Part shown: positions 1-64,000 of the stretch, piece after piece
Numbering within the stretch: position 1 is the first letter of the stretch
Layout: every line of letters starts with the position of its first letter
NCBI GenBank assembly: GCA_965223545.1
Contig: OZ245006.1
Location: 3,520,001-3,584,000, forward strand
Length of the DNA stretch: 64,000 bases
Direction: 5' to 3'
Origin: Planctomycetota bacterium
GTDB taxonomy: Bacteria; Planctomycetota; UBA1135; UBA2386
Program-made: the position numbers and the translations under genes
The notes under the pieces: model-generated
The model's database searches: none
The model's input: only the letters and a program-made list of their open reading frames with translations
Told to the model about the DNA's origin: nothing

Positions 1-60
1 CATGCGCCAACGCTCGGACGACCGTTGTCCGGCGCTCACCGCCCCGGCTACTGTCGGCGC

Positions 61-1671
61 ATGACCGAGGTCATCTCCTCCAGGATCAAGACCGGTTCGG
101 CCGAGTTCGCCGCCAACCGCGCCCACCACTTGGCAGAGATCGAGCGCGTGCGCGCCGAGGTCGAGACGGTCAAGCGAGGCGGCTCGGAGCGGGCCGTCGA
201 GCGCCACCGCGCCCGCGGGAAGATGCTGCCGCGCGAGCGCGTCGACCGCATCCTCGACCCTGGCAGCGCCTTCTTGGAGCTGTCGCCATTGGCAGCGCAC
301 GGCCTGTACGGCGGCGACGCGCCCGGCGCAGGCCTGGTCACCGGCATCGGAACGGTCGCCGGTCGAGAGATGATGCTGGTGGCCAACGACGCCACCGTGA
401 AGGGCGGCACCTACTTCCCGATGACGGTGAAGAAGCACGTCCGCGCGCAGGACATCGCGCTGCAGAACCACTTGCCGTGCATCTACCTGGTCGATTCGGG
501 CGGCGCGTTCCTGCCGCTGCAGGACGAGGTGTTCCCCGACCGCGATCACTTCGGCCGCATCTTCTTCAATCAGGCGCGCATGTCGGCTGCGGGGATCCCG
601 CAGATCGCGGTCGTGCTCGGCTCGTGCACCGCAGGTGGCGCCTACGTGCCGGCGATGAGCGACGAGTCGATCATCGTCAAGGACAACGGCACGATCTTCT
701 TGGGCGGGCCACCGTTGGTCAAAGCAGCCACCGGCGAAGTCGTCGACGCCGAGGAGCTCGGCGGCGCGGACGTGCACACCCGCCTGTCGGGAGTCGCCGA
801 CCACTTCGCCCGCGACGAAGAGCACGCCCTGGAGCTGTGTCGCAGCATCGCCGGACACCTGCACACCCGACCCGCGCACCCTATCACGCTGCAGGCCGCC
901 GAGGACCCGCTCTACGACCCGGCCGAGATCCCCGGTGTTCTGCCGGTCGACGCGCGGCAGCCGTTCGATGTCCGCGAGGTGATCGCGCGGCTCGTCGACG
1001 GCAGCCGGATGCACGAGTTCAAGGCACGCTACGGCGAGACGCTCGTCTGTGGCATGGCGCACATCCACGGCATCCCGGTCGGCATCTTGGCCAACAACGG
1101 GATCCTCTTCTCGGAAAGCTCGCTGAAGGGAGCCCACTTCGTCGAGCTCTGTGCGCAGCGCAAGATCCCACTGCTGTTCCTGCAGAACATCGTCGGCTTC
1201 ATGGTCGGCAAGAAGTACGAGAACGGCGGCATCGCCAAGGACGGTGCCAAGCTCGTGCAGGCCGTGGCTACCGCACAGGTGCCGAAGATCACCGTGCTGG
1301 TCGGCGGCTCGTTCGGCGCCGGCAACTACGGGATGTGCGGCCGCGCCTACGAACCCCGATTCCTGTTCATGTGGCCGAACGCCCGGATCTCGGTGATGGG
1401 CGGCGAGCAGGCTGCCAGCGTGCTCGTGCAGGTCAAACGGGATCAGCTGGAGAAAGCCGGGGAAGCGCTGTCCGCCGACGACGAAGCTGCGATCCGCACT
1501 CCCATCCTCGAGAAGTACGAGACCGAGGGGCACCCGTTGCACTCGACGGCGCGGCTGTGGGACGACGGCATTCTCGACCCGCGCGACACGCGGGACGCGC
1601 TCGGGTTGGCGCTTGCCGCGACGCTCAACGCGCCGGTCGGCGACTATCGGGCGCCGGTGTTCCGCATGTAG
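61..1671 (+). CDS. mccB: Acyl-CoA carboxylase carboxyltransferase beta subunit (methylcrotonoyl-CoA carboxylase beta-like)
   Basis: Motifs [48 protein letters not shown] and C-terminal STARLWDDG...VFRM. ATG at 61 preferred over TTG at 25. Confidence 0.93.
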
Positions 1672-1699
1672 CCGAGACCCACGCGCGCCGAGCGGCCGC

Positions 1700-3232
1700 T
1701 TACTGGCGCAACACCGCCGCGACCTGGTCTGCGATCACTTCGTAACCGGCGTCGTTGCAGTGGCCGTCCGGCACGAACAGCTCGTCGCGCTGCCGCTCGC
1801 GCAACAGCTCCTCGAAGACCGATCCCAACCGCACGCGCTCGGCACCATGAGCACCGGCGACGCGGTCGACGATTTCTTCGACGACCGGCAACCGCAGCGG
1901 ATAGTCGAGCAACACCAGTCGTGCCCCCGCCGCCTGCACGAGGGCCGCAACGCGCTGCAGATGGCGCTCCAGAACGAGGCCATAGCCGGCGGCACGGTTG
2001 TCGGCGCGGTGCCAGAGACCGCGGAGCTCGGCGCGACGCTCCGCCGACGGCGCGAACTCGTCGACCGCTGCTTCGTATTCCTCCGCCGTCACCCGCAGCA
2101 ACGGCAACAGCCCGACCAACGCGCCGTCCATGCCGTCCAGGCAGGCAGCCTCGACGCTCCAGGCCAAGCGATCCTGCGCCGGCTTGCCGGGCGCCATGCA
2201 CAATCCGCGGAGCAGCACGGCGCGCGTGCGGGCATCCTCCGCGTCTGCCAGTGCAGCACGCACCAGCGCTTCGAGCCGCTGCCAGTGTGCCGGCTCGAGC
2301 CGTAGGTCCTGCAGCCGGCGCCAGATCGCCGCGTTGGTCGGCGACTCGGCGATACGTGCGCAGGCCCACTCGAACTCTTCATCGAAGCCAGGATCGTCGG
2401 GGCCGAGCGAGCGCGCGGTGCGAAACAGGCTCTCGTCCGCCGGGCGGGCCCCTTCGGGCAGAGGACCAGGCGCAAAGCGGTACTCGCGCCGCATCCAGTC
2501 CGCTTGTAGGTAGAGGTCTTCGCCATCGCGGCGCAGGGTGGCCCGGCGCTCTACACCGTTCGGAAACTTGACCGCCAAGCCGTCGCCGTCGCGACGCCAG
2601 GTCATGTGATAGCCGCCGATGGCGAATCGTCCGGTGGCCTCGATCCAAAGCTCGGTACCGGTCTCGGGCTCGTGCCAGCGGCCGGCGAACTCCGCTGCGG
2701 TGGCCGCATCGTCGCGCCACCACTGCTGCATCAAGGCCAGCATCCGACCGGTCCGCCAGACGATCGGAAACTCCGCGTCGCTGTCCCCGGCGTCCTCCAG
2801 CTCCGCGTCGGTGACTTCGCCCGGTAGACTCCACGCGTCGTTGGTGCCGACGAGCACGCAGACGACATCGGGCCGGTGCTGCGCCAACTGCCGGGGCAGG
2901 GCCAGCAGTAGCTCGCGCGAGTTGCGGCCGGCACGTCCCGCGTTGACCACGCGCCACTCGCCGCCCCGAGCGGCATTGAGACGCGCCTCGAGCTGCGCGG
3001 GGTAGGCCTGCTCCTGCCCCGAAGCACCGACGCCGTAGGTGTTGGAGTCGCCGACGCAGAGGACGATCGCAGCACTGTCCGCGCCGACCGGCTGCTCGCG
3101 GCCACCACCCCACCACACCGCGAACGAAATTGCCTGCAACGCCAGCTCGAACACGAGCAGGGCGGCCACCACACCGAAGACGATGCCGAGAAGCGGCCTC
3201 GAGGAGGTCTTGCGTCGCGCAGCCGGCACCAT
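1700..3232 (-). CDS. Membrane-anchored SGNH/GDSL hydrolase family protein
   Basis: N-terminal TM helix, block [18 protein letters not shown], block III VGTND, C-terminal DGHCN. A large insertion lies between blocks III and V. ATG at 3232. Confidence 0.8.
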
Positions 3233-3301
3233 TCGGCCGACCAGCTTAGCTGGCCATGGATCGCGCTTGAAACGACCAGCGCAATCGCACAAAGAGGCAC
3301 C

Positions 3302-3709
3302 GTGACCACCCCCCCAGCCGACGCGACTCCGGCGTTGTCCGCCGAAGAACGCCAGCGGCTGCAGCGCATCGCCGAGCGCCTGGCGATCCCCCGACTGCGC
3401 CGCCACGTCCTGCTCTGCGCCGACCAGACCGTCCCCAAGTGCTGTGACCGGGAGTCGTCCCTGGAGTCGTGGTCGTACCTGAAGAAGCGCCTCGCCGAAC
3501 TCGGCCTCAGCGACGCCGGCGGAACCTTCCGCACCAAGGCCAACTGCCTGCGCATCTGCTCCGAGGGCCCGATCGCGGTGGTCTACCCGGAGGGCACCTG
3601 GTACGCCCGCTGCACCCCCGCTGCCATCGAGCGGATCATCCAGGAGCACCTCATCGGCGGCCGGCCGGTGCGGGAGCTGATGATCGAAGAACGGCCGCTG
3701 GGGCACTGA
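3302..3709 (+). CDS. Thioredoxin-like [2Fe-2S] ferredoxin
   Basis: HVLLC...KCC and [23 protein letters not shown]...IIQEHLIGG, the typical Trx-like ferredoxin pattern. Confidence 0.88.
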
Positions 3710-3749
3710 GCCGGCGCCGGAAAGCGGCGCGACGGTCACTTTTCTGGAA

Positions 3750-4020
3750 AACCGCGAAACGCGGACGCACCCCTGACACCAGTAGGGGTGAGACGACACC
3801 CGTGGCCTGCCTGCCTCGCCCCGGGTGCCAACCGCCGCGGGGGGGTTGGAGGAGACGAGGGTGGGTTTTCGTTTTTCTCCTCCGCTTCCCCCGGCGGTTC
3901 TCGCCTCTCCACTGCCTTCTGTTCGTGGCCGGCCCGGTTCCGGCGAAGAATGGAGGACTAGGGATCCAGGACAGAGTCGGCGGTGGCCCCCTCAACTGGG
4001 GAGCCACCGCCAGTTTTTTG
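3750..4020 (+). ncRNA. Candidate structured small RNA (unassigned)
   Basis: The ~370-bp intergenic gap holds a hairpin (3768-3790), a long ~70-nt hairpin (3830-3899) and a terminator. No match to an RNA family that I recognise. Confidence 0.35.
3979..4019 (+). terminator. Rho-independent terminator
   Basis: GGCGGTGGC (3979-3987) pairs with GCCACCGCC (4003-4011), followed by AG and TTTTTT (4014-4019). Confidence 0.8.
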
Positions 4021-4077
4021 TCCAGCCGGACCGCGCGCAGTTTGGGTGCCCCTCGGCCAGCCCATACGCTCCGCCGC

Positions 4078-4605
4078 GTGCGCGGCCTCATCATCCGACT
4101 GCTGTTCGTCCCGACGCTGCTCTACAACCTGCTGCTGGCGGGGCTGCTGCCCTCGCGGCGCTGGTGGGACACGGTCGAGCCGCACGTGATCCTGGGGGCC
4201 CTGCCGTTGCCGTGGCTGGTCGACGACATGGCGCGCGCCGGCGTGCGCGCAGTCGTCAACACGTGCGTCGAGTACGGTGGCCCCGAGAAGGGCTACGCCC
4301 GGCACGACATCGCGCAGCTGCGGACGCCCACCCTCGATTTCACCCCGCCCACTCTGGCCGACATCGAGCGCGCCGTGGGCTACATCCAAGCGCACGTCGA
4401 GGCCAAGGAGACTGTCTACGTGCACTGCAAGGCGGGGCGTGGCCGCAGCGCGACCGTGGTGCTGTGCTGGCTGGTCGCGCACCGCGGCATGCAGCCGAGG
4501 CAGGCGCAGGCAGCGCTGGAGGCGGTGCGCCCGCACGTCAACCACGGTCTGTGGCAGCGCGCGGTGGTGCAGGAGTTCGCGGCGAAACACGCGGCCCCGG
4601 CGTAG
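4078..4605 (+). CDS. Dual-specificity phosphatase, PTPMT1-like (possible phosphatidylglycerophosphatase)
   Basis: P-loop VYVHCKAGRGRSAT. PTLLYN, ILGALP and PTLDF segments resemble PTPMT1. GTG start at 4078. Confidence 0.82.
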   Translation: MRGLIIRLLFVPTLLYNLLLAGLLPSRRWWDTVEPHVILGALPLPWLVDDMARAGVRAVVNTCVEYGGPEKGYARHDIAQLRTPTLDFTPPTLADIERAVGYIQAHVEAKETVYVHCKAGRGRSATVVLCWLVAHRGMQPRQAQAALEAVRPHVNHGLWQRAVVQEFAAKHAAPA

Positions 4606-6784
4606 TCGCTCCGAGGAACGACTCGACCAACACCGGCAGCAGCCAGAGGTCCGCGATCAGCGCGGTGAGGACCACGGCCGTGAGCAGGACGCCCACATCT
4701 TGGGTCGACCGCAGGTCCGTCGGCAGGTAGCTCAGCGCGCCGGCCGCCATGATCACCGAAGTGACCAGCAGGGCCCGGCCGGTGCACCGCAGCGTGCGCA
4801 GCAAGACCGTGCGAACCGGAGCGCCGGGATCGGCGCGCTGCTCCTGGCGAAACCGCGTCAAGACGTGAATGCTGTCATCGACGGCGAGGCCGAGCCCGAG
4901 GCAGTAGATCATCACGATGCCGACGCGCACCGGAATATCGAGCCAACCCGTGAGCCCGAGGGCGACGGTGATCGGCAGGACGTTGGGGAGCATCGATACC
5001 AGCCCGAGACGCCACGAGCGGTAGATCACGCTGACGAAGACGGTGATCGCCAGCAATGACACCGCGAAGCTCTGCAGCAGCGTGACGATGATCAGCCGCG
5101 AGCTCTGGTGGGCCATGAGGGTGTAGCTCACCGCCTCGGCACGGATCACGGCCGCGTGTGGCCGAGCCGCTTCGGTGACGCGCTGCTCGAGCTCGAGGAA
5201 CCGCTGGGTGCCGAGATCGCCGGTGCGAAACGTCAGACGCCCGTTGCGCATGTCACGGTCCACCAAGTGACCGGGGAACTCATCGCCGAGAGCGCGGAGG
5301 ATGCGCACCGCCGCGGTGACCGAGTCCGCATCCAGCGACCGTTCCGGGCCCGCGATCTCGCGCAGCCAATCGACATAGCTGTGGGCGGTCGTTACCCCCG
5401 GCTCCTCGATCAGGGCGGCGCGCAGCGCGTCGACCGCGGCGACGGCTTCGGCGGAGGCGAGATCGCCCTCCAGCTGCACCGTGAAGTGGAGCGGCCCGGT
5501 GAAGTGCTCGCCAAACCAGTGCACCGCGGCGACAGCGGGATCGTCGGCCGGCAGCTCCTCCAGCCAACGCGACTCGACCCGGATCCGCGACGCGCCCCAG
5601 ACCGATGCCGCCACTACCACGACCGCAACCAGCAGGGTGAGCCGCCGCCGCCCGTAGCTGACGCGGTCGAACACGTTCTCCAGCACCGGCGCGGCGGCGC
5701 GGCGCACCGGCCACCATGCCAACCCCAGCGGCATCAGCAGCATCACGGTCAGCCAGGTGACGCCGACCGCCATGCTAGCTTTGAGGGCGAACTCCCGCAC
5801 CGACTCGTGGCGGGCGACCAAGAGCGACAAGAAGCCGAGCGCGGTGGTGAACGAGGTGTGGAAACAAGCCACCCCGACATGGCGGAGCATGTCGACGATC
5901 GCGGCGCTGCGGTCGCGGTAGGCGCGCATTCCGACTTCGAAGCGGTGCAACATGTGCACGGCATCGCACAGGCCGAGAATCGTGATCAGGCCGGGGATCG
6001 CCACGTCGAGGACGGTGATCGACAAGCCCAGCGCGGCCATCAGGCCGAGATCCAGGGTGATCGCCACCAACACGACCAGCAGCGGAAGCAGCACACCGCG
6101 CACCGAGCGGAACAGCAGGGGCGCCAACAGGGCGAACAACAGCAGCTCGAGCAAGGCGCTGTCTCGCATCGAGCTCAACATCAGATCGCCGAGAGTGCGC
6201 TCCACGGGTGCCGAGCCCAGCATCCGCACGGTGGCCTCGTCGCCGATCACGCGTGCCAACAGCGTCTCGACGTCGTGCAGCAGCTCGGCCTCGCGGACCG
6301 CCGGTTGGGCTTTGATCAACACCACCGTCGAGCGGCCGTCCACCGACAGCAATGTGCGATGCAGGATCGGGTGCCGCGCCACGACATCGGCTACCGTGCC
6401 ATCGCCGATCAAGCTGGCGACCGTGGTGGGGATCGGCACGCCGAGCACACGCTCCAAGACGCGCACCGATGCCAGCGACTCGACCGCGCCGACGCTGCGC
6501 AGACCGAGCAGATCCTGCTCGACCTCGGCGAGGCGCGAGAGCTCGGCGACGCGCAGGGGGCTTGGCCACGTCAGCGAGACGATCAGGTCGACCCCTGGCG
6601 GCGGCAGCCGCTCGTGGAACGACGCGACGCGCTGGCGCTGGTCGGCATCACCTTCGATCAAGGGCTCGATCGAGAAGTCCAGCCGGGAGTGCGGCAGCCA
6701 CGCGACGGCCACGACGACGACTGCCACCGCGAGCGCCGTCAACGGGGCGCGTAGGGCCAGGACCAGCTCGGCGAACCTCTGCAC
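4538..6784 (-). CDS. MMPL/RND-family transporter
   Basis: Two repeats of TM plus periplasmic loop plus 5 TM. Motifs GLCDAVHMLHRF, TSFTTALGFLSL, GLAVDDSIH. Confidence 0.88.
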   Translation of the reverse strand: MQRFAELVLALRAPLTALAVAVVVVAVAWLPHSRLDFSIEPLIEGDADQRQRVASFHERLPPPGVDLIVSLTWPSPLRVAELSRLAEVEQDLLGLRSVGAVESLASVRVLERVLGVPIPTTVASLIGDGTVADVVARHPILHRTLLSVDGRSTVVLIKAQPAVREAELLHDVETLLARVIGDEATVRMLGSAPVERTLGDLMLSSMRDSALLELLLFALLAPLLFRSVRGVLLPLLVVLVAITLDLGLMAALGLSITVLDVAIPGLITILGLCDAVHMLHRFEVGMRAYRDRSAAIVDMLRHVGVACFHTSFTTALGFLSLLVARHESVREFALKASMAVGVTWLTVMLLMPLGLAWWPVRRAAAPVLENVFDRVSYGRRRLTLLVAVVVVAASVWGASRIRVESRWLEELPADDPAVAAVHWFGEHFTGPLHFTVQLEGDLASAEAVAAVDALRAALIEEPGVTTAHSYVDWLREIAGPERSLDADSVTAAVRILRALGDEFPGHLVDRDMRNGRLTFRTGDLGTQRFLELEQRVTEAARPHAAVIRAEAVSYTLMAHQSSRLIIVTLLQSFAVSLLAITVFVSVIYRSWRLGLVSMLPNVLPITVALGLTGWLDIPVRVGIVMIYCLGLGLAVDDSIHVLTRFRQEQRADPGAPVRTVLLRTLRCTGRALLVTSVIMAAGALSYLPTDLRSTQDVGVLLTAVVLTALIADLWLLPVLVESFLGATTPGPRVSPRTPAPPRAATDRG

Positions 6785-6966
6785 GCGTTCCGTCTCTAGC
6801 AGGCCGCGCTCCGTTTCTCATCTGCGTTCTGGGGTCGCGGTTCCCGTGTTCGGCAGAACCCATCGCATGGCGCCGCCGTCGATTCGCTCAACAGACGGCG
6901 CGCCGATGCCCGAAGGTTGGTCGAACGAAGCGCCGCGGTGCCGTGGAAACCCACAGGGAGAACGTC

Positions 6967-7941
6967 TTGTCGAAACTGGCCACAGTCCTGGCGGCCGGTG
7001 CGATTCTGATCGCAGCCTGCCGGGATCCCGGCCCGCCCCCGCCCGGGGTGCGCATCGACGAGGCGCACCGCGACCCCGAGCCGGTGCCGTTGCTGGCGGC
7101 GACGGGGGAGCAGCCAGCGGCGGAGCTCGACCCGCGCGCGGGCCACCCGGGCGGCCTCGCCGCCGCGCCGCCAGGTGGTGCCGGTCGGCAGACCACCGCC
7201 GAGGCGCTCCCGCGCCAGTCGTTGCCCGTGCGCATCGGCCCGCTGTGCCAGGCGTTGATCGGCGACCTGTTGGAGCGGGCGTTCGAAGCGCACGACCAGC
7301 GCTGGGATCTGGTCTGGCTCAAGAGCACCGATCGCGGTGCGCTCGACGAGGTCGGTGCCGATCGCTGCCCCGCGGCGGTCGTCGCTCTGCCGCTGGCGCC
7401 CGTCGATCACGCGCGCGGCCTCACCGCGCACCTGCTCGGCGCGCAAGTCGCCGTGGTCGCGGTGACCGACGAGAGCGGTCTCAACGGCCTCACCGAGCCG
7501 CAGCTGCGGCTGGCCTGCACCGGCCGCGCGCGGGAGTGGAACGAGATCGCCTATCAACGCGGCGAGATCCAGCTGTGCAGCGGCCCGGTCGACGTCGAGT
7601 ACAACGCCCTCACAGGCCTCCTTCTCCCCGGAGCAACGATCTTCAGCGGCACCCGGCGGGCGCGCAGCACGCACGCGCTGCTCGAACGCGTCAAGGGCGA
7701 CCCGCTGGCGCTCGCCATCACCTCGCTGGCGGCGGTGCGGTCCACCGCGGGCGTCCGCGCGGTTGCCGTGCAAGGCATCGACGCCGCGCCACGGCATGTC
7801 GCCGCTGGCCGCTACCCGTTCGTGCGCCGGCTGTCGTTCGCGCACGCCGCGCGGCCGCTGCCGGGCGTGCGGGCATTGCTCGAGTACGCGACGTCGGAGA
7901 CCGGCCGTGCGGTTCTGAGCGCGCGGGTGACCACCCCCTGA
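6967..7941 (+). CDS. Lipoprotein with periplasmic-binding-protein (PstS/PBP2-like) domain
   Basis: GGGAG RBS before TTG at 6967, lipobox IAAC, GRAREWNE and C-terminal GRYPFVRRL resembling PstS-family proteins. Confidence 0.6.
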   Translation: MSKLATVLAAGAILIAACRDPGPPPPGVRIDEAHRDPEPVPLLAATGEQPAAELDPRAGHPGGLAAAPPGGAGRQTTAEALPRQSLPVRIGPLCQALIGDLLERAFEAHDQRWDLVWLKSTDRGALDEVGADRCPAAVVALPLAPVDHARGLTAHLLGAQVAVVAVTDESGLNGLTEPQLRLACTGRAREWNEIAYQRGEIQLCSGPVDVEYNALTGLLLPGATIFSGTRRARSTHALLERVKGDPLALAITSLAAVRSTAGVRAVAVQGIDAAPRHVAAGRYPFVRRLSFAHAARPLPGVRALLEYATSETGRAVLSARVTTP

Positions 7942-8009
7942 GCAGCGCGCGAACCCTCGCGCGTCACTCTTGCGCCGACTCGGTGGCGGCCCTTGCATGG
8001 ACCCCCGCC

Positions 8010-9689
8010 ATGCGCATTCGTCGCCTCACCGCGCACCTGTTGCTCTCGAGCACCGCGCTGCTCGCCTCCTCGTTCCTCGCGATCGCCCCGGCTCAGGCCT
8101 CGCCCGACACACCGGCGACCCCGACCACCGCCCAGCAAGAACCGCTGCTCGACGTGCTCGCCGCGCTCCAACGCCGCCGCGATGAGCTGGCCGCTGCCGA
8201 GCAGGAGCGATCGACGATCACCGATGAGGAGCGCCGGGCGGCCGCGAATGCCAAGGTGACGGAGCTCGAGAGCCAAGTCCTCGAACTCGAACGGCGCTTC
8301 GATGCGCTCGCCTCGGGCGTCGATGGCAGCGCGTTCGTCAAGACCACGCCGGATGACACGACTCTTGCGCAGGAGCTCGAGACGGTGCTGTTGCCACTCG
8401 TGCAGAAGCTCAAGGCGGCCACGAAAGAGCCACGCGAGATCGAGCATCTCAAACAAGAGGAGACTCGCGCCATCGAGAACCGGGACCTCGCCAAGCTAGC
8501 CATGGACCGGTTGGCGCAGCGCATGCGCGAAACGCGCAGCGAGCCGCTGCAGGCCGAGCTGCGCAGTCGGATCGAGACCTGGCGATCGCGCTACCAGGAA
8601 AACGACCAAACCGCGCGCGTGGCCCGGCTGGAGTACGATCGCCGCCTGGAGAACCAACGGCCGTTCCTCGAAGTTGCGGGCGAAGCCGCCGACGACTTCT
8701 TCCAAACGCGAGGACTCAACTTGCTGTTGGCGGCCGGCGCCTTCGTCGCTGCGCTGATCAGTCTACGGATGGTCGGGCGCGCGCTGCGGCGCGTCACTCG
8801 GCGAAAACGACAATCGGTGTACCGCCGCGCACTGGAGGTGCTGTGGAACACGATCACGGTCCTGGCCGCCTTCTTGGCGATGATGGCCGTCCTCTACTTC
8901 GCCAACGACTGGTTGGTCTTGCTGCTGGTGCTGATCTTCTTGGGCGGCCTCGGCTGGGCCAGCATCCAGCTCCTGCCCAAGATGTTCGAACAGGTGCGCG
9001 TGCTGCTCAACCTGGGTGGCATCCGCGAAGGCGAGCGCATGCTGTGGGAGGGTGTCCCTTATCAGATTGCTCATCTCGGAATGTACACCCAGCTGGAGAA
9101 CCCGGATCTCAGCAGCGGCGTGCTGCGCATTCCGATCCGCGACTTGATCGACAAGCACTCGCGGCCAATCGCGGCCGGCGAGCGCTGGTTTCCCTGCCGC
9201 GCGGGAGATTGGGTCTTGCTGGCCGACGACACGCGTGCGCGAGTCGAGATCCAGACCCCCGAGTTCATCCAGCTGCGGTTGCCCGGCGGGGGACCGAAGA
9301 CCTACGCGACCCCCGACTTCCTGGCCTTGGCGCCCAAGAACCTGTCCGGGGGGTTTCGCATCGAGCTGGTGTTCGGCGTCGACTACTCCCACCAGGCGAT
9401 CTGCACGACGGAGATCCCCAAGGCGATGCTGGCGCGCCTGCGGCGCGACTTGCCCGGCGTCGTGCCGGAGTCGGCCACCAAGAGCCTCACCGTCGAATTC
9501 ATGGCAGCCGCCGCATCGTCCCTGGATTACGAGATCCAGGCCGATTTCGACGGCTCGGTGGCCGAGCTGTACGAGCGCATCCAGTTCTCCTTGTCGCGCA
9601 TCTTGGTCGACGCCTGCAACGAGCACGGCTGGGTGATCCCCTTCCAGCAGTTGACCGTGCACCGAGCGATCACCGCGGCGGCCGAGTGA
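8010..9689 (+). CDS. Mechanosensitive channel (MscS-like) protein with N-terminal coiled coil
   Basis: Signal peptide, coiled-coil region, 3 TM helices, LNLGGIREGER, FGVDYSHQ and C-terminal IPFQQLTVH. Confidence 0.7.
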   Translation: MRIRRLTAHLLLSSTALLASSFLAIAPAQASPDTPATPTTAQQEPLLDVLAALQRRRDELAAAEQERSTITDEERRAAANAKVTELESQVLELERRFDALASGVDGSAFVKTTPDDTTLAQELETVLLPLVQKLKAATKEPREIEHLKQEETRAIENRDLAKLAMDRLAQRMRETRSEPLQAELRSRIETWRSRYQENDQTARVARLEYDRRLENQRPFLEVAGEAADDFFQTRGLNLLLAAGAFVAALISLRMVGRALRRVTRRKRQSVYRRALEVLWNTITVLAAFLAMMAVLYFANDWLVLLLVLIFLGGLGWASIQLLPKMFEQVRVLLNLGGIREGERMLWEGVPYQIAHLGMYTQLENPDLSSGVLRIPIRDLIDKHSRPIAAGERWFPCRAGDWVLLADDTRARVEIQTPEFIQLRLPGGGPKTYATPDFLALAPKNLSGGFRIELVFGVDYSHQAICTTEIPKAMLARLRRDLPGVVPESATKSLTVEFMAAAASSLDYEIQADFDGSVAELYERIQFSLSRILVDACNEHGWVIPFQQLTVHRAITAAAE

Positions 9690-9791
9690 CCCGCCGGCGC
9701 GACCTCCAAAGTCGGGCCGCAGGCGTTATTGTTAGTGGTGTCTGCAGTCCCACGTCTGCCCGCGTCCTCGAAACTCCTCAAGGGTCGTTGC

Positions 9792-10784
9792 ATGTTCGTC
9801 CGCTCTCTGATCCCGGCGCTGACTCTGCTCGCGACGGCGGCCCCCGGCACCGCACAGCGCGGTGACCCGCTGCCGCAGGTCGAGCTCGAAGGTTTCAGCC
9901 AGACGCCCGCCACGTCGCTCGATGACTATCGCGGACGGCTGCTGTTGCTCGAGTACTTCGCCTATTGGTGACGCCCGTGCGCCGCCTCGGTGCCGCACCT
10001 CAACGAACTCGAAGCCGAGTTCGGGAGCCGCGGGCTGAGCGTCGTCGGCGTGACCGGCGAGACCAAAGAAAAGACCGAGCCGTGGATCGAGAAGCACAAG
10101 GTGGGCTTCGCCTATGCGTACGACCCGGACAAGGCCCTGTTTCGCGGCCTCCGGCTGCGCGCCTATCCGAGCGCCGTGCTCGTCAGCCCGCGGGGCGAAG
10201 TGGTGTGGAAGGGCCACCCGATGGCGCTGACCAACAGCGAGATCGATCAACACCTGCGTTTCGCCTCGCGCATTCCCGTCGAGACCCGCGCCAAGATGCG
10301 CAGCTGGCCGGCGGCGGCGGCGAGCGTCGTCAAGCTGGTCGACAAGAACAAGCTCGCCAAGGCCCTCGACGAGGCCGAGGAGCTGGCGGCGGCGGACCCG
10401 GCGACGCCGGGAGTCGTCGACGACCTCACCGCGTACGTCGATGGCGTGCTCGGCGACTGCCGGGGCGCGCGAGACGCCGGCGATTTCTTGACTGCCTTGG
10501 AGACCGCGGAGGACTTCGACAAGGCTCTATCGGGGCATGCGCGCGGCGTCGCGTTCCAGGAGATCGTCAAGGAGATCCGCGGCGACAAGACCGCCGGTGC
10601 CGCGATCAAGACGCAGAAGAAGCTGCTCAAGCTCGGCGCCCTCATCGAGCAGACCTCCGCGAGCAAGCTGCCCGGACTGATCAAGACCCTCGACAAGATC
10701 GAAGGCGAGTACCGCGGCACCTTTGTCGGCAAACAGGCGCGCGCGCTGCTGACCCGAGCCAACCGCAAGCTGGTCCGCGGGTAG
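9792..10784 (+). CDS. Exported TlpA/thioredoxin-like redoxin, probable selenoprotein (Sec at TGA 9969-9971, UxxC)
   Basis: The two ORFs 9792-9971 and 9990-10784 are in the same frame. Read-through gives SLDDYRGRLLLLEYFAYW-U-RPCAASVPHLNEL...VVGV...AYPSAVLVSPRGEVVWKGHP, with TGA exactly at the first Cys of WCxxC. Confidence 0.85.
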
Positions 10785-10791
10785 CGGCCGG

Positions 10792-11673
10792 ATGGCGGCC
10801 GCCCTCGCCCTGCTCGCCGCCTACGCCACCCTGCACGGTGGCGCCGTGCTCTACACGTGGCGGCGCTGCGCGCAACGCGAGCCGTTCTGGCGCCACGCGC
10901 GCCGGCGGTCCGCCGTCTTGGCGCCGCTCAACGCCCTGATCTACGCGTGCTCCGCGCTGCCCGACCGCAGCGTCCACGCCGCCGCGTCAGTCCCCGGCGT
11001 GCGGGGACTGCGCGCTGGTTGGCGCATCGCGAAAGAAGAGGGCACCGCCCTCCTCGAGCGCGACGCGATCCGCCCGCCGGCCTGGACCAACGACGCCAAG
11101 ATCGCGGCCTTCCACGAGCGCGGTTGGCACCCGTACTACTTGCTCTGGCACGGGGACGTCCTGCCATCCGCGCAAGCGACCTGCCCGCGCACGGTGGAGC
11201 TACTGAGCGGCCTACCGCAGGTGCGCGGCGCGATGTTCGCAGTGCTGCGCCCCGGCGCCAGGCTCGAGCCGCACACCGATCCGTTCGCCGGCACCCTCCG
11301 CTGCCACGTCGGCCTGGGCATCCCGGCCGGAGCGGCCTGCTGGCTCGAGGTCGACGGCCAACGCCACACGTGGACCGAAGGCGAAGCGCTCGTCTTCGAC
11401 GAGACCTATCTGCACAGCGCCGCCAACCACACCAGCGATGCGCGGCTGGTGCTGCTGTGCGACGTGGAGCGACCGCTGCGCTACCGCTGGGCCACGGCCC
11501 TTCAGCGCGCGGCCCGCGCGCTGCTGATGAGCGTGGTCGCGGTGCAGAACGAGCCCGGCGACCCGGTGGGTTGGCCGGCGCGATTGGCGGGTCTGCTCGC
11601 CGGACCGCGCCGCGCAGGCGACCCGCGCCGTCAGCCCGCGCCCGCCTCCAACACCAAGTCCCGCGCGTCGTAG
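10792..11673 (+). CDS. Aspartyl/asparaginyl beta-hydroxylase family Fe(II)/2OG dioxygenase (LpxO-like)
   Basis: CPRTVELL, AMFAVLRPGARLEPHTDPFAGTLRCHVGL, FDETYLHSAAN, CDVERP. Confidence 0.82.
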   Translation: MAAALALLAAYATLHGGAVLYTWRRCAQREPFWRHARRRSAVLAPLNALIYACSALPDRSVHAAASVPGVRGLRAGWRIAKEEGTALLERDAIRPPAWTNDAKIAAFHERGWHPYYLLWHGDVLPSAQATCPRTVELLSGLPQVRGAMFAVLRPGARLEPHTDPFAGTLRCHVGLGIPAGAACWLEVDGQRHTWTEGEALVFDETYLHSAANHTSDARLVLLCDVERPLRYRWATALQRAARALLMSVVAVQNEPGDPVGWPARLAGLLAGPRRAGDPRRQPAPASNTKSRAS

Positions 11674-12431
11674 ACCGGTCCCTGCTGGCACGACCGCGAG
11701 TACGGCCAACCGCCGTTGCGCTCGGCCACGACCTCCACCGTGCAGCCGTTGCACACCCCGTAGCCGCACGCCATCACGTTCTCCAAGCTCAGGTAGCAGC
11801 GCATGCCCGCGTCGGCGCAGAGCGCGGCCACGGCGTGCATCATCGGGTCGGGCCCGCAACAGAACACGGTGTCGTCCGTCGCGACGTCACCCGCGTCGAG
11901 GCGCGCGCGCAGCAAATCCGTGACCAGACCACGCATTCCATGGCTGCCATCGTCGGTCGCGGTCCATGTGCGGGCCAGGCCGTCGAAGTCGTCCAAACCG
12001 GCCAGTGCCTCCCGGTTGCGGCCACCGAACAACAGCCGCACCGGAGGCGACCCGGCGCGGCGGCGCTCGCGTGCCAACAACAAGAACGGCGCCGTGCCGA
12101 CGCCCCCGGCAACACACACCGGATCGCCCGCGTCCACGGCAAAACCGCGACCGAGCGGACCGGTCAGCCACACCCCGTCCCCAGGCGCGCACTCCACCAG
12201 TGCCCGCGTCCCGGGCCCGACGACTTTGAGCAGAAAGCTGCCGAACGAGCCGTCCTCGCCGATGTCGTACAGCGAGAACGGCCGCGGCATCAGCACCGGC
12301 CAGCGGACGTCCGTGCGCAGCATGTAGAACTGGCCTGCGCTGGTCGGCGGAATCGGCCCCTCGACCTCTAGCGCCCAGCTATCGCCGCCCAGCGCGCGCA
12401 CGCGCCGTACCTCGTGCCGAGCGGTCTGCAT
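11631..12431 (-). CDS. pyrK: Dihydroorotate dehydrogenase electron transfer subunit
   Basis: AGQFYML, PRPFSL, GPLGRGF, AGGVGTAP, TDDGSHG, CGPDPMM, SLENVMACGYGVCNGC, CQQGPV. Start is 12431 or 12470. Confidence 0.85.
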   Translation of the reverse strand: MQTARHEVRRVRALGGDSWALEVEGPIPPTSAGQFYMLRTDVRWPVLMPRPFSLYDIGEDGSFGSFLLKVVGPGTRALVECAPGDGVWLTGPLGRGFAVDAGDPVCVAGGVGTAPFLLLARERRRAGSPPVRLLFGGRNREALAGLDDFDGLARTWTATDDGSHGMRGLVTDLLRARLDAGDVATDDTVFCCGPDPMMHAVAALCADAGMRCYLSLENVMACGYGVCNGCTVEVVAERNGGWPYSRSCQQGPVYDARDLVLEAGAG

Positions 12432-12484
12432 CGCCACCAGAGTATGGCGCCGGGGTTCGGCCACCGCCATACTTCCGCGCCCGG

Positions 12485-13090
12485 ATGCCTGAGCTCACCA
12501 CCTGGATCGCGGTCCCGTTGCTCGGCGGGTTGATCGGCTACGTCACCAACCGGATCGCGGTGAAGATGATCTTCCGGCCGATCCGGCCGGTGTCGGTGCT
12601 GGGGCTCAAGGTCCAGGGATTGATCGGGCGGCGCCAGCGCGAGCTGGCCGAGAGCATCGGCCGCGTCGTCGGCGACCACTTGGTACAGGCCAAGGACGTG
12701 ACCGCGGCGTTCGACCGCATCGACTTGGAGAGCCTGTTCGGCGACGTGCTGGACCACGGGCTGGCCCCCAAGCTCGAGGAGTTCAAGAGCCTGCCCCTGA
12801 TCGGGGGGTTTCTCACCGAGCAGCGCATCGGCGAGATTCGCGACGGCATCGTCAAGCGTGTCCTCGCCCACAAGAAGACGATCCTCGAGAAGCTCGAAGA
12901 AGCCGTCGACGAGGGCTTGGACGTGCGCGAGATGGTGACCGCCAAGGTCGCCGCCTTCCCGGTCGAGAAGCTCGAGACCCTGGTGCTGGACGTCGCCTCC
13001 CGCGAGCTGCGGGCCATCGAGGTGCTCGGCGCGGTGCTGGGGGTCTTGATCGGAATCGGGCAAGTGCTGTTGATTGGCTTCTTGACCTGA
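12485..13090 (+). CDS. DUF445 family membrane protein
   Basis: GGLIGYVTNRIAVKMIFRP, QGLI and C-terminal ELRAIEVLGAVLGVLIG. Confidence 0.85.
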   Translation: MPELTTWIAVPLLGGLIGYVTNRIAVKMIFRPIRPVSVLGLKVQGLIGRRQRELAESIGRVVGDHLVQAKDVTAAFDRIDLESLFGDVLDHGLAPKLEEFKSLPLIGGFLTEQRIGEIRDGIVKRVLAHKKTILEKLEEAVDEGLDVREMVTAKVAAFPVEKLETLVLDVASRELRAIEVLGAVLGVLIGIGQVLLIGFLT

Positions 13091-13217
13091 TCCACCAATG
13101 GTACGGAGGGCTGGCGATGCCCAGGCCACCGCGACGCCCCAATTCGTCACCGGGAGTGACTCCCGGCGCCAGCCGTCCTAGAGGTCAGCCGACCGAGTCC
13201 CGTTGAACGCGCCACCA

Positions 13218-14420
13218 ATGACTCTCGCCCGCACGACCTCCGCCCTTCTCGGCGCCGCGCTCGCCGCGGCCCCCGCGGCCCAGCCACTCCTGCCCAACTC
13301 GCACGACGGCCTCATGCCGTTTCGGTCACCGCAGCAGAACGTCGAAGCCCCGCAGGACCTGTTCCGCGATCTCCAGCTGATGGTCAGCCTGGTGGAGAAC
13401 CCCGGAGAGTACGAGGTTCACTTCGACGAGGACGGCCGGGAGGTCTGCACCAACCCGATCTGGCAGCGCACCCGCGAGATCATCAAGGGCAAGATGTTCA
13501 ACATGGCGGCGCTGTTCGGCATCGTGCTGCGCGACTCCCGCCACACCAACGACCGCAAGCTGGCCGCGTACGGCACTTTCTACGTCGACAAGGTGAGCGA
13601 CATCTTCGAGCTCATCGCCTTCCTGCCCGGCGAGCCGGCGCGCGAGATCCGCGAGCCGGCCTTTCGCCGCGCGATCGGCTTCCTGCGCGTGCACTGGCCG
13701 CAGGACCAGGAGGTCGACCCCGAGGCGCCGGTCGATCCGGACTACCCGACGCCGCCGCTCTATCGCCTGGACGCCGGACCGTTCTTGGCGCTGCTCGACC
13801 TCGACGACCCGCGCGACCAAGCCCAGGGCTTGTGGTTCTTGAAGGAGCTGTGCGTGATCCGACCGGACACCGCGGGGGTGCTCCTCGGCCACGCCGAGCC
13901 GCGCTTGCGGCGCCTGCTGCAGTCTGACGACCGCATCGTCCATGCCGAAGCGCGAGAGTTCCTGCACTGGGCGGATCCGAAACACCGCGAGCCGCCGCCC
14001 GCGGATGCCGGCGCCGAGGTGTTGATGCAGTGGCTGGACGCCGTGATGTACGACGTGTTCCCGCCGATTCGGCGCGTCAACAAGGGGCGCGTCGATCTGT
14101 ATCCCAGCGACGATCTGACGCGAATCATCGCGGACGGTCAGGAGGCCCTGCGTGGCCAAGCGCTCGGCCGACCGACGTCGGGCCAGCGCCGCGACGGCAC
14201 GCCCTTTCGTGGCTTCAAACTCCAGCGCCTCCCCGCGCCACTCGACAAACTGAGGCTGCCGCTCGACTGCGTGATCCTCTCGATCTCCGGCACTTCGGTC
14301 GCGACCGGCGAGGACATCCTCACCGCGATCGAGGCCCGACTGCGACACGGCAAGAGCTTGCAGGTCGAGTATCAGCTCGGCGAACGCGTGCACATGATGG
14401 AGTACCACGTGCAGCCCTGA
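13218..14420 (+). CDS. Hypothetical exported protein (helical region, possible C-terminal PDZ-like segment)
   Basis: Signal-peptide-like N-terminus and host-like codon usage. The LDKLRLPLDCVILSISG segment is PDZ-like. Confidence 0.65.
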   Translation: MTLARTTSALLGAALAAAPAAQPLLPNSHDGLMPFRSPQQNVEAPQDLFRDLQLMVSLVENPGEYEVHFDEDGREVCTNPIWQRTREIIKGKMFNMAALFGIVLRDSRHTNDRKLAAYGTFYVDKVSDIFELIAFLPGEPAREIREPAFRRAIGFLRVHWPQDQEVDPEAPVDPDYPTPPLYRLDAGPFLALLDLDDPRDQAQGLWFLKELCVIRPDTAGVLLGHAEPRLRRLLQSDDRIVHAEAREFLHWADPKHREPPPADAGAEVLMQWLDAVMYDVFPPIRRVNKGRVDLYPSDDLTRIIADGQEALRGQALGRPTSGQRRDGTPFRGFKLQRLPAPLDKLRLPLDCVILSISGTSVATGEDILTAIEARLRHGKSLQVEYQLGERVHMMEYHVQP

Positions 14421-14455
14421 CGACTCGGGTTACTGCCTTCTTCGCTCGGCTTCCG

Positions 14456-15847
14456 TCAGGAACCAATCACGGCCGCAACCGCGTCGGATATGACGACACC
14501 CAACACGGGCCTCTGCGGATCGGGAACGACCGCCTGTTGGAAGAAGTGCGCGCCGATCAAAGACTGCGCCACTGGGACTTGAAGCTGGAGCGTCGCGGAC
14601 GCGCCGACACCTGTCACCGGTACGGCCCCATCCATGCTGACCCTGAGCCAGCAACCAGACAGGCCGAGGACACCCAAATCAAACGGTAGCGGCCCAAGAG
14701 AGCTGACGGTGTTGCTGGTACCGAACAGCAGCACCGCTTGGCTCAAGGGCAACCGCTGCATCTGCAGACTCACCGACAGCCCCAAGCGCGGCGGGCGATC
14801 GGCACTCAGAGTCGGCACCCCCAAGCTACCCGCACATCCGCGGCCGAAGGTGAGGAACGAGCCCGACTGCGCCAGCGCTACCGTGTGGTCGCGGCCGGCG
14901 GCGATTGCCGCGTAGGTCAAGCCGGGCGACAGCCCGGTCACGCTCAGCTGGCGGAGCCCGTTCTCGCCCCAAGCGACCACCGATCCATCGCTCCGGCGCG
15001 CAAGCGAATGATCGTCCGAGGCAGCCACTTCGACGTAGACCAGTCCGGGCGGCAGGGCAGGCACGTTGATTTGGCCGAACGAGTTGTCGCCCCAGCCGAC
15101 CACCGCGCCGTCGCTGCGCAGCGCTACCGAGTGGTCCCGGCCCGCGGCGACGTCGGCGTAGCTGACACCGGGCGGCAGCGACGGCACGACCGGGATCCTC
15201 GTCGGACTACCCCACTCGACCACCGATCCATCGCTCCGGCACGCAACAGTGTGATTCGCACCGGCAGCGACTCCGACGTACCTGTGTCCCCGCGGCAACA
15301 ATGGCACCAACGCCTGTGAGGCACGACCCCATACGATCACCGAGCCGTCGCTGCGCAGCGCGACGCTGTGCCGCTGGCCAGCACCGACGTCGGTGTAGGT
15401 GAGTCCGGGCGGCAGGGCCGGCACGTTGGTCTCGCCGTTCCAATTGGCGCCCCACGCAACCACGACACCATCGCTGCGCAGCGCTACGGCGTGGGATTCG
15501 TAGGCGGCCACCTTGACGTGAGGGGCCCCGGGCGGAGCCGGGGGCACGTCGGTCTCGCCGTTCCAATTCGACCCCCACGCGACCAACACACCGTCGCTCT
15601 GCAGCGCCACGGTGAAATCTCGGCCCGCCGCGACATCGACGTAGCCGCCCCCGGCCGGCAGCGGCGGCACGTTGGTCTGACCGGACCAATTGCTACCCCA
15701 GCCAACAACCGAGCCATCGCTCCGCAGCGCGATTGTGTGGTACTCACCGGCGGCGAGCTCCGCGTACGCAAGGCCGAGCGGCGCCGGCGGCACGGCGATC
15801 TGGCCCAGAGAGTGTGCCCCCCTTCCACCGGCTGCCGATCCCGGCAT
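14456..15847 (-). CDS. RCC1-repeat beta-propeller protein with C-terminal beta domain; N-terminus apparently truncated
   Basis: About eight 40-aa repeats of AAGxxHSVALRSDGxVVxWGxNxxGQ/E. The ORF begins mid-repeat and has no signal peptide. Confidence 0.8.
   Translation of the reverse strand: MPGSAAGGRGAHSLGQIAVPPAPLGLAYAELAAGEYHTIALRSDGSVVGWGSNWSGQTNVPPLPAGGGYVDVAAGRDFTVALQSDGVLVAWGSNWNGETDVPPAPPGAPHVKVAAYESHAVALRSDGVVVAWGANWNGETNVPALPPGLTYTDVGAGQRHSVALRSDGSVIVWGRASQALVPLLPRGHRYVGVAAGANHTVACRSDGSVVEWGSPTRIPVVPSLPPGVSYADVAAGRDHSVALRSDGAVVGWGDNSFGQINVPALPPGLVYVEVAASDDHSLARRSDGSVVAWGENGLRQLSVTGLSPGLTYAAIAAGRDHTVALAQSGSFLTFGRGCAGSLGVPTLSADRPPRLGLSVSLQMQRLPLSQAVLLFGTSNTVSSLGPLPFDLGVLGLSGCWLRVSMDGAVPVTGVGASATLQLQVPVAQSLIGAHFFQQAVVPDPQRPVLGVVISDAVAAVIGS
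14875..15810 (-). repeat. Tandem ~120-bp coding repeats (RCC1)
   Basis: Recurring GTCGCTGCGCAGCGC / ATCGCTCCG motifs on the + strand at roughly 120-bp spacing. Confidence 0.75.
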
Positions 15848-15858
15848 CCTAGTGGGAT

Positions 15859-18423
15859 ATGGCCAAGCTACCCGTCATCGGCGCTCTGCTCCTGCTGATC
15901 GGTCTGGCAGCATGGCTGCTCACCTCGGACCGCGGCGCCGCGCCCGTGCTGGCCCCGGGCGACCACCCGACCGACAGCGCCGCAAACGCAAGGGCCAACG
16001 CCGCGGCGACGAAGGCAACCGCGATCGAAACGGCCGTAGAGCCGACGCGGACACCCTCCGCCGCCGGCGCCGAGCGCACCGCGGTCGAGCCGGCCGGCGC
16101 GGCCACCGACGGGTTATTGGTGCACTGCGTCACCGATGGCGAGACCCCGGTCGGCGGCGCTCGACTCTGGTACGTGCGCGAGGCGGATGCGTCCACGCGG
16201 CAGCGGTTTCGCAACCTCGACGAAATCGATGCGCTGATCGCCGAGCACGGCCAAGAGGTCGTCGCGCGCGCCGACGGCACGGCGCACGTCTCGGTCGCGG
16301 AGCACGGCAATACGCTACTCATGGCGACCTCCGGAGAGCTGTGGGGCTCGATGTCCGTCAACGCGGGGCACGAAGATCCGGTGACGCTGGTGATGGACAT
16401 CGACCACACGCTGCGCGTGCGCGTCGTCGGCGCCGCCGGCGAGCCCGTCGGTGGCGTGCCGGTGGCGATCGAGCAGCGGCACCGCGACTGGCAGTTCGCA
16501 CAACGCCACGCGGAGACGGCAGCCGGCGACGGAATCGCCGTCTTCCGGCACGCGCAGCGCACCGTGCGCGAAATCGAGGACCGCTCCTATGCAGCCGTGG
16601 TCGAGGCGGCGCTCGAACCGGTACCCGCGCACGCGCTGGAGCCGGCAGCCCTGCCGGCCGAACCGGTGACGCTGCGACTGCCGCCACACGGCGCCGTCGA
16701 GGTGCGCGTCATCGACACCGATGGCGATCCGTTCATCGGCCGCGCCACGGCCGAGCTCGGCGTGATCCGCGCCGGCGAGGCACAGCGGTTGTCACCGTTC
16801 GGCGGAGTCCGGCGCCGCTACCAGAAAGAGCAGGTCGACGGCGGACGAGTCCGCTTCGCGGTCGTGGCGCTGGGCGCCGAGCTCGACCTCGGTATCCGCC
16901 GCGGCAGCTCTCGGATCGCCAACCGAACGTTTGCGCCGGGCCCAATGCGGCCCGGCGAGACCGTCGTGCTCGAAGCGCGGCTCGGCAGTGACCACCCCGT
17001 CCTGCAGCTCCGCGCGATCGATCAAGCCGGCCATCCGATCGGCGAGACCGCGCTGAACGTCCGCGTGCAGTCCGAAGGGCTGCACTTGACGACCAACCTC
17101 GACACCGCCGTGCGCACCGCGACCGACGGGACGTTCCACGTCGACATCGCCGCCGACTGGATCGAGGGTTCGACGCGGCTGCTGCAGGTGGCCAAGGGCA
17201 GCGTCGACGACCCCGAGCTGCGCGGCGAGGTCGACCTGTCGCGGCAGATCGGCACGGGCCCACACGACCTCGGCACCGTCACCCTGGCTGCTCCGCCGCT
17301 GTTCGCCGGCGGTCGCGTCGTCGACATCCACGGCAACCCGATCGCCGGAGCAAGATTGCTGCTCCGGCGCCGAGTCGAGGACCAAAGCTGGTGGAACCAC
17401 GTCCACGAGTTCGACCATCGGAGCGACCAACGCGGCGAGTTCGCGATCCGCGAAGCGATTGCCGGCGCCGAGTTCACGCTGGGGGCCGCGGCAGCCACCG
17501 CGGTCACGCCGATGCAAACCTTCGAGCCGGGCGCCGACGGGCTCGTGCTGGAGGTCCAGGAAGGCGGCACGATCGCGGGCCGGCTCCTGGTCGACGACTC
17601 CATCCCGACCAATGTGCTCTACGCCAACCTGAAGGCCCGCGAAGGGGTCAGCCTGGACCACTTGCAGTACCACGAGCACCGTCGACAGATCGGCGACGAC
17701 GGCGAGTTCGCGGTTTCTCGCCTGCTGCCCGGATCCTACGACCTTCGCATCGAAGCCGACGGGCTCGACGAGCCGCTCGAGACCATCGAGAACGTCGTCG
17801 TGCCAGCCGGCCAAGCGGCCCAGGACGCGAGGTTGACGATCGATCTGCGCGGCGCGCTGCACCACCACCACGTCACCGTCTCCGGCATCGAGGGGCGGGT
17901 GCAAGGACAGCTGCTCTACGGCCCCACGGGGACCAAGCCGTCACACACCCGACACTTCTGGAAGCCCGAGATCGACCTCGTCACGCGCTTCGCCGCCTTC
18001 GATCTCGTGCTCATGGTCACCGGGCGACGCACCGAAACGCGCACAGCGGTTTCCGGCAGGATCGAGATCGAGATGCGCGCCGGCATCCGCGTCCGGATCG
18101 CCTTGCAGGGCGACGCCGCGTTGCCAACTCCGCCGTTGCACGTGAAGGCCGTGCTCGTGCCCGAAGGCAATCAGCCCGGCGGAATCGACTTCGGCGCCGA
18201 CGCGTTCGACGAGCGTCGCTCCATCGTGGTCCGGGTCGTCAAGCCGGGCCCGGCAAACGTTTACTGGGTTCTCGAACGCCGTAGTCCCCAACACTCGATG
18301 GCGACGTCGATGAAGTCGGAGCCGCTGCAGACCGCAGAGGTGGCCGACACGGATGCGGTGCAAGAAGTCCGCGTGACGCTGACCGAGGCCGAGCTGGAAC
18401 GGCTGCTGCAACAGCTGCGTTGA
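15859..18423 (+). CDS. Membrane-anchored carboxypeptidase-regulatory-like (beta-sandwich repeat) protein
   Basis: N-terminal TM, repeated GRVVDIHGNPIAGA / VRVVGAAGEPVGGVPV / DGEF...LPGSYDL units. Confidence 0.75.
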   Translation: MAKLPVIGALLLLIGLAAWLLTSDRGAAPVLAPGDHPTDSAANARANAAATKATAIETAVEPTRTPSAAGAERTAVEPAGAATDGLLVHCVTDGETPVGGARLWYVREADASTRQRFRNLDEIDALIAEHGQEVVARADGTAHVSVAEHGNTLLMATSGELWGSMSVNAGHEDPVTLVMDIDHTLRVRVVGAAGEPVGGVPVAIEQRHRDWQFAQRHAETAAGDGIAVFRHAQRTVREIEDRSYAAVVEAALEPVPAHALEPAALPAEPVTLRLPPHGAVEVRVIDTDGDPFIGRATAELGVIRAGEAQRLSPFGGVRRRYQKEQVDGGRVRFAVVALGAELDLGIRRGSSRIANRTFAPGPMRPGETVVLEARLGSDHPVLQLRAIDQAGHPIGETALNVRVQSEGLHLTTNLDTAVRTATDGTFHVDIAADWIEGSTRLLQVAKGSVDDPELRGEVDLSRQIGTGPHDLGTVTLAAPPLFAGGRVVDIHGNPIAGARLLLRRRVEDQSWWNHVHEFDHRSDQRGEFAIREAIAGAEFTLGAAAATAVTPMQTFEPGADGLVLEVQEGGTIAGRLLVDDSIPTNVLYANLKAREGVSLDHLQYHEHRRQIGDDGEFAVSRLLPGSYDLRIEADGLDEPLETIENVVVPAGQAAQDARLTIDLRGALHHHHVTVSGIEGRVQGQLLYGPTGTKPSHTRHFWKPEIDLVTRFAAFDLVLMVTGRRTETRTAVSGRIEIEMRAGIRVRIALQGDAALPTPPLHVKAVLVPEGNQPGGIDFGADAFDERRSIVVRVVKPGPANVYWVLERRSPQHSMATSMKSEPLQTAEVADTDAVQEVRVTLTEAELERLLQQLR

Positions 18424-18430
18424 GGTCATC

Positions 18431-20317
18431 GTGACGCTGCTGCGACTGGAGGACATCACCAAGAGCTTCGGCGCCGAGCCGATCCTCGCCGGCGTATCGA
18501 TGCGGGTCGAGTCGGGCGACCGCATCGGCGTCATCGGCGACAACGGCGCCGGCAAGACGACCCTCATCAAGATCCTCGCCGGCAGGGACGAAGCCGACCA
18601 CGGCACGCGCCACGTGAGCCGCGACGTGCGCGTGGCGTACGGTGCACAGATCCCCGAGCTGTCGGCTGGCACGACGGTCCTCGACTTCGTGCTGCGCGGC
18701 GACGGCAGCCACGACGCGCTGGAAGCCGAGGTGCGCGCGATGGAGGCGGCCCTGGCGGACCGGCCCGAAGACACACGCTTGCTCGAGGACTACGGCCACC
18801 TGCAGGGCGCGTTCGAGGCGGGCGGTGGCTACCAGCGCCGGCCGCTGTGCGAGAAGGTGCTGGGCGGCATCGGCTTCACCACCGCCGATCTCGGCAAAGA
18901 CGTCGGCGTGCTGTCGGGGGGCGAGAAGTCGCGCGCCGTGTTGTGCGCCTTGATGACGACACCGGCCGACGTGCTGATTCTGGACGAGCCGACCAACCAC
19001 CTCGACCTCGAGGGCATCGCGTTCCTCGAGAGCCACCTCCGCCGCTACCCAGGGGCCACTGTCGTCGTCAGCCACGACCGTCACTTTCTCGACCAAGTCG
19101 CCACTTCTATCATCGATGTCGATGCCGGCGAGGCGCACCGTTTCAAGGGCAACTACTCGGCGTACCGCACGCAGCGCGACGAACGCCTCCTCGCACAAGC
19201 CCGCGCCTTCAAGAGCCAGCAGGCGCTGATCGAGAAGGAGATGGAGTACATCCGGCGCAACATGGGCAGCCGGATGACGGCGCAGGCCAAGGGCCGCCTC
19301 AAGCGGCTGGAGCGGATCGAGCGCCTGACCAAGCCGCGCGAGTACGAGAACCGGTTCCGGCTCGAGCTGCGCGGGGGGCGCGGCCTCCCCGGCCAAGCCG
19401 TGCTCGAGGTCGAGGACCTCGGCGCCGGCCTGCCCGACGGACGCGTTCTGTTTCGCAACGCGCGCTTTCGCCTGGTGTACGGCGAGACCCTCGGCATCCT
19501 CGGCCGCAACGGCGCCGGCAAGACCACTCTGCTGCGCATCCTCGCCGGGCACCGGTCGCCGGAACACGGCATCGTCGAACGCGCACCCGGGGTGCGCGCC
19601 GGCTACTTCAGTCAGGAGATGCACGAGCTGCCGACCGACGGCACCGTGCTGGATGCAATGCGACGGGTCGAGGCCGACACCGTCACCGAGAAAGAGCTGC
19701 GCGACCACCTGGCGCTGTTCTGGTTCCGCGGAGACGAGGTCGACCTGCCGGTGGCCGGCTTGTCGGGCGGCGAGAAGCGCCGGCTGTCGCTTGCTCTCTT
19801 GGTTCGCGGCGACCACGACTTCCTGTGTTTCGACGAACCCACCAACCACCTCGACATCACCATGCGCGAGGGGCTGGAACACGCGTTGCGCGGCTATCCC
19901 GGAGGAGCGCTCGTCGTCAGCCACGACCGCGCGTTTCTCGAAGCCGTCACCGACCGCGTGCTGTGGGTCGAGGATGGCGCGGTCGAGGTCTACGACGGCG
20001 GTCTGGAACAGTGCCTGCGCCGGCGCGCGGCGCGGGCGACCAGCGCCTCCCGCCCGCGGGGCGGAGAGGCCGCCAGCAAGGCCGAACCCCCGACGCCGAC
20101 CAAGCCGAGCCCCGGCAAGATCCGCAACCCGATGCTGTTCGAAAAGCTCGAGCAGGAGATCTTTGCCCTCGAGGAGCAGCTCGAGGCGGTCAAGACGCGC
20201 ATGACCGAGCCGGAGAGCTATCGCGACCCCGACGCCATGCGCGCGCTCCAGCATGAGCAAACGGCCTGCGAGGCCAAGCTCGCCGACGCCTACCAGCGTT
20301 GGGAGAATTGGGACTGA
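18431..20317 (+). CDS. ABC-F family ATPase (Uup/YheS-like)
   Basis: Two NBDs (GDNGAGKT and GRNGAGKT, LSGGEK twice, DEPTNHLD twice), no TM helices, C-terminal coiled coil ending RWENWD. Confidence 0.93.
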   Translation: MTLLRLEDITKSFGAEPILAGVSMRVESGDRIGVIGDNGAGKTTLIKILAGRDEADHGTRHVSRDVRVAYGAQIPELSAGTTVLDFVLRGDGSHDALEAEVRAMEAALADRPEDTRLLEDYGHLQGAFEAGGGYQRRPLCEKVLGGIGFTTADLGKDVGVLSGGEKSRAVLCALMTTPADVLILDEPTNHLDLEGIAFLESHLRRYPGATVVVSHDRHFLDQVATSIIDVDAGEAHRFKGNYSAYRTQRDERLLAQARAFKSQQALIEKEMEYIRRNMGSRMTAQAKGRLKRLERIERLTKPREYENRFRLELRGGRGLPGQAVLEVEDLGAGLPDGRVLFRNARFRLVYGETLGILGRNGAGKTTLLRILAGHRSPEHGIVERAPGVRAGYFSQEMHELPTDGTVLDAMRRVEADTVTEKELRDHLALFWFRGDEVDLPVAGLSGGEKRRLSLALLVRGDHDFLCFDEPTNHLDITMREGLEHALRGYPGGALVVSHDRAFLEAVTDRVLWVEDGAVEVYDGGLEQCLRRRAARATSASRPRGGEAASKAEPPTPTKPSPGKIRNPMLFEKLEQEIFALEEQLEAVKTRMTEPESYRDPDAMRALQHEQTACEAKLADAYQRWENWD

Positions 20318-20421
20318 GGCCGGACTCCGGCCAGTAGACGGGAGAAACCGACTTTCTTGCCGCACACCGTCGCTCGGTGGCAACGCATTGGCCACGTACC
20401 CGAAGCCGCGTGCCGCAAACG

Positions 20422-20967
20422 ATGAGTGTCCCCCGCCTTCGCCCGCCAGGAACCGCCGCATCCGGTCTGAAGGTTCACCGCGGACCACGTGGACCGCTCG
20501 TCCTGATTGCCGCGCTCGGGCTCGCGCCGCCCGCCACCGGCCAGTCCGTGCCGGAGATCGGGCTGGTCACGGCCCCGCGGTTCCTGCCCACTTTGCACGG
20601 CTCGTTCTGTGGCCCGCTGTCGTGCACACCGCACGGGTTCGAACTGCGCCCCGGCGGCTCGCACATTCTGTCGCATTTCGGCGCACCGGGCTCGCTGTTC
20701 TGCCTGATGGTGGGTCAGCGCGTGACCTGCACGACGATTCGGGGCATCGGAAACGCACTCACCATCGCCGATCCCATCGCCCTGGCCGCCGGCAGCACCG
20801 GCGCGACCGCAGTGGGCATCCCGTGCGGCCTCGGCCCGGCGCCCGTCACCATCGCGGTGCCCGCTGGCCTGCCGCCGGGGACCGTCTTGCGCTTCCAGGC
20901 GATCGGCATCGCCGGCACGGGCGCAGTGGCCTTCGGCCCGACGCTCGAAGGCAGCACCGCGCGGTGA
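20422..20967 (+). CDS. Hypothetical exported protein (shared C-terminal-type domain)
   Basis: Hydrophobic LVLIAALGLAPPATG-Q stretch followed by GAPG...VP...FQAIG pattern. Start uncertain. Confidence 0.55.
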   Translation: MSVPRLRPPGTAASGLKVHRGPRGPLVLIAALGLAPPATGQSVPEIGLVTAPRFLPTLHGSFCGPLSCTPHGFELRPGGSHILSHFGAPGSLFCLMVGQRVTCTTIRGIGNALTIADPIALAAGSTGATAVGIPCGLGPAPVTIAVPAGLPPGTVLRFQAIGIAGTGAVAFGPTLEGSTAR

Positions 20968-21012
20968 CGCGCGCCGACACCAACTCTCTCCCCCCCACGA
21001 CCCCAGCAACCG

Positions 21013-22122
21013 ATGTCCATCGCACCCACCGCCGCAGCCCTCCTGATCACCGCCACCCTGCTGCCCTCCGCGACGGCACAGCGCACGCTCGTCGTCGCCA
21101 GCAGCGGCGGGGCTCCGTTCACCGAAATCCAGGACGCGGTCAACGCCGCCACTTCGGGTGACGTGGTCCTCGTGCGACCGGGGATCTACTCCTTCTTCGT
21201 CATCGACCGCAGAGGTGTCCACATCCTCGCCGACGCCGGCGCCATCGTCCGGCCCGGTCGGCTCAGCGCGTTCTCGGTGAGCAACCTCGGCGCGGGCGAA
21301 GACGTCGTCATCGCCGGACTGACGACCGAGGGCGCCGCCCTCGTCAGCGCGTTCCAGAACCGCGGGCGCGTGCTGTTCGAAGACCTCTCCCTGCCCGGCG
21401 TCCACGTCGGCGTCGCCGACTGCGACTCCTTCGCCGCCCATCGCCTCGCCGCCGGCTCGGTGTCCGTCGAGTCCAGCAACGCAGCCCTGGCGCGCTGTGA
21501 CCTCGGCGGTGGCCCCCTGCACGCGCTCGACGTGCACGACTCGAACGTCTCCTTTGCCCACGGCAGCTGCGGCTCGGCGGCGACCTCCGTCCTGTCCCGC
21601 GCCGGCATCCGGCACGACGGCGGCACCCTGGTCGTCACCGGCGATGCCAACACGGTGATCCGCTTCACGTCGGCGCCCGCCAACGGGTCCGCGCCGGCCG
21701 TGCAGACGCTGTCCGGCACGTTCACCGTGGCGCCGACCGTCCGCCTGCTACCGGCAGGGAGCGCCCCCGCGGTGGAAATCGCCGGGGGGCAGGCTCGGTT
21801 TGCGCCGGTGCCAGCACTCGAGGCGCGGGTCGCCAGCGGCCAGCTGAGCACCCGGTTGGACGCGCCCGGCGCGAGCTTCGCGGCCCTCGCCGCCGGCTTT
21901 GCCGCGAGCCCGCCAATTCCGCTCGGGGTCGCGGGCACCCTGTGGCTCGACCCCACCACCGCGATGCTGCTCGCGGTCGGCCCGGTCACCGCCGGCCAAC
22001 AACTCCTGATGCTCTCGGTACCGCCGCTGCCACTCGCCGCCCACATCACGCTGCAGGCGGCCGCGGTGCTGCCGACCAACCTGGCGCTGTCATCACCGGT
22101 GACCCTCACGGTGCGCCGCTGA
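21013..22122 (+). CDS. Exported right-handed beta-helix (pectin-lyase-like/DUF1565-like) protein
   Basis: Signal peptide ending ATA-Q, then FTEIQDAVNAATSGDVVLVRPGIY. Confidence 0.72.
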   Translation: MSIAPTAAALLITATLLPSATAQRTLVVASSGGAPFTEIQDAVNAATSGDVVLVRPGIYSFFVIDRRGVHILADAGAIVRPGRLSAFSVSNLGAGEDVVIAGLTTEGAALVSAFQNRGRVLFEDLSLPGVHVGVADCDSFAAHRLAAGSVSVESSNAALARCDLGGGPLHALDVHDSNVSFAHGSCGSAATSVLSRAGIRHDGGTLVVTGDANTVIRFTSAPANGSAPAVQTLSGTFTVAPTVRLLPAGSAPAVEIAGGQARFAPVPALEARVASGQLSTRLDAPGASFAALAAGFAASPPIPLGVAGTLWLDPTTAMLLAVGPVTAGQQLLMLSVPPLPLAAHITLQAAAVLPTNLALSSPVTLTVRR

Positions 22123-23086
22123 GCGGCGGCAGCTCCAACCGACAGACCAGCCCCTGCCCGCCGACGCAGACTACGCGGCCGGGCTCGAGGAGCGCGACAT
22201 CGCACAGCTCGGCGCGGTGCCGATAGTGCACAGCAAACGTGCGGCCGCCATCGGTGGTTGCGTACGCCAGCCCATCCATGGTGACCACCAAGCCTGTCCG
22301 GTGGTCGGCGAACGTGGCGGAATTCGGCTTGCCGGGGACCTTTCCACGCGACTGCCAAGTCAGCCCGCGGTCCTCGGACGCCAACAGTTGGCCATCACCG
22401 GCGACGACGAACACGGGGCCCGCCGCGGTGGGCGCCAAGTGGCGCAACCACGCCGTCGAACCACTCGCGACGCGGTGCCAGCTGCGGCCGCCGTCGGTGG
22501 TGCGCAGCAGCAATCCGCCGTCCCCGCACGCCAGACCGACTTCGCGGTCGAGCATGCGTACATCGCGCAGGTTGCGCCCGCTCTCCACCTCGGTGGCCGA
22601 GGTCTCGACGCGGTGCCAGCGGTGGCCGCCATCGCCGGTTCGCAACAGCAGCGGGCCATCCTCGGCGCCGGCGATCAAGCCGATGCGCTCGTCGGCGAAA
22701 TGCACCGCCGCGAGCCAAGCGGCACCGCACGGGAGCTCGACCGACTGCCAGGTCGCGCCTCCGTCGTTGGTCCGGAGCAGAGTACCGCGCAACCCACACG
22801 CGAAGCCGAGCTCACGGCCGGCGAAGTGCACGTCGTACAAGCGCGCGTGCACGGCCGGCATGTCGGGGACGGCGAACGTCCGCCCGCCGTCGGTGGTCCG
22901 CCAGAGCACGGCCGGGTCTCGTTCGCGACCGCCGCCGGCGACGACGAAACGCTGCGCGTCCACGCCATGCGCGGCGAGCAGCAGCGCCGGGGACGGAGTG
23001 GTCAGCGCACCCGCCGTCCAGGCTGCATCCGGACTGGCACAGGTCGGGAACAGCAAGAGCAGAGTCGCGAACGAGACCGGGCGCAT
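22106..23086 (-). CDS. Ycf48/BNR Asp-box repeat beta-propeller protein
   Basis: Repeated LLRTTDGGRSW / VHFAD / GxxG units. Possible lipoprotein. Confidence 0.82.
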   Translation of the reverse strand: MRPVSFATLLLLFPTCASPDAAWTAGALTTPSPALLLAAHGVDAQRFVVAGGGRERDPAVLWRTTDGGRTFAVPDMPAVHARLYDVHFAGRELGFACGLRGTLLRTNDGGATWQSVELPCGAAWLAAVHFADERIGLIAGAEDGPLLLRTGDGGHRWHRVETSATEVESGRNLRDVRMLDREVGLACGDGGLLLRTTDGGRSWHRVASGSTAWLRHLAPTAAGPVFVVAGDGQLLASEDRGLTWQSRGKVPGKPNSATFADHRTGLVVTMDGLAYATTDGGRTFAVHYRHRAELCDVALLEPGRVVCVGGQGLVCRLELPPLSGAP

Positions 23087-23146
23087 GGTCGGCGAGGACG
23101 CCGGCGGGCTGCCTCGCGTTAGCGCGCGCTCGGGCAAGAGCAGCCC

Positions 23147-25357
23147 CTACTCTGCTTCCGCACCGGCGTTGCGCACCGAGCGACACGCGGCGACAACGGC
23201 GATCGCGTCGTAGTCGACAGCACCCTCGAGGTGATCGTGGATCGGGCGCAACCGGTCCGCACCGACCACGTCCATCGCCGCCTCGATCCGCCGCACGGAC
23301 GCGGCGTCCACCCAGCGCGATGGATCCCCGATGCCCTCGGCGCGCACGTAGTCGAGCAAGTGGCGACGCACGGTAGACGCCTTGAGCTCCAACTCGGTGG
23401 CGACCTCTTCGACCGACATGCCGCGCTCGAACAACGCCGCCGAGGCAGCCGGCCCGGACCGGCGCGCGCGTGGCGCCTTCGGCGCGGGCAGCGGCGCTGG
23501 TGGCGGCGGCGAATCGCCGAGCTCGACGTCCACGGCCAGACCGTGCTCGCCGGCGTACTCGCCGATGGCGTCGAGGAACACCCGCGCGTAGTCCTGCGCT
23601 TTCTTGACGCCGACCCCGCGCATCGCGAGGAAGCCCTCGACGGTCGTCGGCCGGTAGCGGGCGAACGCGCGCAACGAAGCGTCACCGAACACGACGTACG
23701 GCGGCACTCCCGCGGCGCGCGCCAGCGACGCCCGCAGCCGGCGCAACGCCTCGAACAGCCCGCGATCGACGCCTTCCCACGACTCGGCTGCCCCCTTGGT
23801 ACGCGCCCGCGGCCGCTCTTCGACCGGTCGCGTCAGCTGCACTTGCGCCTCGCCGCGCAAGAGCTCCGCTCCCGCCGCGGTGACGCGGAGGACGTTGTAA
23901 TCCCCGACGCGCGCCAGGTGGCCCTGACTGACGAGCTGGCCGATCCAATCGAGGATCGCCTTCTTGGAGAAGTCGCTGAGCAGGCCGTACGTCGACAGCT
24001 CGTCGTGGCGGTTCTGACCGATGCGCTGGTCCTTCGATCCCTTGAGCACCAGCGCGGTGTACTCGGCGCCGAACCGCTGGTCCTGCCGCAACACGCTGGA
24101 CAGGATCTTCTGGCCGATCACCAAGCTGTCGTCGACCAACGCCACGGCGCCGTCGCAGACGTCGCACTGATCGCCACAGTCGCGTTCGAGCTCCTGACCG
24201 AAGTGCCGGACCAGCGCGCGGTGGCGGCAGATCGCGCCGTTGCAGTAGTCGGTCATCGCGCGCAGGTTGGCGAGCGCGCCGGCCTGCGCCTCGCCCGGGC
24301 TGTCGAGCAGCATGCGCTGCCAGGTGTGCGCGTCGCTGCCCGAGTGAAACAGCACGCATTCGGCCTCGAGTCCGTCCCGGCCGGCGCGGCCACTCTCCTG
24401 CTGGTAGTTCTCCAGCGACTTCGGCATGCCGGCGTGCACCACGAACCGAACGTCCGGCTTGTCGATGCCCATGCCGAACGCAACCGTCGCGACGATGATC
24501 CGCACCCGGTCGGCGACGAACGCGTCCTGGTTGGCCTGCCGGTCCTGGTCGGTCATCCCGGCGTGGTAGGGCGCCGCCGAGAAGCCGGCCTCGACCAGCT
24601 GATCGCTCAGCCGTTCGACCTGCTTGCGCGAAATCGCGTAGACGATCCCGGCCTCGTCGGGATGGCGCGCAACCACCTCGCGCACCTGCGCGAGGATGCC
24701 GTCCCGGCGATGCACGCGATAGCTCAGGTTGGGGCGGTCGAAGCTGCCGACCAGCACCTCGGCATCGTCCAGTCCGAGCTGATCGGCGATGTCTTGGCGC
24801 ACGCGCTCGGTCGCCGTCGCCGTGTAAGCGTGCACCGCGACCCCCGGGCAGCGCTGTTTCAGCGTGCCCAGCTCGCGGTAGTGCGGCCGAAAATCGTGTC
24901 CCCACGTGCTCACGCAGTGGGCCTCGTCGACGGCGAAGAACGCGACGTCGACCTCGGCGAGCAGCTCCAGCAGGCCGCCGTCGGAGACCAGCCGTTCCGG
25001 CGCGACGTAGACCAGGTCGAGCTCGCCGGCGCGGAGCGCGCGGAACACCGCCATGCGCTCGCCGCCGGTCTGCATGCTGTTGAGGCAGGCGGCGGAGACG
25101 CCGTTGGCCCGCAGCGCGTCGACCTGGTCCTTCATCAGGGACAGCAGCGGCGAGACCACGACCGCCACCCCCTCCATGCACAGCGCCGGCACCTGAAAGC
25201 ACAGCGACTTGCCGCCGCCCGTCGGCAGGACCACCAGTGAATCGCGGCCCTCGAAGACCGCGGTCATGGCCTCCAACTGCAGCGGCCGAAAGCTGTCGTA
25301 GCCCCAGTGCTCGCGGAGGGTGGCCGCGAGGATCGTCTGCGTATCGCCGGTCGCCAT
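23147..25357 (-). CDS. recQ: ATP-dependent DNA helicase RecQ
   Basis: [47 protein letters not shown], Zn-binding Cys residues, RQC and HRDC (VPPYVVFGD) regions. Confidence 0.96.
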
Positions 25358-25450
25358 GGTCCCTCAGCTCCCGGGGTAGGTTAGCGCGGCGGAAGCTCGA
25401 GGTCTCGAACCGAACCGGTGGGCGCGGGTAGCATCCGGCGGAGTACCACC

Positions 25451-26359
25451 GTGTCCAGCATCGATCCAGAGGGCGTCACCGGCGATCACCGCATCGTCCT
25501 CGCCGACAACTTGCGGTTCTTGGCCGGCGTGCCCGATGCCAGCATCGACCTGATCTACATCGATCCGCCGTTCAACACCGGCAAGCGGCAGGTGCGGCAT
25601 CGAACGCGTTCGGTCCGCGACGACGCCGGCCGACACCGGGGCTTCGGCGGACAGCGATACCGCACCGTGGAGCTCGGCTCGTCCGGGTACGACGACGCGT
25701 TCGACGACTTCCAAGAGTTCTTGGCACCGCGCCTGCACCACGCCCACCGCGTCCTCGCGCCGCACGGCAGTCTGTTCCTCCACATCGACTATCGCGAGGT
25801 GCATTACTGCAAGGTCGCTCTCGACCGCATTTTCGGCCGTGCCTCGTTCATGAACGAAATCATCTGGGCCTACGACTACGGAGCCCGGACCAAGAAGCGC
25901 TGGTCGGCCAAGCACGACAACATCCTCTGGTACGCGAAGGACCCGACGAAATACCGGTTCGATTTCGACGCCATGGACCGCATTCCGTACATGGCTCCCG
26001 GCTTGGTCGGCGCCGAGAAGGCCGCCCGCGGCAAGACGCCCACCGACGTTTGGTGGCACACCATCGTCGCGCCCAGCGGCAAGGAGCGCACCGGCTACGC
26101 GACGCAGAAGCCGCTGGGTGTCCTGCAGCGCATCATCAAGGTGCACTCGCAGCGGGGAGACCTGGTGCTCGATTTCTTCGCCGGCAGCGGCACGACGGGA
26201 GAGGCCGCCGCGCTGAATGGCCGGCGGTTCTGGCTGGTCGACTCCAACCCCGAGGCGGTGGAGATCATGCGGCGCCGCCTCGCGCGCTTCGCGCCGCGCG
26301 TCGAGACCGCGGACCCGCCGGCGGCCTCCGGCGAGGCAGAAAATGCCGGCCGGCAGTGA
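25451..26359 (+). CDS. Orphan N4/N6 DNA methyltransferase (beta class)
   Basis: IDLIYIDPPFNTG precedes TQKP and LDFFAGSGTTG. No adjacent restriction nuclease gene. Confidence 0.9.
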   Translation: MSSIDPEGVTGDHRIVLADNLRFLAGVPDASIDLIYIDPPFNTGKRQVRHRTRSVRDDAGRHRGFGGQRYRTVELGSSGYDDAFDDFQEFLAPRLHHAHRVLAPHGSLFLHIDYREVHYCKVALDRIFGRASFMNEIIWAYDYGARTKKRWSAKHDNILWYAKDPTKYRFDFDAMDRIPYMAPGLVGAEKAARGKTPTDVWWHTIVAPSGKERTGYATQKPLGVLQRIIKVHSQRGDLVLDFFAGSGTTGEAAALNGRRFWLVDSNPEAVEIMRRRLARFAPRVETADPPAASGEAENAGRQ

Positions 26360-26395
26360 ATCCGCGCGCCCACCGCGGTTAGCCGGGGCTCGACG

Positions 26396-27552
26396 ATGTC
26401 CGTGAGCACCGCGGAACGACCGCTCGCCCTACGCCTCTTCGCCGGCGCAGACGCCCTTCGCATCGAGCCGAACGCCCACCACCCCGCCCTCGACGACTTC
26501 TTGCGGCGGGTCGGCGCGGAGGCCATCACCGTGCTGCCGCTGCTCGACCTCGCCTGCTCCGAGAACCAACTCGAGGCGCACCGCAAGAAGCCGCGGCAAC
26601 GGCTGCGCAAGCTCGGCGCCGGCGAGTGGCACGCCGCCGAGATCGAAGTGACGGCCGATCGCGTCGTGCCCGCCGTCTACGCCCTCGACCTGCCCCACGA
26701 CCGGGCTCGCACCATCGGTGCACGGCTCGGAGTCTCCGACTTCTACCGGGCCCGCGTCGCGACGCCGGTCGAGGTGCTATCGGTCGAAGCCGGCGGCCAC
26801 CCCACCGATTGGCACAAGCTGCGCAGCGGTGCGATGCATGGCATTCGCGACATGGTGCGCGTGCTGCGCGCGGGACCGGTCAGCGGGGCGCCGCGATGGC
26901 GAAGCCGATGCTCCTCGCCGCCCTCGCGGCAGGTGCTGTCACCTGCGCCGCCGCGGCGGTGGGTGTGCTCCCCGGCGCCGAGGACCGCAGCCGCGCAGCC
27001 GCCGGCTTGCGCTTTCTGTTGCATCCCGTGGTGATCCCCGCGCTCTGTCTGGCCCTCCACGTGCGATTGCGGTGCCGGCCAACGGCGCAAGCCGACCATC
27101 GATGGCAGCGGATCGCGCACCCGTTGTTGGGGACCTGGCTGGTCGCGCTCATCGCGGTCGGCCTGCTGGTCGCGGCGCGCCACATGGTGACCGGCGAGCT
27201 GCGGGTGGCGGAGTGGCTGGACGACGCGACCTTCCAAGGGCTGCTGGTGCTCTGGTTCATCACTCCGTTCGCCTGGAGCCGCAGCGCGGCCGCGGCGGCA
27301 AGCGCCGGCCTCGACAGCGCGCTGACCATGATCGTGTCCCTGGTCGTGCTCAAGGTGACGGTGGCATTGACCGGAATCGTCAGCAAGATCGTGTGGAAGA
27401 TCGTCGACTCGATCGTGCCGGTGGAGATTCCCGAGCTCGTGCGCGGGCTGTTCGACGTGGCACTGGCGGTCGGCGCGCAGCTCACCCTGTTCGTCGCCGT
27501 GCTCGGCTTCAGCTGGATGAAGGCCAGAGAGCAAGCTCGTACGGCGATGTGA
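26396..27552 (+). CDS. Hypothetical membrane protein, probably one gene frameshifted near 26897 (or two overlapping ORFs 26396-27034 and 26896-27552)
   Basis: ORF1 becomes low-complexity after GAPRW, while the other frame gives AKPMLLAAL and several TM helices. Confidence 0.5.
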
Positions 27553-27616
27553 CCCCTCGAGCCGACTGACATTGACCTCGTCAGCGGGTGGACCGCGGAG
27601 TACGGTCGCCGTAACC

Positions 27617-29035
27617 ATGCTGCGCCCTGTCTCGCTCATCCTGGCAGGTCTGCTCGCCGCCTGCACGGTCGGACCCGACTACGTCCCTCCCCAACCGGAG
27701 GTCCCGGCCTCGTGGCACGAGCCGCTCTTCGAGGGCGCCTCGACCGAGGACTTCGCGGCAACCGAGTGGTGGAGCCAGCTCGAGGACGACACGTTGACCG
27801 CGCTCATCCGACGCGGCGTCGAGAACAGCCCGACGCTGGCGCAGGCGTTCGCGCGCGTGCTGCAGAGCCACGCGGTCCGCGGCCAGGTCGCTGGCGCTTT
27901 CGTCCCCGACGTCGACGCGCAGGGCAGCTACTCGCGATCGCGCAGCAGCGAGACCCTGCTCGGCGTGCCGGTGCAGGACAGCAGCACCTGGAATGTCGGC
28001 CTGACCATGTTTTGGGAGATCGACCTGTTCGGCCGGCTCCGCCGCTCGCTCGAGTCGGCGGATGCCGCGCTGCAGGCCGACGTCGAGCTGTATCGCGACG
28101 TGCTGACCTCGCTGCAGGCGGAGATCGCCACCGCGTACGTCCGCGTCCGCACTCTGCAACGCCGCCTTCAGCTGGCCCAGGCCAACGTCACCTCGCAGAC
28201 CGCCAGCCGGGATCTCGCACAGGCACGCTTCGAGACCGAAGTCGCGCCGGAGCTCGACGTGGTGCAAGGCGCATCCAACCTGGCCAACACCGAGGCACAG
28301 CTGCCGCTGCTGCGGCTCGCACTCGCGCAAACCAGACACCGGCTGGCGACCCTGCTCGGCCTGCACGCCGAGCAGCTGCCGGCGCAGATCGGCGAACCCG
28401 CGCCGATTCCGACGCCGCCGCAGCAGATCGCGATCGGTTTGCCCACCGAGCTGCTGCGGCGGCGGCCCGACGTGCGCGCCGCCGAGCGCGTTCTGGCGGC
28501 CCAGTTCGCCCAGATCGGCGTCGCCGAGGCGTTGCGCTACCCGCAGATCAGTCTGCTCGGCAGCATCGGCCTCGCCAGCCCGCAGCTCGACCAGCTCGCG
28601 CGGCGCGACAGCCGCACGTTCTCGATCCAACCAGGCCTCGCCTGGAACTTGTTCGACGGTGGCCGGGTCCGCGGCGCCGTCGCCGAGCGGGAGGCGCTCG
28701 CGCAGGAGGCACGGCTGCGCTTCGCCAACACCGTGCTGTTGGCCAACGAAGAGGTCGAGGGCGCGATCGCCGCCTTCCGCGAGCAGCGCGTGCGCAGCGA
28801 CGCGCTGCGCCGCGTGGTCGACGCCTCGCGGCGCGCCTCCGAGCTGGCGCAGCAGCTCTACCGCGACGGCCTCAGCGACTTTCAAAACGTGCTCGACGCC
28901 CAACGCACCCTGTTTGCGGCCGAGGACGCCCTGGCGCAGAGCCAAGGCGACCAGGCCGAAGCCGCGATCCAGCTGTTCCGCGCCCTCGGCGGCGGCTGGA
29001 CCCCACCAGAGACACAAACCGGAGATCAACCGTGA
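27617..29035 (+). CDS. Efflux outer-membrane factor lipoprotein (NodT/OprM family)
   Basis: Lipobox LAAC-TVGPDY, WEIDLFGR, LLRRRPDV, LFRALGGGW. Confidence 0.93.
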   Translation: MLRPVSLILAGLLAACTVGPDYVPPQPEVPASWHEPLFEGASTEDFAATEWWSQLEDDTLTALIRRGVENSPTLAQAFARVLQSHAVRGQVAGAFVPDVDAQGSYSRSRSSETLLGVPVQDSSTWNVGLTMFWEIDLFGRLRRSLESADAALQADVELYRDVLTSLQAEIATAYVRVRTLQRRLQLAQANVTSQTASRDLAQARFETEVAPELDVVQGASNLANTEAQLPLLRLALAQTRHRLATLLGLHAEQLPAQIGEPAPIPTPPQQIAIGLPTELLRRRPDVRAAERVLAAQFAQIGVAEALRYPQISLLGSIGLASPQLDQLARRDSRTFSIQPGLAWNLFDGGRVRGAVAEREALAQEARLRFANTVLLANEEVEGAIAAFREQRVRSDALRRVVDASRRASELAQQLYRDGLSDFQNVLDAQRTLFAAEDALAQSQGDQAEAAIQLFRALGGGWTPPETQTGDQP

Positions 29036-30678
29036 GCACCGCCAAAGAACGCGCCACGGCGCTGTCCGTCCTGCTGCTCGCCGCCGCGTGTGACGAACCG
29101 GTGGCCGAAGCCGAAGTCCTGCCACCGCGGGCAGTGGTCGCCGTCGAGCAGCGCATCGTCGACCTGGCCCGTAGCACGCGCGTGGCGGGGACCACCGTGG
29201 CCTGGAAGGAAGAGCATCTGTCCTTCGAGCTCGCCGGCCGCGTGACTTGGGTCATCGAGCCGGAGACCACGGTCCGCGGCCCCAGCGTCGGCGACGACTA
29301 CGAGCGCGGCAACGACGGCCAAGTCATCGCCCGCATCGACCCCGAGCGCTACGAGAGCGCCCTGACAACCGCAAAGGCGGCGATGGCCTCGGCACGGGCA
29401 CAGCTCGCCTCGACGCGCGAGCAGCTCGAGCAAGTGCTGCCCAAGCAACGGGCACAGGCACAGGCCGAGCTCGAACGCAGCGAGTCGAACTTGGCGCGCA
29501 TGGAGAGCGCGCTGGAACGCAACGCGGTGGCGCCGACCGTCGTCACCGACGCGCGCGCCGCTTATCAATCGGCGGCGGCCGCCGTCGAGCGCATCGACGG
29601 CGAGCTCGCTTCGCTGAAGAGTCAGATCGACGGCCTCCAGGCGCAGGTCGACCAAGCCGAGCAGGCAGTGCACCGCGCCGAGCTCGACCTGCGCGACACC
29701 GAGCTGCGGGCACCGTTCGACGGCCGCATCACCGAAGTCGCGCTGGTGCCCGGCGCGCTGGTGCAGCCCGGCGCGCCGGTCGCCCAGCTGGTGATGATGG
29801 ACCCGGTCAAGATCGAGGTCACGGTGTCCAGCGAGACCGATCGTCAGCTGCGCACCAAGGACATGGTGACGATCCACACCGCCGACGGGACCGCGCTGCC
29901 CGCCGGTGTCTACCAGCGCGGATCGACCACCGACACGGCGACGCGCACGGTGCAGCTGACCCTGATGGCGCGCAACCCGACGGTCGGAGAACGCATCGAC
30001 GACGCGGTGCCGGTCGAAGACGTGATGCCCCTGATCGAGTTTCAGACCGAAGATGGACCCCGCTGGTTCGTCGAGCGGCGTTGTATCCACCAGGATGCAT
30101 CGGGCCACTACGTGTGGCGCGCCACCGAGCCGCGCGGCCGCCGGCTCACCGGCATTCCGATCGCGGTCGAGCGCTACGATCTCCAGCTGGGGCCGGCACG
30201 CCGCAACTTCGTCGGTCTGTACCACTTCGCCGAGGTGACAGAGACCGACGACCTCGAACGCCTGCTCGAGGGCGCTCCCGGCATCAGCGTCGACCGCTTG
30301 ATGATCGCGGTCGGCGCGCCCGACGACTTCGCCGGCGGCGACGTCGTCGTGCTCGACAAGCGGTGGGTTCTGCGCCCCGGCGACGTCGTCGACGTGCAGC
30401 TCGAGCCCGAGGCACACCCGCCGGGAGTGTTCGTGCCGGCCTCCGCGATCGTCCGCGACGGGGAGCGCGCGTTCGTCTACGTCGTGGAACCCGATGGATC
30501 GCAGGGCATCCTGCGACGGACCGAAGTCGCGCTCGGCGCCGGCACCGGCGCGCTGCTCCGCATCGGCGACCGACCGGTCGCCGGCGGCCACCCGATCGTC
30601 GCCACCGGCACCCACGTGCTGCGCGACGGGAGCGCGGTCCAGATCTCGACGTTGCAGGACGTGCAGGCCGACGGATGA
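29032..30678 (+). CDS. RND periplasmic adaptor (membrane fusion protein)
   Basis: GTGA overlap with the upstream gene, lipobox, LSFELAGRV, coiled coil, LRAPFDGRI, VPASAI. Confidence 0.85.
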   Translation: MSTAKERATALSVLLLAAACDEPVAEAEVLPPRAVVAVEQRIVDLARSTRVAGTTVAWKEEHLSFELAGRVTWVIEPETTVRGPSVGDDYERGNDGQVIARIDPERYESALTTAKAAMASARAQLASTREQLEQVLPKQRAQAQAELERSESNLARMESALERNAVAPTVVTDARAAYQSAAAAVERIDGELASLKSQIDGLQAQVDQAEQAVHRAELDLRDTELRAPFDGRITEVALVPGALVQPGAPVAQLVMMDPVKIEVTVSSETDRQLRTKDMVTIHTADGTALPAGVYQRGSTTDTATRTVQLTLMARNPTVGERIDDAVPVEDVMPLIEFQTEDGPRWFVERRCIHQDASGHYVWRATEPRGRRLTGIPIAVERYDLQLGPARRNFVGLYHFAEVTETDDLERLLEGAPGISVDRLMIAVGAPDDFAGGDVVVLDKRWVLRPGDVVDVQLEPEAHPPGVFVPASAIVRDGERAFVYVVEPDGSQGILRRTEVALGAGTGALLRIGDRPVAGGHPIVATGTHVLRDGSAVQISTLQDVQADG

Positions 30679-33600
30679 GGATCCCCGCCTTCGCCCTGCG
30701 CAACCGGGTCACCGTCAGCGTCGCCGTCGCGATGCTGTGCGCGTGGGGAGTGATGTCATTCTCGAGCTCGCCGCGGCGCGAGACGCCGGAGTTCACCATC
30801 CGCGTCTGCGTGGTCACGACGCTGTGGCCTGGAGCCACGGTCGAGAAGGTCGAGCAGCTGGTCGCCGACCCGCTGGAGGAAGCCGTCGCGTCGATCGACG
30901 AGGTCGATCGCATCGATACCGACGTCCGCCCCGGTCAAGCGGTGATTCGCGTGACGATCGACGATCAAACCCCGGCGGACGCGATCGCGAACCTCTGGGA
31001 CGAAGTCCGCGCCGAGGTCGCCAAGGTTGCACTGCCCACCGCGGAGGGCTGCCGTGATCCGATCGTCAACTCCAACTTCGGCGACACCGCTGTGTGGCTG
31101 CTCGCGGTACACCAGGACAGCGCGGCCGCTGCGGTCCATCGCTACGACGCCCGACAGCTCGAAGTCTTCGCCGAGATGGTGCGCGACGATCTCAAGCTGG
31201 TCGACGGCGTGGCGGACGCCCAGCTGTGGGGCGTGCAGCGCGAGACGATCTACCTGGAGAGCGACCCGCGCAGCTGGTCGAAGCTCGGGCTCACGGTGGA
31301 TGGGCTCGCCGCGCGGCTGGCGCAGCGCAACATCGTCACCAGCGGCGGCACGATGCACCTCGCCGAAGGACAGGTGACCCTGAAGCCGACCGGCGACTAC
31401 TCGACGGTCGATCAGATCCGCGATCTGGTCACCGGCTACGACGCCAACGGCAACCCGATCCGGCTGCGCGACGTCGGCATCCACGTCCGCCGCGCGTTCG
31501 AGGAGCCGAGTCCGATGCGCGCGCGCTACACGTCGCTCGACTCCGACGATGGCGCCGACGGCGTCGCCGCAGTGGTGATCGCCGTCACCATGAAGTCGGG
31601 GCACAACGTCGTCGAGCTCGGCGAGCGGCTCACGGTCGCCACCGAGCGCTCGCGGCTGACACGGCTGCCGGCCGACGTGCGCACTCGGCTCGTGATCGAC
31701 ACGCCGACAAAGGTGCGTGACACCATCGACACGTTCGTCGTCAACCTGGGCCAGTCCATCGGACTCGTGCTGCTCGTCGCCGTCCTGCTGATCGGCGTGC
31801 GCATCGCCGTGATCATGGCGGCGGCGATCCCGGTGGTGATGCTCGGCACGTTCGCGCTGATGAGACTGTTCGATGTCGAGCTCGAGCAGATCTCGATCGC
31901 CGCGCTGATCATCGCGCTGGGCATGCTCGTCGACAACGCGATCGAGGTCGCCGACAACGTGCACCGCCTGCTCGGCGAGGGCATGCCGCGCCGCAAGGCG
32001 GCACTCGAGGGCGCGCGGCAGATCGGCTTCCCGATCCTGGTCGCCACGCTGACCACGATCGCCGGCTTCGCGCCGATGCTGATCGCGCTCGAGGGCGCGG
32101 GCAAGGAGTACGTCTACAGCTTGCCGGTCGTGGTCAGCATCGCGCTGTCGCTCAGCTGGGTGCTGGCGATGTCGCTGACCACGGTCATGTCGTACTGGTT
32201 GCTGCGACACGGCGGCGGCCGCGCTCCGCTCCCGTGGCTGGCCGATCGCATCCAGGCGCTGTGGCACCGCGTGCTGCGGCGCCCGGCGGCGACAGCGACT
32301 GCCGAGGGCTCGTCCCTCTACGGCCGCATCTGCCAGCTGGCGATTCGCGGCAAAGTGGTCACCATCGGCTTGGCGGTCGCCGCCTTCGCGGGAGCCCTGT
32401 GGCTCTTGGCGAGTGGTCGCATCGGCACGCAGTTCTTCCCCTCCGCGGTGCAGAGCAAGTTCGTCGTCGAGGTGTATCTGCCGGAAGGCACGACGCACGC
32501 CGCGACCGATGAGAAGTGTCGCGAAGTGGAGGCCCTGCTCGCGGAGCTCGGCGGAGCACGCGCGGCGGAGGACGGCAGCGGAGCCGACAACGCGATCCTC
32601 GACGTGCTGTCGTTCATCGGCAGCGGCGGCCCCCGCTACGAGCTCGGCTTCAACCCTGCTGACCCGGCGTCGAATTACGCGGCACTGCTGGTGCACGTGC
32701 ACCGCGAAGCCGATGTCGCTCCCTTGGTCGAAGAGATGCGGCGCGTGGCCAACGCCCGGGTCGCCGGCGCCCGCATCCGCGCGATCGAGTTCGCCATGGG
32801 ACCCTCGGTGTCCAACCCCGTCGGCATACGGATCGTCGGCCCCGGCTTCGCCGACCTGCAGACCATGCGCGCGATCGCCGAGCAGGCGCAGACGATCTTC
32901 GACAGCAGCGACCGCCTGTGGGACGTCAGTCAGAGCTGGGGCGAGTACGGCCTGGAGCTGCGCATCGACGTCGACGAGGCGCGCGCCACGCCGGCCGGCG
33001 TGTCCAGCGCCGACGTCGCCCGCTCGCTCTCGGCCTACTACTCGGGCCGGCTGCTGACGACGTTTCGCGAGGGCAACCATCAAGTCCCGGTCTACTTCCG
33101 CTGGCGCCCCGAGGAGCGCCGCGATCTGGACGCCGTTCGCACCGACCCGATCGAGGGCATCGCCGGAAAGATCCCGCTCGACGCCGTCGCCAAGACCTCG
33201 CTCGAGCACGTCCCCGTCAAGCTCACGCGCCGCGACAACAACCGCATGATCGAGGTCAGCGGCCGGCCGACTCCGGGGCACCTGGCAAACTCCGTGTTCT
33301 TGGCCGACGTGTGGCCCGGGCTGCAAGGGCTCGCCGAGACCCTCCCCCCCGGCTACCGCATCGAGATCGCCGGCGAGCAGGAGGAGAGCGCCAAGGCACA
33401 GGCCAACATGGCGACGTCGTTCCAGATCACCCTCGCACTCCTGCTGCTCCTACTGGTGATCCAATACAACTCGCTGGCCAAACCCCTGCTGATCCTCATC
33501 ACCATCCCGCTGGCCACCACCGGCGCCTTCGTCGGCCTGTGGCTGTTCGGCGCGCCCATGGGCTTCATGGAGATGCTCGGCCTGCTCGCGCTGGTCGGCA

Positions 33601-33986
33601 TCGTCCTCAACGCCGCCATCGTCTACGTCGAGTTCGCCGAGATGGTCGTCGCCGAGCGCCGTGACAAGGGCGACGCCCCGGGCCGCTTCGCCGGCCTCAG
33701 CCGCCCCGCCTTCCGCGAAGCCCTGCGCCGAGCCGGCGAGCTCCGGCTCCTGCCGATCTCCCTGACCACGCTGACCACCGCCGGCGGCCTGCTCCCCCTC
33801 GCCCTCGACGGCGGCCCGCTGTTCGAAGGCATGGCGACCGCGATCACGTGTGGCCTGCTGCTCGGCAGCGTCATGACCCTGCTCGTGCTCCCCGCCTTGG
33901 TGGCGCTCTTCGTCGAGTGGTTCGGGCTCCGCCTCGCGCACACCGAGGAGGACGCCATCTCAGCCGCGGGCCTCGGGAATCAGTAG
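30675..33986 (+). CDS. RND efflux permease (AcrB/AcrD/AcrF family)
   Basis: ATGA overlap, WPGAT, GMLVDNAI, TLTTIAGFAP, RLLPISLTTLTT. Confidence 0.93.
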   Translation: MRIPAFALRNRVTVSVAVAMLCAWGVMSFSSSPRRETPEFTIRVCVVTTLWPGATVEKVEQLVADPLEEAVASIDEVDRIDTDVRPGQAVIRVTIDDQTPADAIANLWDEVRAEVAKVALPTAEGCRDPIVNSNFGDTAVWLLAVHQDSAAAAVHRYDARQLEVFAEMVRDDLKLVDGVADAQLWGVQRETIYLESDPRSWSKLGLTVDGLAARLAQRNIVTSGGTMHLAEGQVTLKPTGDYSTVDQIRDLVTGYDANGNPIRLRDVGIHVRRAFEEPSPMRARYTSLDSDDGADGVAAVVIAVTMKSGHNVVELGERLTVATERSRLTRLPADVRTRLVIDTPTKVRDTIDTFVVNLGQSIGLVLLVAVLLIGVRIAVIMAAAIPVVMLGTFALMRLFDVELEQISIAALIIALGMLVDNAIEVADNVHRLLGEGMPRRKAALEGARQIGFPILVATLTTIAGFAPMLIALEGAGKEYVYSLPVVVSIALSLSWVLAMSLTTVMSYWLLRHGGGRAPLPWLADRIQALWHRVLRRPAATATAEGSSLYGRICQLAIRGKVVTIGLAVAAFAGALWLLASGRIGTQFFPSAVQSKFVVEVYLPEGTTHAATDEKCREVEALLAELGGARAAEDGSGADNAILDVLSFIGSGGPRYELGFNPADPASNYAALLVHVHREADVAPLVEEMRRVANARVAGARIRAIEFAMGPSVSNPVGIRIVGPGFADLQTMRAIAEQAQTIFDSSDRLWDVSQSWGEYGLELRIDVDEARATPAGVSSADVARSLSAYYSGRLLTTFREGNHQVPVYFRWRPEERRDLDAVRTDPIEGIAGKIPLDAVAKTSLEHVPVKLTRRDNNRMIEVSGRPTPGHLANSVFLADVWPGLQGLAETLPPGYRIEIAGEQEESAKAQANMATSFQITLALLLLLLVIQYNSLAKPLLILITIPLATTGAFVGLWLFGAPMGFMEMLGLLALVGIVLNAAIVYVEFAEMVVAERRDKGDAPGRFAGLSRPAFREALRRAGELRLLPISLTTLTTAGGLLPLALDGGPLFEGMATAITCGLLLGSVMTLLVLPALVALFVEWFGLRLAHTEEDAISAAGLGNQ

Positions 33987-34561
33987 CCGGCCTCGTTGAA
34001 AGCGCGGGCGAGGAGGTCCGACAGATTCAGCTCCGTAGCCCACGTCGAGAGTTGAGTTCGGTCGATGGAGGACGCCTGCGCTTTCAAGACTCCGAGCACA
34101 TCGCGCCACTGGCGATCCGACACCTCGCCGCCATCGCGGAACCAAGCGAGCTTCTGGATCACGATTCCCTCGGGCGCGGTCACGTCGAGCCCGCGCCCGG
34201 TGGCTGAGTCGATGACGAGCCGAACCCGATTCTGCCACTTCCACAGGTGCACTCCGGTCCACTGCGGGACGAAGACGTCGACGCGAGTGAGCGTGGGGTG
34301 ATGGATGAGCTGGAACGAACCTCGCCGACGGACTTCTTCGTCGATCCACTCGCGATCTCCGGTGAAGTCTTCGCCCAGCCTCTCCAGCCACGGTCCGAGG
34401 GCCTGCGCATCGAGATCCACGACGAGATCCACATCCAGGGTCGCTCGAGGCTCGCCGAGGGCAGTGCTCGCCAGAGACCCGCCGAGGATGTAGCGCACCC
34501 CCCCGGCCTCACACGCCTCCGCGACGAGGACCGCGAGCTCGAGGGGATCCGGCTCGCTCAC
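33980..34561 (-). CDS. Nucleotidyltransferase-fold protein (putative toxin or partner of a TA-like pair)
   Basis: ILGGSLAS...GEPRATLDVDLV (hG-G/S...DxD), PEGIVIQKLAW, RQWRDV. Confidence 0.72.
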   Translation of the reverse strand: MSEPDPLELAVLVAEACEAGGVRYILGGSLASTALGEPRATLDVDLVVDLDAQALGPWLERLGEDFTGDREWIDEEVRRRGSFQLIHHPTLTRVDVFVPQWTGVHLWKWQNRVRLVIDSATGRGLDVTAPEGIVIQKLAWFRDGGEVSDRQWRDVLGVLKAQASSIDRTQLSTWATELNLSDLLARAFNEAGY

Positions 34562-34827
34562 TCGCACCAGGCCTCGGCATCGGGGCCGAACGCGAGGACC
34601 ATGAGCTCGCGCCCGACGCGCAACGCACCAGCCCGACGAGACAGCTCCTCGTCGTCGGCCTCGGGAAAGCGGAGACGCAACCCCGCGACCGACAACCGGT
34701 GCAGCGCCCGAGAAGCCCGAGACGCGATCCGCAGCCGCTCGACCGGACTCATCGCACGAATCCGGTCGAACATCGCGCGATCCACCGACTCGGGAACGTC
34801 CCGCGCCTGCGATACGTAGGCACTCAC
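34558..34827 (-). CDS. Small helical protein coupled to the nucleotidyltransferase (putative antitoxin)
   Basis: RAMSPVERLR...AGLRLRFP...EEL. Its TGA overlaps the downstream GTG (GTGA). Start uncertain. Confidence 0.62.
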   Translation of the reverse strand: MSAYVSQARDVPESVDRAMFDRIRAMSPVERLRIASRASRALHRLSVAGLRLRFPEADDEELSRRAGALRVGRELMVLAFGPDAEAWCE

Positions 34828-34914
34828 GACGCCAACATACCGTACGGTGTCAGGCTCGATCTTCTCGCTTCGCGCGGACCGCTTCGGGCTCCGCACGCCT
34901 CGGATTCACACGGT

Positions 34915-35481
34915 TCAGTCGTCCGCGGCAAACTCGGCGCTCGAGATCCTCTCGACCCGCCCGAGAAACGGATTCTGCTGGCACAGCTCATCTTCGATGG
35001 CATCCACTGCCACGGGATCCGAGACACGGACCGCGATCTTGACGGTCGTGCCCGCGAGCTTCCTCGCAAACACCGCCGGCGGATCTCCCAGACACGGCCA
35101 AAGAGGATACTGGATCTCGGCGATCGTTGGCCCGGTGAAGTGCAGTCGGAGATACACCGACTGCAATGCAAGCGGCTCCCCAGCATCACTGCCGCCACCC
35201 ATCTTGCCCTCCGCCTCATCCGCAAACTTCGGGTCGACCTCCCACCCCTCGACGTACTCGGCGTACCCCGGTGCCACCCGAATCTCTCGCGCGGTTGCCT
35301 GCAGGATCTCTGCGAACTCGCGCCAATCATCGACACTCGCGGGACGAAACCGGGCCGCGGCCTGAAACACGACACTCGCTGGAAGGGACTCGCAGGCGAT
35401 CCGGACCGCATCCTCGACGGCGTTGCCGCGCCCTTGCGACTCGCCGAGAATCGCCGCCAACTTCTCCAGAGAGCTGGACAC
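34915..35481 (-). CDS. Hypothetical protein
   Basis: 188-aa ORF with protein-like composition, co-oriented with the TA-like pair. Confidence 0.5.
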   Translation of the reverse strand: MSSSLEKLAAILGESQGRGNAVEDAVRIACESLPASVVFQAAARFRPASVDDWREFAEILQATAREIRVAPGYAEYVEGWEVDPKFADEAEGKMGGGSDAGEPLALQSVYLRLHFTGPTIAEIQYPLWPCLGDPPAVFARKLAGTTVKIAVRVSDPVAVDAIEDELCQQNPFLGRVERISSAEFAADD

Positions 35482-35587
35482 TTCTCAACCCGTCATACCA
35501 CTGCACAGGCACCACAACGCACCCTCGGCCAAAAGAACGCAACACGCTTGGCCCCGCCGCCCCCCGGCGCCACACTCCCCCACCCCC

Positions 35588-37324
35588 ATGGCCACCCAAC
35601 CGCCCGACCTCCTGGCCCATCTCGAGCAGCGCCTGCGCGCCCATCTCGGCGACGCCGGCGTCGATGCACCGATCGTGCTGCAGCCGCCGAAGGACCGCCG
35701 CCACGGCGACGTCGCGCTGGCGTGCTTTCCGATCGCCAAGCTGCGCAAGCAGCCCCCGCCCGCCGTGGCGCAGGAAATCGCGGCCGCGATCGACGCCGAC
35801 GCGCTGATCGCCAGCGCCGAGGCGACCGGGCCGTTCGTCAACTTCTGCTATGACCGCGCCGCGCTGGCGCGGGCGGTGATCGAAGGCGTGCTCGCCGGCC
35901 ACGCCCCGTACGGGCCCGCGGCCGACAACGGCACCACCATCGTCATCGACTTCTCCTCGCCCAACATCGCCAAGCCCTTCCACATGGGGCATCTGCGGTC
36001 GACGGTGATCGGCGCCGCTCTGTGCCGGATCCACCGGCACGTCGGCGCCACGGTGCACGGCATCAACCACCTGGGCGACTGGGGCGCGCAGTTCGGCAAG
36101 ATGCTGACCGCCTTCGAGGAATGGGGCTCGGAGGAGGCGCTCGAGGCCGACCCGATGGGGCACATGTTCGAGGTCTACGTGCGCTACGGCAAGGAAGTCG
36201 GCGACCGGCCCGAGCTCGCCGAGCGCAGCGCCGAGCACTTCCAGCGGTTGGAGAGCGGCGAGGACAACGACGAGCGGCGCATGTGGGAGCGGTTGCGCAC
36301 CGCGTCGCTGCGCGCGTTCCAGGGTCCCTACGATCGGCTCGGCGTGACGTTCGATCACGTCACCGGCGAGAGCTTCTACGAGGACAAGATGGAGGCCGCG
36401 GTCGCCGCCGTGCAAGCCGCCGGGGTCCTGGTCGAGAGCGAGGGCGCCGAGGTCGTCGAGCTCGAGGACCGGGGCATGCCACCCTGCATCCTGCGCAAGT
36501 CGGACGGCACGACGATCTACGCGACGCGCGACCTCGCGGCGATCTTCTACCGTTCGGCGACGTTCGCGTTCGACCGCGCGCTCTACGTCGTCGGCTCCGA
36601 GCAGAAGCTGCACTTCCGCCAGCTGACCGCCGTGCTGGAGAAGATGCAGCGGCCGGAGGCCACCCGCATCGAGCACGTGCCGTTCGGCCTGATCCTGTCG
36701 CACGACCCGGAGACCGGCAAGCGGCAGAAGTTCGCCACGCGCGGCGGCAACGCGATCTTCCTCGACGAGGTTCTCGACCAGGCGGTGGCGCGCGCCCGCG
36801 AGATCATCGCCGAGAAGAACCCCGACCTGGAGAATGCCGACGCGGTCGCCGAGCAAGTCGGCGTCTCGGCGATCATCTTCAACGACCTCAAGGCATCGCG
36901 GATCAAGGACGTCGTCTTCGATCTCGAGGCGATGACGCGCTTCGAGGGCGAGACCGGGCCCTACGTCCAGTACGCGGTCGCCCGTCTGACCAGCATCCTG
37001 GCGAAGGCGGGCGTCGATCCTGACGACACGTCGTTGCACGCGGACGTCGACTACGCCCAACTCGCCGACGCCGATGGCGTGCTGCTGTCGATGATGGAGT
37101 TCGGCACCGCCGTCGACCGCGCCGCGGCGCAGAGCGAGCCCAGCGTGATCACCACATTCGCGATCCGCGTCGCCGGTGAGATCCACAGCTACCTCCGCGA
37201 CCACCACGTGCTCGGCGCCGAGCCGGCCTTGCGCGACGCGCGCCTCGCCCTCGTCGCCGCCGCGCGCCGGCTGCTCAAGACGGCGCTCGGCTTGATCGGC
37301 GTGGCCTCGCCCGACCGGATGTAG
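35588..37324 (+). CDS. argS: Arginine--tRNA ligase
   Basis: HGD, GPFVNF, DFSSPNIAKPFHMGHLRST (HIGH), NHLGDWG, KSDGTTIYATRD, FEGETGPYVQYA, C-terminal PDRM. Confidence 0.96.
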   Translation: MATQPPDLLAHLEQRLRAHLGDAGVDAPIVLQPPKDRRHGDVALACFPIAKLRKQPPPAVAQEIAAAIDADALIASAEATGPFVNFCYDRAALARAVIEGVLAGHAPYGPAADNGTTIVIDFSSPNIAKPFHMGHLRSTVIGAALCRIHRHVGATVHGINHLGDWGAQFGKMLTAFEEWGSEEALEADPMGHMFEVYVRYGKEVGDRPELAERSAEHFQRLESGEDNDERRMWERLRTASLRAFQGPYDRLGVTFDHVTGESFYEDKMEAAVAAVQAAGVLVESEGAEVVELEDRGMPPCILRKSDGTTIYATRDLAAIFYRSATFAFDRALYVVGSEQKLHFRQLTAVLEKMQRPEATRIEHVPFGLILSHDPETGKRQKFATRGGNAIFLDEVLDQAVARAREIIAEKNPDLENADAVAEQVGVSAIIFNDLKASRIKDVVFDLEAMTRFEGETGPYVQYAVARLTSILAKAGVDPDDTSLHADVDYAQLADADGVLLSMMEFGTAVDRAAAQSEPSVITTFAIRVAGEIHSYLRDHHVLGAEPALRDARLALVAAARRLLKTALGLIGVASPDRM

Positions 37325-37326
37325 GC

Positions 37327-38736
37327 CTACCGCGCGGCGAGCTCTCGGCCCATCGCAGCGGTACGCTCCCTCAACTCGGCGAGTACCGCTGCCGACTGCG
37401 TCGCGCCCGCCAAGTTGCGCAGCTGCCGCGGATCACGCCGCAAGTCGTGCAGGAACTCGCCTTCCGCTCCCTGCTCGAAGTAGCGCGCGTACATCCACTG
37501 CTCGCCCCGCACCCCTTCCCACTTGGGGATGTCCGCGTGGTCGAAGCGATGCTCGCAGTAGAACTGACGCCGCCAAGAACGGACGGTCTGCCCTGCCACC
37601 AGCGATCGCAAGCTGCGCCCGGTCACTGCCGACGGAACCGCGATGCCGCAGTAGTCCAACACCGTGGGTGCGAGGTCGACGTTGAGCGCCATCTCCGCGC
37701 GCACGCGGCCGCGGGCCGAGACCGGCGCCCGCGGATCGTAGACGATCATCGGCACGCGCAGCGACTCGTCGAAGTGACTCCATTTCCCCGCCAGCCCCCG
37801 CTCCCCCATGTAGTAGCCGTTGTCTCCACAGAAGAGCACGACGGTGTCGCCCTCGACACCCAGCGCCGCGAGCTCCGCCGTGATTCTGCCGATCACGCGG
37901 TCCATCCCCGTCAGCAGCGCGAAGTAGCCGCGCAGATTGCGCTCGTATTTCTCCGGCGTGTCCCAGCGCCAGTGGTAGCGAATGCGGTTCATCGAGGCGC
38001 GCAAGAACGGCGGCAATGCGGCGAACACCTCGCCGCCGTCCAACGACGGCCGCGGCATCGGCACCCCGTCGTAGATCCCGGCCTCGGCGGGCGCGCTCGG
38101 ATAGTGATCGTCGAGATCCCCGTCCTGGGCATGCCCGGCGTTGAAGCTGACGGACAGACAGAACGGACGCCCCGCCGGCGTCGAGCGCAGGAACTCGATC
38201 GCGCGATCGCCGATCAAATCGGTGAGATGCCGTTGCAACCCATCCGGCAGGGTCTTGCGGTAGGGCATGTGCAACACGTCGCAGCGGTCGAACGCCTCCT
38301 CGACCCACCCCGGCTCCGTGCGCACCCCCAGCTTGCCGACGAAGCCGGTGACGTAACCCGCCCGCCGCAGCAACACCGGATACGAACGCGCCGCCAGATC
38401 GGCGCGCACCGGGGGGGTGCGAAAGGTGTATCCATGCCGGCGCTCGTGCATGCCGAGCAGGATCGAAGCGCGGCTCGCGGCGCAGATCGGCGTGGTGACG
38501 AACGCGTTGGCGAACCGCACGCCCCGGGCAGCCAGTCGGTCGAGGTGCGGTGTGCGCACGACGCGATGCCCGGCACACCCCAGCACGTCGGCGCGGTGGT
38601 CATCGGAAACCAACAGGACGACGTTGGGACGGCGAGCGACTCCGGGCGCTTCGCCAGCCGCCTGCTCGAACGCACATCCCGAGCCGAGCAGCGCTCCCAA
38701 CGCGCCCGCGATCCCAACGAAACCTCGCGCCACCAT
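37327..38736 (-). CDS. Sulfatase (formylglycine-dependent, S1)
   Basis: RPNVVLLVSDDH, TPHLDRLA, PICAASRASILLG, GYVTGFVGK, GDNG, GKW. Confidence 0.92.
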   Translation of the reverse strand: MVARGFVGIAGALGALLGSGCAFEQAAGEAPGVARRPNVVLLVSDDHRADVLGCAGHRVVRTPHLDRLAARGVRFANAFVTTPICAASRASILLGMHERRHGYTFRTPPVRADLAARSYPVLLRRAGYVTGFVGKLGVRTEPGWVEEAFDRCDVLHMPYRKTLPDGLQRHLTDLIGDRAIEFLRSTPAGRPFCLSVSFNAGHAQDGDLDDHYPSAPAEAGIYDGVPMPRPSLDGGEVFAALPPFLRASMNRIRYHWRWDTPEKYERNLRGYFALLTGMDRVIGRITAELAALGVEGDTVVLFCGDNGYYMGERGLAGKWSHFDESLRVPMIVYDPRAPVSARGRVRAEMALNVDLAPTVLDYCGIAVPSAVTGRSLRSLVAGQTVRSWRRQFYCEHRFDHADIPKWEGVRGEQWMYARYFEQGAEGEFLHDLRRDPRQLRNLAGATQSAAVLAELRERTAAMGRELAAR

Positions 38737-38837
38737 GCCAAGGCTACCCGGCCGCGCACTGCGGGTCCCTGACGGCGCGCCGCGAAAAATCCGAAGAACC
38801 TCCGGCCACGCGGACGCCTCCTACTTCCACGAGGGGT

Positions 38838-39887
38838 ATGCGAACGACAGCACTACACCGTTCGGCGGGCCGCCTCGCCGCAGTCCTGGCCCTGGCCGCA
38901 ACCGGCGTCGCCCAGAAGTCGCCAGTCTTCAGCGACACGACGTTCTCCTTCGACCCGGCCGCCAGCCCCTACTGGTCCCACACGTTCTGCCAGACCGGCT
39001 TCGCGAACAACGCGACGTCGGGCCAGAGGCCCTTCGGGGCGGGCGGGCCGCTCTACCTGTGGCTGCGCCACGAGCACAACGGCCCCGTTTCGACCGTCGA
39101 GTCCGAACTCCAGGTGCGGCCGTGGAACGTCCCGCTGAGCGGGCGTGGCGTCCACCAGATCCGATTCCAGTGTGACCTGGCCCAGATCCAACCGCTCGTG
39201 GGCCCGGGCGGCGCCAGCCTCACGGTGATGCCCGCCGTATTCCAAGGCGGCATGACCTACGTGGGCCCCGGCGTGTCGACGGCGACGCTGCCGATCAACC
39301 CCACCGTGTGGCCGACCTACTGCGGGCTGGTCGCGCCGTGCGAGCTGATCCCCGCCCGGCTCAAGCGCTACAACCGTTGCGCCGGGGGCGTCGCACCCGG
39401 CAACCCCGACTTCAGCGCGAACGGCGGCACGCTCACCTTCGGGTTCGTGGTCAGCAGCACGTCGTCCGGGTTCACGGGCGGTGAGCTCGGGATCGACAAC
39501 GTGCAGATCACGGTGTTCTCGAAGCCGGCGGTCTTCGGCGTGGGGTGTGGCCCGAACGGACCGCTCACCATCACCGAGAGCGGCGTGCCGCGGCTCGGCG
39601 GCCGGGCCGACCTCGTCGTCGGCAACCTGGGGGGCATGACCGCCGGCGTCTTCGTGCTCGGCCTGCCGACCATGACGCCACAGCCGATCCCGTTCGCGCC
39701 GTTCTGCAACGTCGGACTGCTGCCGACCCCGCAGGCCCACGTGCCGTTCTCGACGGCGACGGGACGCGTGTCGTTCCCACTGCCGCCGCTCGCGGCGCCG
39801 TGGTGCCCGTCGGGCCAGGCATTCGCGCTGCCCGGCAGCATATCGCAGCTCGCGGCGTCGCCCCGCTACGACTACGCCTGGCGCTGA
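38838..39887 (+). CDS. Hypothetical exported protein with C-terminal FGxGC domain
   Basis: GAGGGG RBS, signal peptide ending GVA-Q, PDFSANG...FGF...GIDN core, then FGVGC...PRLG domain. Confidence 0.72.
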   Translation: MRTTALHRSAGRLAAVLALAATGVAQKSPVFSDTTFSFDPAASPYWSHTFCQTGFANNATSGQRPFGAGGPLYLWLRHEHNGPVSTVESELQVRPWNVPLSGRGVHQIRFQCDLAQIQPLVGPGGASLTVMPAVFQGGMTYVGPGVSTATLPINPTVWPTYCGLVAPCELIPARLKRYNRCAGGVAPGNPDFSANGGTLTFGFVVSSTSSGFTGGELGIDNVQITVFSKPAVFGVGCGPNGPLTITESGVPRLGGRADLVVGNLGGMTAGVFVLGLPTMTPQPIPFAPFCNVGLLPTPQAHVPFSTATGRVSFPLPPLAAPWCPSGQAFALPGSISQLAASPRYDYAWR

Positions 39888-39898
39888 CGGCGCACTGC

Positions 39899-40885
39899 TC
39901 ACCGCGGCCGAGAGATCGTCGAGACCCCCTGGTCAACGAGATCGCGCACCGCCGGTCCCCACTCCGGAAAGCGAAACTCGAACCCCGCCTCCAGCAACCG
40001 CCGCGGGACGACGCGGCGGCTCTTCAACACGAGCTCTGTCTCGGTGCGCAGCAAGAGCGCGCCCAGTTCCAATAGCCAGCGCGGCGACGGCAGGTAGCCT
40101 CGCACGCCCCAGGCCGCGCGCAGTGCGCGCATGAAATCGGCGTTGGGCAGCGGGTGCGGCGCGGCGACGTTGATGGGCCCCGACAGCTGGTCGGTGGCGA
40201 TCAAGAAGTCCAGCGCCCGGGCGAAGTCGGCGCCGTGGATCCACGAGACGAACTGCCGCCCACTGGCCGCCGGGCCGCCGACCCCGCGCCGCACGAGCCG
40301 CGATAGGACGTCGAACACGCCGCCGCGGTCGGGGCTCATCGTCATCGCCGAACGCAGCAGGACCAACCGGGTCCCGTCCGGACAGGCCCGCACGGCGGCG
40401 TTCTCCCACTGGGTGGCGACGTCGACGCTGAATCGCCAAGACTGCGGCGCGGGCGCGTGGCCGGCACCGATCGTGCCGTCGACGTCGTCCTGCGGCGCGT
40501 CGAAGCGGTGGTCGTAGATCGTCGCGGTCGCCGCCTGCAGCCACACCGGCGGCGGCCGGCGGGCGGCCGCGATCGCGCGGCCGACGGCGAGCGTGGAGCG
40601 CAGCCTCGAGTCGAGGATCTCCTGCCGGCTCCGGCGGGTGTAGCGGCAGTCGACGCTGCGGCCGGCCAGGTTGACGACGACATCCGCGCCGTCCACCTCG
40701 GCCGTCCACGCACCCGGGGTGGCACCGTCCCAGGCCACGGACCGCACTCCGCGAGGCGGCCGGCCGGTCCGGCCGCCACCTCGGCTCAGGATCACGACCT
40801 CGTGCTGCTCACCCCAGTGCCGGGCCAGCAGGCCGCCGATCTGGCCGCTGCCCCCGGGAATCACGATCTTCGCCACGGACGCCAC
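39899..40885 (-). CDS. TIGR01777 family NAD-dependent epimerase/oxidoreductase (YfcH-like)
   Basis: IPGGSGQIG, NLAGRSV, SRLRST, SWIH, KSRRVVPRRLLEAGFEFRFP. Start is 40885 or 40876. Confidence 0.9.
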   Translation of the reverse strand: MASVAKIVIPGGSGQIGGLLARHWGEQHEVVILSRGGGRTGRPPRGVRSVAWDGATPGAWTAEVDGADVVVNLAGRSVDCRYTRRSRQEILDSRLRSTLAVGRAIAAARRPPPVWLQAATATIYDHRFDAPQDDVDGTIGAGHAPAPQSWRFSVDVATQWENAAVRACPDGTRLVLLRSAMTMSPDRGGVFDVLSRLVRRGVGGPAASGRQFVSWIHGADFARALDFLIATDQLSGPINVAAPHPLPNADFMRALRAAWGVRGYLPSPRWLLELGALLLRTETELVLKSRRVVPRRLLEAGFEFRFPEWGPAVRDLVDQGVSTISRPR

Positions 40886-40890
40886 TCATG

Positions 40891-40964
40891 TTTGAACATG
40901 TTCATATTGACAGTCGACCACATCCCGTGGGGCCTGTCTCCGTTTTTTCGAACTTGTTCAAATC
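40891..40964. repeat. Double-palindrome element, copy A
   Basis: TGAACATGTTCA (40893-40904) and CGAACTTGTTCA (40949-40960). The first 32 nt match 50464-50495 at 27/32 positions. Confidence 0.8.
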
Positions 40965-41080
40965 GAGGTACCCGAGGGCCCGCCCTCTGGACCTCGGCGC
41001 ACCGCATGAGAACCCCGTTGGGGCGCTCCTCTCGCAACGGATCGCGCGCCTGTCGGTAGGCTGCAGCTCGCCGGGCGCGA

Positions 41081-41404
41081 TCAGCTACCGAACAGCCAAC
41101 CGAGAAGGCGTCTGAACCAACCCTGGCGCGGCACGGCGGATTCTCGCTCCCTGTCCGCCTGCTGCGCGCTGTGTGCAGCGCCCTGGTCGGCCGCGTCTTC
41201 TCGCTCGGTGATCTGCAGCTCGCCAGCTTCCAGTTCACCGGTCTCGGGCTCGGAGACTGCCGGCTCGCTCGGTTGGGCCGGTGCACCCAGGTCGAGTTCG
41301 TCCAGCGCGTCCTCGAACCGACGTGGGTCGGATGCCGCAGCCGCCGTCTCGTCGAAAGTTCGCGTTGGTTGGGTCGCCTGCCACGCCGCCTCGAGCTCGT
41401 CCAT
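41081..41404 (-). CDS. Small acidic hypothetical protein with C-terminal amphipathic helix
   Basis: GAGGGAGAG RBS before ATG, Glu/Asp-rich body, ends GWFRRLLGWLFGS. Confidence 0.6.
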   Translation of the reverse strand: MDELEAAWQATQPTRTFDETAAAASDPRRFEDALDELDLGAPAQPSEPAVSEPETGELEAGELQITEREDAADQGAAHSAQQADRERESAVPRQGWFRRLLGWLFGS

Positions 41405-41569
41405 GCTCTCCCTCGTCAGTGAGCTTGTAGAGATCAGGTCGGCAGATCGGGCCGTCGGCCTGATCCGGGAAGACCTGGAGCTGGGGACCGCAATGCTGAG
41501 CCTGCACTGCCACCGAGCCGACGCGCTCGCGGACTCTTTGGGCCAACGCCGACCACGCCGGACGAATCG

Positions 41570-42682
41570 TCAGCGATCGCTTCGCAGACCGTCTCGGTCC
41601 ACCGATTGTCTGGCGTAGTCCCGGTAGAACTCCGCGGTCCGCTCGAGCCCCTCGCGAATCCCGAACCGTGGCTCGAAGCCCGTCGCGGCGCGCAGCCGCT
41701 GACCACCGTTCTCCTGCGCCACGATCTCGCGGACCGCGTCGCTCGGGACTTCGACGACGCGGTAGCCGTTCGCCCGAATGCTCTCGCCGAGAGCGGGATC
41801 ACCGCTCCGGGTCGCGACCGCGCTCGCTGCCTCGACGGTCTCGGCGCACATCGCCGCCGTCGTCAGGTTGGCGCGGCCGGGCAGGTTGAACGCGCGGTCC
41901 CCCCCGCCCGCGGCGCGGGACGCGAGCAGCAGGAGCGCGGAGCAGCAGTCGTCGATGAACAGGTAGTCCCGCCGGTGCGCGCGCGCGTGCGCGTAGACCG
42001 CAGGGGCGGCTGTCGGTGAGCCGAACATGGCCGCGAACGCCTTGGGGACGAGGCGGTAGCGAATCGCGTCGAGATCGAACGGTCCGAAGACGTTGCACAT
42101 GCGCGCCACGACCACGGGGATTCCGAACGCCTCGCCGTACGAGTGCGCGAACACGTCCGCAGCGATCTTGGACGCCTCGTAGATGCCCGCGCCCAGTAGC
42201 GGAGTCGATCGCTCGCAGTACGGGGATCCGTTGATGCCGCCGTACACCTTGTCCGACGAGGCGTGCACGAAGCAGGTGATGTCCTGTCCCGTCTTGCGGA
42301 TCGCATCGAGCACGTGGACCACACCCATCGAGCTGCCCCGGATCGCCTCGACGGGTCTCTCGGCGGCGCGCTGGATCACCGAAGCGAACGCGGCGAAATG
42401 GAAGACGTAGTCGAAGCGCTCGTCGGACAAGCACCGCTCCAGCGGCGCTGCATCGGTCACGTCGCCGGTGCAGACCGACACGCGCTCTCGCAACCCCGGT
42501 ACGAGGTTCAGCTGGCTCGGGCGCGTCGGGGCCGTGTCGGTATCGAGCGCGGTCACCGAGGCGCCCGCGGCCACCATGTGTCGGCAAACGTGACCGCCGA
42601 GGAACCCGAACGCGCCCGTGATCAGGACGCGCTTGCCCACGAAGGGCGCGAGAACACTGTCGTCGAGGGAGCTCTCGGTCAT
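41570..42682 (-). CDS. NAD-dependent NDP-sugar epimerase/dehydratase (CDP-glucose 4,6-dehydratase-like)
   Basis: LITGAFGFLG, ASSDKVY, YEASK, RMCNVFGP, RDYLFIDD. ATGA overlap with the glycosyltransferase. Confidence 0.88.
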   Translation of the reverse strand: MTESSLDDSVLAPFVGKRVLITGAFGFLGGHVCRHMVAAGASVTALDTDTAPTRPSQLNLVPGLRERVSVCTGDVTDAAPLERCLSDERFDYVFHFAAFASVIQRAAERPVEAIRGSSMGVVHVLDAIRKTGQDITCFVHASSDKVYGGINGSPYCERSTPLLGAGIYEASKIAADVFAHSYGEAFGIPVVVARMCNVFGPFDLDAIRYRLVPKAFAAMFGSPTAAPAVYAHARAHRRDYLFIDDCCSALLLLASRAAGGGDRAFNLPGRANLTTAAMCAETVEAASAVATRSGDPALGESIRANGYRVVEVPSDAVREIVAQENGGQRLRAATGFEPRFGIREGLERTAEFYRDYARQSVDRDGLRSDR

Positions 42683-43956
42683 CGTTCGGCAGCTCCGCAC
42701 CTGTCATCGCGCCGCTGGGTCGCCTCGCGATACAGCTCGAGCATGCGATCGATCATGGCCTCGGTCCGCACCACCGGCTTCGGCGCCGCCGCGAGCCGGG
42801 CATAGAGCGACGGCTCGTCGCGGAGCCGCCGGAGCGCCGCAGCGAGGTCGGCGACGTCTCCCGGTTCGACGAGGAGTCCCGTCTGCCCGTGCTCGATCGC
42901 CTCCGCCATCGCGCCGAGCCTCGAGACGACGACCGGGATCCCCGCGAGGAATCCCTCGCGGATCGTCAGGCAGTAGGTCTCGTACCACAGACCGGGCACG
43001 ACCAGGACATCGACGCCGGCGAGGATGCGCGGGACGTCGGGCGGCTCGTAGCGCCCATGCAGGGTCACGTCGTGGGTCCCGCGGTCCAGTGCGCGCAGCC
43101 GCTCGCCATATCCGCGGTCCGAGTGCCACGGGCAGATCTCGCCGTGGATGTCGAGCGTGACGCTGTCCGGCTCGAGCTGCTGGACCGCCTCGAGGAGCAC
43201 GTGGGCTCCCTTCGACGGGATCACCGAACCGATGTAGGCGATGCGCAGCGGCTCGCGGCGCGCGCTCCGCGGCTCGGACCTGTGGGTGTGATCGAGGCCG
43301 CATTCGACAACGTGGATCTCCCGCCGGACGCCCCAGTCGAGGTAGACCTGCCGGGTGCTCCTCGACGGCGCGGTCAGCACGTCGACCTGCTCCAGCTTGT
43401 CGCGAATCCACGCGTCGTACTCCACGAGGGCGTCGATGTCGCTCTGGTCGCCGCCGAACAGCTGCGGCCAGAGCCGGGCACAGCACTTCGCGCACGTCGC
43501 TCGGTCGAACGTCGTGCACAGGGTCAGGTCGTCCTGGATTCTCTGTCCGCGGGGACAACCGAGCCAAAAGTCCCACAGACTGAGCACCGTCGGAACATTG
43601 CGGCGGCGGGCGACGTCCAGGATGCCAGTCGACAGGCAGGTCAGATGGTGGATGTGAACGAGGTCCGGTGCCTCACGCTCGAGCACTGCTTCGAAGATCC
43701 GATCAATCCGCTCGTTGCGGTAGATCATCCGGAAGCTGGTGCAGTCCGAGAAGTCGTAGCCGACGGAGAACACGTCGGCCCGGCCGAACGCGCCCCGGGC
43801 CGTTCCGTAAGCCGGCAGCGATCCCTCTCGCGCGTGGCGAAAGACCGTGACCTCGTCGCCCCGCGCCCGCAGCGACCGCGAGAACGCGTCGAGCATGACC
43901 TGCGTGCCGCCGACCGTGTCGGGCAACGAGAACGAGCTGACGTGCAGCGACTTCAA
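42679..43956 (-). CDS. Glycosyltransferase family 4
   Basis: GGTQ, PDLVHIHHL, DFWLGCPRGQ, YIGSVIPSKG, WYETYCLTIREG, GAMAEAIEHGQTGLL. The TTG start overlaps the halogenase TGA. Confidence 0.88.
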   Translation of the reverse strand: MKSLHVSSFSLPDTVGGTQVMLDAFSRSLRARGDEVTVFRHAREGSLPAYGTARGAFGRADVFSVGYDFSDCTSFRMIYRNERIDRIFEAVLEREAPDLVHIHHLTCLSTGILDVARRRNVPTVLSLWDFWLGCPRGQRIQDDLTLCTTFDRATCAKCCARLWPQLFGGDQSDIDALVEYDAWIRDKLEQVDVLTAPSRSTRQVYLDWGVRREIHVVECGLDHTHRSEPRSARREPLRIAYIGSVIPSKGAHVLLEAVQQLEPDSVTLDIHGEICPWHSDRGYGERLRALDRGTHDVTLHGRYEPPDVPRILAGVDVLVVPGLWYETYCLTIREGFLAGIPVVVSRLGAMAEAIEHGQTGLLVEPGDVADLAAALRRLRDEPSLYARLAAAPKPVVRTEAMIDRMLELYREATQRRDDRCGAAER

Positions 43957-45641
43957 CGGGTCCGCCCCCGCGGCTCCGGTCGCACTCCGAGCGAGTCCAT
44001 TTCGTGCGGAGTCAGGAAAGCGTTGCTGTAGCAGCGCAGCCCACTGCGCGACAGCGGCTCGTAGGCCCACGGCAATGTGCGCAGGACCTCGCCCATCTTC
44101 TCGAGCGGGATCTGGTACCGCGCCTCCGACCGGACGGCGGACTCGAGTTGTTCGCAGGTCTCGTCGACGTTCTGCTCGCCGTTCTCGAGACGACCCATGA
44201 TGTCGCACCAGGCGTCGAGGCTGCCGAGCACCGTGTCGGTGTCGGCGACGCCCGTGCAGTGGCCGAAGCCGGTCAGGAAGTTCTCGGGTTCGCGCGCGCA
44301 GAAGGCGAACTCGTCGCGGTCGCGCGTGCGCGCGTGCTTGACCAGCGGGATCAGGACGTGGCGGATCCGCGCCGCGTCAGTCAGTGCCCAGAGCGAGATC
44401 CAGGTCTCCAGCAAGCGCGGCGACCGAAACGCGACGTAGTGGCCGTAGGTGATCCGATCGTGGAAGCGGAGCAGGTTGTCCGTGAGGCGCTGCAGCGGCT
44501 CGAATCGCCGCGCGTCGAAGTCGCCGTCCTCGAACGCGCGCAGGATGAGCGACACACCGGTCGCGATCGACTGGAACGTGTGAATGTTGCCCATCGAGTA
44601 GAGCGCGTCGACCGCCCCCGTCGCGTGCGGGGTCATCCAGAACCGCTGGCCGACGCAGCGCTTGCTCGAGTACTGCAAACGGCAGGTGTGGACCCAGGGG
44701 CGCACTGCCACCGCGCGCTCGAACTGACAGCGGATCGCGGGGTAGTCGGACAAGAACGCCTGCCACTCCTGCTCCGCGCTGCGCCCATCGGTTCTTGGGA
44801 AGCGCCGGTTGTCCAGGCTGAGGCCGACGCTGCAGAGCTTGTTCGTGGACGTGGTGTGGTTGTCAAACGGGATCACCCACAGCCAGCCGCCGTCGAAGAA
44901 GTGGTGCAGCGTCCCCTGACTCCAAGGGGCCATCGTCCGCTCCACCGCGCGGAAGGTCTCGTAGGGTTCGACCCCGACCATGTGGGTGAACAGAGTCCGC
45001 GAGTTCGTCCGCATGCGCGGCGGCGTCTCCCGCAGCGAGAGCTGGTCGGCCAGGACCGAGCGGTAGCCGCTGGCGTCGACGACGAACCCGCACCGCATCG
45101 TGTCGTTCGCCGACGTCGTGACCGTCACCCCGTCCGCGTCGAACGAGATGTCCGTCGCCGTCGTCGCGGGCCGGCCGACGACCCCGGCGTGGAGCGCAGT
45201 CGCCCACAGCCACGCGTCGACGTCCTGGCGGAAGTAGTGCATCTCGTTGTACGAGGGCTGCGAGTCGTTCTCGGTCTCGGCGAGCGATGCCTGGGCGATG
45301 ATCGCCTGCCACGAGTGCTCGGCGCGGTCGGCGCCCACCGTGTGGTACAGGAAGCCGAAGTTGTTCTTGAGACCGGACGACGGCGCGACGTGGCGGATGA
45401 TCGACTCGGCGTTCGCGATGTGCAGCAGGTCGGGAACGTCGAAGAGCTCTGCAAGGAGGCGAAGCCAGAGCGAGGAGGGCGTCGTGGTCGATTCCCCGAC
45501 CGCGAGTCGCGGGTGGGTGCCCTGGTCGAGGATCGCGACTCTCAGGCCGCGCCGGGCGAGGCACAGGGCGGTGATCGATCCAGCGAGCCCGGACCCCAGG
45601 ATGACGACGTCGGTGTCGGCGAATCTACTAGAGCGTGACAT
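43953..45641 (-). CDS. Flavin-dependent halogenase (PrnC-like)
   Basis: GSGLAG FAD motif, HPRLAVGEST, GLKNNFGF, VVDASG, GGWLWVIPF (WxWxIP), DALYSMG. Confidence 0.87.
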   Translation of the reverse strand: MSRSSRFADTDVVILGSGLAGSITALCLARRGLRVAILDQGTHPRLAVGESTTTPSSLWLRLLAELFDVPDLLHIANAESIIRHVAPSSGLKNNFGFLYHTVGADRAEHSWQAIIAQASLAETENDSQPSYNEMHYFRQDVDAWLWATALHAGVVGRPATTATDISFDADGVTVTTSANDTMRCGFVVDASGYRSVLADQLSLRETPPRMRTNSRTLFTHMVGVEPYETFRAVERTMAPWSQGTLHHFFDGGWLWVIPFDNHTTSTNKLCSVGLSLDNRRFPRTDGRSAEQEWQAFLSDYPAIRCQFERAVAVRPWVHTCRLQYSSKRCVGQRFWMTPHATGAVDALYSMGNIHTFQSIATGVSLILRAFEDGDFDARRFEPLQRLTDNLLRFHDRITYGHYVAFRSPRLLETWISLWALTDAARIRHVLIPLVKHARTRDRDEFAFCAREPENFLTGFGHCTGVADTDTVLGSLDAWCDIMGRLENGEQNVDETCEQLESAVRSEARYQIPLEKMGEVLRTLPWAYEPLSRSGLRCYSNAFLTPHEMDSLGVRPEPRGRTR

Positions 45642-46035
45642 GAGTCGAGATGACTCATTATCGGGGTTGCGCCGCGGGAGTCAGGGGGCCCGCAAGCCGG
45701 CCCGGCCAGCGCGTTATCCTCTCCTTCTGTTGGGGGGAGTCGCCGATCCACGATGCACTCGAACGCGCCGTTCGTTCATCGCCCGCGACCTCCGTGCGCC
45801 TCTGAACACGCCCGTGCTTCGTGACCTATTGTTCGCTGCGACGGCCGTGGCCGGGATCGAAGCGAGGCGTCCGCGGCCATCCTGACGTTTGTTTCCGGGT
45901 GCCTGGTCTTCGGCTGCCTCTGCGAATTGCGGTGCCATGCACCCCGCACCACAAGAGTTTGACCAACGTCCCGGGTTTCAACAACTTTGCCGCGGGCTCC
46001 CAACGATTCGGCTACGAGCCTCTTCAGGAGATCGC

Positions 46036-49000
46036 ATGCAAAGCAGCCTCAGGACGTTGTTTCCCCTCCTTCTGGTTGGCGCGTTGTCATACGCGCCGGC
46101 GCAGACCATCCCCGGCGCCGCTCTGACGCACCAGCCGGCAGGCGCCCTTGCCGCAGGCACGACCACCACTTACCGCAGCGGAAGCCAGTACCACTTCGTG
46201 TTTCAAGGCGACGAGACGGTTCATTATGTGCTCGACGTCGATGATCCGGATGGGAGAGTCCGCGATGGGATGCTGCGCATCGAGGAGCTGGTCAGCGGAG
46301 CGATTCCGATCGCCCGCGGCGGCTTGACTTGGCGCTATGGATCGAACTGGACCGACGTACAAGCCCCAGACGCGCACGCCGCGGTGGCGGACACCACGCT
46401 CGTGCACTCACACCTCGACCCGGTCGGCCGCCTCACGTTGAGCTACCGGGAGAGTCGCGGCGGCCTCAACCTGCACAAGACCTACGAACTCTGGCTTGTC
46501 GGAAAAGTCCTCAAGCTTCGCGTCCGCGGCGCCAACGATTCCGGCCCGTCGTGGATCGGCAACTACTCTGGCTTCCGGCCAATGCCGTCGGAAAACACGC
46601 CGAACCCCGACGAACACCACGTACCGTACATGGACAATACCCCGCTGTTGCGCTTCGCGGGGAATCATTTCTTCTCGGTCTACGGTGACTGGCACCGCTG
46701 TAACGGAGTTACTGGCGCCAACAACGCGAGCGAGTATTCGTCACAATCCCCCAGCTCCATCGAGCACTACTACTTCGCAGCGGCAGCGCGCGACGAAAAC
46801 GGCAACTTGCTCCGACCTGTCGACGAAACGATCAACTTGATTGTCACAGCGAATCCCAGCGACGCATTTCCGGAATCTAGCCACTACCGCTCACCGTACT
46901 ATCAGGCCACGAGTGGGCGGATGATGCTATTCGGAGCACGACAAACTCCTAATGCCTGGCGAGACTATGCTGCCTCGTACGGATTTCTGGAAAGCGTGGG
47001 GCTGACTGACTCAACCATCAACCACCACAACACGTTTCGGTATGGCGCCATGCAAGCGATCAATCCGGGAAATGGCCTCCCGGGTGTGATTGGCTGTGAA
47101 AGTTCTGCACTGCCGAGTGTGGTGTCGCACGTGCAAGGCTCTTATTCCGTCATTGACCCAGATTCCCCCGCGGCACTGGCGCTTGCGGACCAAGAGTTTG
47201 GTGCATTGGCCGCGTCGGCGCGCGCTACGGGCGCGTTCTTCGCGAATATCGTCACACATAATTACTTGGATCAGTGGTCCACGGGGCCGTTTCCACCGGG
47301 GCAATACACTGCGCCAGCAAACCAAGGCATTGGGTACAACACTTCCATCCCATACGCTGTGGGGTCCAGCCTATTTGCGATACAATGGCCGACCACCAAC
47401 GTCAGCTACTTGCCGTTTGCATCCGCCGTCGTGCGAGACTGGCAAGGGACAGCAACCCTGGGGTGGGACATCAGTTTGAATTTCAACAACCAAAACACGA
47501 CGTTCGCCGGCTGGGGCTTCAGACTACAGCGCGCCGGCGCAAACCATGCATACGACGTGATCGTAAAACAACTCGAGCACGGGAAGGCTCAATTCGACTC
47601 CAACGCTGTGGCTTGGGACGCCGACAACTCACTGCCTCTCGAGATCCTGCATATCGATGCTCAATCCAACAGCGACCTACCTCACTCAGTCGGCGAGTTC
47701 CTTGCCTACAATTCACAAGCAGCTCGGCAGCTCCGGACCTACATGGAGGGCCCGCTGTACGGAGAGGCGGCGAAGCATCGCAGCAAAGCATTCAGTAATC
47801 AGGGGGTTCGGGATGGTGACCGTGCCACGTATCCTATTGAGAATACCGCGGGGACGAAGACGTTTGATCAGTGGGTTGTTCCAGACTATTCACTGCGCGG
47901 CATCTTGAGCACGGCCAGCGGCTATTCGGGAATGGGACAAGAGGCCAACTTCGCGACCGCTCCGGTGACCGGAGCTCCTCACGATGGCCCGGATGGCGAC
48001 GTCGACGTGTTCAAGGATGATTGGATCACCACTATTGCAACCTACGGTCACAATGCGTTCGCGGGAAACAATGGTCATGTCAAGAATGCGTACTGGACGT
48101 ATCAAGGCATTTTGACGCAGTACGCAATCCTCTCTGGCTACAGCCGAGCAATTCGGAGCTCCACAGTGACCTCGATTCGCTATGTGGACAAGACCAATCC
48201 GCTGACCAAGTTGGAGCTGGGCGATGCACTTGCAGCGGGCTGGGGCGACGGCTATTTCAAGAGCCCGCGCATTCAAGTCGAGTATGATTCCGGGCTCAAG
48301 TTCTTTGCCAACCACGATGATCCTGCGAGCCAGGGTGGCGGGACGAACTGGACCGTACGCGTCCCTCTGCCCGGAGGAGGACAGGAGGTCGTCGAGCTGA
48401 AGCCGAATGCGTTCGCTTGCGGTGATGGCACGTCGTTGCTCGTCCTGTTCAACGCGCGGCCTTCCGGCATGGCAGACTTCTTCGACTACGCCTGGGTCGA
48501 AGGACGATGGGAAGCGATCAACTACAGGTTGCCAAACCAAGGCGGCACGTCCAGCGCGCCGTTCTACTATCGGAACTTCCCCCCCGCGGCTGGCAGCATG
48601 GGCTTCAGCACAACGGCGGAGCCGCAATTCTATGAGGGCTTGATCATGCGCAACGACGTCCTCGGGGCATTCGTCGGCGCCGCGGGAGGCCTCTGGAATC
48701 CCAACGGGAGCGCCCCCGGGTGGTACTCCGGGCTCGTTGAGGTCGGCACGGCGGCGGCGCCGGCCTTGGCCAGCGTCGAAGTCCGCCACGAGGCTACCGC
48801 ATTGGCGGTCGGCAAGCCGGAGGGCTTCGTGGCAATTGCGCACTACAGCAACGGCGGATGGCGAGATGTCACTACACTAGCCAGCTGGTCGGCGACCGGC
48901 CCGGCGACCGTGAACAAGAGCGGTGCAGCGACTGCCACCGCCCTTGGATCGGTCGTCGTGTCGGCCAGCTACAGCGGTCTTGTTGGAGCGAGCCAATCGT

Positions 49001-49857
49001 TGCCCGTGTCGGACGCGGTTACGGCAGAGGCGGGGCCCGACGTCACGGTCGCGGCGGGCGATGTCGTCAGCTTCGACGGCAGTACTTCGTCAGATCCCAA
49101 GGGCGGATTGCTCTCTTACTCCTGGGATTTCGGGGACGGCTCCGGTTCGGATTCCGGAGCCCGGGTGTCGCACGTCTATACCGTTCCCGGCACCTATGCC
49201 GTGGTGCTCACGATCGATGACGTCGAAGACAATCAAGATCTCGACACCCTCACCGTTACCGTGACGGGCAATGGGCGGCTGGCCGGCCATGACTTGGAGG
49301 ACGGAAGCGCGGACTCGTTCTCGGTGCACGCCGGGACGTGGGGAGTGTTCGATGGCGACTTGACCCAGCTCGAGACAAACGGCGACGCCGGCGTCAAACT
49401 CGTCGACCCGGCCACTGCCGTGGAGCTCCAGTTCGGGGACATTCACGCCTCGACGCGCATCGAGCTATTGACGAGCGGCGGTGCGGCAGGAGCGGGCCTC
49501 GCGATCTGTGGTGCCAGCGGGTCACCGCTGACGGAGGATTGCTACATCGCTCAGTTGAATGGGGCGGGCATCCTGGTGTTGGTAAAGGTGCAGGGTGGCA
49601 CCGTGACCCAGCTGTTCAACAAAGTGGCCGGTGTAGACACGGCCGTGCCGCATGACCTTTCGGTTCGAACCTACCATGTGGCCGGCAGCGGGCGCGTGCT
49701 TCAGGTGCTGCTCGACGGCGTCACGGTGATCAGCGGAACGGACGCGAACCCGCTCCCGGGGGGAGGAGTGGGCTTGGTGACCCGCAACGCGCACACGCGG
49801 TTCGCCCATTTGTTCGTCGACGCGGCATTCCTACCCGGCGGGCCACAGGGACAGTAG
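46036..49857 (+). CDS. Large exported protein with Ig-like, PKD and C-terminal lectin/ConA-like domains; central region possibly glycoside-hydrolase-like
   Basis: AGGAG RBS and signal peptide. [12 protein letters not shown]...WS is Ig-like. FDGSTSSDP...YSWDFGDG...HVYTVPGTY is PKD. Confidence 0.8.
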
Positions 49858-50463
49858 GGCGTCGCCGCGCGCACGCGAGCCGGTCTGCTCGCTCGTCGGG
49901 GACTCGGGCGTCCCCCCACGACGGCGTCCGCGCTGCCGGCCGTTCGCGCCTCCTGAGCGCGAAGCAGGGGGTCTGGACTTCGCACCGAGCAGCTGGGCTG
50001 GGTTCACGTGGACAGAATCCGCCCAGGCCGCGTGCAACGTGATTGATCACGCAGACGGGTGCCATGCACGCGCTACGGCTAACTTCGACCCTGTTCAGCG
50101 TAGGCTAAAGCGCGGCGTGGTCGGAGCCCCAGGCCCGCCCGTTGTCGTCCTCGGTTTGCCTCGAACAACGGCATTCTGACTGTTCTGCGGCGTTTCCCGG
50201 TGACCACCGCCCACCTCGTGCGCACCGGTAGCTTCTGCGGGAGACAGCCTCGACGAGTGCGGTGGCAACACCGCACGCACCGAGTCAGTCACCCGGGGGG
50301 TCGACCTTGAGCGTTGGTGACGCTTGTTCCCATGGGTGCCTCTTCGCCGTTCTGGGAACTCCTCCGGCATTGGCAGAGATGAGCACGCCAGACGTCATGA
50401 GGGTGGCGGTACTTTGCAAGCATGTGATTGACTAGCTTGACGCTCCGCACGAGTTGCGCCTGT

Positions 50464-50533
50464 TTTGAACAGGTTCATATCGACGTTCGTCCACACGTCG
50501 TCGGATCACCTACTGTTCGAGCGCGTTCGAATC
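50464..50533. repeat. Double-palindrome element, copy B
   Basis: TGAACAGGTTCA (50466-50477) and CGAGCGCGTTCG (50518-50529). Same orientation as copy A. Confidence 0.8.
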
Positions 50534-50584
50534 AGAAGCATCGAAGGCCCGATTCGCACCCCCCGACGTACCATCCCCCCACCC

Positions 50585-51100
50585 ATGAACCTGCTCGAGT
50601 TCCTCCGCGACGTCCCCGACTTCCCCAAGCCCGGAATCATCTTCAAGGACATCACGCCGCTGCTGGCCAGTCCCCAGGCCATGCAGCACTGCATCGACCA
50701 GATGGCCGAGATCTTGCACGGCCAGGACGTGCATCACATCGCGGCGGTCGAGTCGCGAGGCTTCCTGTTCGGCATGCCGCTTGCCATGCACATGGGCATC
50801 GGCTTCACGCCGATCCGCAAGCCCGGCAAGCTGCCGTGGAAGACCGAGGAGGTCGAGTACTCGCTCGAGTACGGCACCGATCGGCTGCAGATCCACCAGG
50901 ACGCGTTTGCCAAGGGGCAGCGCGTCGCGCTGGTCGACGATCTGCTCGCCACCGGCGGCACCATGGACGCGGCCGGCCAGCTCGTCGAGCGGCTCGAGGC
51001 GCACGTCGTCGCCTGCCTGTTCGCGGTCGAGCTCGGCTTCCTGCCCGGCCGCGGCAAGCTGGGGCGATACCCGGTGCACGCGCTGGTGCAGATCGGCTGA
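50585..51100 (+). CDS. apt: Adenine phosphoribosyltransferase
   Basis: DVPDFPKPGIIFKDITPLL, ESRGF, RKPGKLP, YSLEYG, VDDLLATGGT. Confidence 0.96.
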   Translation: MNLLEFLRDVPDFPKPGIIFKDITPLLASPQAMQHCIDQMAEILHGQDVHHIAAVESRGFLFGMPLAMHMGIGFTPIRKPGKLPWKTEEVEYSLEYGTDRLQIHQDAFAKGQRVALVDDLLATGGTMDAAGQLVERLEAHVVACLFAVELGFLPGRGKLGRYPVHALVQIG

Positions 51101-51150
51101 CGATCAAGCCGGGCGCGCGTTCCGGCCGACAGCAGCATAGGATCGAACGC

Positions 51151-51606
51151 ATGCTGCTCCGCACCACCGCGCTCTGCCTTCTGCTCGCAACCAGCGTCTC
51201 CGCCCAGTTGGGGCGGTTCTCGCTGCCCGTGGGGCCGCACATCGAGCGGGCGGCGAGCGGGGCGCAGATCACCCTGAAGGTCGTGCGCGACACGGCGACG
51301 ACGGTCGTGATCGAGATCGCCGGCGCTCCACCCAGCGCGGCGTGTTTTCTGCTCGCCGGAACGATGGTCCGGCCCGAGCCAGAGATCGCCGACGGGCGGC
51401 TCGGTGTCGATCTGACCACACCGGTCGTGCTGCTACCGATGGGCTACGCCGACGCCCGCGGTCAGGCCGCGCGCGCCCTGGTCGTGGCCGCCGACGCCGG
51501 CATGCGCCGCGCCGTGATCATGCAGGCCTTGGCAATCCGGCTCGGAGACACTGCGCACCGGCCGGTCCTCGCAGTGGCAATCTCCCAGCCACGTCGCCTC
51601 GACTGA
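51151..51606 (+). CDS. Small exported hypothetical protein (shared C-terminal-type domain)
   Basis: Signal peptide ending VSA-Q, GAPP...FLLAG...ADARG...MQAL...IS pattern. Confidence 0.62.
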   Translation: MLLRTTALCLLLATSVSAQLGRFSLPVGPHIERAASGAQITLKVVRDTATTVVIEIAGAPPSAACFLLAGTMVRPEPEIADGRLGVDLTTPVVLLPMGYADARGQAARALVVAADAGMRRAVIMQALAIRLGDTAHRPVLAVAISQPRRLD

Positions 51607-51613
51607 GATCGCG

Positions 51614-53365
51614 CTACTGCACCTGCGCTCGCGTGGCGACGATCACGCCGGTCGAGCCGGCTTCGAGCTGCGAGACGCCTCCGCCACCGAGCACACCGTC
51701 GCGCAGCCAGTGGCAAACCAGTCCCCAAGTCGCGTCGTCCTGCGGCAGACCGACGAACCGAAAGTGACCGTCCGCGTCGCTGTGCGTGCACACCGTAGTC
51801 GTGGTGAGGCTCGGCGAGGGGGGCAACGCCGCCGCCTGGCCGCCGGCCCGGTGCAGCGCGACCCAAGCACCCGCCACCGGATGTCCGCGGGCATCCAGCA
51901 CGACCCCCTCGATGGCGGCCCCCTCGACCAGGCGCAGTCTCTGGTGCCGGGCAGCGTCGGCGGCCGCAACTGCGCGGCTGGTGACGCCGTGACCACCTGC
52001 GTCGACCGCGACGACCAGATCGCCGGCGGGCACCGCACCGAACTCGAAGCGTCCACCGCGATCGGTATACGTCACGTACGGCGGCTCCACCTCCGTCGCG
52101 GCCGCGCGCCACAGCACCACGCGCGCCTGTGGCAGCGGTACGCGCGCGGCGCTCTCGACCACACCGCGCAAGGTGCGGCGCGGCCCGACGCGCACCTCAC
52201 CGAAGTCGGCGTCGCCGTCGACCAGACCGGCATCGACCGGCAGCAGTCTGCCCTCGACTTCGACGAAACCGAGCAGCACTCCCTCGGGCAGACCGCGGAG
52301 CGCGACCTCGCCGTCGGCATCGGTGCGCGCAGCCCATTCGAACGGCACGGTGTCGGTGGGCGACGAGGCCAGGTAGCGACAACCCGCCAACGGCTGACCT
52401 GCCGCATCGACCAGGCGCATCGATCGTTCGAAGCCCGCCACCAACCGCACATCCCACGGCATCGCTTCCGCCCGCGGAATGCGCACGATCGCCGGCGCAT
52501 GGCCGGCGGCTCTCACATGCAGTGTGACGGAGCCGAAGGTCATCAGTGAGAAGCGCCCGTCGGCATCGCTGACGACGGTGCGATCTCGATGAGCGCTCTC
52601 GGAGATCCGTGCCCCTGCACACGGATCACCCCGAGCATCGAGCACGCGCCCGTGGACCTCGCGCCCGCGCTGCAGGTGCGCGGCCAGGTCGCCCACGCTC
52701 GCGATCGGCCGCAGCGGCCGGCGCAACGACATCGCCCCACCGCCGTGTTCGGCCCACAGCACAGCGAAGACCTCCCAACGCGGGGCGCGCAGATAGCCGC
52801 GCTCGAACGGCAGCGAGAAACGACCGTCGGAATCGGTGCGTCCTGCGGCGCGCTGCTCCGGGTACGCCAGGCACGCCATGCGCTGGAAGCTGGCCGCCTC
52901 CGGCCGCAGCGCGATCTCGACGCCGGGCACGGCCGCCCCACCGAGACCGTGGAGGGTGCCCGCGACGCGGCATTCCGGTTCGAGCACGAGATCGCACGCA
53001 TCGCCCGCCATCACCGGAAACCGCACGGCACTGCGAGTTCCGGCGGCAGCGGCAGCGATGGCAAATGGGCCGCGGTGCGGCGGCGAGAACGAAAACCGGC
53101 CGTCGTCACCCGCGATGACGACTGCCCCGTCCTGTCCACCACCTGCGTCCACCGTCGCCCCGGTCAACCCCGGTAGGCCGATCGGCGTGCGCCAGCGCAC
53201 GCCGACCTCGGCCGCCGCGGGGTCACCGTCAGCGGAGAACACACGCCCCATGACGGTCTCGAATTGAGCCGACGCCGGCGCACCGAACACCACGACCGCG
53301 AAGACTGTGGCGAACCGCCACATCCACCGTCTCGCCCACGGGACCGCTGCCGCGCATTTCAACAT
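51614..53365 (-). CDS. Carboxypeptidase-regulatory-like (beta-sandwich repeat) exported protein
   Basis: Repeated GRVLDARGDPCAGARI / TDxDGRF units. Start uncertain. Confidence 0.72.
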   Translation of the reverse strand: MLKCAAAVPWARRWMWRFATVFAVVVFGAPASAQFETVMGRVFSADGDPAAAEVGVRWRTPIGLPGLTGATVDAGGGQDGAVVIAGDDGRFSFSPPHRGPFAIAAAAAGTRSAVRFPVMAGDACDLVLEPECRVAGTLHGLGGAAVPGVEIALRPEAASFQRMACLAYPEQRAAGRTDSDGRFSLPFERGYLRAPRWEVFAVLWAEHGGGAMSLRRPLRPIASVGDLAAHLQRGREVHGRVLDARGDPCAGARISESAHRDRTVVSDADGRFSLMTFGSVTLHVRAAGHAPAIVRIPRAEAMPWDVRLVAGFERSMRLVDAAGQPLAGCRYLASSPTDTVPFEWAARTDADGEVALRGLPEGVLLGFVEVEGRLLPVDAGLVDGDADFGEVRVGPRRTLRGVVESAARVPLPQARVVLWRAAATEVEPPYVTYTDRGGRFEFGAVPAGDLVVAVDAGGHGVTSRAVAAADAARHQRLRLVEGAAIEGVVLDARGHPVAGAWVALHRAGGQAAALPPSPSLTTTTVCTHSDADGHFRFVGLPQDDATWGLVCHWLRDGVLGGGGVSQLEAGSTGVIVATRAQVQ

Positions 53366-53431
53366 CTGGGATACCTACGCGGCCCCGACACACCAGTGAG
53401 TGTGGCTGTTCTGAAATTGTTGAAAACGACT

Positions 53432-53458
53432 GAAATGTCCGCAGTTGTCGACCGATCA
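53432..53458 (+). promoter_or_regulatory. Putative sigma-28 (FliA-type) promoter
   Basis: GAAA-N15-ACCGATCA compared with consensus TAAA-N15-GCCGATAA: exact 15-nt spacing, 3/4 and 6/8 matches. Confidence 0.55.
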
Positions 53459-53504
53459 TCCTCAAGCCAGGCATGGTCGCCTGGCGCCTGCTCTTTCCCG
53501 TCTT

Positions 53505-53597
53505 CGACGATAAAGGCAAACCCACCGGAAGGTGGGGACGCAAAGCCATTGGGCCTCAAGGCGGCGCAACACCGCCCAGGCAGCCGGTTCCCGAATT
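53505..53597 (+). ncRNA. c-di-GMP-I (GEMM-I) riboswitch
   Basis: GGCAAACCCACC-GGAA-GGTGGGGACGCAAAGCC...GGCCT(C)AA...AGGCAGCCGGTTCCCGAA follows the c-di-GMP-I consensus, with a GNRA-capped P2. It has G at the G20-equivalent position. Confidence 0.9.
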
Positions 53598-53721
53598 GAA
53601 GCGAGACGTAGCGACACGCTACCCGAACGAGCCTCTTCAGAAGGACGACGGAACGGCTGCCCCCTTGGCGGCGCCTCTTCACGCGGGTTTGCCACCCACC
53701 CCTTCACCTTCTGAACTCAAC

Positions 53722-54594
53722 ATGGCTCGTTCCGCTGCTGCTACTCTCCGCCCCAAGGCTGCCACCACGACCGCGCGCAAGGCCGGCCCCGCAGCCGACA
53801 AGACCACGCCCCCGCCAGCTCCCCGCCGCGGCGCGCCGGACGATCTCGAGCAGATCTGGAAGACCTACAAGTCGACCAAGGATCTGAACCTGCGCAACAT
53901 CCTCATCGAGAGGCACGTCGGCCTGGTTCGCACGATCGCCGAGCGCTTGCTGCAGACCCTGCCCAAGTCGATCGAGCTGGACGACCTGACCTCGGCCGGC
54001 ACCTTCGGCTTGATGGACGCGATCGACGGCTTCGACCTGGCGCGCGGCATCAAGTTCAAGACCTACTGCACGACGCGCATCCGCGGCTCGATCCTCGACG
54101 AGCTGCGCTCGCAGGACTGGGTGCCGCGCCTCGTGCGCCTCAAGGCACACCGCCTGGAGAAGGCGATGCGCAAGCTCGAGGGCGAGCTGGGCCGCGATCC
54201 CAACGAGTTCGAGCTGGCCGAGGCGATGGGCATGACGATCGCCGAGCTGCAGGCGACCGAGACCGAAGCCAACGCGAAGACCATCTTCTCGCTGTCGGAG
54301 AAGTGGGACGATGGCGACGACGACAAGGAGATGGAGAAGGTCGAGATCCTGGCGGACAAGAAGGGCCCGGACCCGGTCCACTCGATCCACCAGAAGGACC
54401 TGCTCGAGGTGATCACCCGCAACCTCACCAAGAAGGAGCGGTTGATCATCATCATGTATTACTACGAAGGTCTGACCATGCGCGAGATCGGCGAGATCAT
54501 GCAGCTCACCGAGTCGCGCGTCTGCCAGATCCACAGCAACGTCATGGCGCGCCTCAAGGCGCAGCTCGACCAGGTCCACCTGCAGGCGAGCTGA
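53722..54594 (+). CDS. fliA: FliA/WhiG family RNA polymerase sigma factor
   Basis: DDLTSAGTFGLMDAI, FKTYCTTRIRGSILDELRSQDWVPR, YYYEGLTMREIGEIMQLTESRVCQIH. Confidence 0.93.
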   Translation: MARSAAATLRPKAATTTARKAGPAADKTTPPPAPRRGAPDDLEQIWKTYKSTKDLNLRNILIERHVGLVRTIAERLLQTLPKSIELDDLTSAGTFGLMDAIDGFDLARGIKFKTYCTTRIRGSILDELRSQDWVPRLVRLKAHRLEKAMRKLEGELGRDPNEFELAEAMGMTIAELQATETEANAKTIFSLSEKWDDGDDDKEMEKVEILADKKGPDPVHSIHQKDLLEVITRNLTKKERLIIIMYYYEGLTMREIGEIMQLTESRVCQIHSNVMARLKAQLDQVHLQAS

Positions 54595-54742
54595 AGCCAG
54601 CGCACGGCACGCGACCGCGGCGCCAGGCCGGGTCCGGCCGACTGTCGCCTTCTGCAACACTCCGCGGCGAGCGTCGACGTCCAGCTGCGGGCCCCGTCGT
54701 GCCGAAAGAAACCGAGTGTCCGGGGACCGAGAACCCACGAGC

Positions 54743-55252
54743 ATGACGGCCGCACGCACCGCCGACGAGATGACTGCCGAGCTTGGCTCGTTCGTAGTCA
54801 CCGACAGCGCCAGCACAGTGCTGCGGTCCGCTCCGATCGGCGCTTCGGTGGTCGTCCTGCTGCACGACCCGGTCGGCCAGCGGGCGGCGATGCTGCACTA
54901 CCTGTTGCCGAACAGCCGGCCGCGGCCGGCGCGCGCGGCGCGCCAACTGGCGCTGTTCGGCGACGAGGGACTGGCCATGCTGCTGGCGCACATCGAAACG
55001 CGGCTGCGCAACCCGCTCGCCGCCAGCGTACACGTGATCGGTGGCGCGGACATGGAAACCAGCCACGACACGGCCTACTGCCCGATGACGTTGGGCAGTC
55101 GCAATCTCGCCATCGCGCGCACCACCTTGGACGCGGCGGGCATCGAGTACGACGACGCGCACACCGGAGGACGTTGCCACCGCGTGGTGACGTTCGACGT
55201 GGCGACGGGCGAGCTCTCGGTCGACGCGTTGCCGGTGGAGGAGGCGCCGTGA
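54743..55252 (+). CDS. CheD-like protein (catalytic Cys replaced by Ser)
   Basis: PIGASVVVLLHDP...AMLHYLLP, VIGGADM, LGSRN, HTGGRCHR. Confidence 0.75.
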   Translation: MTAARTADEMTAELGSFVVTDSASTVLRSAPIGASVVVLLHDPVGQRAAMLHYLLPNSRPRPARAARQLALFGDEGLAMLLAHIETRLRNPLAASVHVIGGADMETSHDTAYCPMTLGSRNLAIARTTLDAAGIEYDDAHTGGRCHRVVTFDVATGELSVDALPVEEAP

Positions 55253-56130
55253 ACAGCGCGACCGACTTGCGCCGCGACGTCGAACGGCTCCAAGCCCTGC
55301 CCAGCCACACTCGCCGGCTGATGCGCATTCTCGCCCAGCCTGGGCACTCGACCGACAGCCTGCTCGAGGAGATCCGCAGCCAACCGCGGCTGGGCAAGCG
55401 CATGCTCGAGCTCAGCAACTCCGCGGTGTGGGACATTCCGCGCGCGATCACCGACCTGTCGGAGACGGTCGCCTACCTCGGCGTCTCCAACTTGGTGCGC
55501 ATGGTCGTCTGCGACAGCCTGTTGCCGTTCTTCACGCGGCGCGGGTCGGGACACCAGGCCGCGTTCGCCGACGCCTACCGCCACAGCCTCGCCTGTGGAA
55601 TCGCGACCCAGGAGCTGGCGCTGGCCACCAACTCGGCCGACTCGCGGACGGCGTTCGCCACGGGCGCGCTGCACAACATCGGCCGGCTCGTGCTGATTCC
55701 CAAGGTGGCGACGCGCCGCGACGATCTGCGCATCGCAGCCGCCGACGGCAAGTCGATCGTCGAAATCGAACGCGCCGCACTCGGCATCGATCATGCCGCC
55801 GCCGGCGCCCTGATCGCCGACCGTTGGGAGCTGCCGGACAACCTGCGGCGCACGATCCGCATGCACCACCAGCCAGAGCTGATCGCCGACGACGACGAGC
55901 TCACGCCGATGGTGTACATCGCCGACATTCTGCTGGCGCAGATGGGCATCTCGGCCGGGGTGCGCGGCATGCTCGGCGCGATCCACCCCGCGATCACCGA
56001 GCGGCTGCACCTGCGCGCCGAGGACTACGATCGCATCCGCGCCGCGGTGCATCGCGACCTACCCAACCTGCTCGCACTCATCGGTCTCGCCGAGCTGCCA
56101 GATCCGCGGCCTCGGTACGCGTATCCGTGA
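55249..56130 (+). CDS. HDOD domain protein
   Basis: LQALPS, LELSNSA, VAYLG, HSLACG, AFATGALHNIGRL, DHAAAGALIADRWELP, IRMHHQP. GTGA-coupled to the upstream gene. Confidence 0.88.
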   Translation: MNSATDLRRDVERLQALPSHTRRLMRILAQPGHSTDSLLEEIRSQPRLGKRMLELSNSAVWDIPRAITDLSETVAYLGVSNLVRMVVCDSLLPFFTRRGSGHQAAFADAYRHSLACGIATQELALATNSADSRTAFATGALHNIGRLVLIPKVATRRDDLRIAAADGKSIVEIERAALGIDHAAAGALIADRWELPDNLRRTIRMHHQPELIADDDELTPMVYIADILLAQMGISAGVRGMLGAIHPAITERLHLRAEDYDRIRAAVHRDLPNLLALIGLAELPDPRPRYAYP

Positions 56131-57116
56131 AGACCGCAGCCGACGCACGCGGAGGCATCCTCGAGCAGCTGGCGGAGTCCATCATCTCCGCCACCACGGG
56201 CGCCCTGGCGCGGCTGTCCGGTCAGAGCTTGCGCACGCGGGTCGGCACCCCCCAGGTGATCGAAGGCCGCGCCCTCCTCGAGGCGATGCAGCAGCCATTG
56301 GCGGTGATCCGCGCCGTCCTCGACGGCATGCCGACCGCGCAAGGCCGCCAGCAGGCGGTGTGCGTCGTGATGCCGGCCAAGGACGCCGCGACCCTCGTCG
56401 GCTTCATGATGATGAAGCCGGAGAACCTGATCGAGCAACAGCGCAACCGCGGCGAGATCGACCCGCAAACCAAGCACCTGCTGCAAGAGATCGCCAACGT
56501 CGCCTGCTCGGCCGTCGTCGGCCGGCTGCGCAGCGCCCTGGGCATTCGCATCAAGGTCGGCTCCCAGGACCACGGCATCCTCGAGCCGGGCGCGACGCCG
56601 GACGACTTGATCGACGAGGGAGAGTACGGGGCGGTGCCGTTCTCGGTCGCTATCGGCGAACACTCCAAGACCGAGTGGCGGCTGCTGCTCGAGCGCGACG
56701 CCGCCGAGTCGTGGCACGGCGACGCGCTGCCGGTGATCGACGAAGCGCACGCGCATGGCCGCGTCGACGCCTACCTGGAAGACGACCGGCTCGCCGCCGA
56801 CCTGCAGAAGGTCTGCGGACAGCTGGACGTCGAGGTGATCGCGCACCCGGCGACCGACATCCCCAACCCCGCCGCGCACAGCGGCGGCCTCGTGGTCATC
56901 GACGTGCCGCTCGACGACCCGCGCCGGTTCGAGTGGTGCCGGCGACTCAAGGCCTTCGATTCGGAGACGCGGGTCCTGCTGGTGGTGCACCACCCGACCC
57001 GCGAACGGATCTTGCGCGCGTTCATCACGACCGCCGACGCGATCCTCGGCACCCCGCTGGAAAGCGAGCTGCTGGCGGCCAAAGTCGGGGCGCTGGTCGC
57101 GCTGAAGGGCGGCTGA
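56127..57116 (+). CDS. CheC/CheX-like phosphatase fused to an atypical receiver domain
   Basis: LQEIANV (ExxN) motif. The C-terminal YLEDD...VVIDVP...ADAILGTP fold has Thr at the conserved Lys position. GTGA-coupled. Confidence 0.62.
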   Translation: MKTAADARGGILEQLAESIISATTGALARLSGQSLRTRVGTPQVIEGRALLEAMQQPLAVIRAVLDGMPTAQGRQQAVCVVMPAKDAATLVGFMMMKPENLIEQQRNRGEIDPQTKHLLQEIANVACSAVVGRLRSALGIRIKVGSQDHGILEPGATPDDLIDEGEYGAVPFSVAIGEHSKTEWRLLLERDAAESWHGDALPVIDEAHAHGRVDAYLEDDRLAADLQKVCGQLDVEVIAHPATDIPNPAAHSGGLVVIDVPLDDPRRFEWCRRLKAFDSETRVLLVVHHPTRERILRAFITTADAILGTPLESELLAAKVGALVALKGG

Positions 57117-57158
57117 GACGCGGGACCGCGCTTGCGCGCGGCCGGCGTGGCGAGTCCG

Positions 57159-58079
57159 ATGGCCCCCCGGTCCGCCACCGCCGCCCTGCCCGTGAACCGC
57201 CTGCTGTCCGTTTGGTTGCCCGCCCTCCGCCCGCGCACGCTCCCCGCCGCGGTCGCTCCCGTGTTGATGGGAACCGGTCTGGCCGCGCGCGACGGGGCCT
57301 TCCATGCGTGGGCGGCGGCTGGCGCCCTGCTCGGCGCGCTGCTGCTGCAGATCGGCACCAACTTCGCCAACGACTACTACGACTTCGTCAAGGGCGCCGA
57401 CGGCGACGACCGCCTCGGCCCCGCGCGCGCGACCCAGTCGGGCTGGGTCCGCCCCGAGGACATGCGGCGGGCGTTCTTGTGGGTCTTCGCCCTGGCCGCG
57501 CTGGTCGGCGCCGGCCTCATCGCGCGCGGTGGGTGGCCGATCGCGGTGATCGGCATCGCTTCGCTGGCGTGCGGCTATCTGTACACCGGCGGCCCGCGGC
57601 CGCTGGGTTACCTGGGTCTCGGCGATCTCATGGTGCTGGTGTTCTTCGGCCCGGTCGCGGTCGCGGGCACGCACTACGTACAGACTCTGCTCTGGAGCCC
57701 GACCGCGGCCGTCATCGGTCTCGGACCCGGTTTGCTGGCGACGGCCCTGCTGGCCGTCAACAACCTGCGGGATACCGAGTCCGACGCGCGCGCCGGCAAG
57801 CGCACGCTCGCGGTGCGGTTCGGTCGCGAGTTCGCCAAGCGAGAGTTCGCCACCGCGTTGCTCGGCGCGGCGGCAGTCCCGGTCGTGGCGTGGCTCGCGC
57901 TGCGCGGTCCCGCCGCGGGCTTGTCGGCGACCGCCGCGTGTCTGCTGGCGATTCCCGCCCTGCGTCGCGTGCGGCGCGCGGCGCCCGGCGACCGCTTGCT
58001 GGAGCCGCTGGCATCGACTGGCCGCGTGCTCGGGCTCTACGGCGTGCTGTTCACGGCCGCCTGCCTACTGGCGCGCTGA
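57159..58079 (+). CDS. menA: 1,4-dihydroxy-2-naphthoate prenyltransferase
   Basis: LRPRTLP, NFANDYYDF, YTGGP, GLGD, NNLRDTESDARAGKRTLAVRFG. Confidence 0.93.
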   Translation: MAPRSATAALPVNRLLSVWLPALRPRTLPAAVAPVLMGTGLAARDGAFHAWAAAGALLGALLLQIGTNFANDYYDFVKGADGDDRLGPARATQSGWVRPEDMRRAFLWVFALAALVGAGLIARGGWPIAVIGIASLACGYLYTGGPRPLGYLGLGDLMVLVFFGPVAVAGTHYVQTLLWSPTAAVIGLGPGLLATALLAVNNLRDTESDARAGKRTLAVRFGREFAKREFATALLGAAAVPVVAWLALRGPAAGLSATAACLLAIPALRRVRRAAPGDRLLEPLASTGRVLGLYGVLFTAACLLAR

Positions 58080-58086
58080 CTTCGAC

Positions 58087-59355
58087 TCACTCGTGGCGCA
58101 GGGCCTGGATCGGGTTCATCTGCGCCGCCCGCCACGCGGGATACAAGCCGAACACGACGCCGGTCGAGCACGAAATCGCCAGTGACAGCGCTACCGCCCA
58201 CGCGGTGATCACCGGCGGCCATCCGGTAAACGTCTCGCCGACGAACGACATCGCCACGCCGAAGATCACTCCGAGCGCCCCGCCGATCGCGGCGAGGGTC
58301 ACGGTCTCGATCAAGAACTGCGTCGTGATGTCGCCTTGCGTCGCGCCGATGGCGCGCCGGATGCCGATCTCGCGCGTCCGCTCGGTGACACTGGCCAGCA
58401 TGATGTTGAGGATGCCGATGCCACCGACGAACAGCGAGATGCTGGCGATGATCAACAAGCCGATGTCGAACATCCGCTGTGCGCTCTGGCGCGAGGCCAA
58501 CAGCTCGAGCGGCACGGTCATGTCGTAGTCGCGCTTGGCGTGGTTCTTGACCAAGACCGCCTGCACGCACTTGGCGGCTTCCAGCACGTCGTTGGCGTCG
58601 GCCGCCTCGCACACCATCTGGTGCAGCTCGACGCGGCGGTTGGTGTAGCTCGACCCGGTGTACTCGATCTCTTGGAAGCCCAGCCGGTCCACCACCGTGT
58701 CGAACGGCGCGTAGACCTCGTAGCGGCGGTCGTCCACCCCCAGCGCGGTCTGCGCCATGCCGCGGAACTCGTAGTCCGGCAACACCCCGACGATGCGGTA
58801 GACGTCGCCGCCGACCTTGAGATCGAGCGTCAACGGATCGCCGGCAAATCCCAGCTCGCGCAACAGCCGCGCGCGCACGACACACACGCGCTTGCGCTCG
58901 GACTCGTCGCTCGGCGTCAGCGCCCGGCCGAACACCGGCCGCAAGTTCAGGTTGTCCAGATACTCGGGTTTGACGCCGCGCAGCGCGCCCGCGAGTCGCT
59001 TGCTGCGGAACCAGATCCAGCTCTTGCGCTCGTGGACCGGCAACACACGCGACACCAGTGGCACTGTTTCGCGGATCTGCTGGACGTCGTCGAAGGTCAG
59101 GCCGTAGCGCAGGATCGACGACTCTTCGGCGTTCGCCTTCTCCTCGGCCGGCGGCTCGACGGCGTTGACGATGATGTTGCGAATGCCCATCTCGCCGATC
59201 TCTTCCAGGATCTGGCGCCGGGCGCCCTCGCCCAGCGAGACCATCGCCATCACCGAGCCGATGCCGAACACGATGCCCATCGCGGTGAGGATCGAGCGGA
59301 GCTTGTGCCGGCCCAAGCTGCGCAGCGCCTCACCGAACATCTCCAGCTGGATCAC
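58087..59355 (-). CDS. ABC transporter permease (MacB/FtsX family)
   Basis: HKLRSILTAMGIVFG, VGGIGILNIMLASVTERTREIGIRRAIGA, YPAWRAAQMNPIQALRHE. Confidence 0.93.
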   Translation of the reverse strand: MIQLEMFGEALRSLGRHKLRSILTAMGIVFGIGSVMAMVSLGEGARRQILEEIGEMGIRNIIVNAVEPPAEEKANAEESSILRYGLTFDDVQQIRETVPLVSRVLPVHERKSWIWFRSKRLAGALRGVKPEYLDNLNLRPVFGRALTPSDESERKRVCVVRARLLRELGFAGDPLTLDLKVGGDVYRIVGVLPDYEFRGMAQTALGVDDRRYEVYAPFDTVVDRLGFQEIEYTGSSYTNRRVELHQMVCEAADANDVLEAAKCVQAVLVKNHAKRDYDMTVPLELLASRQSAQRMFDIGLLIIASISLFVGGIGILNIMLASVTERTREIGIRRAIGATQGDITTQFLIETVTLAAIGGALGVIFGVAMSFVGETFTGWPPVITAWAVALSLAISCSTGVVFGLYPAWRAAQMNPIQALRHE

Positions 59356-60083
59356 GGGCGCTCCCCGGCGGCGACGGGCTGGCGCTCGTCGATCTCGATC
59401 AGACCATCGCGAATGCCCACTCTGCGCGGCGCCGCCTCGGCGATCTCTCGGTCGTGCGTGATCATCACAATCGTCGCGCCCTGGTCGTGCAGCTCGCCGA
59501 ACAGCTCGAGGATCTGGGCTGAGGTCGAGGTGTCGAGGTTGCCGGTCGGCTCGTCGGCCAGCAGCATGGCCGGGTCGTTGACCAGCGCGCGTGCAATGGC
59601 GACGCGCTGGCACTCGCCACCGGAGAGCTGGTTGGGAAGGTGGGTCAGCCGGTGGGAAAGACCGACGCGCTCGATCATCGCCTCGCAGCGAGTGTGCCGC
59701 TCTCGCCGGGGCCGCCGCGCGTAGAACATCGGCAGCTCCACGTTCTCGCGGACGGTCAAATGGGGCACCAGCTGAAATGACTGGAACACGAAGCCGATGC
59801 GCGTGTTGCGAATCCGCGACAGCTCGCGGTCATCGACCGCAGCAATGTCGCTGCCTTCGAACCGGTACACTCCGGTGCTCGGGCGGTCGAGACAACCGAG
59901 AATGTTGAGCAACGTCGACTTGCCGGAACCCGACGGCCCGACCACGGTGACGTAGTCCCGCCGGCGCACGACCAAGTCGATGCCGCGCAGCACCGGCACC
60001 GGGTTGGCCGACGTGCCGTAGGTCTTGAACACCTCGTGCAGGGCCAGGACTTCGGCCGCCGCGTCCGGCGCGCCGGCCGTCAC
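59352..60083 (-). CDS. ABC transporter ATP-binding protein (MacB/LolD family)
   Basis: GPSGSGKST, IGFVFQSF, LSGGECQRVAIARAL, ADEPTGNLD. Confidence 0.95.
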   Translation of the reverse strand: MTAGAPDAAAEVLALHEVFKTYGTSANPVPVLRGIDLVVRRRDYVTVVGPSGSGKSTLLNILGCLDRPSTGVYRFEGSDIAAVDDRELSRIRNTRIGFVFQSFQLVPHLTVRENVELPMFYARRPRRERHTRCEAMIERVGLSHRLTHLPNQLSGGECQRVAIARALVNDPAMLLADEPTGNLDTSTSAQILELFGELHDQGATIVMITHDREIAEAAPRRVGIRDGLIEIDERQPVAAGERP

Positions 60084-61642
60084 GGACCGCCTTCCTGCGC
60101 GACCTCGACCTCGGCTGCGTCGTCGGCAGCGTTCTCGTCGGAGCCCGCCTCGGCGTCATCGCCGCTCTCTTCATGCTTGTCCCTGCTGTCCGGCGCCGCC
60201 AGCTTGGGATGGTACAGCAGCACCTTCTCGCCCGCCTCCAGCCCCTTGGAGACCTCGATGTACACATCGCTGCTGAGGCCGACCTCGACCGCGCGCCGCT
60301 CGACCTCGGAGCCGTTGGCGACGTGCACGAAGCGCTCACCGCCTTCCAAGAAGACACACTGCAGCGGTACGTAGACGACTTCTTCGAGGGTGTCGATCTG
60401 GATTTCGGCTTTGGCGCTGATGCCCGGCTTGAGCTCGTGCTCGTTGGGCACCGTGATCTCGACGTCAAACTTTTTGACGTTGCTGTTGCCGTACGGGTCG
60501 GAGCCGCCAGCGATCAGCGCCACCTTGGCCACTTCACCCTCGAGCACCAAGCCGGGATACGTGTCCATGGTGATCAGCGCGGTCAGCCCCTGCTTGACCT
60601 TGCTGATGTCCGCCTCGTGCACTTCGAGCTTGACCTGCATCACCGACAAAATCGGGATCGTCATCACCGTGTAGCCGCGGTACACCGAGCCGCCGATCTT
60701 GACTTCCTGGCGATACCACGGCTGCTTGGGGTCGCCGTAGACGACGATGCCGTCGGCCGGCGCCTTCAGCTCCATGCCGGCCAGGTCCTCCTTGGCCTGC
60801 TCGATGCGCTCTTCGAGCTGGCGCACGGCCTTCTCGGACTGCTGCACCCTGACCGTCTTCTCCGCGACCTCGGTCGTCGCGCGCTTCTCGGCGGTCTCCA
60901 GCGCCCGCCGTTGCTCCTCGACCGCGTTCTTCTTCTCCGCGGTGGTCATCGGCAGCGTGTACTTGTTGTGCAGCTTGATGCCGAGATCGGCCTCGTCCTT
61001 CTGCACCTCGGCCTTGCGGAACGCGATCTCGTGGTCCTCGAGCTCCGCTTGGTTGATGTACTTGAGCTCGATCAGCTTGCGCGAGTCCTCGAGCTTCTTC
61101 TTGGCCTTGTTGTACTGCGTCATCGCGTCGGCCAAGGCGATCTCCAGCTTGCGCATCTCCTGCGGCGCATCGCCCTGCTCGTAGCGTTCGAGCTCCTTCT
61201 CGGCCTTCGCCAGGGCGACTTTGGCGCCCTCGATCTTGGTGACGTTCTCGATCTTGGTAACTTCGAGCTGGGTCCGGTTGCCCTCGAGCTCGGTCTGCTT
61301 CGACAACAGCTGCATTTCGAGCTCTTCGAGCGCCTTCTCCGCATCCTTGGTGTCGAACTTGATGAGGACATCGTCCTTCTTGACGGCCTCGCCCTCAGGC
61401 ACCAGGAAAGTGATCTTGCCGGAGCCGCGGAACTCCGGCTTGATCTTCTCCGACTTCTGCGCGACCAGGTTGCCGGTCTCGGTCAGCGTCACGTTCAAGG
61501 TGCCCCGCCGAACGGTGTAGGTCGCCAGCTCGGCGTCGGCGTCCACCGGGGTGGCGAACACGGTGGCGTTGACGACCGCCCCCAGACCGGTCAATCCCGC
61601 AGCAATACCGACGACCAACAAGACAATCTTCTTCGCGCTCAT
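60080..61642 (-). CDS. Periplasmic adaptor (MacA/HlyD family)
   Basis: N-terminal TM, VPEGEAVKKDDVL, long coiled coil, LKAPADG, LKPGISA. ATGA-coupled. Confidence 0.88.
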   Translation of the reverse strand: MSAKKIVLLVVGIAAGLTGLGAVVNATVFATPVDADAELATYTVRRGTLNVTLTETGNLVAQKSEKIKPEFRGSGKITFLVPEGEAVKKDDVLIKFDTKDAEKALEELEMQLLSKQTELEGNRTQLEVTKIENVTKIEGAKVALAKAEKELERYEQGDAPQEMRKLEIALADAMTQYNKAKKKLEDSRKLIELKYINQAELEDHEIAFRKAEVQKDEADLGIKLHNKYTLPMTTAEKKNAVEEQRRALETAEKRATTEVAEKTVRVQQSEKAVRQLEERIEQAKEDLAGMELKAPADGIVVYGDPKQPWYRQEVKIGGSVYRGYTVMTIPILSVMQVKLEVHEADISKVKQGLTALITMDTYPGLVLEGEVAKVALIAGGSDPYGNSNVKKFDVEITVPNEHELKPGISAKAEIQIDTLEEVVYVPLQCVFLEGGERFVHVANGSEVERRAVEVGLSSDVYIEVSKGLEAGEKVLLYHPKLAAPDSRDKHEESGDDAEAGSDENAADDAAEVEVAQEGGP

Positions 61643-63294
61643 CGCCACATCCCGTCGTCGTCAACGAATAGAAGGCCCAGGTTGCGCAGCAGGCGCAGAC
61701 TCTGGATGAAGTGATCGGCCTTCAGGTTGATCAGCGCGTTGCGCGCGTTGACCAATGACTGCCGTGCATCGAGCAGGTCGCGGTTCTCGAGCTCACCGGC
61801 CTCGTACCGGATGGTGTTGATCGCCACTGCTTTCTCCTGCTGCTCGATCTGCTCGTGCTGCAGGATGATGCGCTTCTCGACGCTGCGCAGCTGGCGCAGC
61901 TGATCGCGCACGTCGAGATCGAGGTTCTCCAACCGCAGCTGGAACGCGCGCTCGGCCTGTTCGAGGCCGATGAGCGCGTTGCGGTAGCTGTTGCGCTCCG
62001 GCTTGCGCTGCAGCGGGATTTCCATGCTGATCCCCGCGGAGAGGTCCCAGTCGTCCGGCGAGGCGCCGCGCAGCCGGTCGTCCCCGCCGATGAAATTGGC
62101 ACCGACGCTGAGGCTGACGTCCGGCAGCAGGCTGTTCTCGGCGATCCGCACTCCGCGCCGCACATCCTCCAGCTGCTCGCGCTCGGTGAGCAGGTCGAGG
62201 CGATTGTTGCGCGCGGCGCGCACCGCCGACTCGACGTCGATCCGCACCGGATCGAACGGCGGCTCCTCGTCGACCAACTCGATCACCGCGGAGTCGGGCA
62301 GGCCGAGGTAGATCTTGAACTCCTCGATCGCGCGCTCGAAGCGGGCGCGCGCGTCGATGAGAGCGTCCTCGGCATCGATCTCGCGCGTGCGCGCGCGGAA
62401 CAGGTCCTGCTCCTTGATCCGGTCGACCTGCAGCAGAGCCTCGGCCTTCTGACGGTCGAAGACGGCTTGCTCGAAGTTCGCCTCTTCGTTGACCAAGGTC
62501 TTCTTCTGGCTGACCAGGTTGAAGAACCGCTGGGCGGTGTCGATCGAGAAGTCCTGCCGGAAGAGCTCGAAGTCGCGCACCGAGTAGACCAGGGAGCGCT
62601 CGGCCTGGGTCAGCGCCTCGTGCGAGATGTCGTAGCCGAAACCGCGCAGCAGGGGCTGGGTCAGATTGACGCCGACCGCCGAGCCGTAGCTCTGCTCGGC
62701 GCCGAACCCGATCCCCGCATCGCCCAGCGTGCGCGAGAGCGAGCCGTCGACCCCCACCGTGCCGCCAGTCGGCAGGATCTGACTCACGCCGAGGCGGCTG
62801 GAGATCGACGTCGAACGCGACCGGCTCTCGTCGACGCCATAGCCCGCACTGACCTGGCCATTGATCTGCGGGCCGAAGTTGAACCTGGTCAACGTGTGGC
62901 TCAAGCCAGCTTGGTAGAGCGATTCCCGCCGCCCCTTGAAGCCGCGATTGCTGGCCACCGCGATGCGCAACGCCTCCTCGAGGTCGACGACGTAGACCGC
63001 TTCTTGCGGTACCGCGTCCGCCGCGGCCACCCCAGCCGCCTCGTCCTCGGACTCCTGGTGGGGCACCTCCTCTTCGGAGAGCTCCTCTTCTGCCGGTTCC
63101 TCTTCCGGCGGTGCCTCTTCTGGAAGGGGCTCGGGCTCGATCAGGGTCGCGCGGCGCTCCGCCTCCATCACGCGAGTCGTCGGCTCCAGCACCGACGCCA
63201 CCTCGGCATCGGCGTCTTCGACCCACGCGGAGACGCCACAGCCAGAGGCGACCAGGGACAAAGGTACGACAGCGAGCCGGCAGACGGGGTTCAT
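61639..63294 (-). CDS. TolC family outer-membrane protein (lipoprotein)
   Basis: Lipobox ASGC, acidic linker, LTQPLLRG, LLPDV, IPL, YEAG...DLLDA. Confidence 0.88.
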   Translation of the reverse strand: MNPVCRLAVVPLSLVASGCGVSAWVEDADAEVASVLEPTTRVMEAERRATLIEPEPLPEEAPPEEEPAEEELSEEEVPHQESEDEAAGVAAADAVPQEAVYVVDLEEALRIAVASNRGFKGRRESLYQAGLSHTLTRFNFGPQINGQVSAGYGVDESRSRSTSISSRLGVSQILPTGGTVGVDGSLSRTLGDAGIGFGAEQSYGSAVGVNLTQPLLRGFGYDISHEALTQAERSLVYSVRDFELFRQDFSIDTAQRFFNLVSQKKTLVNEEANFEQAVFDRQKAEALLQVDRIKEQDLFRARTREIDAEDALIDARARFERAIEEFKIYLGLPDSAVIELVDEEPPFDPVRIDVESAVRAARNNRLDLLTEREQLEDVRRGVRIAENSLLPDVSLSVGANFIGGDDRLRGASPDDWDLSAGISMEIPLQRKPERNSYRNALIGLEQAERAFQLRLENLDLDVRDQLRQLRSVEKRIILQHEQIEQQEKAVAINTIRYEAGELENRDLLDARQSLVNARNALINLKADHFIQSLRLLRNLGLLFVDDDGMWR

Positions 63295-63505
63295 GCACGA
63301 CCTTGGCGGAGGGGACGACCCGCAGTGGACGCCCCGCGGGACTGCGAACTTCCCTGCCGACACAAACGTTGCGTCCGCAGCGGAGCAGACGGGCGCCGGC
63401 GCAATCGCCAACGGATACGGTAGGTCGTATACAGCAGGGGCAGGGGTCCTCGCGAGGTGGGTGCGAGCAGCAGGACGTCAGGCCTAACCCATCGTCAACG
63501 CAGAG

Positions 63506-63724
63506 TTACCAAGAAGGTTCGCCGTCGGCCTCGCCAGCGCGCAGGGCGCGCACCCGACGCTCCGCCGAACGGCCGGCACGACGGACGATTTCCAGGGCGC
63601 GCCGCGCCGCGTCCGCATCCGGTGCGGCCAGCGCCAGCTCCGCCTGCACCTCGATGGTCCCCAGCAGGTTGTTGATCGCGTGCACCAACGCGCGCACGCG
63701 GCGGTCTTCGACCGGATCGCCCAT
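63506..63724 (-). CDS. Small stand-alone HisKA/DHp-like protein
   Basis: LVHAINNLLGTI resembles the H-box (HDxNNxL), followed by a second helix. No ATPase domain. Confidence 0.5.
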   Translation of the reverse strand: MGDPVEDRRVRALVHAINNLLGTIEVQAELALAAPDADAARRALEIVRRAGRSAERRVRALRAGEADGEPSW

Positions 63725-63852
63725 CCGCTGCATCCTACCGCCACCGACCGCCGCGGCCGAGTGCCGCAACCATCATCACGCCTGTCGAGCAACGCGGCAG
63801 GGAAGTGGGTGACGCGCACCCCACAACCCCCACATGTGGCGGTGCGAGCGCT

Positions 63853-63868
63853 TGGCACTCGGCTTGCT
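63853..63868 (+). promoter_or_regulatory. Sigma-54 (-24/-12) promoter
   Basis: TGGCAC-TCGGC-TTGCT matches TGGCAC-N5-TTGC exactly, 16 nt upstream of ATG 63885. Confidence 0.7.
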
Positions 63869-63884
63869 AGACCGACAGGCGCCC

Positions 63885-64000
63885 ATGCATTGGCGCAAGA
63901 ACTCCCCCTGGCTACTGATCCCCCCGGCACTCGCCGTGGCCCTGGTCATCGGCCCACGATCACCGCTGACCGAAGCCGAACCCGCGCCGGCGGCCGCGGC
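63885..64000 (+). CDS. Partial CDS running off the window end, N-terminal TM/signal segment
   Basis: MHWRKNSPWLLIPPALAVALVIGP..., located after the sigma-54 promoter. Confidence 0.5.
   Translation, partial: MHWRKNSPWLLIPPALAVALVIGPRSPLTEAEPAPAAA

Follow-up and report, generated by a model that had tools for sequence, protein, structure and literature searches.

A distal SECIS-like hairpin behind a spacer stem-loop suggests a second layout of selenocysteine recoding in Planctomycetota

We analysed a 64,000-nucleotide stretch of a planctomycete genome (hereafter the window) and describe in it a gene whose structure suggests that Planctomycetota possess a second layout of selenocysteine (Sec) recoding, in which a SelB-binding hairpin at 77 nt from the UGA codon would be delivered by a 59-nt stem looping out the coding sequence in between. 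We put the probability of this reading at roughly three in four. What is shown directly is the reading frame and its TGA, the Sec machinery of the genome, the conservation of the TGA, the conserved complementarity of both stems and the near exclusion of distal and proximal elements.

The gene occupies positions 9792-10784 on the forward strand as a single frame of 330 codons from ATG to a TAG stop, with one UGA read through, and full-length homologues align with it. Its sole in-frame TGA, at 9969-9971 (forward strand), is codon 60, in the context Y-W-*-R-P-C. The preliminary description of this DNA had joined two open reading frame halves sharing one frame into a gene with TGA at the first cysteine of a WCxxC motif and a 330-aa read-through product, and in these points it proved correct: the peptides it quoted are present, and 330 codons plus TAG are counted. 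Its expectation that pipelines would fragment the gene was likewise borne out, the public protein collection having the gene only as a 264-aa piece that starts past the UGA, from a GTG at 9990-9992 (forward strand) falsely chosen as the start by gene callers. Six of the eight matches to the gene in that collection are similar fragments of 249-264 aa; P0003 and P0006 are full-length WCGPC homologues among public proteins. The TGA is not an assembly error. As judged from assembled contigs, not raw reads, one assembled from a different sample of the same study is identical over 9700-10822 (0 differences), and another, of 151 bases and from a separate study, spans 9845-9995, likewise with 0 differences.

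The element on which our reading turns is a SECIS-like hairpin of 7 bp at 10042-10060 (forward strand; +71..+89 past the UGA), with the loop CGUGA at 10049-10053, 77 nt from the UGA. Its predicted energy is -9.4 kcal/mol, or -10.2 kcal/mol when it is folded alone. In the bSECIS model (Zhang and Gladyshev 2005, as rendered in the accessible text of PMC13188914), which some genes fail, an upper stem of 4-16 bp carries a loop of 3-9 nt, with an MFE of at most -7.5 and the loop 16-37 nt from the UGA. The hairpin shares with this model a location 3' of the UGA within coding sequence, a 7-bp stem and a 5-nt loop with G at position 2 followed by U, and its stem length, loop length, G within the first two loop places and MFE all fall within the model's limits. 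It departs from the model in spacing, the apical loop lying at 77 nt rather than within 16-37 nt of the UGA, and in being preceded by a conserved 59-nt stem-loop.

Proximal elements were recognized by a rule of our own, distinct from bSECISearch, that requires a loop of the form N?G[GU], at least five perfect pairs and at most -4.5 kcal/mol, 16-37 nt past the UGA. By this rule the window gene has no proximal SECIS hairpin 16-37 nt past its UGA, and the same range contains no hairpin with at least four perfect pairs and a G in the first two loop places. Applied to the 27 other homology-supported Sec sites of the genome, the rule finds a proximal SECIS-type hairpin in 25, a share that leans high because selection was partly by eye and drew a few sites from a SECIS-filtered list. 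These sites were chosen by coding signal on both sides of a TGA and then by a Pfam or NCBIfam match spanning it; four further ones (C1 2117366, 5646290, 7187630 and 6226605) were left uncounted because no family match spans the TGA.

Homologues were assembled in two sets. The first holds 85 distinct genes, with column 60 being TGA in 72, TGC in 11 and TGT in two; 13 hits without the motif pattern were dropped from it, and L022, L049, L087, L088, L094 and L107 re-entered in the second set, from which three hits without CxxC were dropped. Among 126 Sec homologues, 58 carry only the distal element, 51 only a proximal one, four both and 13 neither, and the distal hairpin occurs in nine of 109 Cys homologues. 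In the 72 Sec genes of the first set, a wide distal window gives 40 distal, 27 proximal, two both and three neither (with two of 13 Cys genes distal-positive, both from one genome), and a strict window gives 39, 28, one and four, respectively. The distal window was picked after this first set; the second set, made up of new loci, was scored by rules fixed beforehand, and its 54 Sec genes comprise 19 distal, 23 proximal, three with both and nine with neither (Fisher 2.7e-5). Its distal-positive Cys controls number one of 13 from the phylum and six of 83 metagenome Cys TlpA genes, the latter serving as controls because W-C was forced in the pattern of the metagenome scan, which therefore gave Cys forms only. 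Two of the three second-set genes with both elements have a different loop, UGGAAAG at +79, and the 13 genes with neither include several near-threshold proximal hairpins and two genes in which CGUGA forms the loop at +39. Of the 58 distal genes, 50 have the loop CGUGA or CGUGU; loops of proximal SECIS elements in the window's own genome include CGUGC and CGUGAC.

Some individual members of the family deserve mention. L077 (G137:C5) and L071 (G137:C41) are Cys (TGC) members from one genome, both distal-positive; L077 retains the 7-bp CGUGA hairpin unchanged, clusters with a distal Sec gene and is likely a Sec-to-Cys reversion with a relic SECIS. L100 (G184:C180:22100-24700) consists of two tandem Sec paralogues whose inner hairpin bears the CGUGA loop at +39, a third SECIS position just over the 37-nt limit.

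The complementarity of the distal stem is conserved. In the 72 Sec rows, unselected for the element, C-G/U-A swaps stand at 32/19 and G-C/A-U/C-G swaps at 28/13/5, exceeding all 500 shuffles (which ignore kinship) and all slid registers, and in the 58 distal genes all nine codon pairs found across the stem are complementary. The swaps couple a synonymous with a non-synonymous position, as in ATC-GAT (17), GTT-AAC (12) and GTC-GAC (10), encoding Ile-Asp, Val-Asn and Val-Asp. GTT is used in 16 of 16 cases in which Val faces an A-starting codon, as against 8% of Val codons elsewhere in these genes, and GAT makes up 25% of Asp codons elsewhere in distal genes. Measured against synonymous shuffles in a sliding window, excess structure lies at +10..+42 in 28 other candidate Sec sites of the genome and at +28..+54 (t -9.1) and +64..+96 (t -8.3, -7.8) in the 72 Sec genes of the family; the 13 Cys genes of the family have no such excess by the same measure. 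We consider it very likely that the distal hairpin is the SECIS.

The stretch between the UGA and this hairpin is predicted to form a long irregular stem-loop at 9983-10041 (forward strand; +12..+70), its base joining +12 to +70, and capped by an inner 8-bp hairpin at 10004-10023 (forward strand; +33..+52) with the loop AAGC. The fold of 9983-10063 has an energy of -42.7 kcal/mol (z -2.6), and averaged pair probabilities bring out the 7-bp stem of +71..+77 with +83..+89 together with a second stem at +33..+52. We had considered the inner hairpin itself as a slightly displaced SECIS and rejected it, its loop not being conserved and a better hairpin existing at +71..+89.

In distal genes generally, the intervening stretch folds into a single long, irregular hairpin that borders directly on the SECIS stem at its 3' end. 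When +1..+70 is folded alone and pairs between +10..+25 and +56..+70 are counted, at least six basal pairs form in 51 of 58 distal and two of 51 proximal genes, in two of the four with both elements, one of the 13 with neither and 11 of 109 Cys genes; the basal stem played no role in sorting the genes, and shuffled distal genes reach this mark in 27% of cases. The stability excess over +7..+69 is -9.6 and -9.4 kcal/mol for distal genes of the two sets, compared with -2.7 and -2.6 for proximal genes and -0.5, -1.9 and +0.1 for Cys groups. With no 5' cut imposed, the stem base falls at +12..+15 in 36 of 58 distal genes, and the 3' end at +68..+71 in most of them. Two-sided changes are seen at 10 of 15 outer pairs; since lineages differ by one position in register, the consensus register has 70% of its cells paired. 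RNAalifold at default settings found no consensus over +1..+75 (the first 78 columns) of 30 mixed genes, a range that stopped inside the distal stem and a sample that pooled distal with proximal genes.

Sixteen further loci were chosen by covariance model, and 14 of them are distal and none proximal, with at least six basal pairs in eight of the 14. At E <= 1e-5 the model, R1, has matches in 102 of 141 genomes from the class; this is not a count of distal elements because R1 scores sequence as well and also hits proximal genes (G040, G058). Searched with R1, the window's own genome yielded no second distal element (next best E 0.2), and viral contigs scanned for a UGA plus distal hairpin gave 0 matches.

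A ribosome with a UGA in its A site covers some 11-12 downstream bases, and the minimal SECIS of E. coli starts 11 nt after the UGA. The spacer stem would begin where the mRNA leaves the ribosome, and as +12 pairs with +70, the SECIS stem (+71..+89) would begin beside the mRNA entry, like a normal SECIS stem. SelB carrying GTP and Sec-tRNA would decode the UGA once bound to the N-G-U loop, after which the ribosome would unwind both stems, themselves coding sequence. In the naked mRNA of the window gene another fold is predicted and the SECIS pair probability is near 0; with the first 9-15 bases masked it rises to 0.53-0.92; in the family the element forms with or without masking (medians 0.96 and 0.99). 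It seems probable that the gene, read with Sec, uses a distal SECIS with its loop at 77 nt, looped to the ribosome by the spacer stem. The SECIS is likely placed where the protein allows, because the active-site helix (V-P-H-L-N-E-L) constrains the codons after U-x-x-C; lineages of the family would then have it at +17-21, +30-34 or +39, or at +77 in V-G-V-[TS]-x-E together with a spacer stem.

The distribution of the two states over the family speaks to how often they have been exchanged. On trees built without the trait columns and without short rows (84 of 85 rows, then 123 of 126), distal and proximal states change nine times in the smaller and ten times in the larger tree. On one quick tree of 244 branches, on which this count rests, the distal state changes 11 times, in seven cases on the same branch as a change of the proximal state. 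In a strict test, with changes on starred branches only, three and then five independent pairs are available and none runs in the wrong direction; the sign test is not significant, and it cannot reach significance because the independent pairs are too few.

It might be that the distal hairpin is the SECIS and the spacer stem pauses the ribosome at the UGA or protects the mRNA, SelB reaching the loop unaided. Read-through can indeed be favoured by a strong hairpin immediately 3' of a stop codon, and the basal register varies, with fewer than six basal pairs in seven of the 58 and six of the 14 additional distal genes. We nevertheless regard this as unlikely, since the stem is tied to the distal SECIS (51 of 58 versus 2 of 51) and not to Sec genes generally, since its base at +12..+15 and its 3' end at +68..+71 keep it abutting the SECIS stem in most genes, and since the same SelB, of ordinary length (match over 1-578 of 581), serves 25 proximal sites.

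Decidedly unlikely, too, is the possibility that the gene relies on a weak nearby element or on no SECIS at all, the hairpin at +77 being a by-product of the V-G-V-T-x-E strand. Two nearby hairpins are predicted in the window gene, one at +6..+27 (loop CUCG) and the inner hairpin (loop GAAGCC at +39), and in the two Sec genes of L100 the loop of the inner hairpin, at +39, is indeed CGUGA. By chance or as a relic, the distal hairpin can also arise from the V-G-V-[TS]-x-E motif, as the nine positive genes among 109 Cys homologues attest, and all seven pairs occur in three of 13 Cys genes with G-V-[TS] at this place. Against this, nine proximal-SECIS genes with the same G-V-[TS] show only 2-6 of the seven pairs, synonymous shuffles of distal genes yield the hairpin in only 13% of cases, and rare codons are chosen that keep the pairs. 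The hairpin at +6..+27, moreover, is not conserved and has no G in the first two places of its loop, and the loop sequence of the inner hairpin is not conserved either.

The codon that the distal element would serve is very likely read as Sec. The preliminary description had proposed a Sec-containing redoxin and suggested a search for the Sec machinery and for alternation with Cys; none of the three findings that it named as refuting was obtained. The genome (8.1 Mb, ~70% GC) possesses selA, selB, selD and the tRNA-Sec gene selC with its UCA anticodon, and selD has an in-frame TGA of its own (G-G-U-A-A-K). TGA does alternate with TGC and TGT at column 60: in 33 loci, the window's own gene among them, the codon is TGA in 30, TGC in two and TGT in one (34 loci had been given, L044 being dropped for want of an aligned column). 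Of 61 genomes from the family and order, 42 have a homologue at E <= 1e-15, and the family alignment is matched at E <= 1e-30 in 157 of 251 genomes of the phylum, domain-only matches included; the homologous loci that bear names belong to Planctomycetota and Lentisphaerota. Among the relatives, selA is present in 60 and tRNA-Sec in 56 of the 61 genomes, and selA in 186 of the 251 genomes of the phylum. In three genomes that bear the TGA and gave no selA match, selB and tRNA-Sec are present, and two genomes lacking all three genes have TGC at the codon-60 site. The machinery, the TGA/Cys alternation and the independent contigs thus support a Sec-containing redoxin; the insertion of Sec at residue 60 itself we infer.

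That the gene encodes a real selenoprotein, with UGA specifying Sec, is close to certain. A true stop, in a pseudogene, through a sequencing error or between two translationally coupled genes, would fit the 264-aa downstream frame that gene callers start at GTG 9990, and is very improbable given that TGA is kept at column 60 in 126 homologues across the phylum, many only 25-41% identical to the protein, that C63 beyond it is invariant in the family alignment, that independent contigs agree and that the GTG-started fragment has neither of the active-site residues nor the signal peptide. A genome-wide reading of UGA as Trp, Gly or Cys, which has nothing beyond the open frame in its favour, is extremely improbable, as TGA is the commonest stop past coding-like frames (2555 versus 1238 TAG and 152 TAA at score 0.5), the sole UCA-anticodon tRNA found in the genome is the tRNA-Sec, and read-through codons face Cys in paralogues in 15 of 53 cases for TGA, 3 of 63 for TAG and 0 of 4 for TAA.

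The predicted protein begins with a likely signal peptide (residues 1-21; 9792-9854, forward strand), judged by eye from a basic N-end, a hydrophobic stretch and G-T-A|Q, with residues 1-20 of low pLDDT and similar N-ends in homologues. It is followed by a TlpA/ResA-like thioredoxin-fold domain (residues 24-144; 9861-10223, forward strand), in which W59-U60-x-x-C63, E90 and P126, likely the cis-Pro, are invariant in the family alignment. Pfam matches run across the TGA, AhpC-TSA over residues 24-139 (E 1e-18; 67.7 bits against a cut-off of 26) and Redoxin over residues 23-144 (46.8 bits against 26.6). The predicted structure is confident (pLDDT 93), with a thioredoxin fold and then about 170 helical residues, and the best PDB fold matches of the first domain are ResA and DsbE (TM ~0.8 over the target). 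The ~200-aa helical tail of the preliminary description is helical as claimed and shorter, the model giving an all-helical C-terminal domain of ~170 aa (residues ~160-330; 10260-10781, forward strand). This domain has no Pfam match, and a fold search returned only generic three-helix bundles, the best at VIA-align Z 10.1 over 66 residues; the matches, which bear on a possible TPR or BAG-like domain, cover only residues 109-174 of the piece at Z <= 10.1.

Scores of the more specific profiles remain far below their cut-offs, namely 58.2 against 170 for ResA (NF002854), 50.2 against 230 for TlpA (NF047696), 24 against 123 for DsbE/CcmG (TIGR00385) and 40.4 against 300, over residues 19-168, for the ResA-like WAxxUGC selenoprotein (NF041054), whose motif differs from the W-U-x-x-C of the present protein. 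With ResA, TlpA and DsbE-CcmG (PDB 1SU9, 3GL3) it shares the fold, the W-x-x-x-C site and the downstream Pro; unlike them it has Sec for Cys and an extra helical domain, and cytochrome c maturation genes were not seen adjoining the gene. With UxxC TlpA-like selenoproteins it shares the thioredoxin fold, AhpC-TSA and Redoxin matches over cut-off and Sec as the first Cys of CxxC, and it adds the 170-aa helical C-terminal domain without a family match. UxxC selenoproteins of cd02966, PF08534 and PF00578 are already catalogued (in the available portion of PMC13188914), and the protein by itself is a new member of the catalogued UxxC cd02966/Redoxin group. It is likely an exported TlpA/ResA-like thiol-disulfide oxidoreductase, which would reduce or isomerise disulfides outside the cytoplasm via a selenolate (U60 with C63), the helical domain being a likely partner-binding part. 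Elsewhere in the family, L023, L026, L029 and L039 end in an additional C-x-x-C-x(6-7)-C-x-x-H tail that may bind metal. In the full-length homologues L076, L080, L082, L084, L086, L089 and L092, either the first active-site Cys/Sec residue or both are missing (as in G-D-Q-Q-C and W-S-D-K-C), and these may be non-catalytic paralogues.

The surroundings of the gene give no hint of a substrate: clustering of 1.5-3 kb flanks at 54 loci produced no trustworthy conserved neighbouring gene, one large cluster looking like off-frame sequence, and a search for sigma-70 promoters had no match. Among the sequencing runs listed, none carrying the sequence was of RNA, which has no bearing on expression. 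In the window, an Asp/Asn beta-hydroxylase (LpxO-like, below cut-off) at 10792-11673 on the forward strand starts seven bases past the stop and may share a transcript with the gene; it was not seen as a conserved neighbour. Upstream, at 5952-9689 on the forward strand, lies a 1245-aa open reading frame without a Pfam or NCBIfam match at E 0.01, its I-P-F-Q-Q end resembling the tails of mechanosensitive channels (MscS), and an RCC1-like repeat protein (PF25390, over cut-off) is encoded at 14456-15847 on the reverse strand.

Across the genome as a whole, homology supports at least 28 Sec codons, spread over 27 genes (loci L255-L286), a number below the cited record of 63. These genes include members of the Prx, TlpA, Trx, deiodinase-like, MsrA, AhpD, SelW, Grx, HMA, DUF3179, FdhA and SelD families, and L262 (C1:4587782-4588675, reverse strand) is a two-Sec VPGUxxT thioredoxin-MsrA protein over the NF041383 cut-off. 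Four heme-copper oxidase family matches occur alongside them; aerobes are said to rarely keep selenoproteins (accessible text of PMC13188914). Seven loci of the genome (L264, L265, L279, L269, L255, L276 and L289) hold candidate Sec sites that belong to no named selenoprotein family; a proximal SECIS-like hairpin accompanies most of them. These sites lie at C1 6247186(-), 2993927(+), 6151628(+), 3622532(-), 492917(+), 1762082(-) with 1761854(-), and 3793782(-). They comprise two paralogues with U-S-A-[GA]-Q-S-L-R, a C-T-U-N-N-G protein, a W-L-U-M-C-L protein, an FG-GAP repeat protein with W-U-C, a two-UGA protein and a Y-U-P-S-C carboxypeptidase-regulatory-like protein. A repeated element with at least 13 copies (e.g. 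at C1 6351730(+), 7213076(+) and 1356820(+)) carries one shared in-frame TGA, which separates a frame of 160 codons from one of 107, and is probably an insertion sequence.

The putative distal SECIS with its loop-out stem would extend the known forms of Sec recoding in bacteria. Reportedly, a NAR paper of 2005 dealt with a SECIS in the 3'-UTR in E. coli. Reviews of 2023 and 2026, in their accessible parts, keep the 16-37 nt rule and leave its exceptions unexplained (PMC10778597, PMC13188914, PMC12013277), and the available text of PMC13188914 neither describes a distal hairpin behind a spacer stem nor contains 'Planctomyc'. Atypical SECIS elements are noted to be overlooked (PMC12013277, in part), and divergent ones are reported from Photobacterium (PMC1242214, in part). 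Archaeal SECIS elements lie 70-1,500 nt from the codon (excerpt of PMC9499178); archaeal and eukaryotic elements share with the present one a signal far from the codon, but they sit in untranslated regions and have other motifs, whereas the distal element is of bacterial type, in frame and associated with a fixed spacer stem. Excerpts of related work (PMC9312934, PMC1088965, PMC1976440, 10.1101/2022.07.06.499078, 10.64898/2026.03.03.709296) form further background. In the accessible literature we found no distal bacterial SECIS behind a spacer stem, and the term 'distal SECIS' came up for mammals only in the texts as available; subscription papers lay mostly outside the search, and a prior mention is possible.

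The family offers a defined exception with a natural control, its close homologues being proximal or distal and almost never both, and because they use either element, the geometry of SelB delivery is testable with few mutations. Work on recombinant selenoproteins mutates the residues right after Sec to build a SECIS (PMC10778597, in part); if our reading is true, an engineered SECIS could sit about 25 codons away, off the active site. SECIS-based gene finders would miss such genes by design, and the layout may explain part of the genes with 'atypical SECIS'. For Planctomycetota, it would mean that a phylum-wide family of 330-aa selenoproteins, split in public annotation, has swapped between distal and proximal elements some ten times, so that the 16-37 nt rule would be spatial rather than linear.
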